NCBI GenBank assembly: GCA_963664405.1
Contig: OY761158.1
Span: forward strand, 5,536,001 to 5,600,000
DNA length: 64,000 nucleotides
Direction: 5' to 3'
Source: Thermoanaerobaculia bacterium
Lineage (GTDB): Bacteria; Acidobacteriota; Thermoanaerobaculia; Multivoradales; Multivoraceae
A program made the translations under genes and the position numbers. Below, piece by piece: positions 1-64,000 of the stretch. The notes beneath the pieces are model-generated. The model did no database searches, was not told the DNA's origin, and was given only the letters and a program-made list of their open reading frames with translations. The number at the start of each line of letters is the position of its first letter. Positions within the stretch are counted from its first letter, which is position 1.

Positions 1-384
1 AGCTGGGACTTGCAAGAGCCTCGCTATGCCTCGTCGCTCTACGAAATGCTCGGTGCCTATGCCGGTCGTTGTCACGGCATCGGGCCGATGGTGGTTTGCC
101 TCGGTCCGACCGACCTCCGCCTGGGGTATCTCTCGGCTTTGAGCGGCGATTCCGCGAGGGCCGAGAAGCACTTTGTAGACTCCGTTGCGGTGAGCGAGGG
201 TCTCGGCGCCACGCCCTTTCTGGCTCTGTCGCGGCTAGCTCTTGCCAAGACACTGTTGCAGCGAAGTGCTGTTGGATCTGTCGCTCGAGCGATCGAAGAG
301 CGCGATCTCGCCCTCGTGCTTGCACGAGAGGTGGGGATGGCCGGTGTCGTCGCGGTTGCCGAGGCCTTGAGCGAGATACAATAG
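1..384 (+). CDS. C-terminal fragment of a probable AAA-ATPase/TPR-type regulator (5'-truncated by the window edge)
   Basis: Frame is open from base 1. Ala/Leu-rich helical repeats (LYEMLGAYAG...LGYLSALSGD..AEKHF) resemble the TPR-like tails of large ATP-binding regulators. Confidence 0.45.
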   Translation, partial: SWDLQEPRYASSLYEMLGAYAGRCHGIGPMVVCLGPTDLRLGYLSALSGDSARAEKHFVDSVAVSEGLGATPFLALSRLALAKTLLQRSAVGSVARAIEERDLALVLAREVGMAGVVAVAEALSEIQ

Positions 385-389
385 AGACC

Positions 390-1994
390 TTGGAACGCGG
401 ACGCCTCGGCCTCGACGAGCTCAAGGACAGTCTGAGCCACGAGATCGCTCGGTTGCTCGACTGGTTGGCCCAGCGCGCGCATTTTGCCGCCGTTCTGCTC
501 GCCTTCCTCGTGGTCTATGGCCTCGCCGCCAATGCCTGGGTCACGGAGGACGCCTATATATCCCTTCGCTCCGTTGAGCAGGTCCACGCTGGCAATGGTC
601 CGCGGTGGAATCCCCACGAGCGGGTTCAGGCCTACACCCATACTCTGTGGTTCTGGGTGCTCTGCCTGGCCAGGCTCGTTATCAGCGACGGCTTCCTTCT
701 GGCGATCGCTGTCGGAATCACTTTTTCCCTTGCGAGCTTCTGGCTGCTCTACTCCCGGTTGGCCTCCCGGCAGGGGGCGCTAGTCGGCGCCCTTGCGGTC
801 CTGTGTCTGCTCAGCTCCAAGGCTCTGATGGACTACACCACCTCTGGGCTGGAGAACCCGCTCTCGGTTTTCCTTCTGCTGATCGCGCTCTTCGCCAGTC
901 AACGCTGGGTCGAGGGACCGGTCAGCATTCCCGCTCTCTTTCTAGCCCTTGGCGCCCTCTTTCTGCTTGCTACCAACCGACTCGACTCGCTGACCTTGAC
1001 TCTGCCTCTTCTAGCGTTCTTGGCTTGGTCTGCGTTCGCTGAGATCGGCCTGCCGAAGACTGTCGGGCTACTAACGCTCGCGTCGTTACCGCTGGTCACC
1101 AGTGAGGTCTTTTCACTGTTGTACTACGGCTTTCTCTTCCCCAATACCGCTTACTCGAAAGTTGCCAACGGCGTGGGGCTATTGCCGACGCTGGCATCGG
1201 GCGCTCGCTATCTCGTCGTCTCTTCCCTTCTCGACCCTCTGCTGCCGGTGGTGCTGATCGGAGCGTTGTGGATCGCAAAGGCGAAGAAGGCTCTCTACTG
1301 GCGCGCGCTCGGGGCCGGAGTGCTCCTCAACCTGCTCTATCTTGCGCTGGTCGGGGGCGACTTCATGGCCGGCCGTTTCCTGACCTCGTCCTTCATCGTC
1401 GGAGTGTTCGTGCTGATGAAGAACCTCGACAAGACCGGGTTTGCGCGTCTCGGGCTCTTTCTCGTCTTGCTGTCCTTTTCGCCCCTGCATCCGCTCAACC
1501 CCTTTGCGGATCGCCACCTCGGAGCTCCGATTCTGGGGGTGGCAGACGAACGGGCCTTCTACTCGGACTATTCCTCCGTCGAGTCCTGCTTTGTCGCGTG
1601 GGCGGCGACGGGGGAGTGCCCAGCCCACCCTTGGTATGAGGAGGGCCGGCGTTTCGCAAGCTCCCCGGAGAAGGTGCTGGTGGCCCGTAATGTGGGTTTT
1701 CTCGGCTACCGGGCAGGGACCGAGAAGATCGTTGTCGATGAGCTCGCCCTGGCGGATCCTCTATTGGCTCGCCTGCCGGTGGGCTCCGAGGGCCGCGTCG
1801 GTCACCTCGTACGCGAGGTGCCAGAGGGCTACGTGGAGAGTCTGAGGAGTGGGGAGAATCGGCTACAGGATCCGCACCTGAGGGAGTACTACGATCATCT
1901 GCGTGTGCTCACCCAAGCGCCGATCTTCAGTCCAGGGCGTTTGAGCACGATCTTGAAGTTCAATCTCGGGCTCTACGACAGCTCTCCGGAATGA
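390..1994 (+). CDS. GT-C membrane glycosyltransferase, arabinofuranosyltransferase AftB-like
   Basis: Multi-TM protein with EDAYI, GPRWNPHERVQAYTH, DYTTSGLENPL, FPNTAYSK, GGDFMAGRF and VADER motifs. TTG start at 390 is inferred; the ORF extension to 69 overlaps the previous gene. Confidence 0.7.
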   Translation: MERGRLGLDELKDSLSHEIARLLDWLAQRAHFAAVLLAFLVVYGLAANAWVTEDAYISLRSVEQVHAGNGPRWNPHERVQAYTHTLWFWVLCLARLVISDGFLLAIAVGITFSLASFWLLYSRLASRQGALVGALAVLCLLSSKALMDYTTSGLENPLSVFLLLIALFASQRWVEGPVSIPALFLALGALFLLATNRLDSLTLTLPLLAFLAWSAFAEIGLPKTVGLLTLASLPLVTSEVFSLLYYGFLFPNTAYSKVANGVGLLPTLASGARYLVVSSLLDPLLPVVLIGALWIAKAKKALYWRALGAGVLLNLLYLALVGGDFMAGRFLTSSFIVGVFVLMKNLDKTGFARLGLFLVLLSFSPLHPLNPFADRHLGAPILGVADERAFYSDYSSVESCFVAWAATGECPAHPWYEEGRRFASSPEKVLVARNVGFLGYRAGTEKIVVDELALADPLLARLPVGSEGRVGHLVREVPEGYVESLRSGENRLQDPHLREYYDHLRVLTQAPIFSPGRLSTILKFNLGLYDSSPE

Positions 1995-2001
1995 GGATTA
2001 T

Positions 2002-3090
2002 TCAAGCGGCCGAGCTGGCTTCGCTCCAGTCGTGGACGACCGGGAGCACTTCGGCGGCGAAGAGCCTCATACTGGCCTCGGCTTCCTCGTAGGGCATGCC
2101 GGCATAGCGAAAACACAGGTCGAGGTCATAAGCGCCGACGACCTGCCGACGCGTCTCGAGTCGCTCGAGTATCTGCTCGGGTGTCCCCCAAGCCTGCACG
2201 TCGAGATAAGCCTGGGCCATTCTCTCGAGGCCCAGGTGTCGGATGGCTTCGACGTTGGAGCCGTATTCCTCGTAGCCTCTGGTGTCTTTGTAGTGATCGC
2301 TCGCCAGTTCGTAGTGGTGAAGGAGTGAGGACATGTAGCCGGTGATGTATTCGCGGGCCCGCGCTTCCGCGACGGCGGGGTCGGTGTGGCAGTAGGTGTA
2401 ATCGCAGATCAGGGGCGGTGGCGGCTCCTCATCGTGATGGCGGCGAAACTCGCGGCCGTAGCCTTCGAAGATCTCTCGCTGTTCTTCCCAAGCCTTCTGG
2501 GTGAAGACGACCATCTTGATCCCCAGTCGCGCCGCCTGCTGCACCGAGTCGGGAGACATCGCGACTGACGACACTCTTCCTTTGAAGGTCCGCCGCGGTC
2601 GCGGCCGGATAGCGGTCCTCGGTTGTGGGTAATACGGCCCATCGCCCTCGATGAAGCCGGTCTCGAGGGCGTCGAGGATCATCCGCGAGGCTTCGTCGAA
2701 GCGATCGCGTGAAGTGTCCATGTCCAGGCCGAAGGGCTCATACTCTCGCCTGGACAGGCCTCGGCCCATGCCGAAGAAGGCTCGGCCCCCACTGAGATGG
2801 TCGAGCAGAGCGACCTTCTCGGCCACTCGCAAGGGATTGTGCCAGGGCAGAATGACTGCTCCGGTAGCGAGCTTGATGCGGCTGGTACGAGCTGCCATGT
2901 AGCTCAGAAACTGCGTATTGTCCGGGCAGAACGAATAGTCTTCGAAGTGATGCTCGACCGGCCACAGGGCATCGAACCCGAGTTCGTCGGCAAGCACCGC
3001 TAGCCGTATCTCCTCGTCGTAAACCTGATCGTCGCCGACCTCGGGGCCGTAGCCCCAGCTCTGGAACATCATCTGGATGCCGACGTCCAT
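2002..3090 (-). CDS. LLM-class flavin-dependent oxidoreductase
   Basis: LADELGFDALWPVEHHF, AARTSRIKLATG, LDHLSGGR. ATG at 3090 preceded by GGAGGAG. Confidence 0.9.
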   Translation of the reverse strand: MDVGIQMMFQSWGYGPEVGDDQVYDEEIRLAVLADELGFDALWPVEHHFEDYSFCPDNTQFLSYMAARTSRIKLATGAVILPWHNPLRVAEKVALLDHLSGGRAFFGMGRGLSRREYEPFGLDMDTSRDRFDEASRMILDALETGFIEGDGPYYPQPRTAIRPRPRRTFKGRVSSVAMSPDSVQQAARLGIKMVVFTQKAWEEQREIFEGYGREFRRHHDEEPPPPLICDYTYCHTDPAVAEARAREYITGYMSSLLHHYELASDHYKDTRGYEEYGSNVEAIRHLGLERMAQAYLDVQAWGTPEQILERLETRRQVVGAYDLDLCFRYAGMPYEEAEASMRLFAAEVLPVVHDWSEASSAA

Positions 3091-3152
3091 GGCGCTCTCC
3101 TCCGGTTGTTTCGCGCACTCGGAGTATAGAGTAGGCTCGAAAAGAGCGGACG

Positions 3153-4010
3153 ATGCCCGAGCCACCTGTCCTTCTTTTGCGCAACGCCACGGTCATCCGT
3201 GGCCAGGCGAAGGTCTTTGATCGACTCTCGCTGGAGGTCCCGGCCGAGCGCAATGTAGCCATTCTGGGCCCCAACGGCGCCGGCAAGAGCACTCTTCTGC
3301 AGCTCGTGACTCGCGATCTCTATCCCACCTACGACGTAGATTCGCGGATAGAAGTGCTTGGACGTGTGCGCTGGAATGTGGCCGACTTGCGGCATCTCCT
3401 GGGGGTCGTCTCGCATGAGCTGCAAGTGCGTCATCAGCGCGAGATCCGCGGCGTCGACGTGGTGCGGTCGGGCTTCTTCGGGAGTATCGGTATTCATGCT
3501 CACCAGACTCTCGATGAGAGCGAGCTCGCTCGAGTCGAGGAGAGTCTCGAGCGTCTCAAGATCAAGCCCCTTCGCGACCGAATGTTCAACGCGATGTCGG
3601 CGGGTGAGCAGCGGCGCTTCCTGCTAGCCCGAGCCCTGGTCGGTGATCCGCGGACTCTGCTGCTCGATGAGCCTACAAACAGCCTCGATCTGCGAGCCGC
3701 GTTCGAGCTCCTCACTTTGCTACGAGAGCTGGCTCGAGAGGGGCGGAGGCTGGTTCTGGTAACCCATCGCGTCGAGGAGATTCCGCCGGAGGTGAGTTGG
3801 ATCCTGCTGCTCAAAGAGGGCGAGCTGGTGGCCGCCGGGGAGAAGCAGGATGTGCTCCGGCCGGAGGCACTCAGCGCCGTCTTCGAAGTTCCGCTTCGAG
3901 TGGTCGAGCGCGAGGGCTTCTACGCCCTACTTCCCGGCCCTGAGATGTCTGCAATTTCTCGCGCCAGCTCGGTATCGGCCGGCTCGGTACGCCAGGCGAG
4001 GACACCGTAG
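3153..4010 (+). CDS. ABC transporter ATP-binding protein (ModF/FecE-like)
   Basis: Walker A GPNGAGKS, signature MSAGEQRR, Walker B LLLDEP, H-loop LVTH. Confidence 0.9.
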   Translation: MPEPPVLLLRNATVIRGQAKVFDRLSLEVPAERNVAILGPNGAGKSTLLQLVTRDLYPTYDVDSRIEVLGRVRWNVADLRHLLGVVSHELQVRHQREIRGVDVVRSGFFGSIGIHAHQTLDESELARVEESLERLKIKPLRDRMFNAMSAGEQRRFLLARALVGDPRTLLLDEPTNSLDLRAAFELLTLLRELAREGRRLVLVTHRVEEIPPEVSWILLLKEGELVAAGEKQDVLRPEALSAVFEVPLRVVEREGFYALLPGPEMSAISRASSVSAGSVRQARTP

Positions 4011-5392
4011 GCGGCGAAGGAGAGGAGGACTGCGGGAAAGACCGCGTGCACGGTCGCCGAGAGCGGAACGAATCGCCAGCCGGCGAGCACCGTGATGCCC
4101 GCGACGAAGGAAGAGATGACAGCCGTACCGCTGCCTCGACGCCAGTGCAGCCCGAGAATGATGGTTGGCAAGAAGCACGCTCCATAGAGGGCGCCAGAGA
4201 AAGAGGTGAGCTCGACGATACCCGCCGGAGGTCTGAGAGCGAGGATCGCGGTGAGGATGGCGAAGGCGACTACTGCCAAGCGGGTCCGACGCAGAGCCCC
4301 GAGCTCCTCCAACTGCGGACGCAGGGCTCCCAGCAGATCTCGCTCGAAGGTCGATGCGGTGACCAAGAGTACGCTGTCGAGCGAAGACATCGCTGCCGAG
4401 AGGATGGCGAGAAAGAGGAAGGCCTGCGCCGCCGGGCCGAAAATACCCGACTGGGTGAGCAGAATCGGAACCACGCGATCGGTGTCTTCGAGGCCGGCGG
4501 GAATGAGGCGGTGCGCGATGAGGCCAATCGGTGTGAGCAGTGTAAAGACGAAGAGCAGGCTGAGAGTCGAGACCCACATCCCCTTGCGCGTCGCGCGCTC
4601 GTCGGCGAGCGCATAGAAGCGAGAGAGCTGACGGGGCTCGACCAGAAACTTCACCGTGGTGGCAAAGATAACGCCGACCAGCAGGGACAGAGGCAGGCCG
4701 GCGTTCGCGGTGAAGAGATGCTCGGTGCTTGGGTCCGTAGAAAGCTTGGCGACCGCGCTGAGCCCACCTGCCGCCCGTAGAGCGCCGAAGGAGATTAGAG
4801 CCGCGGCGGCGATCATGAGAACGCCTTGCACGACGTCGGTCCGCACTACCGAGTGGAATCCTCCGACGGCGGTATAGAGCATGACGATCACCAGCACCAG
4901 ACTGATGGATGCGACATAGGGAAGGTCGAGAACCACCTCGAGGAGGTTGCCGATGCCCTTGTAGACGGCGGTCATGTAGATGAGACTCGCAAACACCACG
5001 ATCAGCGCCGAGATCAGTCGAGCGGCCGGGCTGGCAAAGCGAAATCCGATGAAATCGGGCAAGGTGATCGAGCCGACACGCTCGGTGAAGACGCGCAGGC
5101 GGGGGGCGACGAGGACCCACGAAAGCCAGCTCATACCGACCGCGAAAACGATGATCAGAAGCCAGGGCAGGCCGTAGCTATAGGACTTTCCGGAAAAGCC
5201 CAGGTAGGTATTGGTGCTGGCGTAGGTGGCGAAGAAGGAGACACCGAGTGCGATGCCGCCGAGTCTTCGCCCGCCGACGAAGTAATCGGTCAGACCGCCG
5301 GTCTCTCGGTTGCCGACGCGAGCGTGGTGCACCATGACGGCGCTGTAGACGGCGAGGAGGACAAGGAGGAGCCAGTGATCCGTGATCCACAT
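3920..5392 (-). CDS. Sodium:solute symporter family protein (PutP/PanF-like)
   Basis: DYFVGGR, YTAVGG...VRTDVVQG, SAAMSSLDS; about 13 TM segments. Confidence 0.9.
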   Translation of the reverse strand: MWITDHWLLLVLLAVYSAVMVHHARVGNRETGGLTDYFVGGRRLGGIALGVSFFATYASTNTYLGFSGKSYSYGLPWLLIIVFAVGMSWLSWVLVAPRLRVFTERVGSITLPDFIGFRFASPAARLISALIVVFASLIYMTAVYKGIGNLLEVVLDLPYVASISLVLVIVMLYTAVGGFHSVVRTDVVQGVLMIAAAALISFGALRAAGGLSAVAKLSTDPSTEHLFTANAGLPLSLLVGVIFATTVKFLVEPRQLSRFYALADERATRKGMWVSTLSLLFVFTLLTPIGLIAHRLIPAGLEDTDRVVPILLTQSGIFGPAAQAFLFLAILSAAMSSLDSVLLVTASTFERDLLGALRPQLEELGALRRTRLAVVAFAILTAILALRPPAGIVELTSFSGALYGACFLPTIILGLHWRRGSGTAVISSFVAGITVLAGWRFVPLSATVHAVFPAVLLSFAAYGVLAWRTEPADTELAREIADISGPGSRA

Positions 5393-5523
5393 CGAGCACT
5401 ACCGGGCGGTGGCGGCTCGCATGATACGAGATATTCAACGGCGGCGCTTTGCGGTTTCCTATAATCCCGAGTGTCGGCAGTCGCTGTTCCTCATCAGGCC
5501 TGCGAGTCACGGAGGATTTCGAG

Positions 5524-6615
5524 ATGTCTATTTCTAGCGTGTTGACTCTGCAAGAGATCGTGCGAGTCGCGCGGGAGAATCTGGCTCAGAAAGAGTGGGA
5601 CTATCTTGTCGGCGGCGCCGAAACCGAAACGACGCTGCGGCGTAACCGATTGGCGATTGATTCGCTCGCTTTGCGCCAGCGGGTACTCCGAGATGTATCG
5701 GAGGTGAGAACCCGCGTCCGTCTGCTCGGCCACGAGCTGCGCATTCCGGTGTTCCTACCGCCGATCGGCTCGATCCAGGTCTTCGAAGCGGGTGGAGGAG
5801 CCTCGGTAGCTCGCGCCGCCGAGACCTTCGGTTCGATGCAGTTTCTGAGCTCGGCCTGCTTACCGGATCTTGAAGAGGTGGCTGAGGCGTCGACAGCGCC
5901 CAAGGTGTATCAGCTCTATCTGCAGGGTGACCCAGCCTGGATGGAGGAGCAGATTGAGAGAGCGGTTGCGGCGGGCTATGCCGCCTTTTGCCTGACCGCC
6001 GATACCCAGGTCTACAGCCGTCGCGAGCGCGACTTGCTCAAGCGCTTCATTCCCGGTTCCGGGAGCCAGTCCTCGGCGCCGGGCGATTTTGTTTGGCAGT
6101 CACGCATGAGCTGGGACCTGGTCAAGCGGATCAAAGACCGCTTCGACATTCCGTTGGTAGTGAAAGGCATCGCGACTGCCGAAGACGCCGGTCTCGCTTG
6201 CGAGCACGGCGTCGACGTGATCTATGTCTCCAACCACGGTGGCCGACAGCTGGATCAGGGGCAGGGAACCCTCGAAGTCCTGCCAGAGGTGATTGCGGAG
6301 GTCCGTGGCCGCGCGCCGGTCCTAATCGACGGTGGTTTCTCGCGCGGCACCGATGTGGTCAAGGCGATCGCCCTCGGTGCTACAGCGGTCGGGGTAGGTA
6401 GGCTCCAGTGCTTCGGCATGGCCGCCGGCGGTGCGGAGGGCGTGGTGCGGGCCCTGGAGATTCTCGAGCACGAGATTCAGATCTGTCTCGCGCTCTCCGG
6501 CGTTGCCGGAATCGAGGACTTGGACAAGAGTCTTGTATGCCAGGGGAAGCCCGTTGCGGACCCCCACGTGCTCAGCGCCTTCCCCCTTCTCGAGCTCCCC
6601 AGATGGCGGTACTAG
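5524..6615 (+). CDS. FMN-dependent alpha-hydroxy acid oxidase/dehydrogenase
   Basis: DYLVGGAETETTLRRN, PLVVKGI, VSNHGGRQLD, DGGFSRGTDVVKA. Confidence 0.92.
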   Translation: MSISSVLTLQEIVRVARENLAQKEWDYLVGGAETETTLRRNRLAIDSLALRQRVLRDVSEVRTRVRLLGHELRIPVFLPPIGSIQVFEAGGGASVARAAETFGSMQFLSSACLPDLEEVAEASTAPKVYQLYLQGDPAWMEEQIERAVAAGYAAFCLTADTQVYSRRERDLLKRFIPGSGSQSSAPGDFVWQSRMSWDLVKRIKDRFDIPLVVKGIATAEDAGLACEHGVDVIYVSNHGGRQLDQGQGTLEVLPEVIAEVRGRAPVLIDGGFSRGTDVVKAIALGATAVGVGRLQCFGMAAGGAEGVVRALEILEHEIQICLALSGVAGIEDLDKSLVCQGKPVADPHVLSAFPLLELPRWRY

Positions 6616-6868
6616 ACCAGCGTTTCCGAAGTTCGAGTCGCATAGCTCGAGCTCATTCTGTTCGCTGGCTAGGAGCCTGCGAAGCAGGCGAGTAGTTCTC
6701 AGGCGGGGATGGGCCGGAGAACGGGCCGTAGGTCCGTTCTCCGGGGCGAGGCGCGCCGACGCAGGCATATTGGGAATCTGTCGAGGAGGGCGGGGGCGCC
6801 TAGCCAACGCTGCCAGCGGGCAGAAGGGGCCGAGATAGGTGGCGCGAACTTTGGAAACGCTGGTCTAG
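6612..6868. mobile_element. Palindromic MITE-like element, family A copy 1 (contains a nested 78 bp insertion)
   Basis: Ends CTAGACCAGCGTTTCCGAAGTTCG ... CGAACTTTGGAAACGCTGGTCTAG form a 24 bp inverted repeat with 1 mismatch. Homologous copies at 42258 and 62597. Confidence 0.88.
6669..6750 (+). mobile_element. 78 bp twin-hairpin element, copy 1 (nested in MITE A1)
   Basis: Absent from MITE copies A2 and A3. Inner 74 nt are 64/74 identical to the reverse complement of the inner part of 37880-37961. Bounded by CTAG/CGAG. Confidence 0.85.
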
Positions 6869-6869
6869 C

Positions 6870-7647
6870 TCACTGTTGCCAGTAACGGTCGCTCTTGAAC
6901 CAGGCACGGATCGGGATCAGCTCGCCTGTGATCAGGTCCGAGGCCGGTGAGGCAAGAAAGAGGGCGAGGTCGGCGACACTCTCCGGCGTGGGAGGTAGCT
7001 CGAGGGGAGGGACGGCGGATCCGTCTTCGTTTTTCCCTGAAGGGATGATGTTGTAGCCCTTGAGCTCTTCGGTGGCGATCAGGCCGGGCAGAATGCAGTA
7101 CGTTGATGTTGTGCTTTGCCCACATGAAGGCCAGATTGTTGGTCAGGCTGAGCACTCCGGCCTTGGCGGCGGAGTAGTGAAGCTGCCCTGGATTGCCCTT
7201 GGACCCGGCTGTGGACGAGACGTTGATGATCTTGCCGGCTCCTTGCTCGATCATCTGCTTGCCGGCTGCGATACAGCTCAGGAAGGCGCCGGTGAGATTC
7301 AGGTCGACTACGCGGTTCCATTCGTCGATTGGGGTCTCTTCCGCTTTGTGGCTCGCGCCCCACCGCCCGGCACAGGTAACGATGACGTCGACTCGACCGA
7401 ACTTGTCGACGGTCTGAGCGATCATATTGTCGACTTGCTCAGGAGCTGTGATGTCGACCGCGACCGCGAACGCAGTGCCGCCCTCGGCTTCGATGTCGGC
7501 GACGACCTTGTTCAGGTTTTCCAGGTTGCGGCTGGCGACGACCACGTTCGCGCCCGCCTCGGCGTAGGTCTTGGCGATATGAAGACCGATCCCGCCGGCG
7601 CCGCCGGTGACGATTGCGGTTTTCTCGTGGAGCTCGAATTTCGACAT
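6870..7647 (-). pseudogene. SDR oxidoreductase with a frameshift near 7100 (pseudogene or sequencing error)
   Basis: TGGAGGIG and YSAAK are intact. After HNINV the SDR continuation (CILPGLIAT...VADLALFLAS...ITGE) lies in another frame and ends at TGA 6870-6872. Confidence 0.75.
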
Positions 7648-7725
7648 GTTTATCTCCAATTGCAGTCTGCTAACCGACATTCAAGAAGGGGAAGACGACC
7701 GAGCCAGTGTTGAGTGGCGACAAGC

Positions 7726-8769
7726 CTACAGGCCGGCCAGCGCTTCTCGTGCGGCGTTGGCGAAGCCCTCGACCCTGACGCGGTAGTGATCGGTGTCGAG
7801 GTCTCCGGCCATCTTGCCGCGTAGATAGCGGTCGAGGACACCTTCGGCGATCGCGGCAGAACGCCAGTGTTGGAAGGCGCGGTAGTAGGGCATGAGATCC
7901 GTCGAGCGGCCCGAGAGCTCGGAGTACCGCTCGAGGAAGGTCTCGCGCGAAGGAAAGCCGCCCGCGGCGGTGGGCGGCGGTGTACCGTCGGCACTCATCA
8001 GCGCGACCTCGCCCGGTTCGTCCCAGTTGTTCAAGACGTAAGCGACATCGGCGAGTGGGTCGCCGAGGGTACACAGCTCCCAATCGAGGACTGCGGCGAT
8101 TCGACCCTCGGGAGTGGCCAGCATGTTGCCGAGGCGGTAGTCGCCATGGACGATGGTGGCGCCGATCTGCTCGGGCAGGAGCTCGGCCAGGCCGCTCGAC
8201 ACCTCTTCCATGACCGCGAGCTCGCGGGTCTTGGAGTCGTTCCACTGCCGCGTCCAACGCTTGAGCTGGCGTGCCAGGTAGTTTTCTTTGCGCCCCAGGT
8301 CACCGAGGCCGACCGCATCGACGTCTACCGTGTGTAGCTCGCTCAGGACCTGGATGACGTCACTGCCCAGCCGCTGCCGCCCCTCGGTGTCGAGGAGCGC
8401 TTGGACCGTGGCCGCATTCTCGAGCACGTGCCCGGAGACCCAGGCCATGATGTAGAAGGGCGCGTCGTTGACCGACTCGTCGGTGCACAGGCCGAGCGCG
8501 GGGGGCACCGGGACGGCGGTGGGGCCGAGGGCGGCAATGATGCGATGCTCGCGCCCCATATCGTGCGCGGTGGCCAGCAGGGTCCCTAGAGGTGGCCGAC
8601 GGAGTACCCAGGCATTGCCACGGGTGTCCTCGAGCTTGAAGGTCAGGTTCGAGTGGCCGCCTTTGATGCGCTCGAAACGCAGAGGCCCCTCCAGTCCCTC
8701 GATATGGCTCTCGAGCCACTCCGTCACCGGCCCCGGCTGGATGCCGGGAATCTTTTCGGGTTGGATCAT
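7726..8769 (-). CDS. Phosphotransferase family protein (APH/ACAD10 N-terminal-like)
   Basis: GGHSNLTF, VLRRPP, AHDMGRE, IVHGDYRLGN, VLDWELCTLGDPLAD. Confidence 0.9.
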   Translation of the reverse strand: MIQPEKIPGIQPGPVTEWLESHIEGLEGPLRFERIKGGHSNLTFKLEDTRGNAWVLRRPPLGTLLATAHDMGREHRIIAALGPTAVPVPPALGLCTDESVNDAPFYIMAWVSGHVLENAATVQALLDTEGRQRLGSDVIQVLSELHTVDVDAVGLGDLGRKENYLARQLKRWTRQWNDSKTRELAVMEEVSSGLAELLPEQIGATIVHGDYRLGNMLATPEGRIAAVLDWELCTLGDPLADVAYVLNNWDEPGEVALMSADGTPPPTAAGGFPSRETFLERYSELSGRSTDLMPYYRAFQHWRSAAIAEGVLDRYLRGKMAGDLDTDHYRVRVEGFANAAREALAGL

Positions 8770-8848
8770 GCGGCGGCAATCATACGTGCTGCGATCGCCT
8801 TTGCAGATGCTTGTTTGTGCATATCTCCGGTTGCTACTATTTCGTACC

Positions 8849-10396
8849 GTGCCGGAACCTGAGAAGGGAGTAGCGTCCGATCCCAAGCGTATCGGCAAGT
8901 ACGATGTCGTCGAGCGGATCGCAGATGGGGGCTTCGCGGTGCTCTACAAGGGCTACGACCCCTTTCTCAAGCGGTCGGTGGCGATCAAGGTCTGCGTCTC
9001 GCAGGACGCCGAGCTGCGCCAGCAGTTTCTACGCGAGGCGGAGATCGCGGGACAGCTCGATCATCCGAATATCGTTCGTACTTTCGATTTCGGCTTCGAA
9101 TCCGCCGGCCCTTTCTTGATCCAGGAGTATCTCGAAGGAGAGGATCTCGAGCACAAGATCAAGCGGGGGGACGAGCTCAGTCTGCGCGGAAAACTGGGGC
9201 TCTTACAGGAGGTAGCCGAGGGACTTGCCTACTCCCACGACAGGGGAGTCCTGCACCTCGATATCAAGCCGGCGAATATTCGCCTCCCCGAGGCTGTCGA
9301 TGGGTCTTCCAGCGGCGTCAAGATCCTCGACTTCGGCATCGCCAGACTGGCCTCGAGCGGCGCGGAGGACAAACTCGATGGCATGGTCGGCACCGCCGGC
9401 TACGTGCCTCCCGAGCAGATTTCCGAAGGCGAAGTGGATGCGAGATCCGACGTCTTCGCCTTTGGCGCCGTTGCATATGAGCTGATCACCCATCGGCGAC
9501 CGTTTTCGGGGGCGACGGTCCCGGAGCTCTTGAAACAGGTCTTGGAAGGTCGCTCCTTGCCGCTGCTGCAAACGTGGGCGGATTGCCCGGAGTCGGTCGC
9601 CGGTCTCGTCGATCGCTGCTTGGAGAGCGACCCGGCCTCCCGCTATCAGAGCTTCGAGGATCTGCTTGCCGATCTGAGGTCGATCCTGGCCTATTTCCCC
9701 GCCCCCGAAGAGGCCGAAGAATGGGTGGTGGTGGCAGCTCCGGAGGAGTCACTGGCGGCGGATCCGTCGGGCGTCGAGGAGTCGCTGCCGGAAGAACAGC
9801 CGCTGATCTCAGAGCTCGAGGATGACGGGGATGAGGAAGCGGCTACCGCTCAGCCTATCGAGCAGGGGGGGGCCGTCGAGGAGGGCGGAGCGCAGGATCG
9901 TGCTCCAAGCCCGGACGGTGTGGTTGCAAGCGAGCCGGTAGAGGGCCGGCACGGCAGTCGTTCGAGGGCGGTGGGGTGGTTGGTGGTGGCGGCCACGACG
10001 GTGATCGCAGTGGTGACTCTAGTTGGCAGGCTGGTCCCCGAGAGCGAAGAAGCGCCGACGCTCGCTGAGCGGGTGCTGACGGTGACGAGTGCTCCGTCAG
10101 GGGCGGGTCTGACGAGTCGGCAGGGGGTGTTGGTGGTCTCCGCCGTCCCCTGGGGTGAGGTCCGAGGCGTTGTTGGCGCGAATGGAGCGAGGGTAGAGCT
10201 TCCGTCCACGGCGGTAACACCGCTGCGCATCGTGCTGCCTCCCGGGTCCTACCGGGTCGAGGTGGTGGGGGCCGAGACCGACGAGGCGTGGACCTGCGAT
10301 GCGCATATCGTCGAGGGGGCCACTCACATCTGCCACGCGACCCTGGGCAGCGTCGGGGTCACCCAGTATTGGAAGGAGATGGGCTGGTGGCGCTAA
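8849..10396 (+). CDS. Membrane-anchored Ser/Thr protein kinase
   Basis: GGFAVLYKG, VAIK, HLDIKPAN, DFG, GTAGYVPPE; acidic linker, one TM and a C-terminal PEGA-like beta domain. GTG start inferred. Confidence 0.88.
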   Translation: MPEPEKGVASDPKRIGKYDVVERIADGGFAVLYKGYDPFLKRSVAIKVCVSQDAELRQQFLREAEIAGQLDHPNIVRTFDFGFESAGPFLIQEYLEGEDLEHKIKRGDELSLRGKLGLLQEVAEGLAYSHDRGVLHLDIKPANIRLPEAVDGSSSGVKILDFGIARLASSGAEDKLDGMVGTAGYVPPEQISEGEVDARSDVFAFGAVAYELITHRRPFSGATVPELLKQVLEGRSLPLLQTWADCPESVAGLVDRCLESDPASRYQSFEDLLADLRSILAYFPAPEEAEEWVVVAAPEESLAADPSGVEESLPEEQPLISELEDDGDEEAATAQPIEQGGAVEEGGAQDRAPSPDGVVASEPVEGRHGSRSRAVGWLVVAATTVIAVVTLVGRLVPESEEAPTLAERVLTVTSAPSGAGLTSRQGVLVVSAVPWGEVRGVVGANGARVELPSTAVTPLRIVLPPGSYRVEVVGAETDEAWTCDAHIVEGATHICHATLGSVGVTQYWKEMGWWR

Positions 10397-11658
10397 TCCG
10401 TTGCTCCGCCGCTCTCGGCGAAGAGCTTCGGGGCTGGTCCCCGTCGTGGCTGCTTGGCTTGGTTGTGCTTCTGGCCCTCGGCTTGTCGGCGACTCCTGTC
10501 TCCGCACAGTTCCTGGCGCACTACAAAGCCGGAGTCGAGGCGGTGAGTGCGGAAGATTGGGAAGCCGTTGCCGATCTCATGTCCAAAGCGATCGAAGAAC
10601 GCCCCGAAGAGAGAAACCGTCTCCCGGCTCGATTCTACATGCGCGCCTACATTCCCCACTTCTACCTGGGCGTCGCCCGTCATCGTCTCGGCGATTGTGA
10701 AGGCGCTCTCGAGGCATGGGCGAATTCGGAGGGGCAGGGAGTTCTGCCGGGCTTGGAAAGCGCGATGCGGTTGGTGGCGGTGGGCCGCGAGGCTTGCCAG
10801 CGTGAAGACGAGCTCGCGGTGGCGCTGGCGGACGCGAAGAAGGAGCTCGCGGCCGCATCGGTCGGGGCTGCGGCCCTCCTCAATTTGGCGCGGCGCGATT
10901 TCACCAGGGATGTCTGGGAGGTCGGAGATCCAGCGCCTGCGGTTCGTCACAGAGAGGGATTGGGCCTGCTTGCGGAGTCCCGAAGGCATTTGGCCACCCC
11001 ACAGCCGACCCTCGCGGACGTTCGAGAGGCACAGACCTCGATTCGTCGAGCCAACCAGCTCTTCGAGACACTGCGCGTCGACGTGCTTGACCTGACCGAG
11101 CAGAGGGAGCGGGCGATAGGGACGAGTCAGAAGGGGGTCGGCGAGCTCGGTGATCGAGCCCGAAGCATTCTCGCGCAGACCGAGTATTTAGCTCCCTATC
11201 CAACGCGGATTGGGCGTGCGCGTACAGAGCTCGAGGCGTTGGTCGGAGAGGTGGAACGGAGGAGCTCGGTGATCGAGAGCGACTATCTCGCGGGGCTCAA
11301 TTTCAGACTCCGCAACTCGCTCTCCGATCTCGAGTCGGCGGCCGAGCCTCCATCGAAGGTGCTCAGCTCGGCGGCCGAGGCATTCATCGTCGGCAGATAC
11401 GATGAAGCGGTCGAGACCTTGGATGCGGCCAGACTTCCGGACCGGCGCTCCCGCGCTCACGCTTCGTTGCTACTGGCTGCCGCGCGGTACGCCCTCTTCC
11501 TCGACGGCGGGCAGGTCGACAGCAGGCTGTTGGAAGCCGCCGTCGAAGAAGTGCGTGCGTGCCGAGGGGCGGACCGGAGCGTGACTCCCTCGTCGCGGAT
11601 CTTCTCGCCGCGCTTCGTCGAATTTTTTGCCGAGAGCGCTGCCTCGGGTAGCGGTTAG
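10387..11658 (+). CDS. Exported helical/TPR-like hypothetical protein
   Basis: Signal-like hydrophobic N-terminus ending VSA-QF; TPR-like YIPHFYLGVA; follows the kinase directly. Start uncertain. Confidence 0.65.
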   Translation: MALIRCSAALGEELRGWSPSWLLGLVVLLALGLSATPVSAQFLAHYKAGVEAVSAEDWEAVADLMSKAIEERPEERNRLPARFYMRAYIPHFYLGVARHRLGDCEGALEAWANSEGQGVLPGLESAMRLVAVGREACQREDELAVALADAKKELAAASVGAAALLNLARRDFTRDVWEVGDPAPAVRHREGLGLLAESRRHLATPQPTLADVREAQTSIRRANQLFETLRVDVLDLTEQRERAIGTSQKGVGELGDRARSILAQTEYLAPYPTRIGRARTELEALVGEVERRSSVIESDYLAGLNFRLRNSLSDLESAAEPPSKVLSSAAEAFIVGRYDEAVETLDAARLPDRRSRAHASLLLAAARYALFLDGGQVDSRLLEAAVEEVRACRGADRSVTPSSRIFSPRFVEFFAESAASGSG

Positions 11659-11673
11659 AGGGCGCCCGGCAGC

Positions 11674-12069
11674 TCAGTGCACCGCTCGGCCAGGGCCGGA
11701 GGTGCTGGGATCCTCGAAGCCGTGAGAGAGAACGAAGAAATAGGCGGCGAAGCGGTCGCGCTCGTTCTCCGAGATGAGCTCGAAGATGAACTCTCCGTCA
11801 TGGTCTCCTTCGTAGCCCTGGATGTAGGCCACATTCTCCGTCTGGAGGATCAGCTCGCTCATCAGGCGCTTGCCGCGGATGAGCTGGACCACCATGATCT
11901 CGGTCCCTTCGCTGTCGAAGTGCCAGTGGAGATCATCGTCGTCGTAGATCGCGGTGTCGGGCGTGCCCGCGCGCAGAATGCAGTTCGGATGAGTGCGGAG
12001 CCAGCTCCAGAACTCGTCGAAGGAGAGCGTCGGTGTTTGCCGCTCGCGAGTAGTCGGATCAAGAACCAT
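11674..12069 (-). CDS. Hypothetical protein (acidic, 131 aa)
   Basis: Protein-like composition (HPNCILRAGTPD...YFFVLSHGF); fills the gap between flanking genes. Confidence 0.7.
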   Translation of the reverse strand: MVLDPTTRERQTPTLSFDEFWSWLRTHPNCILRAGTPDTAIYDDDDLHWHFDSEGTEIMVVQLIRGKRLMSELILQTENVAYIQGYEGDHDGEFIFELISENERDRFAAYFFVLSHGFEDPSTSGPGRAVH

Positions 12070-12125
12070 AATCTGCGTATCCTAGCCGGGAGTCGAAATC
12101 TGCGCCAGCCGGTGGCTGGTCTCCG

Positions 12126-12896
12126 CTAGGCGATGCTTCTGCCGCCATCGACATCGAGACAGACACCGGTGAGGAAACAGGCGTCGTCCGAGGCCAGGAA
12201 GAGCACTGCGGCGGCTACGTCGCTCGGTTTGGTCAGGCGGCGCAGAGGGATCCCTTTCTCCAGTGCCTCGCGAGCGCGGTCGGGTAGCGAGCTTCCGCCA
12301 AAGGGGCCCTTCATGAAATCGGTGTCGGCGGCAACGGGGTTTACGGCGTTGACCCTGACCTTGTCCCTGGCCAGCTCACCGGCGAGGCCGCGCGTCATCG
12401 TGAGCACAGCGCCCTTGGTGGCGTTGTAGGCCGTCACGTTCGGTCGTGGTCGGATGGCGCCGATCGAAGCGGTGTTGACGATCACGCCGCCGCCCTCGCG
12501 GAGGAGAGCGAGGCCGTGGACCACCGAAAGATAGACGCTCTTGGTATTGGTGGCGAACACCCGATCGTAGTCTTCCTCGGGGAGGTCGGCGAGAGGGGTG
12601 TTGGCGTGGGAGTAGCCGGCATTGTTGACGAGAACGTCGAGACCGCCGAAGGCCTCCTGTGTCCGCTCCACCAGGCGCTTCCAGTCGGCAGAGAGCGAGA
12701 CATCCGTGGCGACGAAGATCGCCTCGCCCCCAGCCCCTTCGATCTCCTGGACTACCTTGCCGCCGCCTTGCTCGTCGATGTCGGCGACGACGACGCGGCC
12801 TCCCTCGGCGACGAATCGTCGCGCGATGGCTTCGCCGAAGCCGCCCGCGGCACCGGTGACGATCGCGGTCCTACCCTCGAATCTGCGTTGACTCAC
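12126..12896 (-). CDS. SDR family oxidoreductase
   Basis: TGAAGGFG, NNAG, YNATK, VRVNAVNP, LDVDGG. Confidence 0.92.
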   Translation of the reverse strand: MSQRRFEGRTAIVTGAAGGFGEAIARRFVAEGGRVVVADIDEQGGGKVVQEIEGAGGEAIFVATDVSLSADWKRLVERTQEAFGGLDVLVNNAGYSHANTPLADLPEEDYDRVFATNTKSVYLSVVHGLALLREGGGVIVNTASIGAIRPRPNVTAYNATKGAVLTMTRGLAGELARDKVRVNAVNPVAADTDFMKGPFGGSSLPDRAREALEKGIPLRRLTKPSDVAAAVLFLASDDACFLTGVCLDVDGGRSIA

Positions 12897-13053
12897 GAAG
12901 CGGCCTCTCTCTTTTCGGCTCACCGATCGAATCGGCAAGGGGATCTATGGTACTTCAGTGACCGAGGCCCCGGCATGCTGAGGAAGGCCTTGCACTACCT
13001 CTGCTATTTGTTCCGGCACTGTTGGGCTCGTAGATAGGTGGGGCTTCTGGCGG

Positions 13054-13737
13054 TCATTCGATGGCGAGGTTGTGGCCTACGACCTTGATGCGCATCGAAT
13101 TGCCCTGGAACCATGGGCCCGGGTTCACGATCTGGCTGTGCCCGATGTGGTCGCGACCGATCGACTCGTGGATGTGCCCACAGATGACCAGCTCGGGCTG
13201 ATAGCGCTCGATCGCCTCGCGTATAGCGTGGGAGCCTACGTGCCGACCTCGCGCCTGGTCACAGGCGGTGCCGTGGGGCGGTTGGTGACTGAGAAGCACC
13301 GTGGGTCCCGAAGCGTCGAGTGTCGCTGCCGCGGCGAACGCCTGGTCGGCAGCCGCCTCGAATTCCCCTTCGCTGCGCTCGTAGGGACAGCCCCCGAAGG
13401 GGAGTCCGCCGGAGATACCGACGAGTTTCAAGTCGCCGAACGAGCGGGCGGTGCGATCGAGGTCCAGCTCCTCGGCGGCGAGATAACCCTCGACTTCGGG
13501 CTTGTCGCAGTTTCCGCAAACGGCGAGTACCGCGACTTCGTCGGCGCGGAGCTCTTCGATGATGGCGCTCGCCTCCTCGACTCCACGGAAGTTGGTCAGG
13601 TCGCCGCCGAGGAGGACGAGGTCCACTCCCTGCACATCAGGAAGGTCGAGGGGTCGCGAGGGGGACCGATGAAGGTCGACGAGGGCGAGGATGGACAGCC
13701 CGGCGGCCTCGCTTCGCGGTGGCGGATCGTCCGGCAC
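13054..13737 (-). CDS. Metallophosphoesterase (calcineurin-like, Icc-related)
   Basis: DLH, GGDLT, GNCD, SHQPP, CGHIHE, NPG motifs. Confidence 0.88.
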   Translation of the reverse strand: MPDDPPPRSEAAGLSILALVDLHRSPSRPLDLPDVQGVDLVLLGGDLTNFRGVEEASAIIEELRADEVAVLAVCGNCDKPEVEGYLAAEELDLDRTARSFGDLKLVGISGGLPFGGCPYERSEGEFEAAADQAFAAAATLDASGPTVLLSHQPPHGTACDQARGRHVGSHAIREAIERYQPELVICGHIHESIGRDHIGHSQIVNPGPWFQGNSMRIKVVGHNLAIE

Positions 13738-13749
13738 GGGTCGTCGATG

Positions 13750-14133
13750 TTACTGGACGAGCAGGGTGCCTTTCATCATCCGACCGTGCAGCTCGCAGGT
13801 GTATTCGTGTCGGCCCGGCTGCGCAGGTGCGCGGAAGGACATCGTCATAGAGCTTCCGTCGCCGGGAAGCACGCTGCTTCTCAAACCAAGATCGGCGACT
13901 GTGAGGTCGTGATCGATGCCACGGTCGAGATTGATGAAAGTGAATCTGACCTCTTCGCGAGGGGCGAGCTTCAAGGTGGGGTTGGCGACGTCGCTGTCCG
14001 GCGTATAAAAGGCCATGTTTCGAGCGATCAGAGTGATCTCGTGCTCTGGAGCCGAGGCTCCGGCCATGAGAGCCAGAGCCGTCGCGACTAGAGCCAGCGC
14101 GGAGAGGGAGGCGGTCGTGATCTTCTTACCCAT
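13750..14133 (-). CDS. Exported cupredoxin-domain protein
   Basis: Signal peptide; type-1 Cu ligands H(DL)...CELHGRMM. Confidence 0.85.
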   Translation of the reverse strand: MGKKITTASLSALALVATALALMAGASAPEHEITLIARNMAFYTPDSDVANPTLKLAPREEVRFTFINLDRGIDHDLTVADLGLRSSVLPGDGSSMTMSFRAPAQPGRHEYTCELHGRMMKGTLLVQ

Positions 14134-14142
14134 GATTCTTCC

Positions 14143-15336
14143 TCAGATCAACATGCCGGTTGCGTACATGAGAGCGAAGCCGGCCAGCAGTCCCCCCATG
14201 ACGGGGCGACTCCCGACTAGCGAGGCGATGGCTCGGGATCCCGCCACCTGGCGGGTGATTTGGGCTACTACCTGGGCGATGGCACCTGCCGCGATAGCCA
14301 AGAAAACCACCGACCACAAGAGCGAATAGACGATTCCACCGATCCAGGCGCCGGCGATCGTCGGTGCGCCGGCGACCAGGCCTACCAGCACGAAGTGGGT
14401 GATCGGAACGCGGCTGCCAACGAGTGGGGCGACGATGGCGAGCCCTTCGGTGGTGTTGTGCAAGGTGAAGCCGACGATCAAGAGCGCTCCGAGGCTGATC
14501 TCGCCAAGTCCGTAGGCGGCGCCGATGGCGAGGCCCTCTCCGAAGTTGTGGAGACCGATTCCGATGGCGATTAGAAGCGAAGTGATCCAGCCGGCTCTCT
14601 CTCCGCTGTACCTTCCTCGCAACCAGGCGCCGAGAGTCTCGATGCCCAGAAAGGAGAGTAGGGCGACACCGAGGAAGAGCACGGTCCCTTGGTAGGAGGC
14701 TGCGATCTCGCCGGCGGCCTCGAGCCCGTCTTCGACCGTGTCGATGAGTAGAAAGAGCAGAAGGCCAAGGGTGAGAGCCAGAACGAAGTCGAGTCCGCGG
14801 CGGCCGAGACGGCCGACCGCCGGGTACCAAAGGAGCCCCAGGGCTACCGGGATCACGCCAACATAGAGTCCGATCAGGGTAAATACCACGAAGAAGCGCC
14901 AGCTCGGAGTGGGAGTCTCGGTGGCGACTGCGATCTCGTGATCGAAGGTGATGCCGCTCGAGGTGATGACTCTGAGCTCGTGGGTCTCGGTCGCGACCCA
15001 GGGGTAGGGGATCTCGAGACGGGCCTGGTCGAGGTGAGAGAGCTCGCCGGCAGGTGTTTGCGAGAAGCTCCAGTAGGCCTCGTCAATAATCACTTGCGCG
15101 ATGGTTACCGGGTCGGGGCCGTCGTTCAGCATCGTTGCCGTGATGCCGTCCGGGGTGAGCTCCACTCGTTGGAAGACGAGCTCTTCCACTGGCGGTCTGT
15201 CGCCCCGAATCGCCTTTGCCGGGTCGGACTCCACTACCAGCCAGAGCAGACCGGCCAAGAGAAGCAGCGGAATCAGCGCCATCAACCAGACCGGCGCTCC
15301 GCTCTTGCCTCCTGCGGATTTCGATTCGTGAGACAT
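14143..15336 (-). CDS. ZIP family metal transporter with an N-terminal extracytoplasmic domain
   Basis: GIGLHNFGEGLAIG and LHNTTEGLAI ZIP motifs. Start overlaps the upstream oxidase stop. Confidence 0.9.
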   Translation of the reverse strand: MSHESKSAGGKSGAPVWLMALIPLLLLAGLLWLVVESDPAKAIRGDRPPVEELVFQRVELTPDGITATMLNDGPDPVTIAQVIIDEAYWSFSQTPAGELSHLDQARLEIPYPWVATETHELRVITSSGITFDHEIAVATETPTPSWRFFVVFTLIGLYVGVIPVALGLLWYPAVGRLGRRGLDFVLALTLGLLLFLLIDTVEDGLEAAGEIAASYQGTVLFLGVALLSFLGIETLGAWLRGRYSGERAGWITSLLIAIGIGLHNFGEGLAIGAAYGLGEISLGALLIVGFTLHNTTEGLAIVAPLVGSRVPITHFVLVGLVAGAPTIAGAWIGGIVYSLLWSVVFLAIAAGAIAQVVAQITRQVAGSRAIASLVGSRPVMGGLLAGFALMYATGMLI

Positions 15337-16379
15337 CAAGCGCTCTCTACGGCTTCGAAGAAGCCCATCCAACCGAGCTCGGCGAACTCGCTTTGGTGGG
15401 CGTGAAACATGAAGCGGCCGGGGTAGCGGAAGGTGGTCTCCAGAACCGCCCTCTCGCCCTGACAGAGCATCAGGGTGTCGGTCGTCTCGGAAGGCTCGAG
15501 TCGCGTCCCGGTGCGGATGACGTCGAAAAACATCCCGTGCAGGTGAAGGCTGTTGATGGGGTCGAACTCGGTCAGGTTGACGAGATAGATCCGAACCGGC
15601 TCTCCGACTTTCACCTGAATCGGCTCGGCCATGTGGTGGAAGCCGACGCTGTTGACGGCATAGACCTCGTTGTCGCCGTCGAAGTTGGTGTCGAAGCCGT
15701 TCATGATCATCACGATCTCGTCGGCAGGAGCGCGAGGAGTCTTCGGGTCGACGACGAAGGCCCCGTAGAGGCCCTTGTGGATGTGCCTCTTCAGCGGGAC
15801 CGCGTGACAGTGGTAGAGGTGCAGACCAAAAGGCTCGGCGTCGAACTCATAGAGGAACTCGTCGCCGGGTGCGACCTGATGCTCAGTGAGAGAGCCGTCC
15901 ATCTCGGGGCGGTGCCAACCGTGGAAATGCAGCGTATGAGGGTGTGATCCCTGGTTGACGAAGTGAATGCGGATGCGGTCGCCCTCGGTGGCGCGGAGAG
16001 TCGGGCCCGGCACTTGTCCGTTGTAGGTCCAGGCGGGGAAAAAGATTCCCGGCGCGATCTCGATCTCTCGATCGACCGAGAAGATCTCGTATTCGCGGAG
16101 CATGGTTCCGTCTTCTCGCGCTGTTTCCTTGTAGAACTGGCTCCTTTCCGATGCCGGTAGGTCGGAGAAGTTCCACGCCCGCAAGAAGGCCGTGGGGTCA
16201 AAGGACTCGGTGTCTACGCGGCCGACGGCTCCCATCGCATGGGTATGCAACCGACCCGCCATCGGCAAGTCGGCGCCTTGGCCGTGGCGCGACGCCACGA
16301 CGCCGACACCCGCCGTGAGGGAACCGAGTCCGGCCGCGCGTAGTATGGAGCGACGTGAGATTTGCCATTTCGTGAACAT
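15336..16379 (-). CDS. Tat-exported two-domain multicopper oxidase
   Basis: SRRSIL twin-arginine signal; HPHTLHFHG, LYHCHAVPLKRHIHKGLYG, LHLHG, MFHAHQSEFAELG. Confidence 0.9.
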   Translation of the reverse strand: MFTKWQISRRSILRAAGLGSLTAGVGVVASRHGQGADLPMAGRLHTHAMGAVGRVDTESFDPTAFLRAWNFSDLPASERSQFYKETAREDGTMLREYEIFSVDREIEIAPGIFFPAWTYNGQVPGPTLRATEGDRIRIHFVNQGSHPHTLHFHGWHRPEMDGSLTEHQVAPGDEFLYEFDAEPFGLHLYHCHAVPLKRHIHKGLYGAFVVDPKTPRAPADEIVMIMNGFDTNFDGDNEVYAVNSVGFHHMAEPIQVKVGEPVRIYLVNLTEFDPINSLHLHGMFFDVIRTGTRLEPSETTDTLMLCQGERAVLETTFRYPGRFMFHAHQSEFAELGWMGFFEAVESA

Positions 16380-16425
16380 TTTTTAGGGGATACGGGCGCA
16401 GCAGTCGAGGGCGCCTAGAAGTATT

Positions 16426-16441
16426 TTTTGACTAATCAAAA
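16426..16441. promoter_or_regulatory. Palindromic operator, putative metal-responsive repressor site
   Basis: TTTTGA-CTAA-TCAAAA inverted repeat directly downstream of the -10 box, in an AT-rich island. Confidence 0.65.
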
Positions 16442-16469
16442 TTATAGCCATTGCAGGGCTCGGCGTCAA
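16441..16469 (-). promoter_or_regulatory. Sigma70-type promoter of the MCO-ZIP-cupredoxin operon
   Basis: Minus strand TTGACG (16469-16464), 17 bp spacer, TATAAT (16446-16441). Confidence 0.8.
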
Positions 16470-16590
16470 CTTCTGGTGCCGGGCGTGGTTCGCACCAAGG
16501 CGCTCCAGCTAATCGGGGCTGGGTGTCATAGTATGGGGGCTCGCACCCAAGAAACTATCGGCCCGAGGGCTTGAAGAGGGGGCAGCTTCG

Positions 16591-17400
16591 ATGAGAAATC
16601 GAGAATTGAGAGTTGGTCTTTTGGGAGCGCTAGTGCTGTTGGTGCTTGGCGGTTGTGCGAGCACGGGCGGTGGCGCTGACATCAGCGCTGACGCCCCGGC
16701 GGCCGCGCCGAAGGTCGACGTCAAGAACGAGGTAGGCGAGAACGGTCTACTGACCCCGGCGGCGATCGTCGCCCGTACGGTCGAAGCAATGGGGGGCGAA
16801 GCCGCGCTCCGCGCGCACAGCTCGTCAACCAGCAAGGGGAAGATGATCATCGCCGCCATGGGTATGGAGGGGGATCTGACCCTGCACGCCGCCGCGCCCG
16901 ACAAGATGATCATGGTCATCGATACCCCGATGGGGTCGGTGAATACGGGCTACAACGGCGAAGTGGGCTGGTCGGACAACCCGATGACCGGCTCCTCGGT
17001 GCTCGAGGGCTCACCGCTGACGCAGATGAAGCAGCAGGCCAGCTTTTATGGGCCTCTCGACTACGATGAGCACTATCCCAGCCAGGAGACCACCGAGGAG
17101 GTGGACTTCAACGGCGAGATGGCCTACAAGGTGCGAATGGTGGACGTCGATGACAACGAGAGCTTCTTATACTTCTCGAAGGAGTCGGCGCTGTTGATCG
17201 GCATTCAGGCGACCCGGGAAGAGGGGGAGTCGACGGTACGCCTCTCGAAGTACATGGACTTCGGTGGCACCAAGATGGCGACCGTTACCACCCTCGAAGT
17301 CCAGGGGATGGAGATTCAGAATGTCATCGAGACGGTGACCTTCGACGATGTCGAGGATGGAGCGTTCGAGCCGCCGGATTCGATCAAGTCGCAACTCTAG
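16591..17400 (+). CDS. Lipoprotein, LolA-like/outer-membrane sorting fold
   Basis: Lipobox LGGC; AMGG...GYNGEVGW...FEPP pattern typical of DUF620/LolA-like proteins. Confidence 0.7.
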   Translation: MRNRELRVGLLGALVLLVLGGCASTGGGADISADAPAAAPKVDVKNEVGENGLLTPAAIVARTVEAMGGEAALRAHSSSTSKGKMIIAAMGMEGDLTLHAAAPDKMIMVIDTPMGSVNTGYNGEVGWSDNPMTGSSVLEGSPLTQMKQQASFYGPLDYDEHYPSQETTEEVDFNGEMAYKVRMVDVDDNESFLYFSKESALLIGIQATREEGESTVRLSKYMDFGGTKMATVTTLEVQGMEIQNVIETVTFDDVEDGAFEPPDSIKSQL

Positions 17401-17416
17401 TCAGAGAGTCGGCTCG

Positions 17417-19147
17417 ATGTCGATGCGCGGGGCCATCGTCTCACTCTTGATGGTCCCCGGGGCGGCGTTGTGCGCAGAAGAACCGCTGGATTGGGAGATG
17501 GTGAATCGGATCCGCGAGGAGGGTCTTCACCGCTCCCAGGTGTTGGATACTCTGGAGATCCTCACCGACGTCATCGGTCCGCGTCTCACCGGTTCGCCGG
17601 CGCTGAAGGAGGCCAACGAGTGGACTCGGGACAAGCTCGAGGAGTGGGGGCTCGAGCGCTCCCGTGTCGAGTCGTGGGGCCGATTCGGCCGAGGTTGGAG
17701 CTTCAGCCGGGCGGCGGTTCATATGCTCGAGCCGCGCGCAACGCCGCTTTCTGCGCTGCCCCTGGCGTGGACGCCCGGGACGGAGGGAGCCGTTCGTGGC
17801 GAGGTCCGGCGAGTCACTCTCGACGATGAGCAGGATCTCGAAGAACACAAGGGTAAGCTGGGGGGCCAGATCCTTTTTCTCGATAAGCCCCGCGATCCGG
17901 TAGTCGATGGGGACGGGGCGTTTTCCCGATACACCTCGGATCAGCTCGAAGCTCTCGAACAGTATCCGGTGCCTGGAGAGCCGCGCGGCGTCCAGGCCCG
18001 CCGCCGACGGATGGAGAGGGCGAAGTTCAGGAGGAAGCGCAACAGCTTTCTTGCTGGTGAGGGGGTTGTGGCGACGGTCGAGATCAGTGGGCGAGATGCT
18101 GGAATCGTGAGGGTCGGCTCGGGGGGATCGCGCGAGCCAGGGGAGAGCACCGGTGTTACCGGGTTGGTTCTGGCGGCTGAGCACTACAACTGGGTGTCTC
18201 GCTTGCTGGAGCGCGGTGTGAAAGTGGAGCTCGAAGCCGATGTAGCTGCCCGCTTTCACGACGACGATCTCGATGCCTACAACACGATGGCGGAGATGCC
18301 TGGCAGCGATCTCGCGGACGAGGTCGTGATGGTCGGTGCCCATCTCGATTCCTGGCACGCGGCGGCGGGCGCCAACGACAATGGCGCCGGCTGTGCGGTG
18401 GTCATGGAGGCGGTTCGAATACTTCGCGTTCTGGGCGCCGAGCCGAGGCGCACGATCAGAATCGTGCTGTGGAGCGGCGAAGAGCAGGGGTTGTTAGGCT
18501 CTAGAGCCTACGTGGCAGAGCATTTTGCTACGCGTCCCGAGCCCGAGAAAGAGGAGGATCGAAAGACGCCCAGTCGGTATCGGACGCCTACTTGGCCCCT
18601 AGAGCTGAAGCCTGGCCATTCCAAGCTCGCTGCCTACTTCAATGTCGACAATGGTAGTGGGAGGATTCGGGGCATCTACACGCAGGGAAATGCGGCGGTG
18701 GTGCCGATCTTCGAGCGTTGGCTCGAGCCTTTCAACGACTTGGGCGCGGACACCGTGACCAATCGCGACACAGGCGGCACCGATCATCTACCCTTCGACG
18801 ACGTCGGCCTTCCCGCTTTTCAGTTTGTTCAGGACCGACTCGACTACAGCAGCCGTACCCACCACACCCATCTCGATCACTTCGACCACGCTGTGGGCAA
18901 GGACTTGAAACAGGCTTCTGTGATTCTTGCTTCTTTCCTCTACCACGCGGCGATGCGAGACGAGCGCCTCCCGCGCGAACCTCTCCCCCGGGCGCCCGCC
19001 AGGCGAAGTAGTGGCCCGCTAACCGACGCGGACGCTAGCCCCGCCGTCGACGGGAAGGGCGACGCCGGTGATGAAGCGGGCTTCTTCGGAGACCAGGAAG
19101 AGAGCGGCGTTGGCGACGTCCCAGGCGGTGCCCATCTTGCCCCCTAA
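17417..19147 (+). CDS. M28 family metallopeptidase (carboxypeptidase Q-like)
   Basis: GPRLTGS, GAHLDSW, DNGAG, SGEEQGLLGS, TGGTDH, THHTHLD. C-terminus overlaps the convergent SDR. Confidence 0.9.
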   Translation: MSMRGAIVSLLMVPGAALCAEEPLDWEMVNRIREEGLHRSQVLDTLEILTDVIGPRLTGSPALKEANEWTRDKLEEWGLERSRVESWGRFGRGWSFSRAAVHMLEPRATPLSALPLAWTPGTEGAVRGEVRRVTLDDEQDLEEHKGKLGGQILFLDKPRDPVVDGDGAFSRYTSDQLEALEQYPVPGEPRGVQARRRRMERAKFRRKRNSFLAGEGVVATVEISGRDAGIVRVGSGGSREPGESTGVTGLVLAAEHYNWVSRLLERGVKVELEADVAARFHDDDLDAYNTMAEMPGSDLADEVVMVGAHLDSWHAAAGANDNGAGCAVVMEAVRILRVLGAEPRRTIRIVLWSGEEQGLLGSRAYVAEHFATRPEPEKEEDRKTPSRYRTPTWPLELKPGHSKLAAYFNVDNGSGRIRGIYTQGNAAVVPIFERWLEPFNDLGADTVTNRDTGGTDHLPFDDVGLPAFQFVQDRLDYSSRTHHTHLDHFDHAVGKDLKQASVILASFLYHAAMRDERLPREPLPRAPARRSSGPLTDADASPAVDGKGDAGDEAGFFGDQEESGVGDVPGGAHLAP

Positions 19148-19819
19148 TAGTACCCGGCGGTCGCGCTCGTCGATGACCTCCTCGCGAGACTTACCGGTAG
19201 TAGCTACCCGAGCTTCGATCGCCATCGGCGTATTCATCAGTCCTGGAAGAATGACGTTGGCGCGGATGCCGTAGCTGGCGTTTTGGACGGCCAATTGCTC
19301 GGTGAGCGCGATGACTCCGGCCTTCGTCGTCTTGTAGCCGACGAGTGGGTAAGCTGCCCACGCTGCCATTGACGAGATGTTGACGATGGCGCCGGCCTGC
19401 TGTTGGCGCATCAGCGGCAGAGCGTGCTTGCAAGTGAAGACCATGCCGCGCAGATTCACCGCGACGAGATGGTCGAAGGCCTCCGCGGTGATGTCGGTGA
19501 TGGGTGCGTCGCCGCCGGTGATACTGATGCCGACATTGTTGTGGAGGATGTCGAGGCGGCTCCAGCGGGCGGCACAGGCGTTGATCGCGGTGCTGACGGC
19601 GTCTTCGTCTGTGACGTCGGCCTCGAGTGCGAGAGCCTCACCGCCTTCGCTGCGAATCATCTCGCAGGTTTCTTGTGCCGAGCTCAGCGAGCGGTCCACG
19701 GCCGCGACCCTGGCGCCTTCGCGGGCGAAGAGAATGGCTGTGGCGCGCCCGTTGCCCACCGTCTCGCCGGGCGTTTGACCGGCACCGACGACCATCGCTA
19801 CTTTGCCTTCGAGTCTCAC
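19019..19819 (-). CDS. SDR family oxidoreductase
   Basis: VGAGQTPGETVGNG, NNVG, YKTTK, LPVDGG. Confidence 0.9.
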   Translation of the reverse strand: MRLEGKVAMVVGAGQTPGETVGNGRATAILFAREGARVAAVDRSLSSAQETCEMIRSEGGEALALEADVTDEDAVSTAINACAARWSRLDILHNNVGISITGGDAPITDITAEAFDHLVAVNLRGMVFTCKHALPLMRQQQAGAIVNISSMAAWAAYPLVGYKTTKAGVIALTEQLAVQNASYGIRANVILPGLMNTPMAIEARVATTGKSREEVIDERDRRVLLGGKMGTAWDVANAALFLVSEEARFITGVALPVDGGASVRVG

Positions 19820-19952
19820 CTTGGTCCTGTTTGCCCTTCGGGTGTCGCTTCGAGATCAGATGCTACACGACGGGTGACATAGAATCAGGCCCATTGAAGG
19901 TCGCCCGGCTCGCCTCACCCGGGTGCGATGGCTTCCCCTCTAGGGTTTTCGC

Positions 19953-20795
19953 ATGCGCTCACTCCGGCTTGTCGGCCTCGTGCTCCCGCTGGTATTAGTG
20001 CTGCCTATGGCCGCCAGGGGAGAGGATGACCTCCTTCTCGCGACGACTACGAGTGTGAATGACTCGGGGCTCTTGGATTTCTTGATTCCCTTGTTCGAGG
20101 AGGAGACCGGTATCGTAGTGCGTCCGGTGGTGGTGGGCTCGGGTGCGGCACTGCGCATGGGCGCTCTGGGCAATGTGGACGCGGTGGTGACGCACGCTCC
20201 ACCGGCTGAGATGGAATTGGTGGCAAGTGGCGCGGCCGCCTCGAGGCTTCCATTCATGGTGAATTGGTTTGTCATCGCCGGCCCAGAGGAGGATCCGGTC
20301 GGGGTTTCCGAGGCTTCTTCGGTGATCGAGGCGGTTCATCTCATCCGGCGCGCTGAGGGGTTGTGGGTCAGCCGTGGCGACGACTCCGGCACCCACCGAC
20401 GGGAGCGGGCTCTTCTGGCCGAGGCCGGGTTGGAAGAGAACGGTGACTGGCCTGGCTTCATTAGTACCGGGTCGGGGATGGGGTTGTCGCTCCAGGTGGC
20501 GGGTGAGCGGGGAGCGTACGTCTTGGCGGACGTCGGCACTTTTCTCGCCTTTCGCGAGCGCACGGGTTTGCGCGCGCTCTATCAGCGCGAGGAAGCGCTT
20601 CTGCGCAACGAGTATTCGCTTCTCAGAGTGAGCTCAGATCGCTTTCCGAAGGTTCAAGCTTCCGCGGCCGCGGCGTTCGAGAATTTTCTCTGCAGCCGAG
20701 ATACTCAGCGAAGGCTAGCCACTTTCGGAGTCGAGCGATTCGGGCGACCGCTCTTCCGTCCGCTCCATCCGGAAAGCTGCGCGAGGGGGCGATGA
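19953..20795 (+). CDS. tupA: Tungstate ABC transporter substrate-binding protein
   Basis: ATTTSVNDSGLL, GSGAAL, VTHAP, SRGDDSGTH TupA motifs. Confidence 0.92.
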   Translation: MRSLRLVGLVLPLVLVLPMAARGEDDLLLATTTSVNDSGLLDFLIPLFEEETGIVVRPVVVGSGAALRMGALGNVDAVVTHAPPAEMELVASGAAASRLPFMVNWFVIAGPEEDPVGVSEASSVIEAVHLIRRAEGLWVSRGDDSGTHRRERALLAEAGLEENGDWPGFISTGSGMGLSLQVAGERGAYVLADVGTFLAFRERTGLRALYQREEALLRNEYSLLRVSSDRFPKVQASAAAAFENFLCSRDTQRRLATFGVERFGRPLFRPLHPESCARGR

Positions 20796-21445
20796 GCTCT
20801 CCGGATCTCCCGCTCATCGTGGAGATCTCCATACGGACGCTGGGTGTTTGTTTCAGCGCGCTGGCGGTGGCGTTGTTGATCGGTGTTCCTCTTGGCATAT
20901 GGCTGGGCTCGCGACGTTTTCGGGGGCGAAGGTTAGTCATTAGCGTTGTGAACTCTGGGATGGGGGCGCCGCCGGTGGTCGTGGGCTTGGCGGTTGCCCT
21001 GCTGCTCTGGCGTAACCAGCCGCTGGGTTTCCTCGGGTTGATGTACACGGTTCCCGGGATGATGATCGCTCAGACTCTGATCGCGTTACCGCTTGTCGTC
21101 GGCATCACCTTGGCGGCGGTGGGGGCGCTCGGCGAAAGCTGGGATTTGCAAGTGCGTACGCTTGGGGTTCCTAGGGCTTGGCGACTGGCACTGTTGGTGC
21201 GAGAGATAAGGCTGGGTCTCTTGGCCGCAGTCATCGCAGCACTTGGAGCCATACTTTCGGAAGTGGGTGCGGTGATGATGGTCGGCGGCAATATCGCCGG
21301 CGAGACGCGAGTGTTGACGACGGCGATCATGATGTACACCCAGATGGGAGATCTTGGAACTGCCATGGGTTTATCCGCGGTGTTGATCGGACTGATGCTC
21401 TTGTTGTCGGGTCTTCTCACGGTGGTGCAGCAGGGCGAAAGGTGA
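20792..21445 (+). CDS. tupB: Tungstate ABC transporter permease
   Basis: MGAPPVVVGL, SEVGAVMMVGGNIAGETRVLTTAI. Confidence 0.92.
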   Translation: MSSPDLPLIVEISIRTLGVCFSALAVALLIGVPLGIWLGSRRFRGRRLVISVVNSGMGAPPVVVGLAVALLLWRNQPLGFLGLMYTVPGMMIAQTLIALPLVVGITLAAVGALGESWDLQVRTLGVPRAWRLALLVREIRLGLLAAVIAALGAILSEVGAVMMVGGNIAGETRVLTTAIMMYTQMGDLGTAMGLSAVLIGLMLLLSGLLTVVQQGER

Positions 21446-22521
21446 TGGATCGAGCTCCGGTATTACGGGCTCGTGATCTACGGGTCGAGCGTCCATCGCG
21501 GAGTGGTGGATTCGAGCTCGTCGTCGACAGCCTCGACCTGTTTGGTGGGGAGGCGATCGCCATTCTCGGTGCGAACGGCTCCGGTAAGACGACTCTGTTG
21601 ATGGCGTTGGCAGGCTTGATGGATCTCCGCAGTGGCACCTCGAGTAGCTCGCAGGGCAGTGGACAGGTGACGATGGTGTTCCAGCATGCCCTTGCCTTTG
21701 CCGGCACGGTGGAGCACAACTTGCGCGTGGGGTTGTTGGGAAGAGGACTTGATCGTAGCGACGAGGACGCTCGGGTGGAATCAGCCTTAGAGGGGCTCGG
21801 TATAGTCCATCTGCGCTCGCGGTCGGCGAAGCGTCTCTCCGGCGGAGAGCTGAGACGTCTTGCCTTAGCGAGGGCGATGGTTCTTCGTCCAACCGTACTG
21901 TTGTTGGACGAGCCCTTCGACGATCTCGACCCCTCGGGGCAGGAGCTTCTCTCCCGCGACCTGCTCCGATTGGTCAAGGACACGGGTATCGCCTTGGCCC
22001 TTGTGACTCACGATCTTCGCCGGGCGGCGCTTGTAGCGAGCCGCCTTGCCGTTCTCGGCGGTGGAAGGTTGCTTCAGGTTGGGAAGGTGGTAGAAGTCTT
22101 GTCTCATCCTGTCGACCGAGACGTCGCTGCCTTGGTAGGAATGATCAACATTCTCCCAGGAGTGATCGTGAGAGGAGAGGGTCGTGTCGCCGTCGAGATC
22201 GAGGGAGGGGGCCGACTCCAGGTCGCGACCGATCTCCCGCAGGGAAGCGCGGTCAGTGTTGGCTTCCGCCCAGAGCGCTTAAAGCTCGAGCCCGAGCAGG
22301 GCGCGCTGGCCTCATCGATTGGCGAAGCCCACGTAGTCGGGCTGACGACCGATTCAATCCTGACCCGGGTCACCCTTGAGTGGATGGGCCGAGAACTATT
22401 CACCCATCTTCTCTACGGTCGGGGTCGCCAACTAGCGATTGGCGATCGAGTGGCCCTCTCGATCCAGTCCCGCGACCTCCACCTGATGGGTATCCCCAAG
22501 AAAGTGTCACCCTCCATCTAG
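21445..22521 (+). CDS. tupC: Tungstate ABC transporter ATP-binding protein with TOBE domain
   Basis: GANGSGKT, LSGGE, LLLDEP; operon context. Confidence 0.85.
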   Translation: MDRAPVLRARDLRVERPSRSGGFELVVDSLDLFGGEAIAILGANGSGKTTLLMALAGLMDLRSGTSSSSQGSGQVTMVFQHALAFAGTVEHNLRVGLLGRGLDRSDEDARVESALEGLGIVHLRSRSAKRLSGGELRRLALARAMVLRPTVLLLDEPFDDLDPSGQELLSRDLLRLVKDTGIALALVTHDLRRAALVASRLAVLGGGRLLQVGKVVEVLSHPVDRDVAALVGMINILPGVIVRGEGRVAVEIEGGGRLQVATDLPQGSAVSVGFRPERLKLEPEQGALASSIGEAHVVGLTTDSILTRVTLEWMGRELFTHLLYGRGRQLAIGDRVALSIQSRDLHLMGIPKKVSPSI

Positions 22522-22755
22522 CGAGACCACCCGGGGGGCCGCCTAGAAGTCTCTGACGAGGAGAGTTCGACAACTTTCTCCGGGGAAATTGATGGGGAAG
22601 TGACGCGCTCGACGCGGTTGACCCTCCTTTGACTCCCGACGAGCTCCGATCGGGCTCTTCGCACGCCCAAACCGCCCTCCCCGCTCGCACCTCTACCTTG
22701 TAGCCGATCGCTGGTGGCCACTCTCTTACGGTTGGTCTGCCATTGGGACCGCCGC

Positions 22756-23691
22756 CTAGGGTCCGGCGCGAACCTCAGGAACGTAGGGCAGGTGGGGAGG
22801 GAAACACCCCGGTGGGAAAGCTACCTCAAGCGCCCCTTCTTTGAGCTTCTCCGCGCACTCACGATACGAATTCACGAACGCTTTGTATTCCTCTCGAAGC
22901 TTCCTGAACGCCGCTCCCGTGACTGCGTGAAAGGACGGCGCCGGCGATCGATCGAGCTCTTTGGGCTGGAAGTCCGGCACCTGCATGAGGATCCGCCTCG
23001 GTCCCGTCGGTGGCCTCCCTGTCTCCCTCTGGAGCTCGCGGCCCGTCTGCTCGCACTCGCGGAGGAGTTGCTCGATGAGCTCCAGTCTCGGCCTTCTCCT
23101 CCAATCTGCAAGACGGGGAACGTGACTCAATAGGATCGTCTCCTCGATGAGGAACTCCTCTGGTGTCAATACTTTGCCTGCTCGCCGAGCCTTGCCCTCC
23201 GCGGTCTGGTCGTGCCATATGCCGCCCGTCAGTTCTGGGTAGCCTCGTCGAATCTCGCCCACGCAGTGAACTCCTGGCCAGTCCCAGGAGTGGCGCACCA
23301 GACCCTCTTTTGGACCTTGAGAGAAGAGATACTTCAGGCGACCGATCTGCGCTTCGAGCTCGTCGGAGATGATGATGTGCTGGTAGCGCCGTTCCCAGAG
23401 CTTGCCCCGCCAACCCTGGAGGGGACCCACCTTGCGAGCGATGTTCCCGTTGACGAATCCCATGAACTCGCTGAGCTGTTTCGTACTCTCGGGGACCAGG
23501 AGCATGTGGGCGTGATTGGACATGAAGGCGAGGCCACAGATGTCGATTCCGGTACGTCTCTGACCGCGACCGATGACGCCTTTTATGGTCCGGTTAACCT
23601 CGGGCGAAGGGTGGAGGAGGTGGCGACCCTGAAACGTGCGCGTGGTGACCTCTACAAGACGATTTCTTACGCATCCTCGGATTCTTCGCAC
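22756..23691 (-). mobile_element. Y1 (HUH) transposase, IS200/RAYT-like
   Basis: N-terminal VTTR, HUH motif MSNHAHMLL, LWERRY, catalytic-Tyr region KYLFSQGPKEGLV..WDWP. GTG start at 23691 inferred from upstream AGGAGG. Confidence 0.82.
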
Positions 23692-23956
23692 CTTTATCCA
23701 GGTCCTCCTGCAAATAAAGGACGTCATTTGCGAGAAAAACCTTGCCGGTCTCTGTCGACGAAGCGAGTTGACCCTCTCGCCAGGCTGCTGAGAGGCTGGT
23801 GGGTGGCACCGGTCTCGCGAAAGGGGCATTCTTGGGCTCCGCGTGAGTTGGTGGGTGGTACCGCTCTGACTAGAACAGTGGGGTTGTGAGCGGTTGGTTT
23901 CCGGGATGCTCTGAAGTAGACTGCTGCGACTGGTCGGAGAGTTCAGAGCACCGTCG

Positions 23957-24226
23957 ATGCCGGTAGTTATCGTCCCACCACCCCTGCAAGGACCGACCGC
24001 CGGTGTCGGACGAGTGGAGGTTGCCGCCGAAACGGTCAGAGGCACGCTGGAGAGAATGGAAGGCGACTATCCAGGCTTCGGCGAGCTGGTCTTGGAGGCG
24101 AACGGCGAGCTGAGTAGCTTCGTCAAGATCTTTCGTAACGGTGAACAGGTGGACCCAGGGAGCCTCGACCAAGAGGTCGCGGCCGCCGATGAGCTTGAAG
24201 TAGTAACTGCGATCGCGGGCGGCTGA
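23957..24226 (+). CDS. moaD: MoaD/ThiS family sulfur carrier
   Basis: 89 aa ubiquitin-like protein ending AIAGG, directly before aor. Confidence 0.85.
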   Translation: MPVVIVPPPLQGPTAGVGRVEVAAETVRGTLERMEGDYPGFGELVLEANGELSSFVKIFRNGEQVDPGSLDQEVAAADELEVVTAIAGG

Positions 24227-24263
24227 CCCGTTCGTCCCATTTGTTGGCACAAGAGGAGCGACC

Positions 24264-25991
24264 ATGAGCGAGAAACAGGAACGCCTTATCCGCGTCGATA
24301 TGAGCGAACAAACGGTCTCTATCGAGGACTTCCCTGAAGAGTGGAAGCTTCTGGGCGGCAGGGCCCTCTCTGCCAAGATCCTGCTCAAGGAATGTGACCC
24401 CACCTGTGATCCTCTTGGGCCCGACAACGTTCTCGTCTTCGCTCCTGGCGTCCTCGCTGGAAGCGCCGCGCCAACTTCCGGCCGGCTGTCGGTGGGTGCC
24501 AAGAGCCCTCTGACGAACGGGATCAAGGAAGCCAATACCGGCGGCAACCCCGGCCAGGACATCACCAAGGCCGGGTACCGCGCGATCATCGTTACCGGTA
24601 AACCTACGGAAGCCGACAAGCTCTATGGCCTCGAGGTGAGCCCCGATGGCGCGCGATTGGTTGACGCCGATGACCTCAAGGGACTCTGGAACTATGCCAC
24701 CTGCGAGCAGCTCGCGGAACGCTATTCGGCGAAGACTTCTTTCCTCAGCCTCGGTCCCGCCGGGGAGATGATGATGCGCGGCTCTTCGGTCGCCGCCACC
24801 GATCAGGACAACCGCTACCCGACCCGTCACGCGGCTCGCGGCGGTCTCGGTGCCGTCATGGGCTCGAAAGGACTGAAGTTCATCTCCTGCGATTACGGCG
24901 GGCAGGGCGTGCGAGCCCCCGTCAACGCAGAGGGCTTCAGCACACTGTGCAAGAAGTACACGCGGGACTACCTCGACGGCGATCAGATCTTCAAGTACGG
25001 CACAAGCTCTGTCGTGCCCCTGGCGAACAAGCTCAACACCTTCCCCCACAAGAACCGAGTGGAAGGGCAGTCACCGGATGTGAAGGGGCTGGACGGCGCT
25101 CGCATCGTCGAGGATTTCGAGACCAACGGCGGCAGGATGCACAACTGCCTCACCGGTTGTGTGGTGCGCTGCTCGAACATCGTCCACGATGAGGAGGGGA
25201 ACTACAAGACCTCTGCTCTGGAGTTCGAAACTCTGACTCTGCTCGGGTCCAATATCGCGATGAAGGACTATCAGCAGGTCGCGACCTTCGACCGCTTGTG
25301 CGACGAGCTCGGCCTGGACACGATCGAGGCCGGTGCCGCGATCGGAGTGCTGATGGATTCGGGAGCGCTCGAGTTCGGCGACTATGAGGGCACCAAGGAG
25401 CTCTTCGAGAAGGAGATCGCAGAGGGAACGGAGCTCGGCAGAGCCGTCGGGAACGGCGCGGTGGCGGTGGGTGAGCACACCGGGCATCATCGGGTGCCGA
25501 CCGTGCGCGGACAGGCGATCCCGGCCTGGGATCCGCGACCGCTCAAGGCGACCGGTGTCACCTACGCCACCAGCCCGATGGGCGCCGATCACACCGCCGG
25601 CCTGATCATCAACCCCGGCCTTCCCGCTGAAAAGTACGCGCAGGCGTCCCAGGAATCGCAGCTGGTCAACGCCGTCTGTGACGCGTCAGGCTTCTGCCAG
25701 TTCATGCAGCCTTCCCTCGATGACATCCGCGAGTTCTACACTCATTTTACGGGGGTAGAGGTCAGTCGAGAGGCGATCGCCGACCAGGGCTGGCAGTGTC
25801 TCACTGACGAATGGGCTTTCAACAGTGCCGCCGGCTGGAAGGACGAAGACAACGATCTGCCCGACTGCATGAAGCAAGATGCGATCGGACCTGGAAATGC
25901 CGTTTTCGATGTACCGCTCGAGATCATCAACGACGCCAAGGTGCGCAAAGAGCCGCGAGAGAAGCTCTTCCTCGCGAAGGCCACTGGCTAG
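24264..25991 (+). CDS. aor: Tungsten-containing aldehyde:ferredoxin oxidoreductase family protein
   Basis: KSPLTNGIKEANTGG, AARGGLGAVMGSKGLK, CLTGCVVRC, EFET, CDELGLDTI, YATSPMGADH. Confidence 0.93.
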   Translation: MSEKQERLIRVDMSEQTVSIEDFPEEWKLLGGRALSAKILLKECDPTCDPLGPDNVLVFAPGVLAGSAAPTSGRLSVGAKSPLTNGIKEANTGGNPGQDITKAGYRAIIVTGKPTEADKLYGLEVSPDGARLVDADDLKGLWNYATCEQLAERYSAKTSFLSLGPAGEMMMRGSSVAATDQDNRYPTRHAARGGLGAVMGSKGLKFISCDYGGQGVRAPVNAEGFSTLCKKYTRDYLDGDQIFKYGTSSVVPLANKLNTFPHKNRVEGQSPDVKGLDGARIVEDFETNGGRMHNCLTGCVVRCSNIVHDEEGNYKTSALEFETLTLLGSNIAMKDYQQVATFDRLCDELGLDTIEAGAAIGVLMDSGALEFGDYEGTKELFEKEIAEGTELGRAVGNGAVAVGEHTGHHRVPTVRGQAIPAWDPRPLKATGVTYATSPMGADHTAGLIINPGLPAEKYAQASQESQLVNAVCDASGFCQFMQPSLDDIREFYTHFTGVEVSREAIADQGWQCLTDEWAFNSAAGWKDEDNDLPDCMKQDAIGPGNAVFDVPLEIINDAKVRKEPREKLFLAKATG

Positions 25992-26021
25992 CTCCCTTCT
26001 GCGCTCTTCGAGGGGCGCCCG

Positions 26022-27290
26022 ATGAGCAGTCGCGCCGGTGTTGGCGCCGCCGACGTTCGCATGCGCGGATTCGCCGAGCGCAAGGATGTCGAGGAGGTCT
26101 TGGCCCTCCTCCGCGAAGGGAGCTGCGCCCTCGACCAAGAGTCTGTTTCGCTCGCTTCGTGCGCGGGTAGGGTGCTCGCGTCCGAGATCGCCTCCCCGGT
26201 CGACGTGCCCGCCTTCGAGCGAGCGGCGATGGATGGCTACGCGCTTCGCGGGGAAGACACCTTCGGCGCCTCGGCCTACGACCCTGTGACCTTGCAGCTA
26301 ATAGGCGAGTCGATGCCGGGCCGCCCCTATCCGGGCGAAGTGTCTCCAGGCCAAGCGGTGCGCATAATGACCGGCGCTCCGATCCCACTCGGCGCCGACA
26401 GCGTCGTTGTGGTCGAGGTGTGTCGTGAGATTGACGGAGCGGTAGAGCTCACCGAGGCAGTGTCGCCGCGAAAGAACGTAGGCTCAGTCGGAGAAGACAT
26501 TCGCCGCGCCGAGACCGTTCTCGAAGCCGGGAGGCGGATCCGGCCGCAGGACGTCGGCTTGTTGGCTTCGATCGGCGTGGCCTCGGTTCCCTGCGTGCGG
26601 CGACCCCGTGTCGAGCTCCTAATTACCGGCGACGAGCTCCTACCGGCGGGCAGCAAGCCCGAGGGCGCTTGCATCGTCGACTCGAACTCGCCGGTGCTCC
26701 AGGCGTTGGTGGATAGAGACGGCGGGGTCCAGGTCGGATCCCGGATCCTCCCGGATCGCATGCCTGATCTACGAGATGCGATGACTGTCTGCGATGCGGA
26801 TGTCCTGCTGATCTCCGGCGGCAGCTCGGTGGGCAAAGAGGACTATGCGCCGGGTCTCGTGGAAGAGCTTGGGACGCTGCTCTTCCATGGCGTGTCGATG
26901 CGTCCTTCCAGTCCGGCCGGAGGCGGTCGCCTCGGTGAGACACGCGTCTTTCTTCTCCCGGGCAATCCTGTGAGCTGTCTCTGCGCCTACGAGTTTTTCG
27001 CCGGGCCTACCCTACGGGCTCTGGGTGGCCGCTCGCGGTCCTGGCCGCACCGTCGCCGGAGTGCCACTCTCGCTCGCAAGATCTCCTCCCAGATCGGCCG
27101 TACCGACTACGTGAGAGTCGCTTTCGACGGCGACCGGGTCTTGCCGTTGGCGATCTCGGGCGCGGCCATCCTCTCCTCGACGGTGCGCGCGGCGGGAGCG
27201 GTCATCGTCCCGCGCGGCCTCGAGGGGCTTGCCGAGGGCGAGGTCGTCGAGGTATTTCTCTACGACGATGAGGACGCGCCTCTCCTGTGA
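26022..27290 (+). CDS. moeA: Molybdopterin molybdo/tungstotransferase MoeA
   Basis: AAMDGYA, IMTGAPIP, TGDEL, SGGSSVG, LPGNP. Confidence 0.92.
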   Translation: MSSRAGVGAADVRMRGFAERKDVEEVLALLREGSCALDQESVSLASCAGRVLASEIASPVDVPAFERAAMDGYALRGEDTFGASAYDPVTLQLIGESMPGRPYPGEVSPGQAVRIMTGAPIPLGADSVVVVEVCREIDGAVELTEAVSPRKNVGSVGEDIRRAETVLEAGRRIRPQDVGLLASIGVASVPCVRRPRVELLITGDELLPAGSKPEGACIVDSNSPVLQALVDRDGGVQVGSRILPDRMPDLRDAMTVCDADVLLISGGSSVGKEDYAPGLVEELGTLLFHGVSMRPSSPAGGGRLGETRVFLLPGNPVSCLCAYEFFAGPTLRALGGRSRSWPHRRRSATLARKISSQIGRTDYVRVAFDGDRVLPLAISGAAILSSTVRAAGAVIVPRGLEGLAEGEVVEVFLYDDEDAPLL

Positions 27291-29173
27291 AGCAAGAGCA
27301 GTTTCTGCAGGTCCTCGATCGCGACGAGGCGGAGCGGCGTTGGCAGTCGGTCCTCGATCTCCACACTCTGGAGGCCGAGCTCGTTCCTCTCGCCGAGGCT
27401 CTGGGTAGGGTCTTGTCCGAAGGAGTGCGCTCCGCTGTTGACGTTCCCTCTTTCGACCGTTCCAACATGGATGGCTTCGCGGTGCGGGCGCAAGACACCT
27501 ATGGCGCCGCCGAGGAGACGCCCGCCGTCCTCCGCCTCAATGAAGAGTCGCTACCGACCGGCGTGCAGCCTCGACAGACGGTCGAGCTCGGAACGGCGAC
27601 CGTCATTGCCACTGGCGCGATGCTGCCACGCGGTGCCGACGCCGTGGTTCCGGTGGAGATGACCGATGTCTTCGGGCAAGAGCTGCGGGTGCATGGCGCC
27701 TGTGTCCCTGGTGATGCGATCTCCCACGCCGGTACCGACATGTCCAGTGGCGAGACTGTTCTGTTTGCGGGCACATGGCTGAGCTCGAGGGAGACCGGCG
27801 TGCTCGCTGCCATCGGCGTGGACGAGGTCCAGGTGGTGCGGCGGCCCCGTGTGGCGGTGATCTCCACCGGAGACGAGGTGATCCCGCCGGGCCAGGCCAT
27901 GCGACCGGGGCTGGTGTACGACTCCAACGGCCGCATCATCAGTGACGCCCTGCGTGAGCTTGGCTGCGATCCGGTGTTCCTCGGAGTCTTTCGAGACCAG
28001 ACCGATGCCCTTCGCGAAGTTCTACGCCGCGGGGTCGAGGACTGCGACGCGGTCGTCCTCTCGGGCGGCACCTCCAAGGGTGAGGGCGATCTCTGCTATC
28101 GGGTGGTGTCAGAGCTCGATCCCGGCATCGTGGTCCACGGCGTCGCCCTCAAGCCAGGGAAACCGATCTGCCTTGCCGCCGCCGGTGCCAAACCTGTCGC
28201 CATCCTGCCGGGCTTCCCGACCTCGGCGGTGTTCACTTTTCACGAGTTCGTGGCTCCGGTGCTGCGCCGCCTTGCCGGTCTGCACGGCGTCGCTCGGGAG
28301 TCGGTGCGCGCACCCCTGGCACTGCGAGCTCGCAGTCAGAAGGGCCGGCTCGAGTATCTTCTGGTGGGGTTGGTCCGGGGTGCGGAAGGCGAGCTGGTCG
28401 CCTATCCCATGGGCAAGGGGAGCGGCAGTGTCACCGCGTTCAGCCGGGCCGACGGTTTTGTGCGCATCGAGCGGAACACCGAGATGGTGGAGGAAGGCTC
28501 AGAGCTTGAGGTCACTCTTCTGGCCAGATCCGTGGTCGTTGCCGATCTGGTGATTATCGGCAGCCACTGCACCGGCCTAGACCTCATCTGCTCCGAGCTC
28601 GTCGCCGCCGGCATCTCGGTCAAGGTCATGGCAGTGGGTAGCCGAGGTGGGCTTGACGCTGCCCGCCGTGGTGAGTGCGATATCGCCCCGATCCACCTTC
28701 TCGATGCCGCCACAGGCGCCTACAACCGGCCTTTCCTGGGAGAGGGCCTCGAGCTCGTGCCTGGGTACCTACGAGTGCAGGGCGTTGCAACCCGCGCCGA
28801 CGACGAGCGCGATCTCGACGAGCTCCTCGCCGATCCGAGTGCCCGCATGGTCAATCGCAACCGAGGAAGCGGCACGCGGATCCTCATCGACAGGCTTCTC
28901 GGCGAGAGGCGCCCTGACGGCTACGGCTACGAGCCCCGCTCCCACCATGCCGTCGCCGCCGCGGTGGCCCAGGGTCGAGCCGATTGGGGTATGACCATCG
29001 AGCCCGTTGCGCGCGGAGCCGGCCTACGTTTTCTGTCCGATCAGCAAGAGCACTACGACTTTGCCGTTCCGACCGCGCGCGCCCAACGAGAGGAAGTCAA
29101 GGCCTTTCGCGCCCTCCTGTCGCCCGGCAGTGAGATGCGTCGCCGCCTCGCCGAGATCGGCTTTCACTCCTAG
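27287..29173 (+). CDS. moeA: MoeA fused to a C-terminal PBP (molybdate/tungstate-binding-like) domain
   Basis: SNMDGFA, SGGTSKG, LPGFPTS, then GSHC, GSRGGL, NRNRGSGTR, EHYDF. Confidence 0.9.
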   Translation: MKQEQFLQVLDRDEAERRWQSVLDLHTLEAELVPLAEALGRVLSEGVRSAVDVPSFDRSNMDGFAVRAQDTYGAAEETPAVLRLNEESLPTGVQPRQTVELGTATVIATGAMLPRGADAVVPVEMTDVFGQELRVHGACVPGDAISHAGTDMSSGETVLFAGTWLSSRETGVLAAIGVDEVQVVRRPRVAVISTGDEVIPPGQAMRPGLVYDSNGRIISDALRELGCDPVFLGVFRDQTDALREVLRRGVEDCDAVVLSGGTSKGEGDLCYRVVSELDPGIVVHGVALKPGKPICLAAAGAKPVAILPGFPTSAVFTFHEFVAPVLRRLAGLHGVARESVRAPLALRARSQKGRLEYLLVGLVRGAEGELVAYPMGKGSGSVTAFSRADGFVRIERNTEMVEEGSELEVTLLARSVVVADLVIIGSHCTGLDLICSELVAAGISVKVMAVGSRGGLDAARRGECDIAPIHLLDAATGAYNRPFLGEGLELVPGYLRVQGVATRADDERDLDELLADPSARMVNRNRGSGTRILIDRLLGERRPDGYGYEPRSHHAVAAAVAQGRADWGMTIEPVARGAGLRFLSDQQEHYDFAVPTARAQREEVKAFRALLSPGSEMRRRLAEIGFHS

Positions 29174-29352
29174 CCTGGACTATTCATGAGGTCCGTAGCG
29201 AGGTGCCGCAGATGCCCGGAGATACAAGGCGTCGCGACCGAGGGCTCCGCAGGCGTATTTGGCAATACGTCGAGGGGCCCGACCGAGCGCAACGCAGTAG
29301 ATTCGGGCAGCTGCGGCACCGCAGTAGGAGCTTCATGAATAATCCAGGCTAG
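29170..29352. mobile_element. Palindromic MITE-like element, family B
   Basis: CTAGCCTGGACTATTCATGA ... TCATGAATAATCCAGGCTAG (20 bp inverted repeat, 1 mismatch). Internal arms GGTGCCGCAGATGCCCG / CGGGCAGCTGCGGCACC. Fills the whole gap between convergent genes. Confidence 0.85.
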
Positions 29353-30377
29353 CCGGTTGGCGCCGTCTCCGGGAGCCCCGAAAGATGACAGGCGACCGCC
29401 CCGCCATGATCCGCCTGTTGCAGCAGCGGCTCGATCGTCGAGCATTCAGGCAGCACCTTCGGGCAGCGCGGATGGAAGCGACACCCGCTCGGCGGATTGC
29501 TCGGGCTCGGCACTTCGCCGCTGAGAAGCCGATGAGGCCGGGTGGCCTCGAGCTCAGGATCCGGCACCGGCACCGCGGCTAGAAGCGCCTCGGTATAGGG
29601 ATGCTGGGGGCGGGCGAAGAGCTCGTCACGCTCGGCGATCTCCACGATCTTGCCGAGGTACATGACCCCGATGCGATCACTGATGTGTCGCACCACCGAA
29701 AGATCGTGGGCGATGAAGAGATAAGTGAGGCCCAGCTTCTCCTGTAGGTCCATGAAGAGGTTGATCACCTGCGCCTGGATCGATACGTCGAGCGCCGAGA
29801 CCGGCTCGTCGCAAATGATGAGGCTCGGCTCCAGGGCAAGGGCGCGAGCGATTCCGATGCGCTGGCGCTGCCCTCCCGAGAACTCATGCGGGTAGCGATC
29901 GGCCATGTCGGGCAGCAAGCCGACCAGACGGATCAGCTCCGCCACCCTTTCTCGATACCGCGGCTTGTTCCCGGCCAGCCCATGCACGACCAGCGGCTCG
30001 CCAACGATGTCCCGTACTTTCATGCGTGGATTCAGCGAGCCGAAGGGATCCTGATAGACCATCTGGACGCGTTGGCGAATCGGACGCATTCGCGCCTGGT
30101 CGTAGTCCGTGATGTCTTCGCCGTCGAAGACGATGCGCCCGGCGGTGGGGTCGAGCATGCGCAGGACCGCAAGCGCAGTGGTCGACTTTCCGCAGCCGCT
30201 CTCGCCCACCAGTCCGAAGGTCTCGCCCCGCTGGAGCTCGAAGGAGACCCCATCCACGGCCTTCACCGAGCCGACCTGCTTCTGCATCAAGACACCCTGG
30301 GTGATGGGGAAGTGCACCTTCAGTCCTTCTACGCGAAGAAGGGGCGAAGGTCCCTGAACAGCGTTGGCCTCAGTCAT
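29349..30377 (-). CDS. Oligopeptide/dipeptide ABC transporter ATP-binding protein (OppF/DppF-like)
   Basis: [32 protein letters not shown]. Confidence 0.93.
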
Positions 30378-31368
30378 AGCCGAAACAGGCCCTGGTGTGA
30401 CCGTCGGCGACCCGCTCGAGGACGGGGATCTCGGCCTCACAGCGATCGCTCTTGTGTTTGCACCTGGGCGCGAACGCGCACCCCGGCGGCATCTGCGAAA
30501 GGTCCGGGGGCTGGCCATCGATGGGAACCAGGCGCTTGCCCGCATCGCCGGTCAACTGCGGAATCGACTCCATCAGGCCCTGGGTGTAAGGGTGCACCGG
30601 GTTCTTGTAGAGCGCGCGCGCCGGGGCGCTTTCGACGATACGGCCCCCGTACATGACCGCCACGCGATCGGCATAACGAGCGACGACGCCGAGGTCGTGG
30701 GTGATCAGAATGAGGGCGGAGCCCGCCTCGCGGGTCAGCTCCTTGAGCAGCGAGAGAATCTGAGCCTGCACGGTGACGTCGAGTGCTGTGGTCGGCTCGT
30801 CGGCGATGATGAGCTTGGGCTGACAGGCAAGTGCCATCGCGATCATGACGCGCTGGCGCATGCCGCCCGAAAACTGATGAGGGTAGTCATCGAGGCGACG
30901 CTCTGCGTCGGGAATCGCGACTCGAGACAGTAGCTTCTTGGCCTCCGCGAGGGCGTCTCGCCAAGGGAGCCCACGATGCAGCCGGATCGGCTCGGCGACC
31001 TGCTTGCCGATGGTCAGAACCGGATTGAGCGAAGACATCGGCTCCTGGAAGATCATCGCGATGCGATTGCCCCGGATACCGCGCATCCGGCGGCGGTCCA
31101 GATCGAGAAGGTTGTCGCCTTCGAACAGGACCCGTCCGCCGTCGATGCGGCCCGAATCGCCGATCAGCCGTAGAATGGACAGCGCCGTCACACTCTTCCC
31201 CGAGCCGCTCTCCCCGACGATGGCCAGGGTCTCGCCGGCCGAGACGGTGAGCGACACGGAGTTGAGCGCTCGCACGATACCGAGGTCGGTTCGGAAGCTC
31301 ACGCTGAGGTCCTCGACCTCGAGCAGAGGTGACGAGCGAGCGCTGGCTCCAGCAGCCGGGACGGACAC
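30370..31368 (-). CDS. Oligopeptide/dipeptide ABC transporter ATP-binding protein (OppD/DppD-like)
   Basis: [33 protein letters not shown]. Confidence 0.93.
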
Positions 31369-33065
31369 TAGAAGCCGAGCTCCTTCTTGAGCTTGTGGTC
31401 GATCCACATCCGCGCGTAGATCGGACCCGGCCGAACCGCACCGGCGCGCAGCTCACCGTTGTAGTTCTTGACCCAAGGCCACCATGCGGTGTAGCTGTAT
31501 TGAATCGGCAGCCAGAGATAGGGCGCGCGATCGAGCATCTCGACCGTCAGGTCTTTGATCATTCGCTGCCGAAGTATCTCGCTACGGGTGCGATGAAACT
31601 CGGCGACCTGTCGATCGACGTCCGGGTCGGAGAAGATCGATGGGTTCCACTGTTGCCCGGTAGTGAAGCTCTTTCGCAGGCTGGTTGTCGGATTCACGTG
31701 ACCGCTGTTCATCAGGTAGGCGGGAGCGTGAGTCTTCGAGGTCATCGTCGAGAGGTAGGCGGCGTGCTCCATGGGGTCGATCTCGAGGTGCACTCCGATT
31801 TTCGACAGATAATCGTCGATGAGTGGAATCAGGTCCATGTTCGAGGGGCTGCAGCTGCACACCTGCGCCTTGACGGTGAAGCCGTCGGGATACCCCGCCT
31901 CGACAAGGAGCCGCTTCGCCTTTGCGGGGTCATAGCCGAAGAGCTCTTGGACTGAGGCAGGCATCGATTCGAGCGGCTCGAAGTAGCCGGTGAAATCCGG
32001 GTGCATGGGGTAGGCGAAGAGCTCGGCATGACCGCCGTAGAACAAATCGGCGATCTCTCGTTGGTTTACTGCGAGATTGATCGCACGCCGAACGCGGACG
32101 TCGTCGAAGGGTTTCTGGTCGGTCCGGAGGGCCATGAAGTTACCGACGCTCGACAGCGATCTCACCCACTTGAGCTCCGGTGTTGTCTCTTTCAGGTGAT
32201 CGACCGCGATCCAGCGGATGGCCTCGAGGATGTCGAGTTTGCCGGTACGAAGAGCAGTCAGAAAGGTCGCCTCGTCTTTGATCGTCCTATAGTTGATCTC
32301 GTCCACAAAGGGGATCTCGTATTGCTGTCCTCCGAGCTTCTCTCGATCCCAGTAGGCCGGGTTGCGCTGATAGGTCTGAGAGTGGCCCTGGATGAAGTCG
32401 GTCAATTGAAAGGGCCCTGTTCCGACGGCGTTGCGCCAGTTCTTGGCGTCGACGTCGGCCATCTCCCTCGGCACGATGGCCGAGTAGTAGCCGTAGCCGA
32501 ATCGGTAGGCCCACTCGACGTTGAACTCGCTGAACTCGAAGACCACCGTGTGCTTGTCCCGCGCCTCGACCTTGGCGATGTGGTCGAAGTAGGTGGAGAT
32601 TTTTTTTGGACTCGCGTCGAGCCGGTAGTAGCTGAAGACCACATCTTCGGCGTCGAGCTCCCGCGACTTCATCACTCCTGGTTTGTCGGGGAAACGGATG
32701 CCTCGGCGCAGATGAATCACCAACGTGAGCGGCGTCTCCCACTCCCAACTCTCAGCCAGCTCGCCGCGGAGAGCGTCGTCGGGTAGGTAGGCCTCGGAGC
32801 GGAAAATGTACTTGCCGCCCTTGCGCACGCTCTTTTCCAGGTCGGCGGCGAAGAGCTGCTCGTAGAACATTCCGGTGTCGTGATTGAGCTTCCAGTTCCA
32901 GTCGGTCGGGTCCCAGGACAGAGCCGAGAGAGTGACAGTGACGGTGCCGATATCGAGGGTGCCGCCGTACTGCGGCTCTTCGGGCGCCTGCGCCCCTGCT
33001 CCAAGGCAGAAGAGGATCAGCAGTGCTGCAACCAGGCTTAGGCGATTCCGTATTGGGTCCCTCAT
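31368..33065 (-). CDS. Family 5 ABC substrate-binding protein
   Basis: Signal peptide, YGGTL, ELAESWE, GTGPF, PFDDVRVRRA, AKRLLVEAGY. Confidence 0.92.
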   Translation of the reverse strand: MRDPIRNRLSLVAALLILFCLGAGAQAPEEPQYGGTLDIGTVTVTLSALSWDPTDWNWKLNHDTGMFYEQLFAADLEKSVRKGGKYIFRSEAYLPDDALRGELAESWEWETPLTLVIHLRRGIRFPDKPGVMKSRELDAEDVVFSYYRLDASPKKISTYFDHIAKVEARDKHTVVFEFSEFNVEWAYRFGYGYYSAIVPREMADVDAKNWRNAVGTGPFQLTDFIQGHSQTYQRNPAYWDREKLGGQQYEIPFVDEINYRTIKDEATFLTALRTGKLDILEAIRWIAVDHLKETTPELKWVRSLSSVGNFMALRTDQKPFDDVRVRRAINLAVNQREIADLFYGGHAELFAYPMHPDFTGYFEPLESMPASVQELFGYDPAKAKRLLVEAGYPDGFTVKAQVCSCSPSNMDLIPLIDDYLSKIGVHLEIDPMEHAAYLSTMTSKTHAPAYLMNSGHVNPTTSLRKSFTTGQQWNPSIFSDPDVDRQVAEFHRTRSEILRQRMIKDLTVEMLDRAPYLWLPIQYSYTAWWPWVKNYNGELRAGAVRPGPIYARMWIDHKLKKELGF

Positions 33066-33961
33066 CGGCTTCCTCGCATTCTCGGGTCGAGCAGGTCGCG
33101 CAGCGCATCGCCAAAAACATTGATCGCGTAGACGACGATGGTGAGGCATAGACCTGGTGCAAGGGCCAGCCACGGGCCCAGGTACATATAGGTTCGACCG
33201 GTACCACTGAGCATGCTGCCCCAGGTCGGCGCCGGCGGCGGAACTCCCAGGCCGAGAAACGAGAGACCGGCCTCGGCCAGAATGACGGCTCCCACGCGGG
33301 TGCTGAAGAGAACGATCACGACCGGCATCACATTGGGGAGGATGTGTCGCCAAAGGATCCGCGGCGTACGCGCGCCGATGGACTGCGCCGCGTGGGTGTA
33401 CATCTGCTCGCGGATGGTGATCACTGATCCGCGCACGATCCGCGAGCCGGCGATGCCATAGAGCAGACCAAGGATGACGATGATTTGAACGAGGCCCGGC
33501 CCGACGATCGAAATGACGACAATCAGCAGGACGAGACCGGGGAAGATCATCCAGGCGTCGACCATGCGCTGAATCAACATGTCGATACGACCGCCGAAGT
33601 AACCCGAGACAACGCCGAGGAGAATCGAGATGAAAGTGGCCAGGCCGGCTGCACAGAAGCTAACGATCATCGAGATCTGGCCACCGATCAGCACCCGCGA
33701 GAGCACGTCACGCCCGAGGTGGTCGGTACCCAGGAGGAAGGCGAGCGAAGGAGGCTCGAGCCGATGCACCAGGTTGGTGTCGTTCATCCCGAAGGGCGCC
33801 AGTAGATCGGCGAAGATCCCAGCGAGAAGAAAGACCAGGAAGATGAGACCGCCGGCTGCTCCCAGCGGCTTGGTGCGGATCAGACGCGACAGGAGCTCGA
33901 CAACAGGTCCACGCCGCTTCCGAGGCAGCTCCATCGTAGTCACGACAGTTTCCGACGTCAT
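33062..33961 (-). CDS. ABC permease (OppC/DppC-like)
   Basis: LGTDHLGRD, HILPN, EAGLSFLGLG, GDALRDLLDP. Confidence 0.93.
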   Translation of the reverse strand: MTSETVVTTMELPRKRRGPVVELLSRLIRTKPLGAAGGLIFLVFLLAGIFADLLAPFGMNDTNLVHRLEPPSLAFLLGTDHLGRDVLSRVLIGGQISMIVSFCAAGLATFISILLGVVSGYFGGRIDMLIQRMVDAWMIFPGLVLLIVVISIVGPGLVQIIVILGLLYGIAGSRIVRGSVITIREQMYTHAAQSIGARTPRILWRHILPNVMPVVIVLFSTRVGAVILAEAGLSFLGLGVPPPAPTWGSMLSGTGRTYMYLGPWLALAPGLCLTIVVYAINVFGDALRDLLDPRMRGSR

Positions 33962-34908
33962 TGATGACGGACCTTGGGGTCGAGAAGGCCGTAGCTGAGG
34001 TCCACGGCGAGGTTGATCAGCAGAACTCCGACCCCGACGACGAGAAAGACGCCGGAGACCACAGGGTAGTCACGCGAGGAGACCGCCTCGAGGAGGAGCA
34101 GACCCATCCCTGGCACGACGAAGATCTGCTCCATGATCACCGCTCCGCCGATGAGGACGGGCGCCTGCAGGCCGATCAGGGTCACCACCGGAATCAGGCC
34201 GTTGCGAAGAGCGTGGCGCACGACGAGAAGTACTTCTCCTACTCCCTTGGCTCGCGCGGTGCGAATGTAGTCCTGGCGCATCACCTCGAGCATCATCGTT
34301 CGGGTCATCCGCATGGTTACCGCGGACATCGACAGGCCGAGAAGAGTGGCAGGCACGATCATGTGGCTCAGATTCTTGATCGGATCCTCCAGGAATGGGG
34401 TGTACTCGAGCGCCGGTGACCAGCGCCACCAGACCGAGGGAAAGACCATCACCAGGGTGCCGAGCCAGAAGCTGGGGATCGCAAGCATCAGAAGTGAGAA
34501 AGAGCGGGTGATGTAGTCGCCCAGAGAGTCCTGGCGCATTGCGGAGTAGACCCCGATCGGTAGCGCGACCGAGAGCGCGACGATCAGAGCGAGCAGGCCG
34601 AGCTCGAAGCTGATCGGCATGCGCGCGAGAAGCTGTTCACTTACCGGGGTGTTCTGCCACAGCGAGTTACCGAAGTCTCCCATCATCGCGGAGCCGACCC
34701 AGCGGAAGTACTGGACGATAACCGGCCGGTCGAGGCCGAGAGCCGCCTCGATGTTGGCCCGATCTTGCCCGGTCGAGATGTCGTTCTGCGACAACATCAG
34801 ATCGATCACATCGCCGGGGATGAGGCGGATCGAGAAAAAAACGATCACGCTGGCGAAGATCAGTGTCGGGATGAGCGCCAAGAGTCGCCGGATGATGTAT
34901 GCCTGCAT
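33958..34908 (-). CDS. ABC permease (OppB/DppB-like)
   Basis: YIIRRL, PGD, GDFGNS, DYIRTARAKG, RDYP. Confidence 0.93.
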   Translation of the reverse strand: MQAYIIRRLLALIPTLIFASVIVFFSIRLIPGDVIDLMLSQNDISTGQDRANIEAALGLDRPVIVQYFRWVGSAMMGDFGNSLWQNTPVSEQLLARMPISFELGLLALIVALSVALPIGVYSAMRQDSLGDYITRSFSLLMLAIPSFWLGTLVMVFPSVWWRWSPALEYTPFLEDPIKNLSHMIVPATLLGLSMSAVTMRMTRTMMLEVMRQDYIRTARAKGVGEVLLVVRHALRNGLIPVVTLIGLQAPVLIGGAVIMEQIFVVPGMGLLLLEAVSSRDYPVVSGVFLVVGVGVLLINLAVDLSYGLLDPKVRHQ

Positions 34909-35049
34909 TGCTGTGTGTTCGTCGTTTCTAAGGAGCCGCCTATCCTAGAACAACTGAGAGCTTGCTGAGACAGATCCGGATGGATAGCGGTCTCCCTCCT
35001 CCACTGCCGCGCCGCCGCAAGTGGTGCCACTGTCGAATAGGGGAGATAG

Positions 35050-35114
35050 ATTGGACTACTGAATGTTGAATGATTGGTATAAATGGATCTTGTATTTATT
35101 CGATATGGATCTTG
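35050..35114 (+). promoter_or_regulatory. Direct-repeat operator, putative MocR/PdxR site
   Basis: ATGGATCTTG at 35083-35092 and 35105-35114 (22 bp period), plus ATTGGACT and ATTGGTAT upstream, in an AT-rich island. Confidence 0.55.
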
Positions 35115-35127
35115 AAGGAGACCTGAA

Positions 35128-36681
35128 ATGCGCCGAAAATCCGGGATAGAGAGCTACCAAATGTTCCGCGAATCAGGAATCAGCCTCACCCCGGGAGTCG
35201 GCCAACCGCTTTACCGGCAGATCTTCGATCAGGTGGCAGCCCGGGTCTCGAGCGGCGTGCTGACACCTGGCTTCAGGCTCCCTCCGACTCGTGTTCTTGC
35301 CGAGGAGCTAGGTGTTCATCGCAACACGGTCGTGCGTGCTTTCGAAGATCTCGTGGCGGCCGGGTTCCTGGTGTCGGTCGTCGGTCGAGGGAGCTTCGTC
35401 ACCTCCGCCCCGCTCCCTGCCAGTATTTCGCCACCGCCGTCCCGCCCCTCTCTGCCCTGGGTCTCGCTGGTGTCGCGCGCGGCCTCAGCAGAACCGCTCG
35501 GGCGCGCCGACGCCCTGGCCGGGCCGGCTCCCAGCGGCAACCCGGTCAACCTCAGCCGCATGGAGCCGGCGGGTGAGCTGCTGCCGCACGAGCTCCTCCG
35601 ACGCTGCCTCGATCACGTGCTGCGCGATCGAGCCGCGTCGGCTCTCGGCTATTCGCCGCGGGAGGGCCTGCCGCGGCTTCGTGAGCTGATCGCCGCCGAG
35701 CTCTCTCGCTCCGGGGTCCCGGCCGAGGTCGATGACGTACTGGTGACGACCGGCAGTCAGCAGGCCCTCGATCTGGTAGCGAGAGCCCTGATCGATCCGG
35801 GCGACCCTTTTCTGGTCGAGGAGTCGACCTACAGCGGTGCAATCAACCTCTTTGCGGTGGCCGGAGCGCGTGTCGTCGGTGTTCCGAGCGATGGCGACGG
35901 CCCCGACCCGGCCGCCCTCGAACGTCACGATCGAAGCCGGGCCAAGGGCTTCTACATGATGCCCAACTGCGGCAACCCGACTGGGGCCTGCGTCTCCGCC
36001 GAGCGTAGGCACGCGCTGGTCGCTTGGTCGCGAAGAGCCGGAGTCCCTCTGATCGAGGACGACTACGGCGCTGACCTCAATCTCGACGGTGTTCCTCCGC
36101 CGCCCGCACTCAAGGCCCTCGACAGCGAGGTCATTTATCTCGGCACCTTTTCGAAGAAGTTGATTCCGGCGCTGCGAGTCGGGTTTCTGGTCTGCCCGAA
36201 GGCACTCCGGCGCCAGCTAGTACCTCTCAAGCACGCCATGGACCTGGGCACGTCGGTCCTATTGCAGCACGCGCTGTGCGAGTTTCTCGAGCGCGGCTAC
36301 ATGCGCGCACACCTTGCGAAGGTGCTACCCGAGTATCGCGCGCGCCGTGACGCTTTGGCAGCCGGCCTGAGCGAGGGGTTGCCCGATGGCGTCGAGTGGA
36401 CGCCGCCGGCCAGAGGCTTGGTGCTCTGGCTGCAGCTGCCCGAGGGCAGCGACCCAGGGGCGGTGTGTGAGGAGGCCAGTCGTCGCGGAGTGCTGGTGAC
36501 TCCCGGGGCAATTTACAGCCCCACCGGCCGCAGCCGGCCCAGCTTACGGCTGGCGTTCTGCGGCGAGCCGCCGGAGCGGATCGCCGTCGGCGCGCAGCGC
36601 CTTTGTCGCGCGATCGATGCGGCGGCCGGTCGCGGTCGCGGCTCGGGTTCCACACGAGCCCCGGCCATCGATGTTCTTTAG
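35128..36681 (+). CDS. MocR/GntR family PLP-dependent transcriptional regulator (PdxR-like)
   Basis: wHTH (PLYRQI...[18 protein letters not shown]) plus aminotransferase fold ([19 protein letters not shown]); upstream of pdxST; AAGGAG RBS. Confidence 0.9.
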
Positions 36682-36727
36682 TGGAGGTCCCCCAACCTGG
36701 GTGGACGTTCTCGATTGGAGGTTAGTG

Positions 36728-37609
36728 ATGCAAGAAGCGACATTTCAAAGCAAAGTGGGTCTTGCCCGGATGCTTGCCGGCGGAGCGATCATGGACGTGA
36801 CCGACGCCGACCAGGCGCGCATCGCGCAAGAAGCGGGCGCGACTGCGGTCATGGCTCTCGAGCGAGTGCCGGCCGACATTCGCCGCGACGGCGGAGTGGC
36901 CAGGGCCAGCGACCCGGAGCGAGTGACCTCGATCCAACAGGCGGTCTCGATTCCGGTGATGGCGAAGTGCCGCATCGGTCACTTCATGGAGGCACGGGTG
37001 CTCGAGGCACTCGAGGTCGACTTTATCGACGAGAGCGAAGTGCTTAGCCCGGCCGACGAAGCCTTTCATATCGACAAGGGCGGCTTTCGCGTGCCTTTCG
37101 TGTGCGGCTGTACCGACCTCGGTGAAGCCCTCAGGCGCATCGGCGAGGGCGCGGCGCTGCTGCGAACCAAGGGCGAAGCTGGCACCGGCAACATCATCGA
37201 GGCGGTCCGCCACCTGCGCGCCCTACGCACCTCGATTCGTCGGCTCGGGACCCTGGGCCACGAGGAGCTGATGACCGAGGCAAAGGTGCTCGGCGCGCCC
37301 TTTCCGCTGCTCGAAGAAGTGGCCAACCGCGGTCGTCTCCCGGTGCCGAACTTCGCCGCCGGTGGTATCGCGACGCCCGCGGACGCCGCCCTGTGCATGG
37401 CGCTGGGTGCGGAGGCGGTATTCGTCGGCAGCGGCATCTTTCTGAGCTCCGACCCGGCGGGACGAGCCCGCGCGATTGTCGAGGCGACCACCCACTGGGA
37501 AGACCCGGCCAAGCTTGCTGAGATCTCGACCGGGCTGGGCGAGGCGATGGCGGGCCTGGAGATCTCGAGCCTGGCCGAGAGCGAGCGCTACGCGACGCGA
37601 GGCTGGTGA
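36728..37609 (+). CDS. pdxS: PLP synthase lyase subunit
   Basis: [49 protein letters not shown]. Confidence 0.96.
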
Positions 37610-38259
37610 TGCGGATCGGAGTGATGGCGTTGCAGGGGGGATTCGCTCCTCACCTGAACGCCCTCACTCGTCTCGGCCACGAGGCGATCGAGATCCGGAC
37701 CGCGGGCGCACTCGAGGAGGCCGAAGGACTCGTTCTTCCCGGCGGCGAGTCGACCGCTCAGCTCGGCCTGCTCGAGCGCAGCGGTTTGCTCGTGTCATTG
37801 GAGGCTTGGCTCGACAGAGGTGGCCCGGTGCTCGCGACCTGTGCGGGGCTCATCGTGTTGGCGAGCCGGGTACGGAGTCCTAGCCCCGGAGGACGGACCT
37901 TCGGCCCGTCCTCGGGCCCAGCCCCACCTAAAAACTGCTCGCCTGCTGCGCAGGCTCCCAGTCAGCCGAGTCTAGGCCGGCTCGACGTCGAGGTTGAGCG
38001 CAACGCCTGGGGGCGCCAGATGCACAGTTTCGAAGCGGCGAGTGATCGCCATGGTCTACCGCTCGTATTCATCCGCGCACCTCGTATCACGCGGGTTGGC
38101 CCCGCTGCGGAGGTGCTCGACACTCTCGATGGTGAGCCGATCCTGGTGCGACAAGACGCGATCGTCGCCGCCACCTTCCACCCCGAGCTCACCGCTGATC
38201 TCGAGGTCGGCAGGATGGTGTTCGGTGAAGCCGTTCTGGCCCAGCGGGCTCAGGCGTAG
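37606..38259 (+). CDS. pdxT: PLP synthase glutaminase subunit carrying a 26-aa in-frame insertion
   Basis: ALQG, PGGEST, TCAG, RNAWGRQ, FIRAP, FHPE all intact. Confidence 0.93.
37880..37961 (-). mobile_element. 78 bp twin-hairpin element, copy 2 (in frame inside pdxT)
   Basis: Reverse complement matches 6669-6750. Bounded on the + strand by CTAG (37880) and CCAG (37958), 78 nt apart. Confidence 0.85.
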
Positions 38260-38846
38260 TTCGCTTGCAGGAAGCGCTCGCAATTGCGACAGAAACGAAA
38301 ACCGCGAGTGTCGATGATCGCGCGGACGTAGCCTCGTTCGCCGAAGCGGTTGAAGTCGCCTTTGGTCATCGGGCAGTAGCCGCCGTCGGCCGCCCTGGCT
38401 TGGCCGTAGTGGTGCATCAACCCGAAGTTGTGGCCGATCTCGTGCAGGGCGACTTTGAGCAGGCGCGCGGTCGCGACGTCGGAGCTCCGCCCTTGTAGGC
38501 GTTTTGTCGAGACCACCGCGACATCGTTCGAGTTGTCTTTGCCACCGAACATGAAGTTCCAGAAGTCATCGCTGCTTCGATCCAAGAGATCGACCTCGGT
38601 GACACCGAGGATGTGCCCGCCGACCTCGAGGTTCAGCGACTTGGTGAGCAGGCCTGCGTCCAAACTCTCGACCGGAGGCGGGTCGTATTGGACGAGCTCC
38701 GTTTCGCTGATGATGTCGAGAAAGGACTCGCGAATTTTGGCGGCGAAGGCCTCGAACAGGAGGACGTTGAAGGGTTTGCCGACTCGTACCAGCTTGAGGC
38801 GGCTCAAGGCCTCTCGGGCCTTCCTCCTGCCCAGGTGCAGTGTCAC
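38250..38846 (-). CDS. Archaemetzincin-like Zn metalloprotease
   Basis: HEIGHNFGLMH zinc motif followed by CPM and FCRNC. Confidence 0.8.
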   Translation of the reverse strand: MTLHLGRRKAREALSRLKLVRVGKPFNVLLFEAFAAKIRESFLDIISETELVQYDPPPVESLDAGLLTKSLNLEVGGHILGVTEVDLLDRSSDDFWNFMFGGKDNSNDVAVVSTKRLQGRSSDVATARLLKVALHEIGHNFGLMHHYGQARAADGGYCPMTKGDFNRFGERGYVRAIIDTRGFRFCRNCERFLQANYA

Positions 38847-38905
38847 CTTCTCGATTGTAACTCGTTCATAGTCGAGAAGCTATGTGTCGGCATGGCGGCG
38901 AGGGT

Positions 38906-39874
38906 CTAGATCGGTGCTCTTGCAGTCTTCGCAGCGGTCTCGGGCAGTTGGACGTCGATGCCGACACAACTACTGCAGGCATTACCCTCATCGTGTTTGT
39001 GCTCGGCCAGGAGCCGGTCTTGGGTAGTTTGATAAACGGGCTCAGAGGAGCGCGGAGTGCGGACGTCGGTCCCTGGACCATCGGTGGAGAGAGGGGACTG
39101 CCGCCAGCTATTGTCCGGCGACCAAAGGCGACCCAAATCAGCCACGGTACCCGGCTCCTGAGCGCTACTGAAGAGGTCGAGAGCGCCGCGGACGATCGTC
39201 AGCTGATCTTCTGGGTCATTCGCCTTGCCGGAGGTGTGGCCGAGGGGATAGTCGACGAAGGCGGCGCGAGGGGGAGCGACCGCCCTGGTGATATCCAGTG
39301 CTGAAGTCAGCGAGGTGGTGGGGATGCCCCGCGCCTCGAGCTCTCTTGCGATCAGACCGACCGATTGGTGGCAGACCGGTCACACCGGAACCAGCAGCGC
39401 GAGCTCTGCTCCTTCTTCTGCGGCGGCATTAGCGATCGCCGGGGCGAGTTTTTCTCGCACGCTGCGCGAAGAATAGATGCCGCCCATGAACGTGAAGGCG
39501 TTGGCGGTCAGGCTACCGACCTCACCCTTTGCCGCCATCGTTCGCAGCGTGTCGATCGGGAAGACCACATTGGGGTCGCGTCGGGCGTCGCTGAGATCGT
39601 AGGCGAAGTGCGTTGCTCGGAGCCGCTCGGTGTCTACATCAGTAGGGACTAGACGAAAAGAGATGTCGTCTTTGAAGTGGAAGGCGATTTGGCCACTTAC
39701 ATAGATCCCGCCCGAAGCGATCAGCGCGATCCGGCTCTCGGCCAGGGGCTTGCGCGGGCGAGTAAAGGGTGGCGGCGCCTCGCTGTGCACCCAGCGGTAC
39801 GGAGGGTAGCCGAGCGCTGAGTAGGTTTCGAGGGTGGCGTCGATGTAATCGACGGGCTGTGAGGTCCGGCTCAC
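38906..39874 (-). CDS. Glycine/betaine/proline reductase selenoprotein B family protein; Sec (TGA) at 39382-39380
   Basis: Upstream part has GrdB/PrdB-like motifs (IASGG, DPNVVFP). Reading through TGA gives LLVPV-U-PVCHQSVGLIARELEARGIPT...PPRAAFVDYPLGH and stays open to 38906 (322 aa). Confidence 0.88.
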
Positions 39875-39940
39875 TCGATCGTCCTAGCGCCGATCAGGCC
39901 CCATCTGGCGCCCGCGGCGGTGACTTGTCCGGCGAAGGCA

Positions 39941-40753
39941 TCAGCCACCGGCGGCATCGGCCTTTGCGTCTCCGTCCGGTCCCTTCTCCAGCATGTCTTC
40001 AATCATGGCCTTGAATGCAGTGATGGGCTGAGCGCCTCGCAGTTGTTGGGTGACCTTGACCTTGCCCGTGTCGTCCACCCAGCCCAACAGAAAGGTGGGA
40101 GTGGCACTGACTCCGGCGCGCCGCGCCGTAAGCAGGTCTCCGTTCACACGCTCCTTTTGCCCCTGCTCCAAGCAGGATGCGAACTGGCCCTGGTCGAGGC
40201 CTACTTGCTGGGCGTAGCCGGGAAGGTTTTCCGGCTGGAGCTTGGTGTAATTGGCAAAGAGCAGGTCGTGCATCTCCCAATATTTGCCGCCGGCCTGGGC
40301 GCAGGCAGCCGCCTCAGCCGCCTTGAAGGCAAACGGGTGATTGCCGAGAGGGAAATCCATCACCGCGTAACGCACTTTGCCGGTCTTGATGTAGGTCTCT
40401 TCGATCTGCGGGTACGTCTCACGGACGTAGCGAGCGCAGTACGGTCATTGGTAGTCCAGGAACTCGATCACTGCGAGCTGTGCATTCACCGCCCCCTTTA
40501 CCGGCTTGCCGGCGAGGTCGAGGGTGGTATTGGGGGGCACCCCTTGGGGGCGCTTGGCCGGCTGCGTTGGGCGCTGGCTCACAAGCTGCTTGATCTCTTG
40601 CAGGGTCCGCTGGATCGCCTGCTGACCCTGCCTCAGCGCGTCGATCTGCTGCTGAAGGTCGGAGGCATCTTGGCCCTGTTGAGCCACTGCAGAGACCGGA
40701 ATCAGAGTCGCCGCGATCGCGGTCGCCGCCATTCGTTTCGAGATTGTTTGCAC
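39941..40753 (-). CDS. Exported DsbA/thioredoxin-fold selenoprotein; Sec (TGA) at 40447-40445
   Basis: GAVNAQLAVIEFLDYQ-U-PYC continues in frame into DFPL..H..A..AAEAA.CA..GKYWEMHDLLF and the cis-Pro loop ATPTF. GTG start with AGGAG RBS and a signal peptide. Confidence 0.9.
40406..40444 (-). promoter_or_regulatory. SECIS-like hairpin of the DsbA-like gene
   Basis: After TGA: CTGCG...TACGTC-CGTGA-GACGTA...CGCAG; the apical loop starts 21 nt after the TGA with G at loop position 2. Confidence 0.7.
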
Positions 40754-40977
40754 GAGTCTCTCCTCGGTTTGGCTGTCGGCTCCCAATGCCGACTGATGCG
40801 CATTGCGCAGAGGCAGGCTACACCACCTCGCAATAATTAGGCTTCTAGACCCTTGAAATTCGAAAAAGGAATCCCACCTCTAGAATGAAGAGAGAGGGAG
40901 AGGAGGAGGGTCTAGGCCGCCCTCCTCTCGGGGTGTCAATCCGGAGTGTCAGGTCCTGTCTTCGGCTACGACGACTG

Positions 40978-42198
40978 TTAGCCCTCCGTGGTTGGCGCAT
41001 GCTGTTGCGCGTCGAGCGCCTCCTGCGACGGCGGCAGCGTCGGCTCGCGTCCTCTCGTTACGTTGAACGGCTCGGTGTCGATCTCGTCGAGCTTCAGCTC
41101 TCCGGCCAGGACCGCCCGCTTCCACTGTTGGTGCTCTCCCTCTCTGTCGTGGAATTCCGGCATCACCTCGCGCGCAAAGAGCTCGAGGCTGGAACAGATG
41201 TCTTTGTGACTGTTTCTTCCCGCTTGGTTGAGCAGGATCACCTGGTCGACGTTGGCCTGCTCGAGCTCCGCTAGGCGCTCGCGCACGGTCGCGGGCGAAC
41301 CGATGAGCTCGCTACCGCTGCGTTGCGATCCCGCCTCCGTTTTCTTCCACTCCTGGTAGCGCTCCCAGAAGTTGACCTCTCCCGGAGCGAAGGGGCCCTC
41401 CTTGGCGTAGAGCTGCAGGCTGAACTGAAAGAAGGTCCAGCCGTCGGATTTGCGCTGTGCCTCTTCGTCCGTTTCTGCGCACATGAAACCGGCGACCACG
41501 GCGATATTCGGGTTGGTCGCATAGTCACAGAGCTTCTCTTGATCGGTGGTGAAGATGTTGTAGTAGGAATGGACCCAGGCTCTGGCAGAGTCGAGATCCA
41601 CGAACTTGAAGCACAGAGCTCCCATACCGCGGTGCGCGGCGTATTTGATCGTGTCGAGCTGGGAGCAAGCGACCCAAAGCGGCGGGTGTGGCTTCTGCAG
41701 CGGCTTGGGGATCACATTGCGGAGAGGAAAGTCGAAGTAGTGGCCGTGGAACTCCCAACCGTTCTCCCAGAACATCGGTAGGCAGGCGCGTACGGCTTCC
41801 TCCCAGACGATGCGCTTGTCGCGAAACTTCCGGCCGAAGGGGTGGAGCTCGGTCACACTCGCGCCTTCGCCTAGGCCCAGGTCGACTCGTCCGTTGCTTA
41901 CCAGATCGAGGGTCGAGACCCGCTCGGCGACGCGGGCCGGGTGGTTGGTGGTGAGCTGAACGATGCCGTGGCCGAGGCGAATGTTCTTGGTGCGCTGGCT
42001 GGCCGCGGCGAGGAAGACCTCCGGAGCGGAGGAGTGGGAGTACTCTTCGAGAAAGTGGTGCTCGACTTCCCATGCGTAGTCGTAGCCGAGCTCGTCGGCG
42101 AGGGCGATCTGCTCGAGCGAGTCCTGGATGAGAGTGTGCTCGCTGTCGGGGCCCCAGGGCCGGGGTAATTGATGCTCGTAGAAGATGCCGAACTTCAT
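40978..42198 (-). CDS. LLM-class flavin-dependent oxidoreductase
   Basis: MKFGIFYEHQLPRPW, WEVEHHFLEEYSH, PKPLQKPHPPLWVA. Confidence 0.92.
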   Translation of the reverse strand: MKFGIFYEHQLPRPWGPDSEHTLIQDSLEQIALADELGYDYAWEVEHHFLEEYSHSSAPEVFLAAASQRTKNIRLGHGIVQLTTNHPARVAERVSTLDLVSNGRVDLGLGEGASVTELHPFGRKFRDKRIVWEEAVRACLPMFWENGWEFHGHYFDFPLRNVIPKPLQKPHPPLWVACSQLDTIKYAAHRGMGALCFKFVDLDSARAWVHSYYNIFTTDQEKLCDYATNPNIAVVAGFMCAETDEEAQRKSDGWTFFQFSLQLYAKEGPFAPGEVNFWERYQEWKKTEAGSQRSGSELIGSPATVRERLAELEQANVDQVILLNQAGRNSHKDICSSLELFAREVMPEFHDREGEHQQWKRAVLAGELKLDEIDTEPFNVTRGREPTLPPSQEALDAQQHAPTTEG

Positions 42199-42257
42199 GC
42201 TCTCGCCTCCAGCGGTCGTCGCATTGTGCCAAAAGCGTATCCCATCCAGCTTCCGGG

Positions 42258-42424
42258 CTAGACCAGTCGTTTCCAAAGTTCGCGCCACCTATCTCGGCCC
42301 CTTCTGCCCGCTGGCGGCGTTGCACCTTCTCGACAGATTCCCAATATGCCTGCGTCGGCGCGCCTTGCCAGCGAACAGAATGACCTCGAGCTATGCGACT
42401 CGAACTTCGGAAACGCTGGTCTAG
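42258..42424. mobile_element. Palindromic MITE-like element, family A copy 2
   Basis: CTAGACCAGTCGTTTCCAAAGTTCG ... CGAACTTCGGAAACGCTGGTCTAG; reverse orientation relative to A1; 167 bp. Confidence 0.88.
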
Positions 42425-42499
42425 TGAGGGAAGCCGAGCCCATTTGGCGGCCGAGCCGTCGATTCGTCAACGTCGAGCGAGACCGAGGCTAGACTCTCG

Positions 42500-43888
42500 A
42501 TGAGAAGGGACGACGGGGTGCAAGATTTGATCGAGTATCTGAGTGGCGAGCAGCAGCGCTTTCGCGCCGAGCTGATGGACTTTCTGCGCATTCCGAGTGT
42601 GTCTTCCCTGCCGGAGCACACGAAAGACGTGGCCAGTGCTTCGAGCTGGGTAGCCAGACGCCTCGAAACAGCGGGCATCGGAGGCATCGAGATCCTGGAG
42701 ACCGGCGGCCACCCCGTGGTCACAGGGGGGTGGCATGGAGCTCCGGGGAATCTGACGGTGCTGATCTATGGCCATTTCGATGTGCAGCCGGTGGACCCGA
42801 TCGAGGAATGGAGCCACCCGCCCTTCCAGCCGGTGCTCGAGGACGGGCGCATCTATGCGCGGGGAGCCTCCGACGACAAGGGAAATATGTTGATTCCCAT
42901 CTTGGCGGTGGAGGCTCTTTTTGCTGTGCACCAGCGGCTGCCTCTGAATGTGAAGTTCTTTTTCGAGGGCCAAGAGGAGATCGGTAGCCCGCAGCTCCCT
43001 TCCTTCCTGGCTCGGGAGCGCGAGCGATTCGCCTGCGACCTGGTGATCAGCGCGGATGGCGGCCAGTGGGGTGAGGACCAGCCAAGCTTGCTGGTTGCCA
43101 CCAAGGGACTCGCCGCCTCCGAGCTGCATGTTCGGGGACCGAATCAAGATCTGCACTCTGGGCTCTACGGGGGGGCGGTGCAGAACCCTCTTCATGGTCT
43201 GGTGCAGATGCTGGACTCACTCCACGATGCGAACGGACGAATTCTGGTCGAGGGGTTCTATGACGACGTTGTCGAGCTCAGCGAGGAAGATCGCCGTCTG
43301 ATGGCCGCCGTTCCCCAGGACGACGAGGAGATTCGCCGGCACCTCGGTGTCGAAGCGCTCTTCGGCGAGGTCGGTTTCACCACCCTCGAACGCCAATGGG
43401 GCCGCCCGACCTTGGAGCTCAATGGCATCTCGGGCGGTTTTCAGGGCGAGGGGACGAAGACGGTGATTCCTCGCTCGGCCAGTGCCAAGATCACCTGCCG
43501 GCTGGTTGCCGATCAGGACCCGCAGCGGATCAACGGGCTGATCGCCGAGCACCTTCGCCGCCACACTCCACCCGGCGTCGAGGCCGAGCTTGTGGCTTCA
43601 GAGTCGATGGCTCACCCTTATCGGATACCCCCGGACCACTGGAGCAGGGAAGTGGCGACTTCGGTGCTTCGGCAAGTCTACGATCGAGAGCCTTACACCA
43701 TCCGTACGGGCGGCAGCATCCCGGTGTGCTCCCTCTTCAAGAAAGAGCTTGGCGCCGAGACGCTGATCTTCGCGTTTGCTCTCCCCGACGAGCGCTTTCA
43801 CGCCCCCGATGAGTTCTTTCGCCTGGCGAGCTTCGAGAAGGGGCAACGGGCCTGGTGTCTTCTTCTCGACGAGTTGGCGAGGGCCTGA
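42500..43888 (+). CDS. M20 family dipeptidase
   Basis: YGHFDVQP, ARGASDDKG, EGQEEIGS, DLHSG, GGSIP, HAPDE. Confidence 0.92.
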   Translation: MRRDDGVQDLIEYLSGEQQRFRAELMDFLRIPSVSSLPEHTKDVASASSWVARRLETAGIGGIEILETGGHPVVTGGWHGAPGNLTVLIYGHFDVQPVDPIEEWSHPPFQPVLEDGRIYARGASDDKGNMLIPILAVEALFAVHQRLPLNVKFFFEGQEEIGSPQLPSFLARERERFACDLVISADGGQWGEDQPSLLVATKGLAASELHVRGPNQDLHSGLYGGAVQNPLHGLVQMLDSLHDANGRILVEGFYDDVVELSEEDRRLMAAVPQDDEEIRRHLGVEALFGEVGFTTLERQWGRPTLELNGISGGFQGEGTKTVIPRSASAKITCRLVADQDPQRINGLIAEHLRRHTPPGVEAELVASESMAHPYRIPPDHWSREVATSVLRQVYDREPYTIRTGGSIPVCSLFKKELGAETLIFAFALPDERFHAPDEFFRLASFEKGQRAWCLLLDELARA

Positions 43889-44073
43889 GGGTGTCTGGCC
43901 CCCCCCCCTTTCGGATAGGCCCAGTTTGCGCTATGGTGGGCTGAACTGTTGACTTATTGCCGAAGTAGTTGAGCCTGATTGATCTACCCCCGGTTGCCGA
44001 ATGTGCCAAGCACTAGGCTGGTGTGTAGCGGTCGAGGCTCGTCTCCTGTACGAGCTCGGTGAGAGGTGCTGAT

Positions 44074-44685
44074 ATGGAGCAGATAGTGAAGCCTGTTTCG
44101 AGACGACGCTTCATCCAAGGTGTCATAGCCGGCGGAGCCTCCGCCTACGGCGCGAGCTACCTTTTCCGCCAGGGCGGGGGAGTGCATGCGCAACCTGCCG
44201 CCGGCGCCGCAGAGCGGCTGGTCACTCTGAGGGTGAATGGCCAAGAACGCCGCGTCGATGTGCTCCCCCAGGAGCAGCTTGCGATGACCTTGCGCTACAA
44301 GCTGGGATTGACCGGCACCAAGCTGGGGTGTGATCGAGCGGAGTGCGGTGCCTGCACAGTACTCCTCGACGGTAAGCCTCACTACAGCTGCTCGATCCTG
44401 ACCCAGATGGTTCGGGGCCGCGAAATAACCACGGTCGAAGGCCTCGCCGCGGCGGATGGCACCTTGCATCCGGTGCAGCAGGCGGTGGTCGACGAGGCCG
44501 GCTTTCAATGTGCTTTTTGCGCGCCGGGTTTCATTATGACGATGGTCGCGACCTTGGAGGAGAATCCGAATCGCAGTCGCGAGGACATGCGCCAAGCGCT
44601 TTCCGGCAACCTGTGCCGCTGTGCGGACTACAACAAGATCCTGAACAGCGCGATGCGTGCCGCCGAGTACGTACAGAGGAGCTGA
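44074..44685 (+). CDS. Tat-exported [2Fe-2S] subunit, xanthine dehydrogenase family (PaoA-like)
   Basis: SRRRFI twin-arginine signal; GCDRAECGAC, QCAFC, NLCRC. Confidence 0.92.
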   Translation: MEQIVKPVSRRRFIQGVIAGGASAYGASYLFRQGGGVHAQPAAGAAERLVTLRVNGQERRVDVLPQEQLAMTLRYKLGLTGTKLGCDRAECGACTVLLDGKPHYSCSILTQMVRGREITTVEGLAAADGTLHPVQQAVVDEAGFQCAFCAPGFIMTMVATLEENPNRSREDMRQALSGNLCRCADYNKILNSAMRAAEYVQRS

Positions 44686-44686
44686 T

Positions 44687-47107
44687 ATGGCTAGGACTTA
44701 TCACGGAACCGACTACACCCCTCCCGACCACTACGCCAAGGTGACGGGCCAGGCCCGCTACGCCGAAGACTGGCGCGCCGAGGGCATGATCTTCGCCAAA
44801 TGCCTGCTCAGCCCGATGCCCCATGCGCGAGTGCGGAGTATCGACGCCGCCGAGGCCTTGGCGATGCCAGGGGTTCACGCCATCCTCACCGAGGAAGATC
44901 TGCCCGAGCATGACGACTTGGCCGAGACCTGCGTCACCAACGAGCCTCTCTATGAGGGTGAGGCGATTCTTGCAGTTGCCGCCGACAACGAATGGATCGC
45001 GGCGAACGCGATCGAGAAGATCAAAGTAGATCTCGAGCCACTTCCCTTTGCGCTCGATCCGCTCCAGAGTCTCCGCCGCGGAGGCTCCAACGCACGGACT
45101 GATGGCAATACCATCATCCGCGAGACACCGGAGGGTGGTGGGCGCCCGACGATGGCGGTGAAGGACACGAAGTGGGACGAGGGGCTCTTCGTCGATCCCG
45201 GACGCCTGCCGATGGGCGAGCCGCAAGGTGAGTGGACCGTCGGTGATATCGACAAGGGCTTCGAGGAGGCGACTCTGATCCTCGACGAGGCGCTCTACCA
45301 TCAAAACGTGACCCATCACCCGCTCGAGCCGAGAAGCTGTATGGCTTATTGGCAGAACGGCAAACTCTTTATCCACCCCTCGACCCAGAGCACTTCGATG
45401 ACGACCGGTGCGGTCGCGAGTCAGGTGGGAGTATCGCCGGATCAGGTCGTCGTCATCGCCGAGTACTGCGGCGGTGGCTTCGGCTCCAAGATCCGCGGAA
45501 CCGTCAATATGGCGATCTCGGCGTTGTTGGCGAAGAAGACCGGGCGACCGGTGATGCATCGCATAACTCGTTACGAAGAGAACTACATGGGGCGAGCCCG
45601 CCCTGGTTTCCAGGCTCAAGCGAAGATGGGCTTCCGCGACGACGGCCGACTGGTCGCCCTCGATCTCTACATCATTCAGGACAACGGTCCTTACGGGATC
45701 TCGGGAGACTATGGCGCTGCCGGATCGATCGCATCGCTTTCCTATCAGCCGGTCAACATGCGCTGGCGCGGTGTTTCTGTGCTCACCAACACGCCGCCGC
45801 GTGCCGCTCAGCGGGCTCCCGGCGGAGAGCAGATAACCACGATGCTCGAGCCTCTCTTCGATCGAGCAGCGGAGAAGCTGGGTGTCGATCGGCTCCAGAT
45901 GCGTCGAATCAATGCCCCAGACTCCGACTCCAAGTTCCAGGCCAACCAGGCGACGCTGACCAGCGCTCTTGCCCGAGAGGCGATCGACAAGATGGAAGAG
46001 CTGGTCGATTGGAAGGAAGCCTCGAAGCTCTCACGCACCCGCAAGGGCTCGAAGGTCACCGGAGTCGGAGTGGCCTTGTCGAGCTACTCGGCAGGGTCGT
46101 TCGGCTACGACGGGCTGATGGTTCTCAAGGCGGACGGCACTCTGACCGTGTACACCGGGGCTGGGAATCTAGGTACCCATTCCATTTCCGACACGGCGCG
46201 GACGGCGGCCGAGGTACTCGACATGCCTTGGGAGCATTGCGAGGTCGTGTGGGGTAACACCGCAAAGCACCTGCCGTGGACCTCGGTCCAGGCCGGAAGC
46301 CAGACCACCCACGCGAGCACCCGCTCCGTTCACGCGGCCTCCACCGATCTCAAGCGCAAGCTTCAGGAGATCGCGGCCAAGGATCTCGGCGGCTCCCCGG
46401 AGCAATACGAGGTCGGCGACGAACGGGTCTACCGCAAGGGCAACCGCGGTCGGGGCATGACCTTTGCGGACGCCGCCAAGCGAGCGATCGAGATCGGCGG
46501 TAAATTCGACGGTCACGAGCTGCCCGAAGACATCAACAAGATGACGACGACGTCAGCCACCGCACTTGCCGGGCAGGGGCTGATGGGTGTTGCCAAGGAC
46601 AACTACGAGCGCGCCGGCCAGGTGCGCTCCTTCGTGGTCGGCTACGCCCGCGTCGAGATCGACACCGAGACCGGCGATGTGGACATCGTCGACTATGCTG
46701 CCACCGCCGATTGTGGCAGGGTGATGAACCCGCGCAGTCTCGGCGGCCAGGTGCACGGTGGCGGGGTGCAGGGCATGGGCATCGTTCTTGGTCAGAAGTG
46801 GGTCTTCGATCCCCAGTGGGGAGTGCCTTTTTCCCACCGTTTCTACACCGCAAGGCCGCCTACGATCCTCGACGTGCCGATCGAGATGAAGGCGGCTTAC
46901 GTCGACATACCGGACCCGCATACTCCAGTTGGAGCGAAGGGGATCGGTGAACCGCCGGTGGGGGCAGGCTCTGGAGCGGTGGCTTGCGCCATCCAAGACG
47001 CCCTCGGCGGGCATGCCTTCAACCGTACGCCGATCATGAGCGACATGATCCTCAACGTTCTGGAAGGACGGCCGAGCTCCTACAAGCCGTTCACCACAAA
47101 CACTTGA
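44687..47107 (+). CDS. Molybdopterin-binding subunit, xanthine dehydrogenase family (PaoC-like)
   Basis: KVTGQARY, GGGFGSK, QRAPG, GQVHGG..QG, KGIGEPP. Confidence 0.93.
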   Translation: MARTYHGTDYTPPDHYAKVTGQARYAEDWRAEGMIFAKCLLSPMPHARVRSIDAAEALAMPGVHAILTEEDLPEHDDLAETCVTNEPLYEGEAILAVAADNEWIAANAIEKIKVDLEPLPFALDPLQSLRRGGSNARTDGNTIIRETPEGGGRPTMAVKDTKWDEGLFVDPGRLPMGEPQGEWTVGDIDKGFEEATLILDEALYHQNVTHHPLEPRSCMAYWQNGKLFIHPSTQSTSMTTGAVASQVGVSPDQVVVIAEYCGGGFGSKIRGTVNMAISALLAKKTGRPVMHRITRYEENYMGRARPGFQAQAKMGFRDDGRLVALDLYIIQDNGPYGISGDYGAAGSIASLSYQPVNMRWRGVSVLTNTPPRAAQRAPGGEQITTMLEPLFDRAAEKLGVDRLQMRRINAPDSDSKFQANQATLTSALAREAIDKMEELVDWKEASKLSRTRKGSKVTGVGVALSSYSAGSFGYDGLMVLKADGTLTVYTGAGNLGTHSISDTARTAAEVLDMPWEHCEVVWGNTAKHLPWTSVQAGSQTTHASTRSVHAASTDLKRKLQEIAAKDLGGSPEQYEVGDERVYRKGNRGRGMTFADAAKRAIEIGGKFDGHELPEDINKMTTTSATALAGQGLMGVAKDNYERAGQVRSFVVGYARVEIDTETGDVDIVDYAATADCGRVMNPRSLGGQVHGGGVQGMGIVLGQKWVFDPQWGVPFSHRFYTARPPTILDVPIEMKAAYVDIPDPHTPVGAKGIGEPPVGAGSGAVACAIQDALGGHAFNRTPIMSDMILNVLEGRPSSYKPFTTNT

Positions 47108-47122
47108 TCGGAGGAGTGAGCA

Positions 47123-48127
47123 ATGTCCATGGTCCGCGACATGATTCCCGATTTTGAGCTCTTCCAGCCGAGCAGTGTGGAAGATGCTGTTTCTCTTCTG
47201 GATCGCCACGGCGAAGATGCCTGGCCCCTCGCCGGCGGTCTCGACAGCTTCGACTGGTTCAAGGATCGCGTAAAGCGCCCCAAGGTCGTCGTCGACCTCG
47301 GTGGCATCGAAGCGATGAGGGGAGTGAGGTCAACAGCCGAGGGGCTGGAGATCGGTGCTCTGACCACGCTTGCCGATGTGGCGAGCAATGCCGAAGTGCT
47401 CGAGCAGTTCGGCATCGTGGCCAAGGCCGCCGGCCTGGTTGCGACGCCCCAGATCCGAAACCAGGGCACCCTCGGGGGTAACGTCTCGCAAGACACGAGA
47501 TGTTGGTACTACCGCGGCGGCTGGCCCTGTTACCGCGCCGGCGGCAACGTCTGTTACGCCGATACCCCCGAGTCGATGAATCGGGAGCACTGCATCTTCG
47601 GCGCCAGTCGCTGTGTCGCGGTGAACCCCTCGGATACGGCGGGGGCGCTGGTTGCCGTGGACGCCGAGATGGTGATCCAAGGCCGACGCGGCGAGCGTGT
47701 CGTGGCAGCGGAGGACTTCTTCGTCGGGCCGGCCATCGACATCACGCGGATGACAGCGGTCAGGTCGGGTGAGCTGTTGGTCGCGATCCGTTTGCCCTCG
47801 GAGTGGGCAGGTGCCAGCTTTCATTTCGAGAAAGTGAGAGACCGTCAGAGTTGGGACTTCGCTATTGTCAGCGTTGCGGCAGTCGTGAAGGTCGAAGGTG
47901 GCACCATCCGTGACCTGCGTCTGGTGGCCAACAGTGTCGCGCCCTACCCGCTGCGGCTCAAGGAGGCTGAAGCAGAGGCACGAGGCCAGGCGGTCGGCGA
48001 TGCGGTGGCAAAGGCCGCGGGCGAGGCAGCGATTCGAGGAGCAAAGCCGCTCCAACAGAACGGCTTCAAAGTGCCGCTGTTGCGTAATCTGGTTCGCCGA
48101 GCGGTGCGCGAAACGACTGCGGCCTAG
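47123..48127 (+). CDS. FAD-binding subunit with a Cys-rich insertion (PaoB-like)
   Basis: LAGGLD, QIRNQGTLGGN, RCWYYR..PCY..GG..CY...RC..NPSD. Confidence 0.92.
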   Translation: MSMVRDMIPDFELFQPSSVEDAVSLLDRHGEDAWPLAGGLDSFDWFKDRVKRPKVVVDLGGIEAMRGVRSTAEGLEIGALTTLADVASNAEVLEQFGIVAKAAGLVATPQIRNQGTLGGNVSQDTRCWYYRGGWPCYRAGGNVCYADTPESMNREHCIFGASRCVAVNPSDTAGALVAVDAEMVIQGRRGERVVAAEDFFVGPAIDITRMTAVRSGELLVAIRLPSEWAGASFHFEKVRDRQSWDFAIVSVAAVVKVEGGTIRDLRLVANSVAPYPLRLKEAEAEARGQAVGDAVAKAAGEAAIRGAKPLQQNGFKVPLLRNLVRRAVRETTAA

Positions 48128-48129
48128 AC

Positions 48130-48156
48130 GGCGGAATGCGGGGTAGCATTTCCGCC
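48130..48156. terminator. Stem-loop after the FAD subunit (terminator or mRNA stabiliser)
   Basis: GGCGGAATGC-GGGGTA-GCATTTCCGCC; no U-tract. Confidence 0.3.
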
Positions 48157-48240
48157 GCCGTCGGGCTCCTGGCAGTTGTTGAGACCCGGAAGCGCTCACG
48201 CCGCGCTGTCGCGGGTTAGGAATCGGTTTCGAAGGGAGAG

Positions 48241-49107
48241 ATGGGTATGGATATTTTCCAACGTGCACAAAACCCCTGGGGCCAGGAGGTTCTGGTCAGG
48301 ATCTCTTGGGATCTGTTCTGGGTTTTCCTGGCTGTAGGCTTCGGCTTCGTCGTCGTTCATCTTCTGATGCGCGGTCGGTGGAAAGGGGAGAAGCCCAAGG
48401 CCCCAGCCGGCGCTGCGGCCGGTGTGCCTCAGAAGGTGGTGCGCCACGGCATCGTGGCTCGGCTCTTCCATTGGGTGATGGCTCTCGCCATGCTCGTGCT
48501 GCTCGTTACCGGCTTTCTACCTCAAGTCGGTATTCACTTTGCCTGGCTGAAACTGCATTGGATCTTCGGAGTGGTGCTGATCATCTCGATCATCTTTCAC
48601 ATGCTGCATGCCACGTTCGTCCTCAATTGGCGGGATATCTGGCTCTCGCCTACGGACGTCAAAGAGTGGTGGCAGGCGATGCGCCACGATCTCGGAGGCG
48701 GAGAGCCGGCTCCCAAGCCGGGTAAATACCCTGTCGATCACAAGCTCTACCATCATGCTGTTACGGTGGCGGGCTTCGCTGCGATGATTACGGGCGTCCT
48801 GATGATGTTCCGGATCGACAATCCTATCTTCGAGCGCAACACTTATATGTACAGCGACTCGACCTGGGGACTGATCTACGTGCTGCATGGCCTCGGCGGC
48901 GTTGGCTTGGTGGCCCTCACGGTGACGCATATCTATTTCGCCATTCTTCCCGAGAAGCGCTTCATCACTCGCTCGATGATCAAGGGCTGGATCTCGAAGG
49001 ATGAGTTCGCTGCTCACCACGACCCGAAGCGCTGGGACGTTGGTGGCGACGGCGGCGGCGACTCGGCTGATGCCCCGGCTGCCGCGCCGGCGTCGGAACA
49101 GGTCTGA
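48241..49107 (+). CDS. Cytochrome b (FdnI/Ni-hydrogenase b-type)
   Basis: RLFHWV, LHWIFG, PGKY, LHG, THIYFA...SMIKGW. Confidence 0.88.
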   Translation: MGMDIFQRAQNPWGQEVLVRISWDLFWVFLAVGFGFVVVHLLMRGRWKGEKPKAPAGAAAGVPQKVVRHGIVARLFHWVMALAMLVLLVTGFLPQVGIHFAWLKLHWIFGVVLIISIIFHMLHATFVLNWRDIWLSPTDVKEWWQAMRHDLGGGEPAPKPGKYPVDHKLYHHAVTVAGFAAMITGVLMMFRIDNPIFERNTYMYSDSTWGLIYVLHGLGGVGLVALTVTHIYFAILPEKRFITRSMIKGWISKDEFAAHHDPKRWDVGGDGGGDSADAPAAAPASEQV

Positions 49108-49117
49108 TTCATCGCCC

Positions 49118-49576
49118 ATGAGCTCGGTCCGAGAAGAGCTTGCTCGGCGCATCAATGCCGTCGAAGGGGGGTACGAGTTCATGCTCGCTTACGCCGCCCA
49201 GGGACTGCCATCTGAAGCGGGATCCAAGTCCGGCAGCCAGTTGCGCGTCGAGCTCCGGCAGGTCGAGGCGGCTCTCGATGGCCTCGAAGAATCGTTCGCT
49301 GCCTTCCTCGAGGAGAGGGCGCAAGCCGAAGCTGGGACGGAGCCGGGCGATTTTATTCAGGTTCTCGGGGAGGATGCCCGCAAGTCTCTGGCGGCCCTCC
49401 GATTGGTTCTCGCTCAGCCGGCGATCTCGTCGCAGCTGGTTGACAACCTCAACGCTTCGATTCATCTGCGAGCCTTGCTTACCGACGTCTTCCTGGTCGA
49501 CGAGATCCTTCAGGTTCTCGGCTCGAGTGTGCCCGCCGCGCAACAGATGGTCGAAGAAGAAGCCGGCTCGAACTGA
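49118..49576 (+). CDS. Hypothetical helical protein
   Basis: YEFMLAYAAQG ... SSQLVDNLNASIHLRALLTD; 10 bp after the cytochrome b gene. Confidence 0.7.
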   Translation: MSSVREELARRINAVEGGYEFMLAYAAQGLPSEAGSKSGSQLRVELRQVEAALDGLEESFAAFLEERAQAEAGTEPGDFIQVLGEDARKSLAALRLVLAQPAISSQLVDNLNASIHLRALLTDVFLVDEILQVLGSSVPAAQQMVEEEAGSN

Positions 49577-49585
49577 CGCGTTCCA

Positions 49586-50911
49586 ATGGCGCTTGTCTCC
49601 CGCTGGGCAGTTGCCTCGTTGGCGCTCTTGGTGGCGGCGAGTAGCGGAGGCGAGCCGAATTGGCCTCAATGGCGAGGGCCCCAGGGGACAGGCTCCGCTC
49701 CTGATGCCGATCCTCCCGTAGTCTGGAGTGAAGGCGCAAATATCCGTTGGAAACTGCCGCTGCCGGGACTGGGGCATTCGTCGCCGGTGGTGTGGGGCGA
49801 TCTGGTATTCGTCACCACGGCATCGCCCCGCGGCGCTCCTTTCGAGGCGAGATACGACAACGCGCCCGGTGTGCATGACAGCGTTCCGGTTACTCAGCAG
49901 TACTCCTTCTCGGCTTTGGCTGTCAGTCGCCACGACGGAAGAATCGTCTGGGAGCGCGAGCTCGAGACCGAGACCCCTCACGAAGGGGGGCACTACTCCG
50001 GAAGCCTGGCCTCGAGCTCGCCGGTGACCGATGGTGAGCATCTCTTCGTCTTCTTCGGCTCGCGCGGTCTCTACGCTCTGAGCCTTGATGGAGGCTTGCA
50101 GTGGAAGGCCGACCTCGGGGAGATGCGCACCAAGCACTCGCATGGGGAAGGGAGCTCTCCTGTCCTTCATGGCGACGCGCTGATCGTCAACTGGGATCAC
50201 GAAGGTCAGTCGTTCGTTGCCGCGTTCGACAAGGCCACAGGTAACGAGCGCTGGAAGGTCGATCGCGATGAGGTCAGCTCCTGGGCCACGCCGATCGTGG
50301 TGGAGCACGCCGGCAAGCCGCAGGTGATCGTCAATGGGACGGGCCGAGTGAGAGGCTACGATCTCGCAACCGGCGCGGTCATCTGGGAGTGTGGCGGACT
50401 GTCGGCGAATGTGGTCGCCTCCCCGGTAGCGGCGGACGGTATGGTCTATGCCGCCAGCAGCTACGACACCCGCGCCATGTTGGCGATACGCCTGGCTGGC
50501 GCCAAGGGTGACATAACCGGTACGGATCAGGTCGCCTGGACGCGCTCGCGGGCCACTCCTTACGTTCCTTCGCTCCTCCTTTACGAAGACTCCCTATATT
50601 TTCTGCGCCACTACCAGGGAGTCCTGTCGCGCGTCGTGGCGAGAACCGGGGAGGAGAAGTCCGGCCCCTTTCGGCTTGGCGGCCTCCGAGACATTTACTC
50701 CTCACCCGTAGCCGCAGCCGGGCGGATCTACATCACCGACCGCAACGGCGCGACCCTGGTTCTCAGTCATGCGGACAAGCCCGAGCTACTTGCCCTCAAC
50801 CGGCTCGATGACAGTTTCAGCGCCTCGGCGGCGCTGGTCGGTCGCGAGTTGTTTCTTCGCGGAGAGCGCAGTCTCTACTGCATCGCGGAAGAGGGCTCCG
50901 GCTCTGATTGA
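49586..50911 (+). CDS. PQQ-binding-like beta-propeller protein (BamB-like)
   Basis: NWPQWRGP and repeated SSPV/TP...G...W blades; signal peptide. Confidence 0.88.
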   Translation: MALVSRWAVASLALLVAASSGGEPNWPQWRGPQGTGSAPDADPPVVWSEGANIRWKLPLPGLGHSSPVVWGDLVFVTTASPRGAPFEARYDNAPGVHDSVPVTQQYSFSALAVSRHDGRIVWERELETETPHEGGHYSGSLASSSPVTDGEHLFVFFGSRGLYALSLDGGLQWKADLGEMRTKHSHGEGSSPVLHGDALIVNWDHEGQSFVAAFDKATGNERWKVDRDEVSSWATPIVVEHAGKPQVIVNGTGRVRGYDLATGAVIWECGGLSANVVASPVAADGMVYAASSYDTRAMLAIRLAGAKGDITGTDQVAWTRSRATPYVPSLLLYEDSLYFLRHYQGVLSRVVARTGEEKSGPFRLGGLRDIYSSPVAAAGRIYITDRNGATLVLSHADKPELLALNRLDDSFSASAALVGRELFLRGERSLYCIAEEGSGSD

Positions 50912-50912
50912 G

Positions 50913-51458
50913 TCAGCTACCCAGTACCTTTCGTCCTGCGAGAATGAGCGCGAGCGCGCTCGGAGCGTCTTGGACGCCCCCGCCGAGAGCCAGCTCGACC
51001 GCTTGCTCCAGTGGAAGGTATACGAGCTCCATCTGCTCGGTCGGCTCTCGACGTAGGGTCCCGGTCTGTTGGAGCCCGGTAGCGAGGAAGAGGTGGAAGC
51101 GCTCATCGCTGATGCCGTCGCAGCTGAAGAAGGAGCCTAGAGGGGTCAGATCGTTGGCGATCCATCCGGTTTCCTCTTCCAGCTCTCGGTGAGCCCCCTG
51201 TACCGGACTGTCTCCATCCAAGGAACCGGATGGGCATTCGAGGAGAGTCTCTTGCACGGTGTAGCGATAGACGCGCTCGAGGAGGACACGTCCGTCGTCG
51301 AGCAGGGGTACGACCATGGAAAAACCGGGGTGCACGACCACCGTGTAGGTGATGTCCTCTCCGGTCGGCAGCTCGACTTGATCTTCACGGACCTTGAACC
51401 AGCCGGTGTCGAGGAGGTAGCGTGACTTCTGTGTCTTCCAGCCGCCGTCGTGCTTCAT
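50913..51458 (-). CDS. NUDIX hydrolase (ADP-ribose pyrophosphatase-like)
   Basis: Nudix box PSGSLDGDSPVQGAHRELEEETG. Confidence 0.88.
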   Translation of the reverse strand: MKHDGGWKTQKSRYLLDTGWFKVREDQVELPTGEDITYTVVVHPGFSMVVPLLDDGRVLLERVYRYTVQETLLECPSGSLDGDSPVQGAHRELEEETGWIANDLTPLGSFFSCDGISDERFHLFLATGLQQTGTLRREPTEQMELVYLPLEQAVELALGGGVQDAPSALALILAGRKVLGS

Positions 51459-51489
51459 GCCCCTCTTATATCAGCAGGGCCGCTCCCTC

Positions 51490-51993
51490 GTGACTCAGAA
51501 CATCTCTTGTGAGGTCGGCCGGCGAGAGGATCTCCTGCCGTTTCTCGATCTCCTCGAGGAAGCGGAGAGCTGGCTCTCGGCACGAGGCATCTGGCAATGG
51601 CAGCGGGGGTCGCATCGGCGTCAGCTTTCGCGACTCGATCGCTTCCTCGGGTCAGGATCGCTGCTTGTAGCCTGGCAGGGCGAGAGGCTTGCCGGAGGGT
51701 GCCTGGTGACCCCCACTCCCTACGATGCCTGGCGAGGGCACCCGGGCTCCGCCGCCTATCTGGAGAAGTTGGTGGTTGCGCGTTTCGCCTCGGGCCGATC
51801 TTCGGGTACTCGCCTGATGAGCTTTGCCGAGCGTTGGTCTCGCGACCAGGGTATGGACCTGCTTCGCCTCGATTGCCTTGACGAGAGCGAGAGAATGCGT
51901 CGCTACTATCGCGACCTCGGTTTTCGAGAGCTCGAGGTGACGACCAAGGGTGCTCAGAGGGTGCGGCTCTTCGAGAAGCCGCTGGCGGGCTAA
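51490..51993 (+). CDS. GNAT family N-acetyltransferase
   Basis: WLSARGIWQW, YLEKLVV, LRLDC, YYRDLGF. Confidence 0.85.
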   Translation: MTQNISCEVGRREDLLPFLDLLEEAESWLSARGIWQWQRGSHRRQLSRLDRFLGSGSLLVAWQGERLAGGCLVTPTPYDAWRGHPGSAAYLEKLVVARFASGRSSGTRLMSFAERWSRDQGMDLLRLDCLDESERMRRYYRDLGFRELEVTTKGAQRVRLFEKPLAG

Positions 51994-52841
51994 ACCTCGA
52001 GGCGGTAGACGTCTCCGTCGCGAACGACCTTGCCGGCGCTTGGGGTGGCGAAGTGGGTGCCGATGACGAGGACCGGGTTGTCAGCGAGCTCTTCGAGCTT
52101 AGCGAGCCGGGTCGCTTTGGCGATCTTCTGGTCCCAATCGGCGCTCGAACACCAGTCGAGCCGGGCCAGTTGGCAGGGGTGGTGAATGAAGTCGCCGGTG
52201 ATCAGAGCTTCATCGCCCTGTGAGGAAATGCGGACGCTCACGTGGCCTGGAGTATGCCCACGGCTGGGCTCGAGTCGAATCTCCGGGCAGAGCTGGTGAT
52301 CGACTTCGACCAGCTGGTGCAGGTCGGCTTCGACAATGGGTCGGACCGAGTCGTCGATGGCGTCGCTGTACTGATCGCCGGTCTCCTGCTCACCCCAATG
52401 CTCCCACTCTTCGCGGCCGAAGAGGTATCGAGCGTTGGGGAAAGTCGGGACCCAGGAGCCGTCGACCAGGCGGGTATTCCAGCCGACATGATCGACGTGG
52501 AGGTGGGTACAGAGGACGGTGTCGATCGACTCGGCGGCGAATCCGGCCGCGGCGAGATCTTCGAGGAACGGACCGCTGCGCATATGCCAGGGTGGAATGC
52601 TGCGGGCCTTGTCGTTGCCGACGCAGGTGTCGATGACGATCCGGTGCTGCGGTGTCTCCACTATCAGGGCATGAATGCTCATGATGAGGTTGCCGTCGGC
52701 GTCGGCGAAGTGAGGCCGCAACCAGGCGATCGGCTTGACCTCATCGCGCACGGCGTCCGGGAGGATGAAACGTGTGCCACCGGCGATCTCGAGCTCTACG
52801 ACTCTGGTGATCTTGACGTCACCGATCTGCCACTTGTTCAT
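51990..52841 (-). CDS. MBL-fold metallo-hydrolase
   Basis: THLHVDHVG, GHTPGH, TGD, THF. Confidence 0.92.
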   Translation of the reverse strand: MNKWQIGDVKITRVVELEIAGGTRFILPDAVRDEVKPIAWLRPHFADADGNLIMSIHALIVETPQHRIVIDTCVGNDKARSIPPWHMRSGPFLEDLAAAGFAAESIDTVLCTHLHVDHVGWNTRLVDGSWVPTFPNARYLFGREEWEHWGEQETGDQYSDAIDDSVRPIVEADLHQLVEVDHQLCPEIRLEPSRGHTPGHVSVRISSQGDEALITGDFIHHPCQLARLDWCSSADWDQKIAKATRLAKLEELADNPVLVIGTHFATPSAGKVVRDGDVYRLEV

Positions 52842-52974
52842 CGTCCCGTCCCCCTCTCAGAAGCCCTGCCGGGCCCGCGTTTCTTCGTCGAAGGACGAGA
52901 ATAGCGTTTTAGGGACGGCGCAGCATAGCCAACCCCTCTTGCCTGAGGAGACTCGGCAAGCCGAAGGGCGTACC

Positions 52975-53577
52975 ATGGACCCCGTGCAACAGTTTCTGGG
53001 GCTCACGGCTTTGCTCTTCGCGAGCTTCTGTGCGCAGGATCTCGCTCAACTGCGTTCCGAAGAGCCGAGGCCGGGGGATCTGCTGATTGCCGGCACCGCG
53101 CTCAGCGATCCCAACTTCGCAGAGTCGGTGGTGTTGTTGCTGGAGGCTGGCCCGGAGGGCGCGGGCGGCGTGATCCTCAATCGACCGATGCCGATCCAGG
53201 TGTCGACTGTCATGCCTCAGATCGAAGAGCTCGAAGGCCGATCCGATGTTCTGCACTGGGGCGGCCCGGTCGAGCCCGGCGCGTCATTGATGCTGGTGCG
53301 CCGCGGCAGTGAACCCTCGGAAGGGTTGAAGGTTCTCGAAGGTGTCTACGTCGTGCGGAGTACCGAGAGTCTGCGTCAGCTCTTGCTCCTCGGCATCCCG
53401 GAGAACGATCTGCGTGTCTTCGGTGGCTATGCCGGCTGGTCTCCTGGACAGCTCGAGTGGGAGATTGCCAATGGCGGCTGGCGCCTGCGCCGCGCGAGCG
53501 CGCGCTGGATCTTCGACGTGGAGCCGTCTGAGCTCTGGGAGAAGCTCATCAAACTCGCCCGTTCCCCGGTGGTTTGA
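52975..53577 (+). CDS. YqgE/AlgH family protein
   Basis: DPNFAESVVLL, GVILNRP, GGPV, GYAGWSPGQLEWEI. Confidence 0.9.
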   Translation: MDPVQQFLGLTALLFASFCAQDLAQLRSEEPRPGDLLIAGTALSDPNFAESVVLLLEAGPEGAGGVILNRPMPIQVSTVMPQIEELEGRSDVLHWGGPVEPGASLMLVRRGSEPSEGLKVLEGVYVVRSTESLRQLLLLGIPENDLRVFGGYAGWSPGQLEWEIANGGWRLRRASARWIFDVEPSELWEKLIKLARSPVV

Positions 53578-53651
53578 GGGCGAAGAGCGCCGAATCGCGT
53601 GCTAACGTAGCGGGTCACTAATCACTGACTTCTCGCAGGTTACCAGGCGCC

Positions 53652-54158
53652 ATGAACCACGACAGCTATTCGGATGCCTACATTCTCGGGATCCTGGGCT
53701 CAGTGCGAACCTTTGCGATGGTCGGCGCGAGCTCCAACTGGAACCGACCCAGCTTCTTCGCCATGAAGTACCTTCAAGAGAAGGGTTTTCGCGTCATTCC
53801 GGTGAATCCTCGCTTGGCCGCCGCCGGCGAGGAGGTTCTCGGGGAGAAGGCCTACGCTTCGCTGGCTGAGGTTCCGGGGCCCTTCGAGATGGTTGATATC
53901 TATCGCAACTCGGAAGCGGCCGGTGGGATCGTCGACGAGACCATCGCGGTGGCGAAGGAGAAGGGGATTCGGGTGGTGTGGATGCAGCTGGGGGTTCGCA
54001 ATGACGATGCGGCGCTCAGAGCCGAACGGGCAGGCCTAGAGGTGGTGATGAATCGATGTCCCAAGATCGAATGGGGCCGGCTGCACTCAGAGCTGTCGTG
54101 GGGAGGCTTCAACTCGGGAGTCGTTAGCAGCCGGCGGAGGCGGTACGCGGTCGCATGA
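53652..54158 (+). CDS. CoA-binding protein (YccU-like)
   Basis: VGASS, IPVNP, VWMQLG, VMNRCPKIE. Confidence 0.9.
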   Translation: MNHDSYSDAYILGILGSVRTFAMVGASSNWNRPSFFAMKYLQEKGFRVIPVNPRLAAAGEEVLGEKAYASLAEVPGPFEMVDIYRNSEAAGGIVDETIAVAKEKGIRVVWMQLGVRNDDAALRAERAGLEVVMNRCPKIEWGRLHSELSWGGFNSGVVSSRRRRYAVA

Positions 54159-55459
54159 GGAGAGTGAGGGAAGAGAATTTCGGCTTCGAAACGCGGATGA
54201 TCCACACCGGCTCCCAGCCAGAACCGGTCACGGGCGCCCGTCAGACTCCCATTTACCAGACCACCGCCTATTCCTTTTATGATTCCGAGCACGCGGCTTC
54301 GCTGTTCAATCTCCAGACCTTCGGTTTTGTCTACTCGCGCATCGGCAACCCGACAGTGTCGGTGCTCGAGGAGCGCATCGCCAGCCTCGAAGGGGGGCGC
54401 GGCGGTACCTGCTGCGCGACCGGTCATTCGGCCCAGATCCTCACTTTCTTTTCTTTCATGCAGCCTGGTGATGCCTTCGTTGCGTCAGACAAGCTCTATG
54501 GTGGCTCGATAACCCAGTTCGGCAAGACCTTCAAGAAATTCGATTGGCATGTCGAGTTCGTGGATGTGGACGATCTCGATGCTGTTCGCGCAGCGGTGGG
54601 CCCTGCGACCAAGGCCCTCTTTGTCGAGAGCTTGGCCAATCCGGGTGGAGTCATCAGTGACCTAGAGCCTCTGGCCGAGATTACGGCTGCGGCAGGCTGC
54701 CCGCTAATCGTCGACAACACTCTGGCGACTCCTTATTTGTGCCGTCCCATCGAGTGGGGGGCGGACCTCGTGGTTCACTCGACGACCAAGTTCCTGTCCG
54801 GCAACGGCACCTCGATGGGGGGCTGCGTTGTCGACAGTGGCCTCTTCGACTGGGCGCAGAACGACAAATATGGTGGCTTGACGCAGCCGGAGCCCGCGTA
54901 CCATGGCCTCACTTTCTATGAGACCTTCGGGGATCTGGCTTTCACCAGCCATGCTCACGCGGTTGGTTTGCGTGATCTGGGGCCGAGCATGGCGCCGATG
55001 AATGCCTTTCAGACCATCCTCGGCACCGAGACCTTGAGCCTGCGCATGGACCGGCACTGTGCCAACGCTCTCGAAATCGCGAGCTTTCTCGAGGAGCATC
55101 CCCGGGTCACCTGGGTCTCTTATGCCGGCTTGGAGTCAAGCCCCTATCATCAGAAGGCGCTCAAATATCTTCCTCTGGGTGCCGGCTCGGTTTTCACCTT
55201 CGGCGTTGATGGAGGCTACGATGCGGGTCTGCGCTTGGTCGAGAGCTGTGAGCTCTTCTCTCACCTCGCCAATGTGGGTGACGCTCGATCTCTCATCCTT
55301 CACCCGGCCTCGACCACCCATCGTCAGCTCAGCGAGGAGCAGCGGGTGCAGGCCGGGGCGGGACCGGACGTCGTTCGCCTTTCAATCGGGCTGGAGACTT
55401 GCGGCGATCTGATCGCCGACCTCGACAGGGCGTTAGCCAGGGCTGCCGAGGTCCGGTGA
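54155..55459 (+). CDS. metY: O-acetylhomoserine aminocarboxypropyltransferase/sulfhydrylase
   Basis: PIYQTT, YSRIGNPT, VDNT, HSTTKF, HLANVGD, HPASTTH. Confidence 0.92.
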   Translation: MRRVREENFGFETRMIHTGSQPEPVTGARQTPIYQTTAYSFYDSEHAASLFNLQTFGFVYSRIGNPTVSVLEERIASLEGGRGGTCCATGHSAQILTFFSFMQPGDAFVASDKLYGGSITQFGKTFKKFDWHVEFVDVDDLDAVRAAVGPATKALFVESLANPGGVISDLEPLAEITAAAGCPLIVDNTLATPYLCRPIEWGADLVVHSTTKFLSGNGTSMGGCVVDSGLFDWAQNDKYGGLTQPEPAYHGLTFYETFGDLAFTSHAHAVGLRDLGPSMAPMNAFQTILGTETLSLRMDRHCANALEIASFLEEHPRVTWVSYAGLESSPYHQKALKYLPLGAGSVFTFGVDGGYDAGLRLVESCELFSHLANVGDARSLILHPASTTHRQLSEEQRVQAGAGPDVVRLSIGLETCGDLIADLDRALARAAEVR

Positions 55460-56637
55460 CGACCGAGGCTACTCAGCGAGACGTCGAGAGCTCGTATGGC
55501 CAGGTCGAGACGCGCTTCTTCACCTTCGCCACCGAGGACGGGCCGATGCAGCTTCGTTCGGGCCAGACCCTGGGGCCCGTCACTCTCGCCTTCGAGACCT
55601 ACGGCGAGCTCAACGAGGAGAAGAATAATGCCGTTCTGGTGTTTCATGCTCTTACCGGAAGCCAGCATGCTGCCGGGGTCAACCCTCGAGTCGAGGCGGT
55701 AGGCGAGCTGTGGAACAAGGACTGCCAGCTAGGCTGGTGGGACCTTTTCGTCGGACCCGGCAAGGTGGTCGACACCGATCGTTTCTACGTCATCTGCGCT
55801 AACTACTTGGGAGGCTGCTACGGCTCGAGTGGCCCCCTCTCTGTGCCGTCCGGCGCGGCCGAGCCTTACGGGGCTGACTTTCCCAGGGTCGCGTTCGTCG
55901 ACACTGTCGACGGCAATGCAAGGCTTCTCGATCACCTCGGGGTCGAGCGGCTCCACGCGGTCGTCGGGGCGTCGACCGGAGGCCTTGCTTGCCTCAGCTT
56001 TGCGACCCGCTATCCCGACCGGGTCGAGCGGGTTGTGCCGATAGCTTCCGGACTCCTCACCACACCGCTGCAGCGAGTGCAGAACTTCGAGCAGATCATG
56101 GCGATCCAGAATGATCCGGCCTTCAAGGGGGGCCACTACGAGCCCGGTGAACCACCGCGGCAGGGGATGGTTCTTGCCCGCATGATCAGCCATAAGCTCT
56201 TCGTCTCGCTGCGCGACATGGAGCAGCGATCCAAGGGTGAGATCGCCGCCGGCGGCACGGAGAACGGCTGGTACGGGGTCGCGCACCCGCTGGAGTCCTA
56301 CATGCTCCATCAGGGGCAGAAGCTGCCTCAACGCTTCGACGCCAACTCCTATCTGCGGATTCTCGACGCATGGCAGACCTTCGACCTTCTCGGCGACGCC
56401 GGTGCTGAGAGCTTCGCCGAGCTTTTCTCGCGCTGCCGACACCAACGCTATTTGGTTTTCACCATCGACTCGGATATGTGCTTTCAGCCTGACGAGCAGC
56501 TACGTCTGGAGATCACTCTCGAGAACGCGGGCATCGAAAACCTCCGAGTGACAGTTCACTCTCTCAAGGGGCACGACTCCTTCTTGCTCGAGCCCCAGCT
56601 TTACGGACCCCACCTGGAGTTCTTTCTGAAGAATTGA
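55456..56637 (+). CDS. metX: Homoserine O-acetyltransferase
   Basis: ETYGELN, HALTG, GWW, LGGCYGSSGP, GASTGG nucleophile elbow, RFDANSY, GHDSFL. Confidence 0.9.
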   Translation: MTTEATQRDVESSYGQVETRFFTFATEDGPMQLRSGQTLGPVTLAFETYGELNEEKNNAVLVFHALTGSQHAAGVNPRVEAVGELWNKDCQLGWWDLFVGPGKVVDTDRFYVICANYLGGCYGSSGPLSVPSGAAEPYGADFPRVAFVDTVDGNARLLDHLGVERLHAVVGASTGGLACLSFATRYPDRVERVVPIASGLLTTPLQRVQNFEQIMAIQNDPAFKGGHYEPGEPPRQGMVLARMISHKLFVSLRDMEQRSKGEIAAGGTENGWYGVAHPLESYMLHQGQKLPQRFDANSYLRILDAWQTFDLLGDAGAESFAELFSRCRHQRYLVFTIDSDMCFQPDEQLRLEITLENAGIENLRVTVHSLKGHDSFLLEPQLYGPHLEFFLKN

Positions 56638-56662
56638 GGCTGGAGCAGAGACGAGGCCGCTG

Positions 56663-58615
56663 ATGACGTTCGGTTGGAGACCGAGAGCAATGCCGAGAGA
56701 AGCTCTCTTCGGCGCCGTTGCTTTGCTCTGCATCCTTGTAGGGCATGGCTCTCCAGCGCTTGCCCAGACTGCGGGCGCGGTCGAGCCGTCAGCACAAGAG
56801 GGGGGCTCACCGCCGCAGTTGGAGAATCTCGAGGCCTTCCTCGACGGATTCATGGATGCCTACCTGGCCGAGGGCCCTGTTGCCGGTGGCGTCGTCGCGA
56901 TCGTGCAGCGGGGGGAGCTGGTTCTGGCTCGTGGCTACGGCTATGACGACTTGGAAGTGAGAAGGCCCGTAGATCCGGCGCGGACGTTATTTCGCCTCGG
57001 TTCGGTCTCGAAGCTCTTTGTATGGACTGCAGTCATGCAGCTCGTCGAGAGCGGCCAGTTGGATCTGGATGCCGACGTAAACCAATTTCTCGAGGGCTTC
57101 GAGCTTCCCGCCACCTTTGATACTCCGGTGACGATGGCGTCGTTGATGTCGCATACGGGCGGTTTCGAGGATCGCACCCTGGGTCTCTTTTCCAGAAGCT
57201 CCGATCTTCCGGCGCCTCTCGGCGCCATACTTGCGAGAGATTTTCCGGCCCGCGTGCGACCGCCGGGACAGTTCGCTTCCTACTCCAACCACGGAGCAGC
57301 ATTGGCGATGCACGTCGTCGAGCTTGTATCGGGGCAGCCTTGGAAGGAGTACCTAGCCGAGCATGTTTTCCAGCCGCTGACCATGGCGCGAACGACCTTC
57401 GAACAACCCGTGGGGCCTTCTCTCGGTTCCGACTTGGCGAAGGGGTATGGAGTGGTGGGGGGAGAGCTCGAGGAGGCGGGTTTCGAGGTCGTCCCGCTTG
57501 CTCCGGCGGGTGGCGCCTCTGCAACCGCAACCGATATGGCCCGCTTCATGGTCGCGCATCTCCAGCTGGGTGAATTTGGCGAGGCTCGGATTCTGCGTGA
57601 GGAGACGTCACGAAGAATGCACGGCGAGCTTTTTCGGCACGCGGACGGCGTCAATCCGATGGCCTACGGATTCGTCGACGGCAGCCGAAACGGTGAGCGC
57701 ATGATCGGGCATGGAGGAGACACAGTGCTCTTTCACTCCCTCCTACAGATCCTTCCCGAGCGCAAGCTCGGCATCTTTGTCGCCTTCAATACAGCGGGAG
57801 CCAACCCTGCCAAGCTGATCGATGCCTTTATGGACCGCTACTTCCCGGTGTCACCTCCGCCCCCTATCTCACCCCGCGATGGGTGGGAGGAACGCTTGTC
57901 GCTTCTGGTCGGTTCCTATCGATCCAACCGCTTCTCGCACAGCGATCTCACCAAGCTGCCTCGTCAGCGTAGAGTCGAGGTCACGAAGGCTGGCGACGGA
58001 GCGTTGTCGGTCAGCTCCAGTGGCGGAGCTCGCTGGCTCGAAGTCGAGCCCTTGCTCTTTCGTGAGGAGCATGGAGCTCGTACTCTCGCCTTCCGCCAAG
58101 AGGGGACTACCCGTGCCACTCACATGTTCGTCGGTGATCTGCCGATGATCGCCTTCGAGCGACCGCCCCTGCGCGAGGGCAGGCGTTTGCACCGCGGGTT
58201 GGCTTCTGTTTCGATTGTCCTCTTCGTCGGCACTCTAGTCCTTCTGCCTTTGGGTAGCTTTCTGCGCTGGCGATTCCGCGCACCTGTTGATCGAGATCGG
58301 CGTATCCCGCTGCCGGCACGAGCTCTGGTTTGGACTTCCTCTCTTATCTTTACGATCTTTTTCTTCGGCATGGCTCTCGAGCTGCAGGACTCGGTGCAGC
58401 TCGCCTTCGGGGTCACCACTCGCATGCGCCTTCTTCTCCTACTTCCGACGGTTGGAGGTCTGGTGGCGGCGGGGTCGTTTTTCTCTTTGCTGCGCCTCTG
58501 GCGTCGCCAGCAGGGCCGGCTCGGGCCACGCTTCGCTTACACCTTGGTCGTGCTCTCTTCCTTGACTTTTCTGTGGCAGCTGGCGATCTGGCAGCTGCTG
58601 AGCTTTCCCGGGTGA
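56663..58615 (+). CDS. Serine hydrolase (beta-lactamase family) with C-terminal TM helices
   Basis: SVSK, YSN and HGG motifs. Start at 56663 or 56690. Confidence 0.88.
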   Translation: MTFGWRPRAMPREALFGAVALLCILVGHGSPALAQTAGAVEPSAQEGGSPPQLENLEAFLDGFMDAYLAEGPVAGGVVAIVQRGELVLARGYGYDDLEVRRPVDPARTLFRLGSVSKLFVWTAVMQLVESGQLDLDADVNQFLEGFELPATFDTPVTMASLMSHTGGFEDRTLGLFSRSSDLPAPLGAILARDFPARVRPPGQFASYSNHGAALAMHVVELVSGQPWKEYLAEHVFQPLTMARTTFEQPVGPSLGSDLAKGYGVVGGELEEAGFEVVPLAPAGGASATATDMARFMVAHLQLGEFGEARILREETSRRMHGELFRHADGVNPMAYGFVDGSRNGERMIGHGGDTVLFHSLLQILPERKLGIFVAFNTAGANPAKLIDAFMDRYFPVSPPPPISPRDGWEERLSLLVGSYRSNRFSHSDLTKLPRQRRVEVTKAGDGALSVSSSGGARWLEVEPLLFREEHGARTLAFRQEGTTRATHMFVGDLPMIAFERPPLREGRRLHRGLASVSIVLFVGTLVLLPLGSFLRWRFRAPVDRDRRIPLPARALVWTSSLIFTIFFFGMALELQDSVQLAFGVTTRMRLLLLLPTVGGLVAAGSFFSLLRLWRRQQGRLGPRFAYTLVVLSSLTFLWQLAIWQLLSFPG

Positions 58616-58619
58616 GGCC

Positions 58620-60038
58620 GTGAAGGAATCGCCGACTCGGACTTTGGCAGTGGATTGGTCCGGCGCCAAGGCGGCGGCTGAACGGCGTATCTGGCTTGCC
58701 GAGGTTGGAGACGACGGCTTGCATCGAGTCGAGCGCGGCCGCAGCCGGGACCAGATTGCCGAGCATCTCTGTGAGGAGGCAGGCCGCGACCCTCGTTTCG
58801 TGGTCGGCCTGGACTTCGCTTTCTCCTTCCCGCGCTGGTTCCTCGATCACCACGGCTGTGGGTCGGCCGAAGAGCTCTGGCGTCTTGCTCGTAGGCAGGG
58901 GAGTCAATGGAGCGAAGAGATTGAGCCGCCCTTCTTTAAAAAGGGGAGTTGGAACGACGATTGGAATCGTGACTTCCGGTACCACTCTCCTTACCGCAAG
59001 ACGGATCTAGACGTCCCGCTCCGCCCCGAGACCGTTTTCAGACTGATGGGGCAGCGACAGGTGGGGAAGGCGTCCTTAACGGGGCTCCCGGTCCTACTGC
59101 GTCTGCGCGAGGCGGGGTTCAGCATCTGGCCCTTTGATCCTCCCTCCTACCCGATGGCGTTCGAGATCTATCCCCGGCTGTTCTATGGCCATGCGGTCAA
59201 GAAGAGTGATCAAGCGTCGCGCCGCGCGTTCGTTGACGCTACTTTTCCGTCGCTCTCGCCGAAACAGAGGGAGCAGGTGACCGTCTCCGACGATGCGTTC
59301 GACGCCGCGGTGTCTGCCTTGAGCCTCTATCGTTACCGCGAGCGTTTTAAGAGTATCGAGCGTGAGACCGACCCCCTCTTTCTCAGCGAAGGTCGCATCT
59401 GGACCCCTGAGGCTCAGCTCCAGCTCTCGATTCGCAGCGGCGCCGAGACCTTCTCAGGGCGTCTGGCCGAGGCCTTCGCGACAGCCGTGCGTCTGCACGG
59501 CGGCCAGGTTCGAAAGGGATCACCGATCCCCTACATCTCTCATCTCATGGCAGTTACAGCTCTGGTCCTCGAGCAGGGAGGGAGTGAAGAGGAGGCGATC
59601 GGAGCTTTACTTCACGACGCCGCCGAGGATCAAGGCGGGGCGCCAGTCCTGGAAGAGATCCAACACCGCTTCGGGCGTCGGGTGGCAGAGCTCGTGCGCG
59701 GCTGCTCCGACAGCCTGGAGTCACCCAAAGCGCCTTGGCGGGAGCGCAAAGAGGCGTTCCTCGAGCGCCTCCCTACCGCTTCGGATGCGGTGCTGAATGT
59801 CGTGCTTGCCGACAAGGTCCACAATGCGCGTTCCTTGGTCAGGGATCTCGAGCGCGAGGGCAATCGAGCTTGGAGGCATTTCAGCGCTTCGCCCGAAGAG
59901 ACTCTTTGGTATTACGTTCAAGTCGCCGACTGTCTCCGCCGGCGCCCCGACCCGAGGCGAGCTCCCCAGCTCGCAGAGCTGGAGGAGTCGGTCCGCACGC
60001 TTGGCGTGAGTGTGGGGAGTGGGGAGGTGAAAGAGTGA
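58620..60038 (+). CDS. Fusion of a DUF429-like RNase H-fold domain and an HD hydrolase (Mesh1/SpoT-like)
   Basis: N-terminal AVDWSG, GLDFAF, FEIYP, DAFDA, EGRIW; C-terminal RKGSPIPYISH, LLHDAAED, ADKVHN. Confidence 0.75.
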   Translation: MKESPTRTLAVDWSGAKAAAERRIWLAEVGDDGLHRVERGRSRDQIAEHLCEEAGRDPRFVVGLDFAFSFPRWFLDHHGCGSAEELWRLARRQGSQWSEEIEPPFFKKGSWNDDWNRDFRYHSPYRKTDLDVPLRPETVFRLMGQRQVGKASLTGLPVLLRLREAGFSIWPFDPPSYPMAFEIYPRLFYGHAVKKSDQASRRAFVDATFPSLSPKQREQVTVSDDAFDAAVSALSLYRYRERFKSIERETDPLFLSEGRIWTPEAQLQLSIRSGAETFSGRLAEAFATAVRLHGGQVRKGSPIPYISHLMAVTALVLEQGGSEEEAIGALLHDAAEDQGGAPVLEEIQHRFGRRVAELVRGCSDSLESPKAPWRERKEAFLERLPTASDAVLNVVLADKVHNARSLVRDLEREGNRAWRHFSASPEETLWYYVQVADCLRRRPDPRRAPQLAELEESVRTLGVSVGSGEVKE

Positions 60039-60274
60039 AAGAGTAAAGAAGTAAAGAAGTAAAGAAGTGAAGAAGTGAAGAAGTGAAGAGTAGGGAGTGA
60101 TGAGTGAGTGGTGAATAGTGGGGAGTAGGGAACTAGAACGGAAGGGCTGGCAGGTTAGTCATCCTCACCCGTGCCGTATCCCTCCACTCCAACTACTCAC
60201 TGCCTTGTTGACTACCATTCACTCTTCTTACTCTCTCACTCTTTTACTCTTTCACTCTCTTACTTCTTCACTTC
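60029..60274. repeat. Inverted arrays of 8-mer and 7-mer tandem repeats around a short spacer
   Basis: Left arm: GAAAGAGT x2, AAAGAAGT x3, GAAGAAGT x2, then GGGAGT-type 7-mers. Right arm: complementary ACTC/ACTT-based 7-mers then 8-mers. Confidence 0.85.
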
Positions 60275-60279
60275 CGCCT

Positions 60280-61614
60280 TCACTCCGCCTTCACGACCAC
60301 CAACGTAATATCGTCGAGCTGCTCCGCGTCGCCTTTGAAGTTCCAGAGGTCGGCGAGGACGGCTTCGCGGATGTCGCGGCTGGGTTTGTGGGTGTTCTCC
60401 CGCACTCTTTCGGTCAGGCGCTCCCAGCCGTACATCTCCTCGCGATGGTTCGTCACTTCGGTGAGGCCGTCGGTGTAGAGGACCATCACGTCGCCGGTCG
60501 AGAAGCAGGCCTCCTGCTCGCGGTAGTTGGCTTCGAGGCGGGTTCCCAGCGGCGGGGCCGGGTGGCCGACCTCACAAGAACTTGCGGCGGCGGCTGAAAG
60601 ATGGAGCAGGGGAGGGTGTCCGGCCACCGAGACCCTGATACTGCGGCGGTCGCGATCGAAGACGATGTAGAGAAGGGTGATGAACATGCGGGAGTCCGTG
60701 GTTTGACGCACCATGCGGTTGAGTCGCTCCATCGTTTCGCGAGGCGCCAAGCATTCGTCTTGCAGAAGGTGGAGGCAGCTGCGGATTCCCGATAGCAGAA
60801 GACCGCTGGCGACGCCGTGCCCGGCAACGTCGCCGATCGCGATGGTTAGAGGAGAGTCAGCCGATCGGAAGTATTCGTAGTAGTCCCCACCGACCTCGGT
60901 TGCCGGCAACGAGATCGATGCGATGTCGAAGCCTTCGATGGCGGGGTCGCCCTGAGGCAACATACGCAACTGAATTCGCCGGGCATAGTCGAGCTCGTCG
61001 CGCATCCGGACCCGGTCGCGGTGTCTGCTGGATTCGACCTGGAACTCGCCCCTGAATTTTGACGAGTCGGCTCGCATCAGGCCGAGGTTGAGGAACAGCC
61101 CGGCAAGGGTGACGATCCCGAGTACGGAGAGAAGGGGAACCGACAGAGGTGTCGTGTTGCTCCAGGCGTTGGCAATATTGAGACTCGCGATCAGGCAGAA
61201 GACATAGGCAGGGATAGCCGTGAGAGTGCCGAGCCGTAACGGGGTGAGCACGACGGGCGCCAGGAAGCCCAGAACGTAGAGGCCGATGCCCAGCTCAGGT
61301 AGATAGAGAGCGGCGAGGACGAACTGAGCCAGTAGCGAGAGCAGGGCGAAGTGGCGAAAGTGCGAAACGAACGCGGGACGGTCCATGGCCCAGAACACCC
61401 AGCGCAGGAGAATCAGGCTGAAGAGAGGGAGGGCGAGCCGGAGATAGGAGCCTCGGGCGAGCATCCACAGTGCAAAGCCCACCGCGACTGTCGCGAAGGC
61501 GAAGCACCAGATCCGCAGCCATCGATAGGTCGTGGCATCGAAGTGGCGTTGGAGCGCCGCCTCGTCGCTAAGTGCGGCGAGATCCGAGGGTCGCGATTCG
61601 AAGGGAGATGGCAT
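60280..61614 (-). CDS. Membrane PP2C/SpoIIE family phosphatase
   Basis: ARRIQ, EVGGDYY, GDVAGHG, AGHPP, YTDG, DDIT; N-terminal TMs. Confidence 0.92.
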   Translation of the reverse strand: MPSPFESRPSDLAALSDEAALQRHFDATTYRWLRIWCFAFATVAVGFALWMLARGSYLRLALPLFSLILLRWVFWAMDRPAFVSHFRHFALLSLLAQFVLAALYLPELGIGLYVLGFLAPVVLTPLRLGTLTAIPAYVFCLIASLNIANAWSNTTPLSVPLLSVLGIVTLAGLFLNLGLMRADSSKFRGEFQVESSRHRDRVRMRDELDYARRIQLRMLPQGDPAIEGFDIASISLPATEVGGDYYEYFRSADSPLTIAIGDVAGHGVASGLLLSGIRSCLHLLQDECLAPRETMERLNRMVRQTTDSRMFITLLYIVFDRDRRSIRVSVAGHPPLLHLSAAAASSCEVGHPAPPLGTRLEANYREQEACFSTGDVMVLYTDGLTEVTNHREEMYGWERLTERVRENTHKPSRDIREAVLADLWNFKGDAEQLDDITLVVVKAE

Positions 61615-61679
61615 TGGTTAGGTGTTTCTGGGATCCGACACTAGAATGCCTGTACCCAACAGGCAAGGGAGGAGCTCCG

Positions 61680-62600
61680 ATGTCACGAAAGAGCGTAGCG
61701 GCGTTCGTGTGTTTCGCGTTGATGGGTCTTCCGGTGCTGGCGCAGGCGAATAACCCGTGGACCGGGTACCCGCCGGAATTGCCGGGTGCGAAGGCGGAGA
61801 CCTACAAGACCGTCGAGGGTCTCGATCTGAAGCTCTATGTCTATTCTCCCGACGGACATGCGGCGGCTGATCGTCGCCCTGCAGTGGTCTTCTTCTTCGG
61901 CGGGGGCTGGCGAAGTGGCAATCCCATCCAGTTCGCCAAGCAGTGTGAGTACCTCGCCTCCCGTGGCCTGGTTGCCATCACCGTCGACTACCGGGTGCTC
62001 CTCCGCAATGGGCTTCCCGCACGCTTCAGCGTCGCCGACGCCAAGTCGTCGATTCGATGGGTGCGAGAGAACGCGGACCGGCTCGGCATCGATGCGTATC
62101 GCATCGCTTCGGCCGGTGGCTCGGCCGGCGGACACCTGGCGGCGTCGACCGCTTTCCTGTCTCAGCACGACGACCCGGCGGACAATCTCGCAACCAGCGC
62201 CAACCCCAATGCGCTGATCCTCTTCAACCCGGCGACGGTGCTTGCACCCGTGGCCGGCGTCTTCGAACGCGACGACGTTGAGCTCCTCGAGTGGCGGATG
62301 GGCGCGCCACTCGAATCCATGTCTCCCTATCACAACCTCGCCGAGGGAGCCCCGCCGACCCTCGTCTTTCACGGCAAGGCCGACAAGGTCGTGCCCTACG
62401 CTACCGCTGAGGCCTTTTGTGACCGTATGAACGAGCTCGCGGGGAGTTGCGAGCTCGTAGGCTACGACGGCGAAGGCCACGGTTTTTTCAACTACAGCCG
62501 GGGCACCGACGCGTTCCGCGACACTCTGATGCGTGCCGACCGCTTTCTGGTCTCGCTAGGATGGCTCGCGCCGGCCGCTGCCGCCAGCGCGGGAGGTTAG
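61680..62600 (+). CDS. Exported alpha/beta hydrolase (acetyl esterase/lipase)
   Basis: FGGGW, GGSAGG, HGKAD, GHGF. Confidence 0.9.
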   Translation: MSRKSVAAFVCFALMGLPVLAQANNPWTGYPPELPGAKAETYKTVEGLDLKLYVYSPDGHAAADRRPAVVFFFGGGWRSGNPIQFAKQCEYLASRGLVAITVDYRVLLRNGLPARFSVADAKSSIRWVRENADRLGIDAYRIASAGGSAGGHLAASTAFLSQHDDPADNLATSANPNALILFNPATVLAPVAGVFERDDVELLEWRMGAPLESMSPYHNLAEGAPPTLVFHGKADKVVPYATAEAFCDRMNELAGSCELVGYDGEGHGFFNYSRGTDAFRDTLMRADRFLVSLGWLAPAAAASAGG

Positions 62601-62774
62601 ACCAGCGTTTCCAAAGTTCGCGCACATATCTCGGCCCCTTCTGCCCGCTGCCGGCGTTGGCTAGGCGCCCCCGCGCTCCTCGACATATTGCCCAATATGC
62701 CTGCGTCGGCGCGCCTGGCCAGCGAACAGAATGAGCTCGAGCTATGCGGCACGACTCTGGAAACGCTGGTCTAG
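62597..62774. mobile_element. Palindromic MITE-like element, family A copy 3
   Basis: TTAGACCAGCGTTTCCA ... TGGAAACGCTGGTCTAG; colinear with A2; 178 bp; spans the whole gap between convergent genes. Confidence 0.88.
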
Positions 62775-63511
62775 GGGAGTTCGCTGAAGAAGCGGTTCCA
62801 ACGCGGCAGGTAGAAGCGCTCCGGATCGACCGAGATCGCGATCGCGATCGCGCGCCCGACGATGAGCTCTTCGGCCACCACTCCGAACCAGCGCGAGTCG
62901 AAGCTCTCGTCTCGATTGTCTCCCATCACGAAGTAGTGTCCTTCGGGCACCTGAGTCTCGTCGAATGACTGCTTCGAGGGGCGGAAGGGGGCGGTCATAA
63001 CCGGATGGGCGTGTTCTCCAAGCCTCTCCTGGGCAAAGAGGCGACCCTGACGATCCGCGGCGTCGAGCTCGTCGATCACGGCTTCGTCGAGTGGCTCGTA
63101 ATCGATCTTGTTGCCGTTCACGACCAGCTTGTTGGTGGTCATCGACACTCGTTCGCCGGGTAGGCCGACAACCCGCTTCACCAGACGCTTGCCATCCGCG
63201 GGAGAGAAGAAGACCACCAGCTCGCCTCGTGCTGGAACTGCCCAAGATGCCAGCCGGACGCGTGTGAACGGGACCTTGAGGTCGTAGGCCAACTTGTTGA
63301 CGAAGATGCGGTCTCCCACCAAGATGGTCGGCTTCATGGATCCGGTGGGCACATGGTTCCAGTCGGCAACGGCGGAGCGGAAAGTGCCCATGACAATGAG
63401 AATCAAAATGAACGGGCGAATCCACTCCCGCCACAACGGCCCGCCGAATCGGCGTTCTCGAGGAGTCTCCTCAGGGCCGGGGAGGGGTTGCGCTTGGTTT
63501 TCGTCGCTCAT
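62771..63511 (-). CDS. lepB: Signal peptidase I
   Basis: PTGSMKPT, LVKRVVGLPG, GDNRDESFDSR. Confidence 0.93.
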   Translation of the reverse strand: MSDENQAQPLPGPEETPRERRFGGPLWREWIRPFILILIVMGTFRSAVADWNHVPTGSMKPTILVGDRIFVNKLAYDLKVPFTRVRLASWAVPARGELVVFFSPADGKRLVKRVVGLPGERVSMTTNKLVVNGNKIDYEPLDEAVIDELDAADRQGRLFAQERLGEHAHPVMTAPFRPSKQSFDETQVPEGHYFVMGDNRDESFDSRWFGVVAEELIVGRAIAIAISVDPERFYLPRWNRFFSELP

Positions 63512-63603
63512 CAGACTCACGTTCACTAGGTACGTTCGAATGGTGCCATGAGTTCGATCGGATGTCGACCTAGCGGCCGTGGGACCTCTGCTAGGATCGA
63601 GCC

Positions 63604-64000
63604 GTGGCCTCCATCGTCGGCGCTCTGCGTGAGATCTTTCCTCCCGAGCGTTTGCTGCAGAAGCGGGTGGAACTGCTCCCTTACGAGAGCGACGCCCTCA
63701 CCGCCTACCGGGCGCGGCCCCTGGTCGTCGTTCTACCGTCGAGCTCCGAGGAGGTGGTGGCGGCTGTACGCGCCTGCCATGAGCACGAGGTTCCTTTTGT
63801 GGCGCGCGGCAGCGGCACCAGCCTCTCAGGTGGCTCGCTGCCGGTGGAGGGAGGGGTTGTGATCGGACTGAATCGGCTCGATCGCATCCTGCGCCTCGAT
63901 GCCGATGACGCGATCGCGGTGGTCGAACCGGGGGTGGTCAATCTTCGCGTCTCTGAGGCCGCGGCTCCCTTCGGGCTCTATTACGCTCCCGACCCCTCGA
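63604..64000 (+). CDS. glcD: FAD-linked glycolate oxidase subunit (3'-truncated by the window edge)
   Basis: Own translation: PYESDAL...[12 protein letters not shown]...[12 protein letters not shown]...YYAPDPS. Confidence 0.82.

What the first reader, a model, noticed from the sequence alone, without database searches (positions are those of the whole stretch)
37880..37961. 78 bp mobile twin-hairpin element inserted in frame in pdxT, with a second copy nested in another element
Seen: PdxT carries 26 extra residues ([26 protein letters not shown]) shortly after the catalytic TCAG. The DNA encoding them is the reverse complement of 6669-6750 (64/74 inner nt identical). That stretch is absent from the other two MITE A copies, so the empty site is visible in this window. 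Both insertions add exactly 78 nt, are bounded by CTAG-like 4-mers and lack TIRs. Removing the insert restores RVRSPSQPSLG. The catalytic Cys and FHPE are intact. Established: Rickettsia palindromic elements insert in frame into proteins. Inference: a small non-autonomous element whose 26-codon length lets it add loops to housekeeping enzymes.
Basis: partly seen in the sequence, partly recalled or inferred. Interest (0 to 1): 0.85.

Follow-up and report, generated by a model that had tools for sequence, protein, structure and literature searches.

The report
Mobile twin-hairpin repeat inside pdxT
A small mobile DNA repeat that normally sits between genes has landed in frame inside the vitamin B6 enzyme gene pdxT, adding a floppy loop of 26-27 residues that a near-identical relative lacks; this is a new example of a known phenomenon.

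Summary
pdxT (window 37606-38259) carries an in-frame copy (37880-37961) of a repeat family with 76 hits in this 6.78-Mb genome, probably of an Acidobacteriota member. The family has an 82-nt and a 91-nt subtype. It has two conserved hairpins, no terminal inverted repeats, and CTAG at both ends.

None of 30 other PdxT sequences has the insert. A near-identical relative (186 of 189 residues the same) lacks 27 residues at this site, and contigs from two other studies skip exactly 81 nt. The insert is therefore real, polymorphic and not a misassembly.

Of 63 non-nested copies, 3 lie inside genes: pdxT, a TPR protein, and a PQQ-dehydrogenase pseudogene. About 61% of genomic CTAG sites are in coding sequence. 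Thirty copies share their terminal CTAG with a gene's TAG stop codon.

The insert models as a low-confidence coil at the rim of the PdxS interface. PdxA and PdxJ are also encoded, so this PLP route is redundant.

The mobilising enzyme is unknown. My leading guess (about 40%) is an IS91-like HUH transposase acting in trans.

This is a new family of a known kind and is of moderate interest.

The parts
36728..37609 (+). pdxS (PLP synthase subunit). The start at 36728 is inferred. The stop TGA overlaps the pdxT GTG start (GTGA).
   Evidence: ORF list; SOR_SNZ match at the corresponding genome place; used as chain 1.
37606..38259 (+). pdxT (glutaminase subunit), 217 aa, intact frame, carrying the insert.
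   Evidence: Pfam SNO 123.7 bits against a cut-off of 27; matches to solved PdxT structures.
37880..37961 (+). Twin-hairpin element copy, short subtype, 82 nt from CTAG to CCAG, read in frame as residues about 93-118.
37881..37961 (.). The 81 nt that are absent from the empty allele of close relatives (the joint is ambiguous by 1 nt).
   Evidence: joints table: X8 record 24 and X14 record 9 join 37880 to 37962. P0003 lacks 27 residues at this place.
37883..37917 (+). Hairpin 1 of the element.
   Evidence: Minimum-free-energy fold; helix 1 has 14 pairs, 6 with changes on both sides across 22 copies.
37941..37955 (+). Hairpin 2 of the element (short form, GCCTGC-TGC-GCAGGC).
   Evidence: helix 2. 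The long subtype has a longer stem on the same base.
6669..6750 (-). Second copy of the element in the window, nested in a MITE A copy. It belongs to a composite found 13 times in the genome.
6612..6868 (.). MITE A copy that carries the nested element.
   Evidence: (inverted repeat I7).
42258..42424 (.). MITE A copy without the nested element (paralogous empty site, CTTG at the site).
62597..62774 (.). MITE A copy without the nested element (paralogous empty site, CTGG at the site).

Best explanation
The 26-27 extra residues of PdxT are the translation of one copy of a small non-autonomous mobile repeat. The element has a short subtype (82 nt) and a long subtype (91 nt). Each has a left hairpin, a conserved C-rich linker and a right hairpin. 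It has no terminal inverted repeats and carries the tetranucleotide CTAG at both boundaries. Shown: its boundaries coincide with CTAG-like sites, which are three-fold under-represented in this genome. Nearly half of the free-standing copies share a boundary CTAG with the TAG stop codon of a gene. Copies inside genes are strongly depleted. Inferred: the element lands on CTAG sites, and intragenic copies are removed by selection unless the frame stays open and the protein tolerates the extra loop. That has happened twice here: the 78-nt form in pdxT and the 87-nt form in a TPR protein. In PdxT the insert lies between the strand that follows the nucleophile helix and the next strand. It models as an unstructured loop that emerges at the edge of the PdxS contact surface. 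The catalytic triad and reading frame are intact, and the organism also encodes PdxA and PdxJ. The insert is therefore most likely a tolerated, near-neutral passenger in a partly redundant enzyme, not an adaptation. How it moves is inferred, not shown. My leading model (about 40%) is mobilisation in trans by an IS91-like HUH (Y2) rolling-circle transposase. Such enzymes recognise subterminal hairpins plus a CTNG-type tetranucleotide at each boundary and make no target duplication.
For: Family and boundaries. nhmmer gives 76 hits, 60 of them full length. Among 49 non-nested full copies, the left 4-mer is CTAG in 44 and the right 4-mer is CTAG in 43. Tandem copies share one CTAG. At the nested site, 24 of 101 empty MITE A copies have CTAG. 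The hairpins are conserved through compensatory change: 8 of 24 pairs change on both sides, 87.5% of cells pair against 22-44% when partners are slid, and 0 of 500 shuffles reach the observed values.

The insert is real and foreign to PdxT. None of 30 other PdxT sequences has it. Residues 92 and 119 of the query align to adjacent residues 111 and 112 of T. maritima PdxT 2iss_D. The PdxT matches in relatives G009, G012 and G040 are contiguous across the site. The filled allele stands in whole 10,338-nt contigs of runs from two studies. The empty allele stands in contigs of two further studies and in a 189-aa protein identical at 186 of 189 residues.

Context. Of the 76 hits, 13 are nested, 30 abut a stop codon, 30 are intergenic and 3 lie inside genes. 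Genomic CTAG sites number 7502, of which 4554 are in CDS and 928 are stop codons.

Second intact in-frame case. A TPR protein carries a 29-residue insert that is absent from its orthologues in G008, G009 and G012.

Tolerance. The AlphaFold2 model has mean pLDDT 89, but the 10-residue blocks covering residues 91-120 average 60-65 and are coil. PdxA and PdxJ are present.

Rolling-circle lead. There are no TIRs. The two ends are distinct and each has a palindrome. A 16-nt right-end module is shared by this family (44 cases), an unrelated 128-nt family (31 cases) and 4 other contexts. The genome has 14 Y2_Tnp matches, 7 of them full length, including a CTAG-bounded 2.7-kb IS91-like element that is the parent of MITE A. 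Passages read in PMC13181058 and PMC3189936 state that IS91-family elements have ori and ter ends with palindromes, make no target duplication, have CTNG-like tetranucleotides at both boundaries, and give miniature derivatives that share one end.
Against: Mobilisation. None of the three relatives that hold the element (G001, G004, G008, all fragmented assemblies) gave a Y2 transposase match with the query used. The element's ends are not the ends of either resident IS91-like family. The only resemblance is a short AGCGTKTCC-like stretch next to CTAG, which I saw by eye in the sequences printed; no call scored it. CTAG on both sides is equally what a DDE transposase that duplicates TA or CTAG would leave, and two IS630-like copies end in ...GTACTAG.

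CTAG rule at pdxT. The natural empty allele lacks 81 nt, not 78, and has no CTAG at the site (CC|TCAG). No simple insertion or excision model I tried gives 81.

Age. The pdxT copy is only 85.5% identical to its nearest relative in the genome, against a family median of 98.8%. Yet the flanks of the filled and empty alleles differ by only 20 letters (11 + 9 'other letters') over the 1220 nt covered by X8 record 24. No source copy is visible.

Tolerance. In the complex model, residues 91-92 at the base of the insert touch PdxS and lie next to active-site residues, so harm to function is not excluded. No RNA or protein evidence was available.

Gene calls. The gene calls behind the context counts come from my own codon-usage caller, not from a curated annotation.
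Confidence: 0.8

Rival explanations
1. RPE-like reading: the element is shaped for life inside genes. Its length of 26 or 29 codons and its open frames let it add loops to proteins as a regular outcome.
For: Both subtypes add a multiple of three (78 and 87 nt). Three of the four frame-and-orientation combinations that are possible at a non-stop CTAG are open in the consensus. There are two intact in-frame cases, in pdxT and in a TPR protein.
Against: Only 3 of 63 non-nested copies are inside genes, one of them in a pseudogene, while 61% of CTAG sites are in coding sequence. Open frames are common by chance at 62.6% G+C. The young, nearly identical copies are all extragenic, and the intragenic copies are among the most diverged. 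The PdxT changes relative to the nested copy are mostly non-synonymous (8 codons against 3 synonymous), as expected for an unconstrained loop.
Confidence: 0.12
2. The insertion has crippled PdxT. The gene is on its way to becoming a pseudogene and is tolerated only because PdxA and PdxJ supply PLP.
For: PdxA and PdxJ are encoded. pdxT was found in only 3 of 40 relatives searched. The insert's base (residues 91-92) is at the modelled PdxS interface, next to C79 and R132/N133. An allele without the insert exists in close relatives.
Against: The frame is intact over 217 codons with no other lesion. Outside the insert only 3 of 189 residues differ from the empty allele. C79, H192 and E194 are kept. 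pdxS is intact and overlaps pdxT by GTGA.
Confidence: 0.2
3. The element is moved by a cut-and-paste DDE transposase of the IS630/Tc1 type (or the IS5 type). Such an enzyme targets CTAG and duplicates TA (or CTAG).
For: CTAG stands on both sides in 44 and 43 of 49 copies. Tandem copies share one CTAG. The element shows no strand bias with respect to the replichores (8:12 against 19:24, p = 0.79). Two IS630-like (DDE_3) copies end in ...GTACTAG. That IS630 targets CTAG and duplicates TA is recalled, not read here.
Against: DDE transposases need terminal inverted repeats and the element has none. The two IS630-like copies share only 1036 nt and their ends do not resemble the element's ends. The empty pdxT allele has neither TA nor CTAG at the site.
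Confidence: 0.22
4. The element is an IS200/IS605-derived palindrome-associated element (PATE) or a REP-like unit moved by a Y1 transposase (TnpA or RAYT).
For: There are no TIRs, there are near-terminal palindromes, and a tetranucleotide stands next to the left end. This fits the PATE definition in passages read in PMC3119063. The genome has 13 Y1_Tnp matches, 12 of them over the cut-off.
Against: None of the 13 Y1 genes lies within 5 kb of the right-end module, and only 1 lies within 1 kb of a copy. The element shows no orientation bias with replication direction. The same tetranucleotide stands at both ends.
Confidence: 0.1
5. The insert is an assembly artefact, or an ancient lineage-specific PdxT loop that only resembles the repeat by chance.
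For: None beyond the a priori possibility. The RNA fold z-score of the insert alone is modest (-1.77; 12 of 200 shuffles fold as well).
Against: The filled allele was recovered with no differences in contigs from two studies. nhmmer E = 7.8e-18. None of 30 PdxT homologues has the loop. An empty allele exists.
Confidence: 0.01

Closest known systems
Rickettsia palindromic elements (RPEs)
   Same: Both are small palindromic, non-coding repeats that can sit in frame inside conserved genes and add a peptide segment without destroying the frame (MITE review PMC10969869, passages read).
   Different: RPEs are about 150 bp, and nearly half of the 44 R. conorii copies are in ORFs (same review). Here the elements are 82 or 91 nt, only 3 of 63 free-standing copies are in genes, and 30 of 63 abut stop codons. 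Sequence relatedness to RPEs was not tested.
Classical bacterial MITEs (for example Correia, ERIC, Nezha)
   Same: Both are short, multi-copy, non-autonomous and mostly intergenic. Occasional in-frame fusions are described as 'not unusual' (PMC10969869).
   Different: This element has no terminal inverted repeats, and no resident IS shares both of its ends.
IS91-family rolling-circle elements and their miniature derivatives (IS801 miniatures); eukaryotic Helitron ends
   Same: Shared features are the lack of TIRs, two different ends with subterminal palindromes, CTNG-type tetranucleotides at both boundaries, no target duplication, and derivatives that share one end (PMC13181058 and PMC3189936, passages). 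Helitrons carry a hairpin a few nucleotides before a 3' CTAG (PMC4778049, passages), as the right end here does.
   Different: The known IS801 miniatures are 229-679 nt one-off products, not an amplified 80-90-nt family. No Y2 element with these exact ends was found, and no Y2 match was found in the three relatives that hold the element.
PATEs (IS200/IS605-derived palindrome-associated elements) and REP/RAYT systems
   Same: Both lack TIRs, have near-terminal palindromes, and have a tetranucleotide tag beside a palindrome (PMC3119063 passages; PMC3733652, search listing and abstract only).
   Different: There is no link to Y1 genes and no replication-strand bias. The tag is CTAG, not GTAG or CGTC. 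The two hairpins are unrelated to each other.

Membership tests
PdxT / SNO glutamine amidotransferase | Match to the SNO family profile over its curated cut-off. | tested here: met
   PF01174 scores 123.7 bits against a cut-off of 27. The match is split into two stretches by the insert.
PdxT / SNO glutamine amidotransferase | Catalytic Cys-His-Glu triad present, and a PdxS partner gene adjacent. | tested here: met
   C79, H192 and E194 lie in invariant columns of the 31-sequence alignment. pdxS lies directly upstream and overlaps pdxT. That these residues form the catalytic triad is recalled knowledge.
Rickettsia palindromic elements | A high share of copies inserted in frame in protein genes. 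| tested here: not met
   Only 3 of 63 non-nested copies are inside genes, and 2 of those genes have an intact frame.
Rickettsia palindromic elements | Sequence relatedness to RPE families. | not tested
   No RPE sequence was at hand. Rfam gave no match in the window, but I do not know whether Rfam holds RPEs.
Classical MITE | Terminal inverted repeats related to those of an autonomous IS. | tested here: not met
   The ends read CTAGCCCCGGAAAA... and ...GGACACGCTCCTAG, and only the CTAG is shared. By contrast, MITE A in the same genome has a 21-nt TIR and a 2.7-kb parent.
Classical MITE | Target-site duplication. | tested here: inconclusive
   CTAG stands on both sides. That could be a duplication, or one target copy plus one element-borne copy. 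The only natural empty site seen has no CTAG.
IS91-family miniature (rolling-circle, HUH Y2) | No TIRs; two distinct ends, each with a subterminal palindrome. | tested here: met
IS91-family miniature (rolling-circle, HUH Y2) | CTNG/GTNC-type tetranucleotide at both boundaries and no duplication. | tested here: inconclusive
   The tetranucleotides are present (CTAG, or CTCG in some copies). Absence of duplication cannot be told apart from a duplicated CTAG.
IS91-family miniature (rolling-circle, HUH Y2) | Derivatives share one (ori) end and differ at the other. | tested here: met
   Of 79 strict right-end modules, 44 are in this family, 31 in a 128-nt family and 4 in other contexts.
IS91-family miniature (rolling-circle, HUH Y2) | A cognate Y2 transposase in the same genomes, with matching ends. 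| tested here: inconclusive
   G000 has 14 Y2_Tnp matches, 7 full length. None of the three relatives holding the element gave a match with this query. The ends do not match beyond a short motif.
PATE / IS200-IS605 derivative | Palindromes related to those of resident IS605-type elements; proximity to a Y1 transposase. | tested here: not met
   None of the 13 Y1 genes lies within 5 kb of a right-end module, and 1 of 13 lies within 1 kb of a copy.
PATE / IS200-IS605 derivative | Insertion orientation tied to the replication direction. | tested here: not met
   Orientation counts are 8:12 and 19:24 on the two sides of the GC-skew minimum, p = 0.79. That this bias defines the family is recalled knowledge.

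The most novel reading that the evidence does not exclude
The element is a minimal bacterial rolling-circle transposon. It would be an 80-90-nt fusion of a ter-like and an ori-like hairpin with a Helitron-like 'hairpin then CTAG' 3' end, amplified to about 76 copies by an IS91-like HUH (Y2) enzyme acting in trans. It would use CTAG, and therefore TAG stop codons, as its landing site. It occasionally survives in frame inside enzymes, and it is itself the specific target of an IS110-family element. This would be the first amplified 'mini-IS91' family.
Probability: 0.3. Interest if true: 0.7.

Novelty: new member of a known kind. Interest (0 to 1): 0.5.

Why it matters
This finding gives a clean natural pair of PdxT alleles. 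They are identical at 186 of 189 residues and differ by a 27-residue loop beside the active site and the PdxS interface. That pair directly tests how much foreign, repeat-derived peptide a conserved enzyme tolerates.

It also defines a TIR-less, CTAG-bounded repeat family in a poorly studied phylum. The distribution of the family shows selection acting on insertion sites: half of the copies share a gene's stop codon, and almost none lie within genes.

If the rolling-circle model holds, the family would be a very small substrate for HUH transposases and could serve as a model for end recognition. If it does not hold, the finding remains one more example of in-frame repeat insertion, a phenomenon already known from Rickettsia and other bacteria.

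Tried and rejected
Autonomous parent. Two half-copies 3.4 kb apart (genome 6281801-6285278) turned out to be a nested copy split by an IS21-type element with IstA/IstB-like ORFs, not a parent.

Partial copies beside ORFs. The 'partial' copies that lie beside ORFs of about 380 codons are copies split by an IS110-family element, not parents.

Second IS91-like family. This family (5 copies, 414-aa frames) has unrelated ends.

Y1/RAYT link. Rejected on distance.

Replication-strand bias. None found.

Rfam. No family matched in the window at gathering thresholds.

JGI metagenome contigs. No close PdxT relative was found; the best had 54% identity. The ancestral state of the site could therefore not be rooted.

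The 'PxQ' argument. I considered the argument that the 81-nt empty allele must be a secondary deletion because it breaks the P-x-Q-x-SLG spacing. It is weak, because the loop length varies by 1-3 residues among homologues. I leave 'old insertion then 81-nt loss' against 'recent 81-nt insertion' at about 55:45.

Similarity of the TPR target to the element's left end. I judged this to be the shared CCCC plus a purine run, so probably chance.

Expression. No RNA holder of the stretch was listed, so nothing can be said about expression.

Complex prediction. PdxS with PdxT scored 0.88, against 0.01 for the best of 3 controls. That mark was reached by 58 of 80 solved complexes and by 2 of 110 mismatched pairs. 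The runs agreed in at least 83% of their contacts, and the partner's pLDDT was at least 84. This is a textbook pair with solved complexes, so the pass shows likeness to them, not that this copy binds. I used only the list of interface residues.

A copy in relative G004 (L215). Its flanks look like coding sequence, but the frame was not consistent across the element. I did not pursue it.

The search of earlier findings.

Supplementary files. None were opened. Supplementary tables of PMC13181058 and PMC3119063 (end sequences, target lists) may bear on the comparison of ends.
Full report
1. THE OBSERVATION

The window lies at 5,536,001-5,600,000 of a single-contig genome of 6.78 Mb with 62.6% G+C. 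The best named matches to an RpoB fragment are Acidobacteriota and Thermoanaerobaculia MAGs at 80-81% identity. The phylum is therefore inferred, not established.

pdxT is the ORF 37606-38259 (+), 217 aa. It overlaps the stop codon of pdxS by GTGA. It matches the SNO family at 123.7 bits against a cut-off of 27, and the match is split in two. Against T. maritima PdxT (2iss_D), residue 92 aligns to residue 111 and residue 119 to residue 112. Residues 93-118 are therefore a clean insertion.

The DNA at 37884-37957 is identical at 64 of 74 positions to the reverse complement of 6673-6746. The boundary 4-mers are CTAG/CCAG in pdxT and CTCG/CTAG in the second copy. The second copy sits inside one of three MITE A copies in the window, and the other two show a 78-column gap there.

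2. THE FAMILY

Iterated nhmmer finds 76 hits in the genome, 60 of them full length. A covariance model finds at least 66, because only 66 candidates were scored.

There are two subtypes, 82 nt and 91 nt measured from CTAG to CTAG. Their net insertions are 78 and 87 nt. They differ in the length of the second hairpin.

Neither subtype has terminal inverted repeats. In 49 non-nested full copies the left 4-mer is CTAG in 44 (CTCG in 3) and the right 4-mer is CTAG in 43. Adjacent copies share one CTAG.

Both hairpins are kept by compensatory change across 22 copies. Eight of 24 pairs change on both sides. 87.5% of cells pair, against 22-44% when partners are slid. None of 500 shuffles reaches the observed values. 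As a caveat, related sequences can exceed shuffles without any structure.

Thirteen hits belong to a composite in which the short form lies inside MITE A. Of 101 empty MITE A copies, 24 have CTAG, 58 CTGG and 19 CTTG at that site.

Related copies with the same layout occur in 3 of 60 relatives searched: G001 with 5 matches, G004 with 12 and G008 with 2 weak ones. One further Acidobacteriota MAG has 2 copies.

3. WHERE THE COPIES SIT

I called genes with a home-made codon-usage caller, which gave 5820 calls covering 87.8% of the genome. On those calls the 76 hits divide as follows:
- 13 are nested in MITE A.
- 30 have a terminal CTAG that is also the TAG stop codon of a gene.
- 30 are intergenic.
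- 3 lie inside genes.

CTAG occurs 7502 times in the genome. That compares with about 23,230 expected from base composition and about 12,770 from a Markov estimate. Of those sites, 4554 are inside called CDS and 928 are stop codons. If landing were random among CTAG sites, about 61% of copies would be in genes; the observed share is 3 of 63. I read this as selection against intragenic copies. The excess of copies at stop codons follows because a stop-codon CTAG is a harmless target. One caveat applies: an ORF that reads into the element in the frame C|TAG also ends there, so part of the 'stop' class could be truncated genes.

4. THE THREE INTRAGENIC COPIES

(a) pdxT.

(b) A 637-aa TPR protein (genome 4208226-4210136, minus strand) reads AHALAP[RNGPAAHSSAHPRLRTTRPSEFSDTLLAP]EDV. 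Its orthologues in G008 (64-70% identity), G009 and G012 align on both sides and lack exactly 29 residues. This is a second intact in-frame copy, of the long subtype and in another frame.

(c) A copy at genome 897993-898103 lies in a PQQ-dehydrogenase gene that is broken into fragments. The fragments match profile positions 202-260 and 326-495 of 595 in different frames. That gene is a pseudogene.

The pdxT and TPR copies are among the three most isolated copies in the family. Their nearest-neighbour identities are 85.5% and 84.6%, against a median of 98.8%.

5. THE INSERT IS POLYMORPHIC AND NOT AN ARTEFACT

None of 30 other PdxT sequences has more than two extra residues at this place. pdxT itself was found in only 3 of 40 relatives searched, and all three matches are contiguous across the site.

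Logan contigs of runs X1 and X4, from two studies, hold the whole 1301-nt stretch with no differences. They may include the source of this genome. Contigs of X8 (3992 nt; 20 differing letters over the 1220 nt it covers) and of X14 (1049 nt) come from two further studies. Both join 37880 directly to 37962.

The protein collection holds a 189-aa PdxT from a 2.3-Mb contig. It is identical at 186 of 189 residues and lacks 27 residues at exactly this place.

The indel is therefore 81 nt, not 78. The empty site reads CC|TCAG and has no CTAG. No simple model gives 81. Duplication of CTAG or TA, insertion 3' of a tetranucleotide, and deletion between the flanking repeats all predict 78. This is unexplained.

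Together with the age of the copy, this leaves two histories open:
- An old insertion at a CCTAGT site, followed by an imprecise 81-nt loss in the sister lineage. I put this at about 55%.
- An 81-nt gain from a source copy that is no longer visible. I put this at about 45%.

6. WHAT THE INSERT DOES TO PdxT

An AlphaFold2 model built on the 31-sequence alignment has mean pLDDT 89. Most 10-residue blocks average 90-98. The blocks covering residues 91-120 average 60-65 and have no secondary structure. They lie between strand 86-90 and strand 126-131.

In a PdxS-PdxT complex model the PdxT interface includes residues 79-80, 91-92, 132-133, 136-144, 192 and 195 (the scores and their caveats are given under Tried and rejected). 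The loop therefore leaves the fold at the rim of the interface, beside the active site, and not at a remote surface.

Relative to the nested copy, 8 codons changed the residue and 3 did not. This is what one expects of an unconstrained loop.

PdxA (352.6 bits) and PdxJ (283.5 bits) are also encoded, and pdxS and pdxT are each single-copy. This PLP route is therefore redundant. I conclude that the insert is a tolerated passenger (inference). Loss of function is not excluded.

7. HOW THE ELEMENT MOVES (INFERENCE)

MITE A (315 nhmmer matches; 127 TIR pairs about 160 nt apart) is an internal-deletion derivative of a 2706-bp element. That element is present twice at 97.4% identity. It has 21-nt TIRs and CTAG at both ends. 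It encodes a Y2_Tnp + Zn_Tnp_IS91 transposase (205.5 and 99 bits) and a phage-type integrase (150.7 bits). The genome has 14 Y2_Tnp matches in all.

The twin-hairpin element shares its last 16 nt or so (hairpin foot, GCTC, CTAG) with an unrelated 128-nt family and with four odd copies. Of 79 strict matches to this module, 44, 31 and 4 fall in these three groups.

The following features fit the IS91 family as described in passages read in PMC13181058 and PMC3189936: no TIRs, two different ends with palindromes, CTNG-type tetranucleotides at both boundaries, and derivatives that share one end. A hairpin shortly before a 3' CTAG is also the Helitron 3' end (PMC4778049, passages).

Against this model:
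- The three relatives that hold the element gave no Y2 match. They are fragmented assemblies, so this is weak evidence.
- Neither resident Y2 family has these ends.
- A DDE enzyme that duplicates TA or CTAG would leave the same flanks, and two IS630-like copies end in GTACTAG.

A Y1/RAYT link is not supported, and there is no replication-strand bias. My odds are: IS91-like about 40%, DDE about 22%, Y1 about 10%, something else for the remainder.

8. COMPARISON WITH WHAT IS KNOWN, AND VERDICT

In-frame insertion of small repeats is known. A 2024 review calls such fusions 'not unusual' and singles out the Rickettsia palindromic elements for their frequency (PMC10969869, passages read).

This family does not behave like the RPEs, because in-frame copies are rare exceptions. 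It is not a classical MITE, because it has no TIRs. It most resembles PATE-like or IS91-like hairpin elements.

A full-text search for Acidobacteria together with 'miniature inverted-repeat transposable' listed 7 papers. Judged by title and abstract only, none describes such a family. A search combining CTAG, MITE, in-frame and palindromic element listed 4 papers, none describing a CTAG-bounded family.

I file this as a new member of a known kind, of moderate interest. The natural filled/empty allele pair and the stop-codon landing pattern are its most useful features.

Noticed in passing
genome 5487767-5489297, 6026848-6028380 and 3696338-3697500 (outside the window; loci L319-L321); also L109: An IS110-family element of about 1.5 kb (372-aa DEDD_Tnp_IS110 + Transposase_20 protein) is inserted at the same point of the twin-hairpin element's right hairpin (TCGGA|CACGCTCCTAG) in three copies. 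A 99.3% identical copy sits at the same point in a different Acidobacteriota MAG. The small repeat therefore seems to be this IS's specific landing site.
   Followed up: partly
genome 6272417-6275122 and 6758844-6761549 (locus L222): The autonomous parent of MITE A is a 2706-bp element with 21-nt TIRs and CTAG at both ends. It encodes an IS91-type Y2 transposase and a phage-type integrase. MITE A keeps about 80 nt of each of its ends.
   Followed up: partly
genome 1965092-1965347 and about 30 other places: A third CTAG-bounded repeat of 128 nt ('family C'), sometimes in head-to-tail arrays that share one CTAG. It has the same 16-nt right end as the twin-hairpin element but is otherwise unrelated.
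   Followed up: partly
genome 6281845-6285234 (locus L093): An IS21-type element, with ORFs that read like IstA (523 aa) and IstB (269 aa); this was judged by eye and not scanned. It splits a MITE A copy together with its nested twin-hairpin copy. The two halves overlap by about 5 model positions, which looks like a target duplication.
   Followed up: partly
window 22756-24045 (-): A 429-aa ORF with a weak Y1_Tnp (IS200-like) domain (27.7 bits). It is one of 13 such genes in the genome, and none lies near the repeats studied here.
   Followed up: partly
genome 897000-899100 (loci L095, L230): A PQQ-dependent dehydrogenase gene broken into out-of-frame fragments and carrying a twin-hairpin copy; it is a likely pseudogene.
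   Followed up: partly
window 60015-60275: A 48-nt purine-rich inverted repeat pair (GGGAGTGGGGAGGTGAAAGAG... and its complement) with arms 165 nt apart and 75% complementary. It is unlike the rest of the window in composition.
   Followed up: no
L215 (relative G004, contig C81, 6760-6859): A copy of the element whose flanks look like coding sequence. Its boundaries are CTCG and CTAC. The frame did not carry through the element cleanly.
   Followed up: no
genome-wide: CTAG is about three-fold under-represented (7502 observed against about 23,230 expected from base composition). In my own gene calls, 928 of 2107 TAG stop codons are preceded by C.
   Followed up: partly
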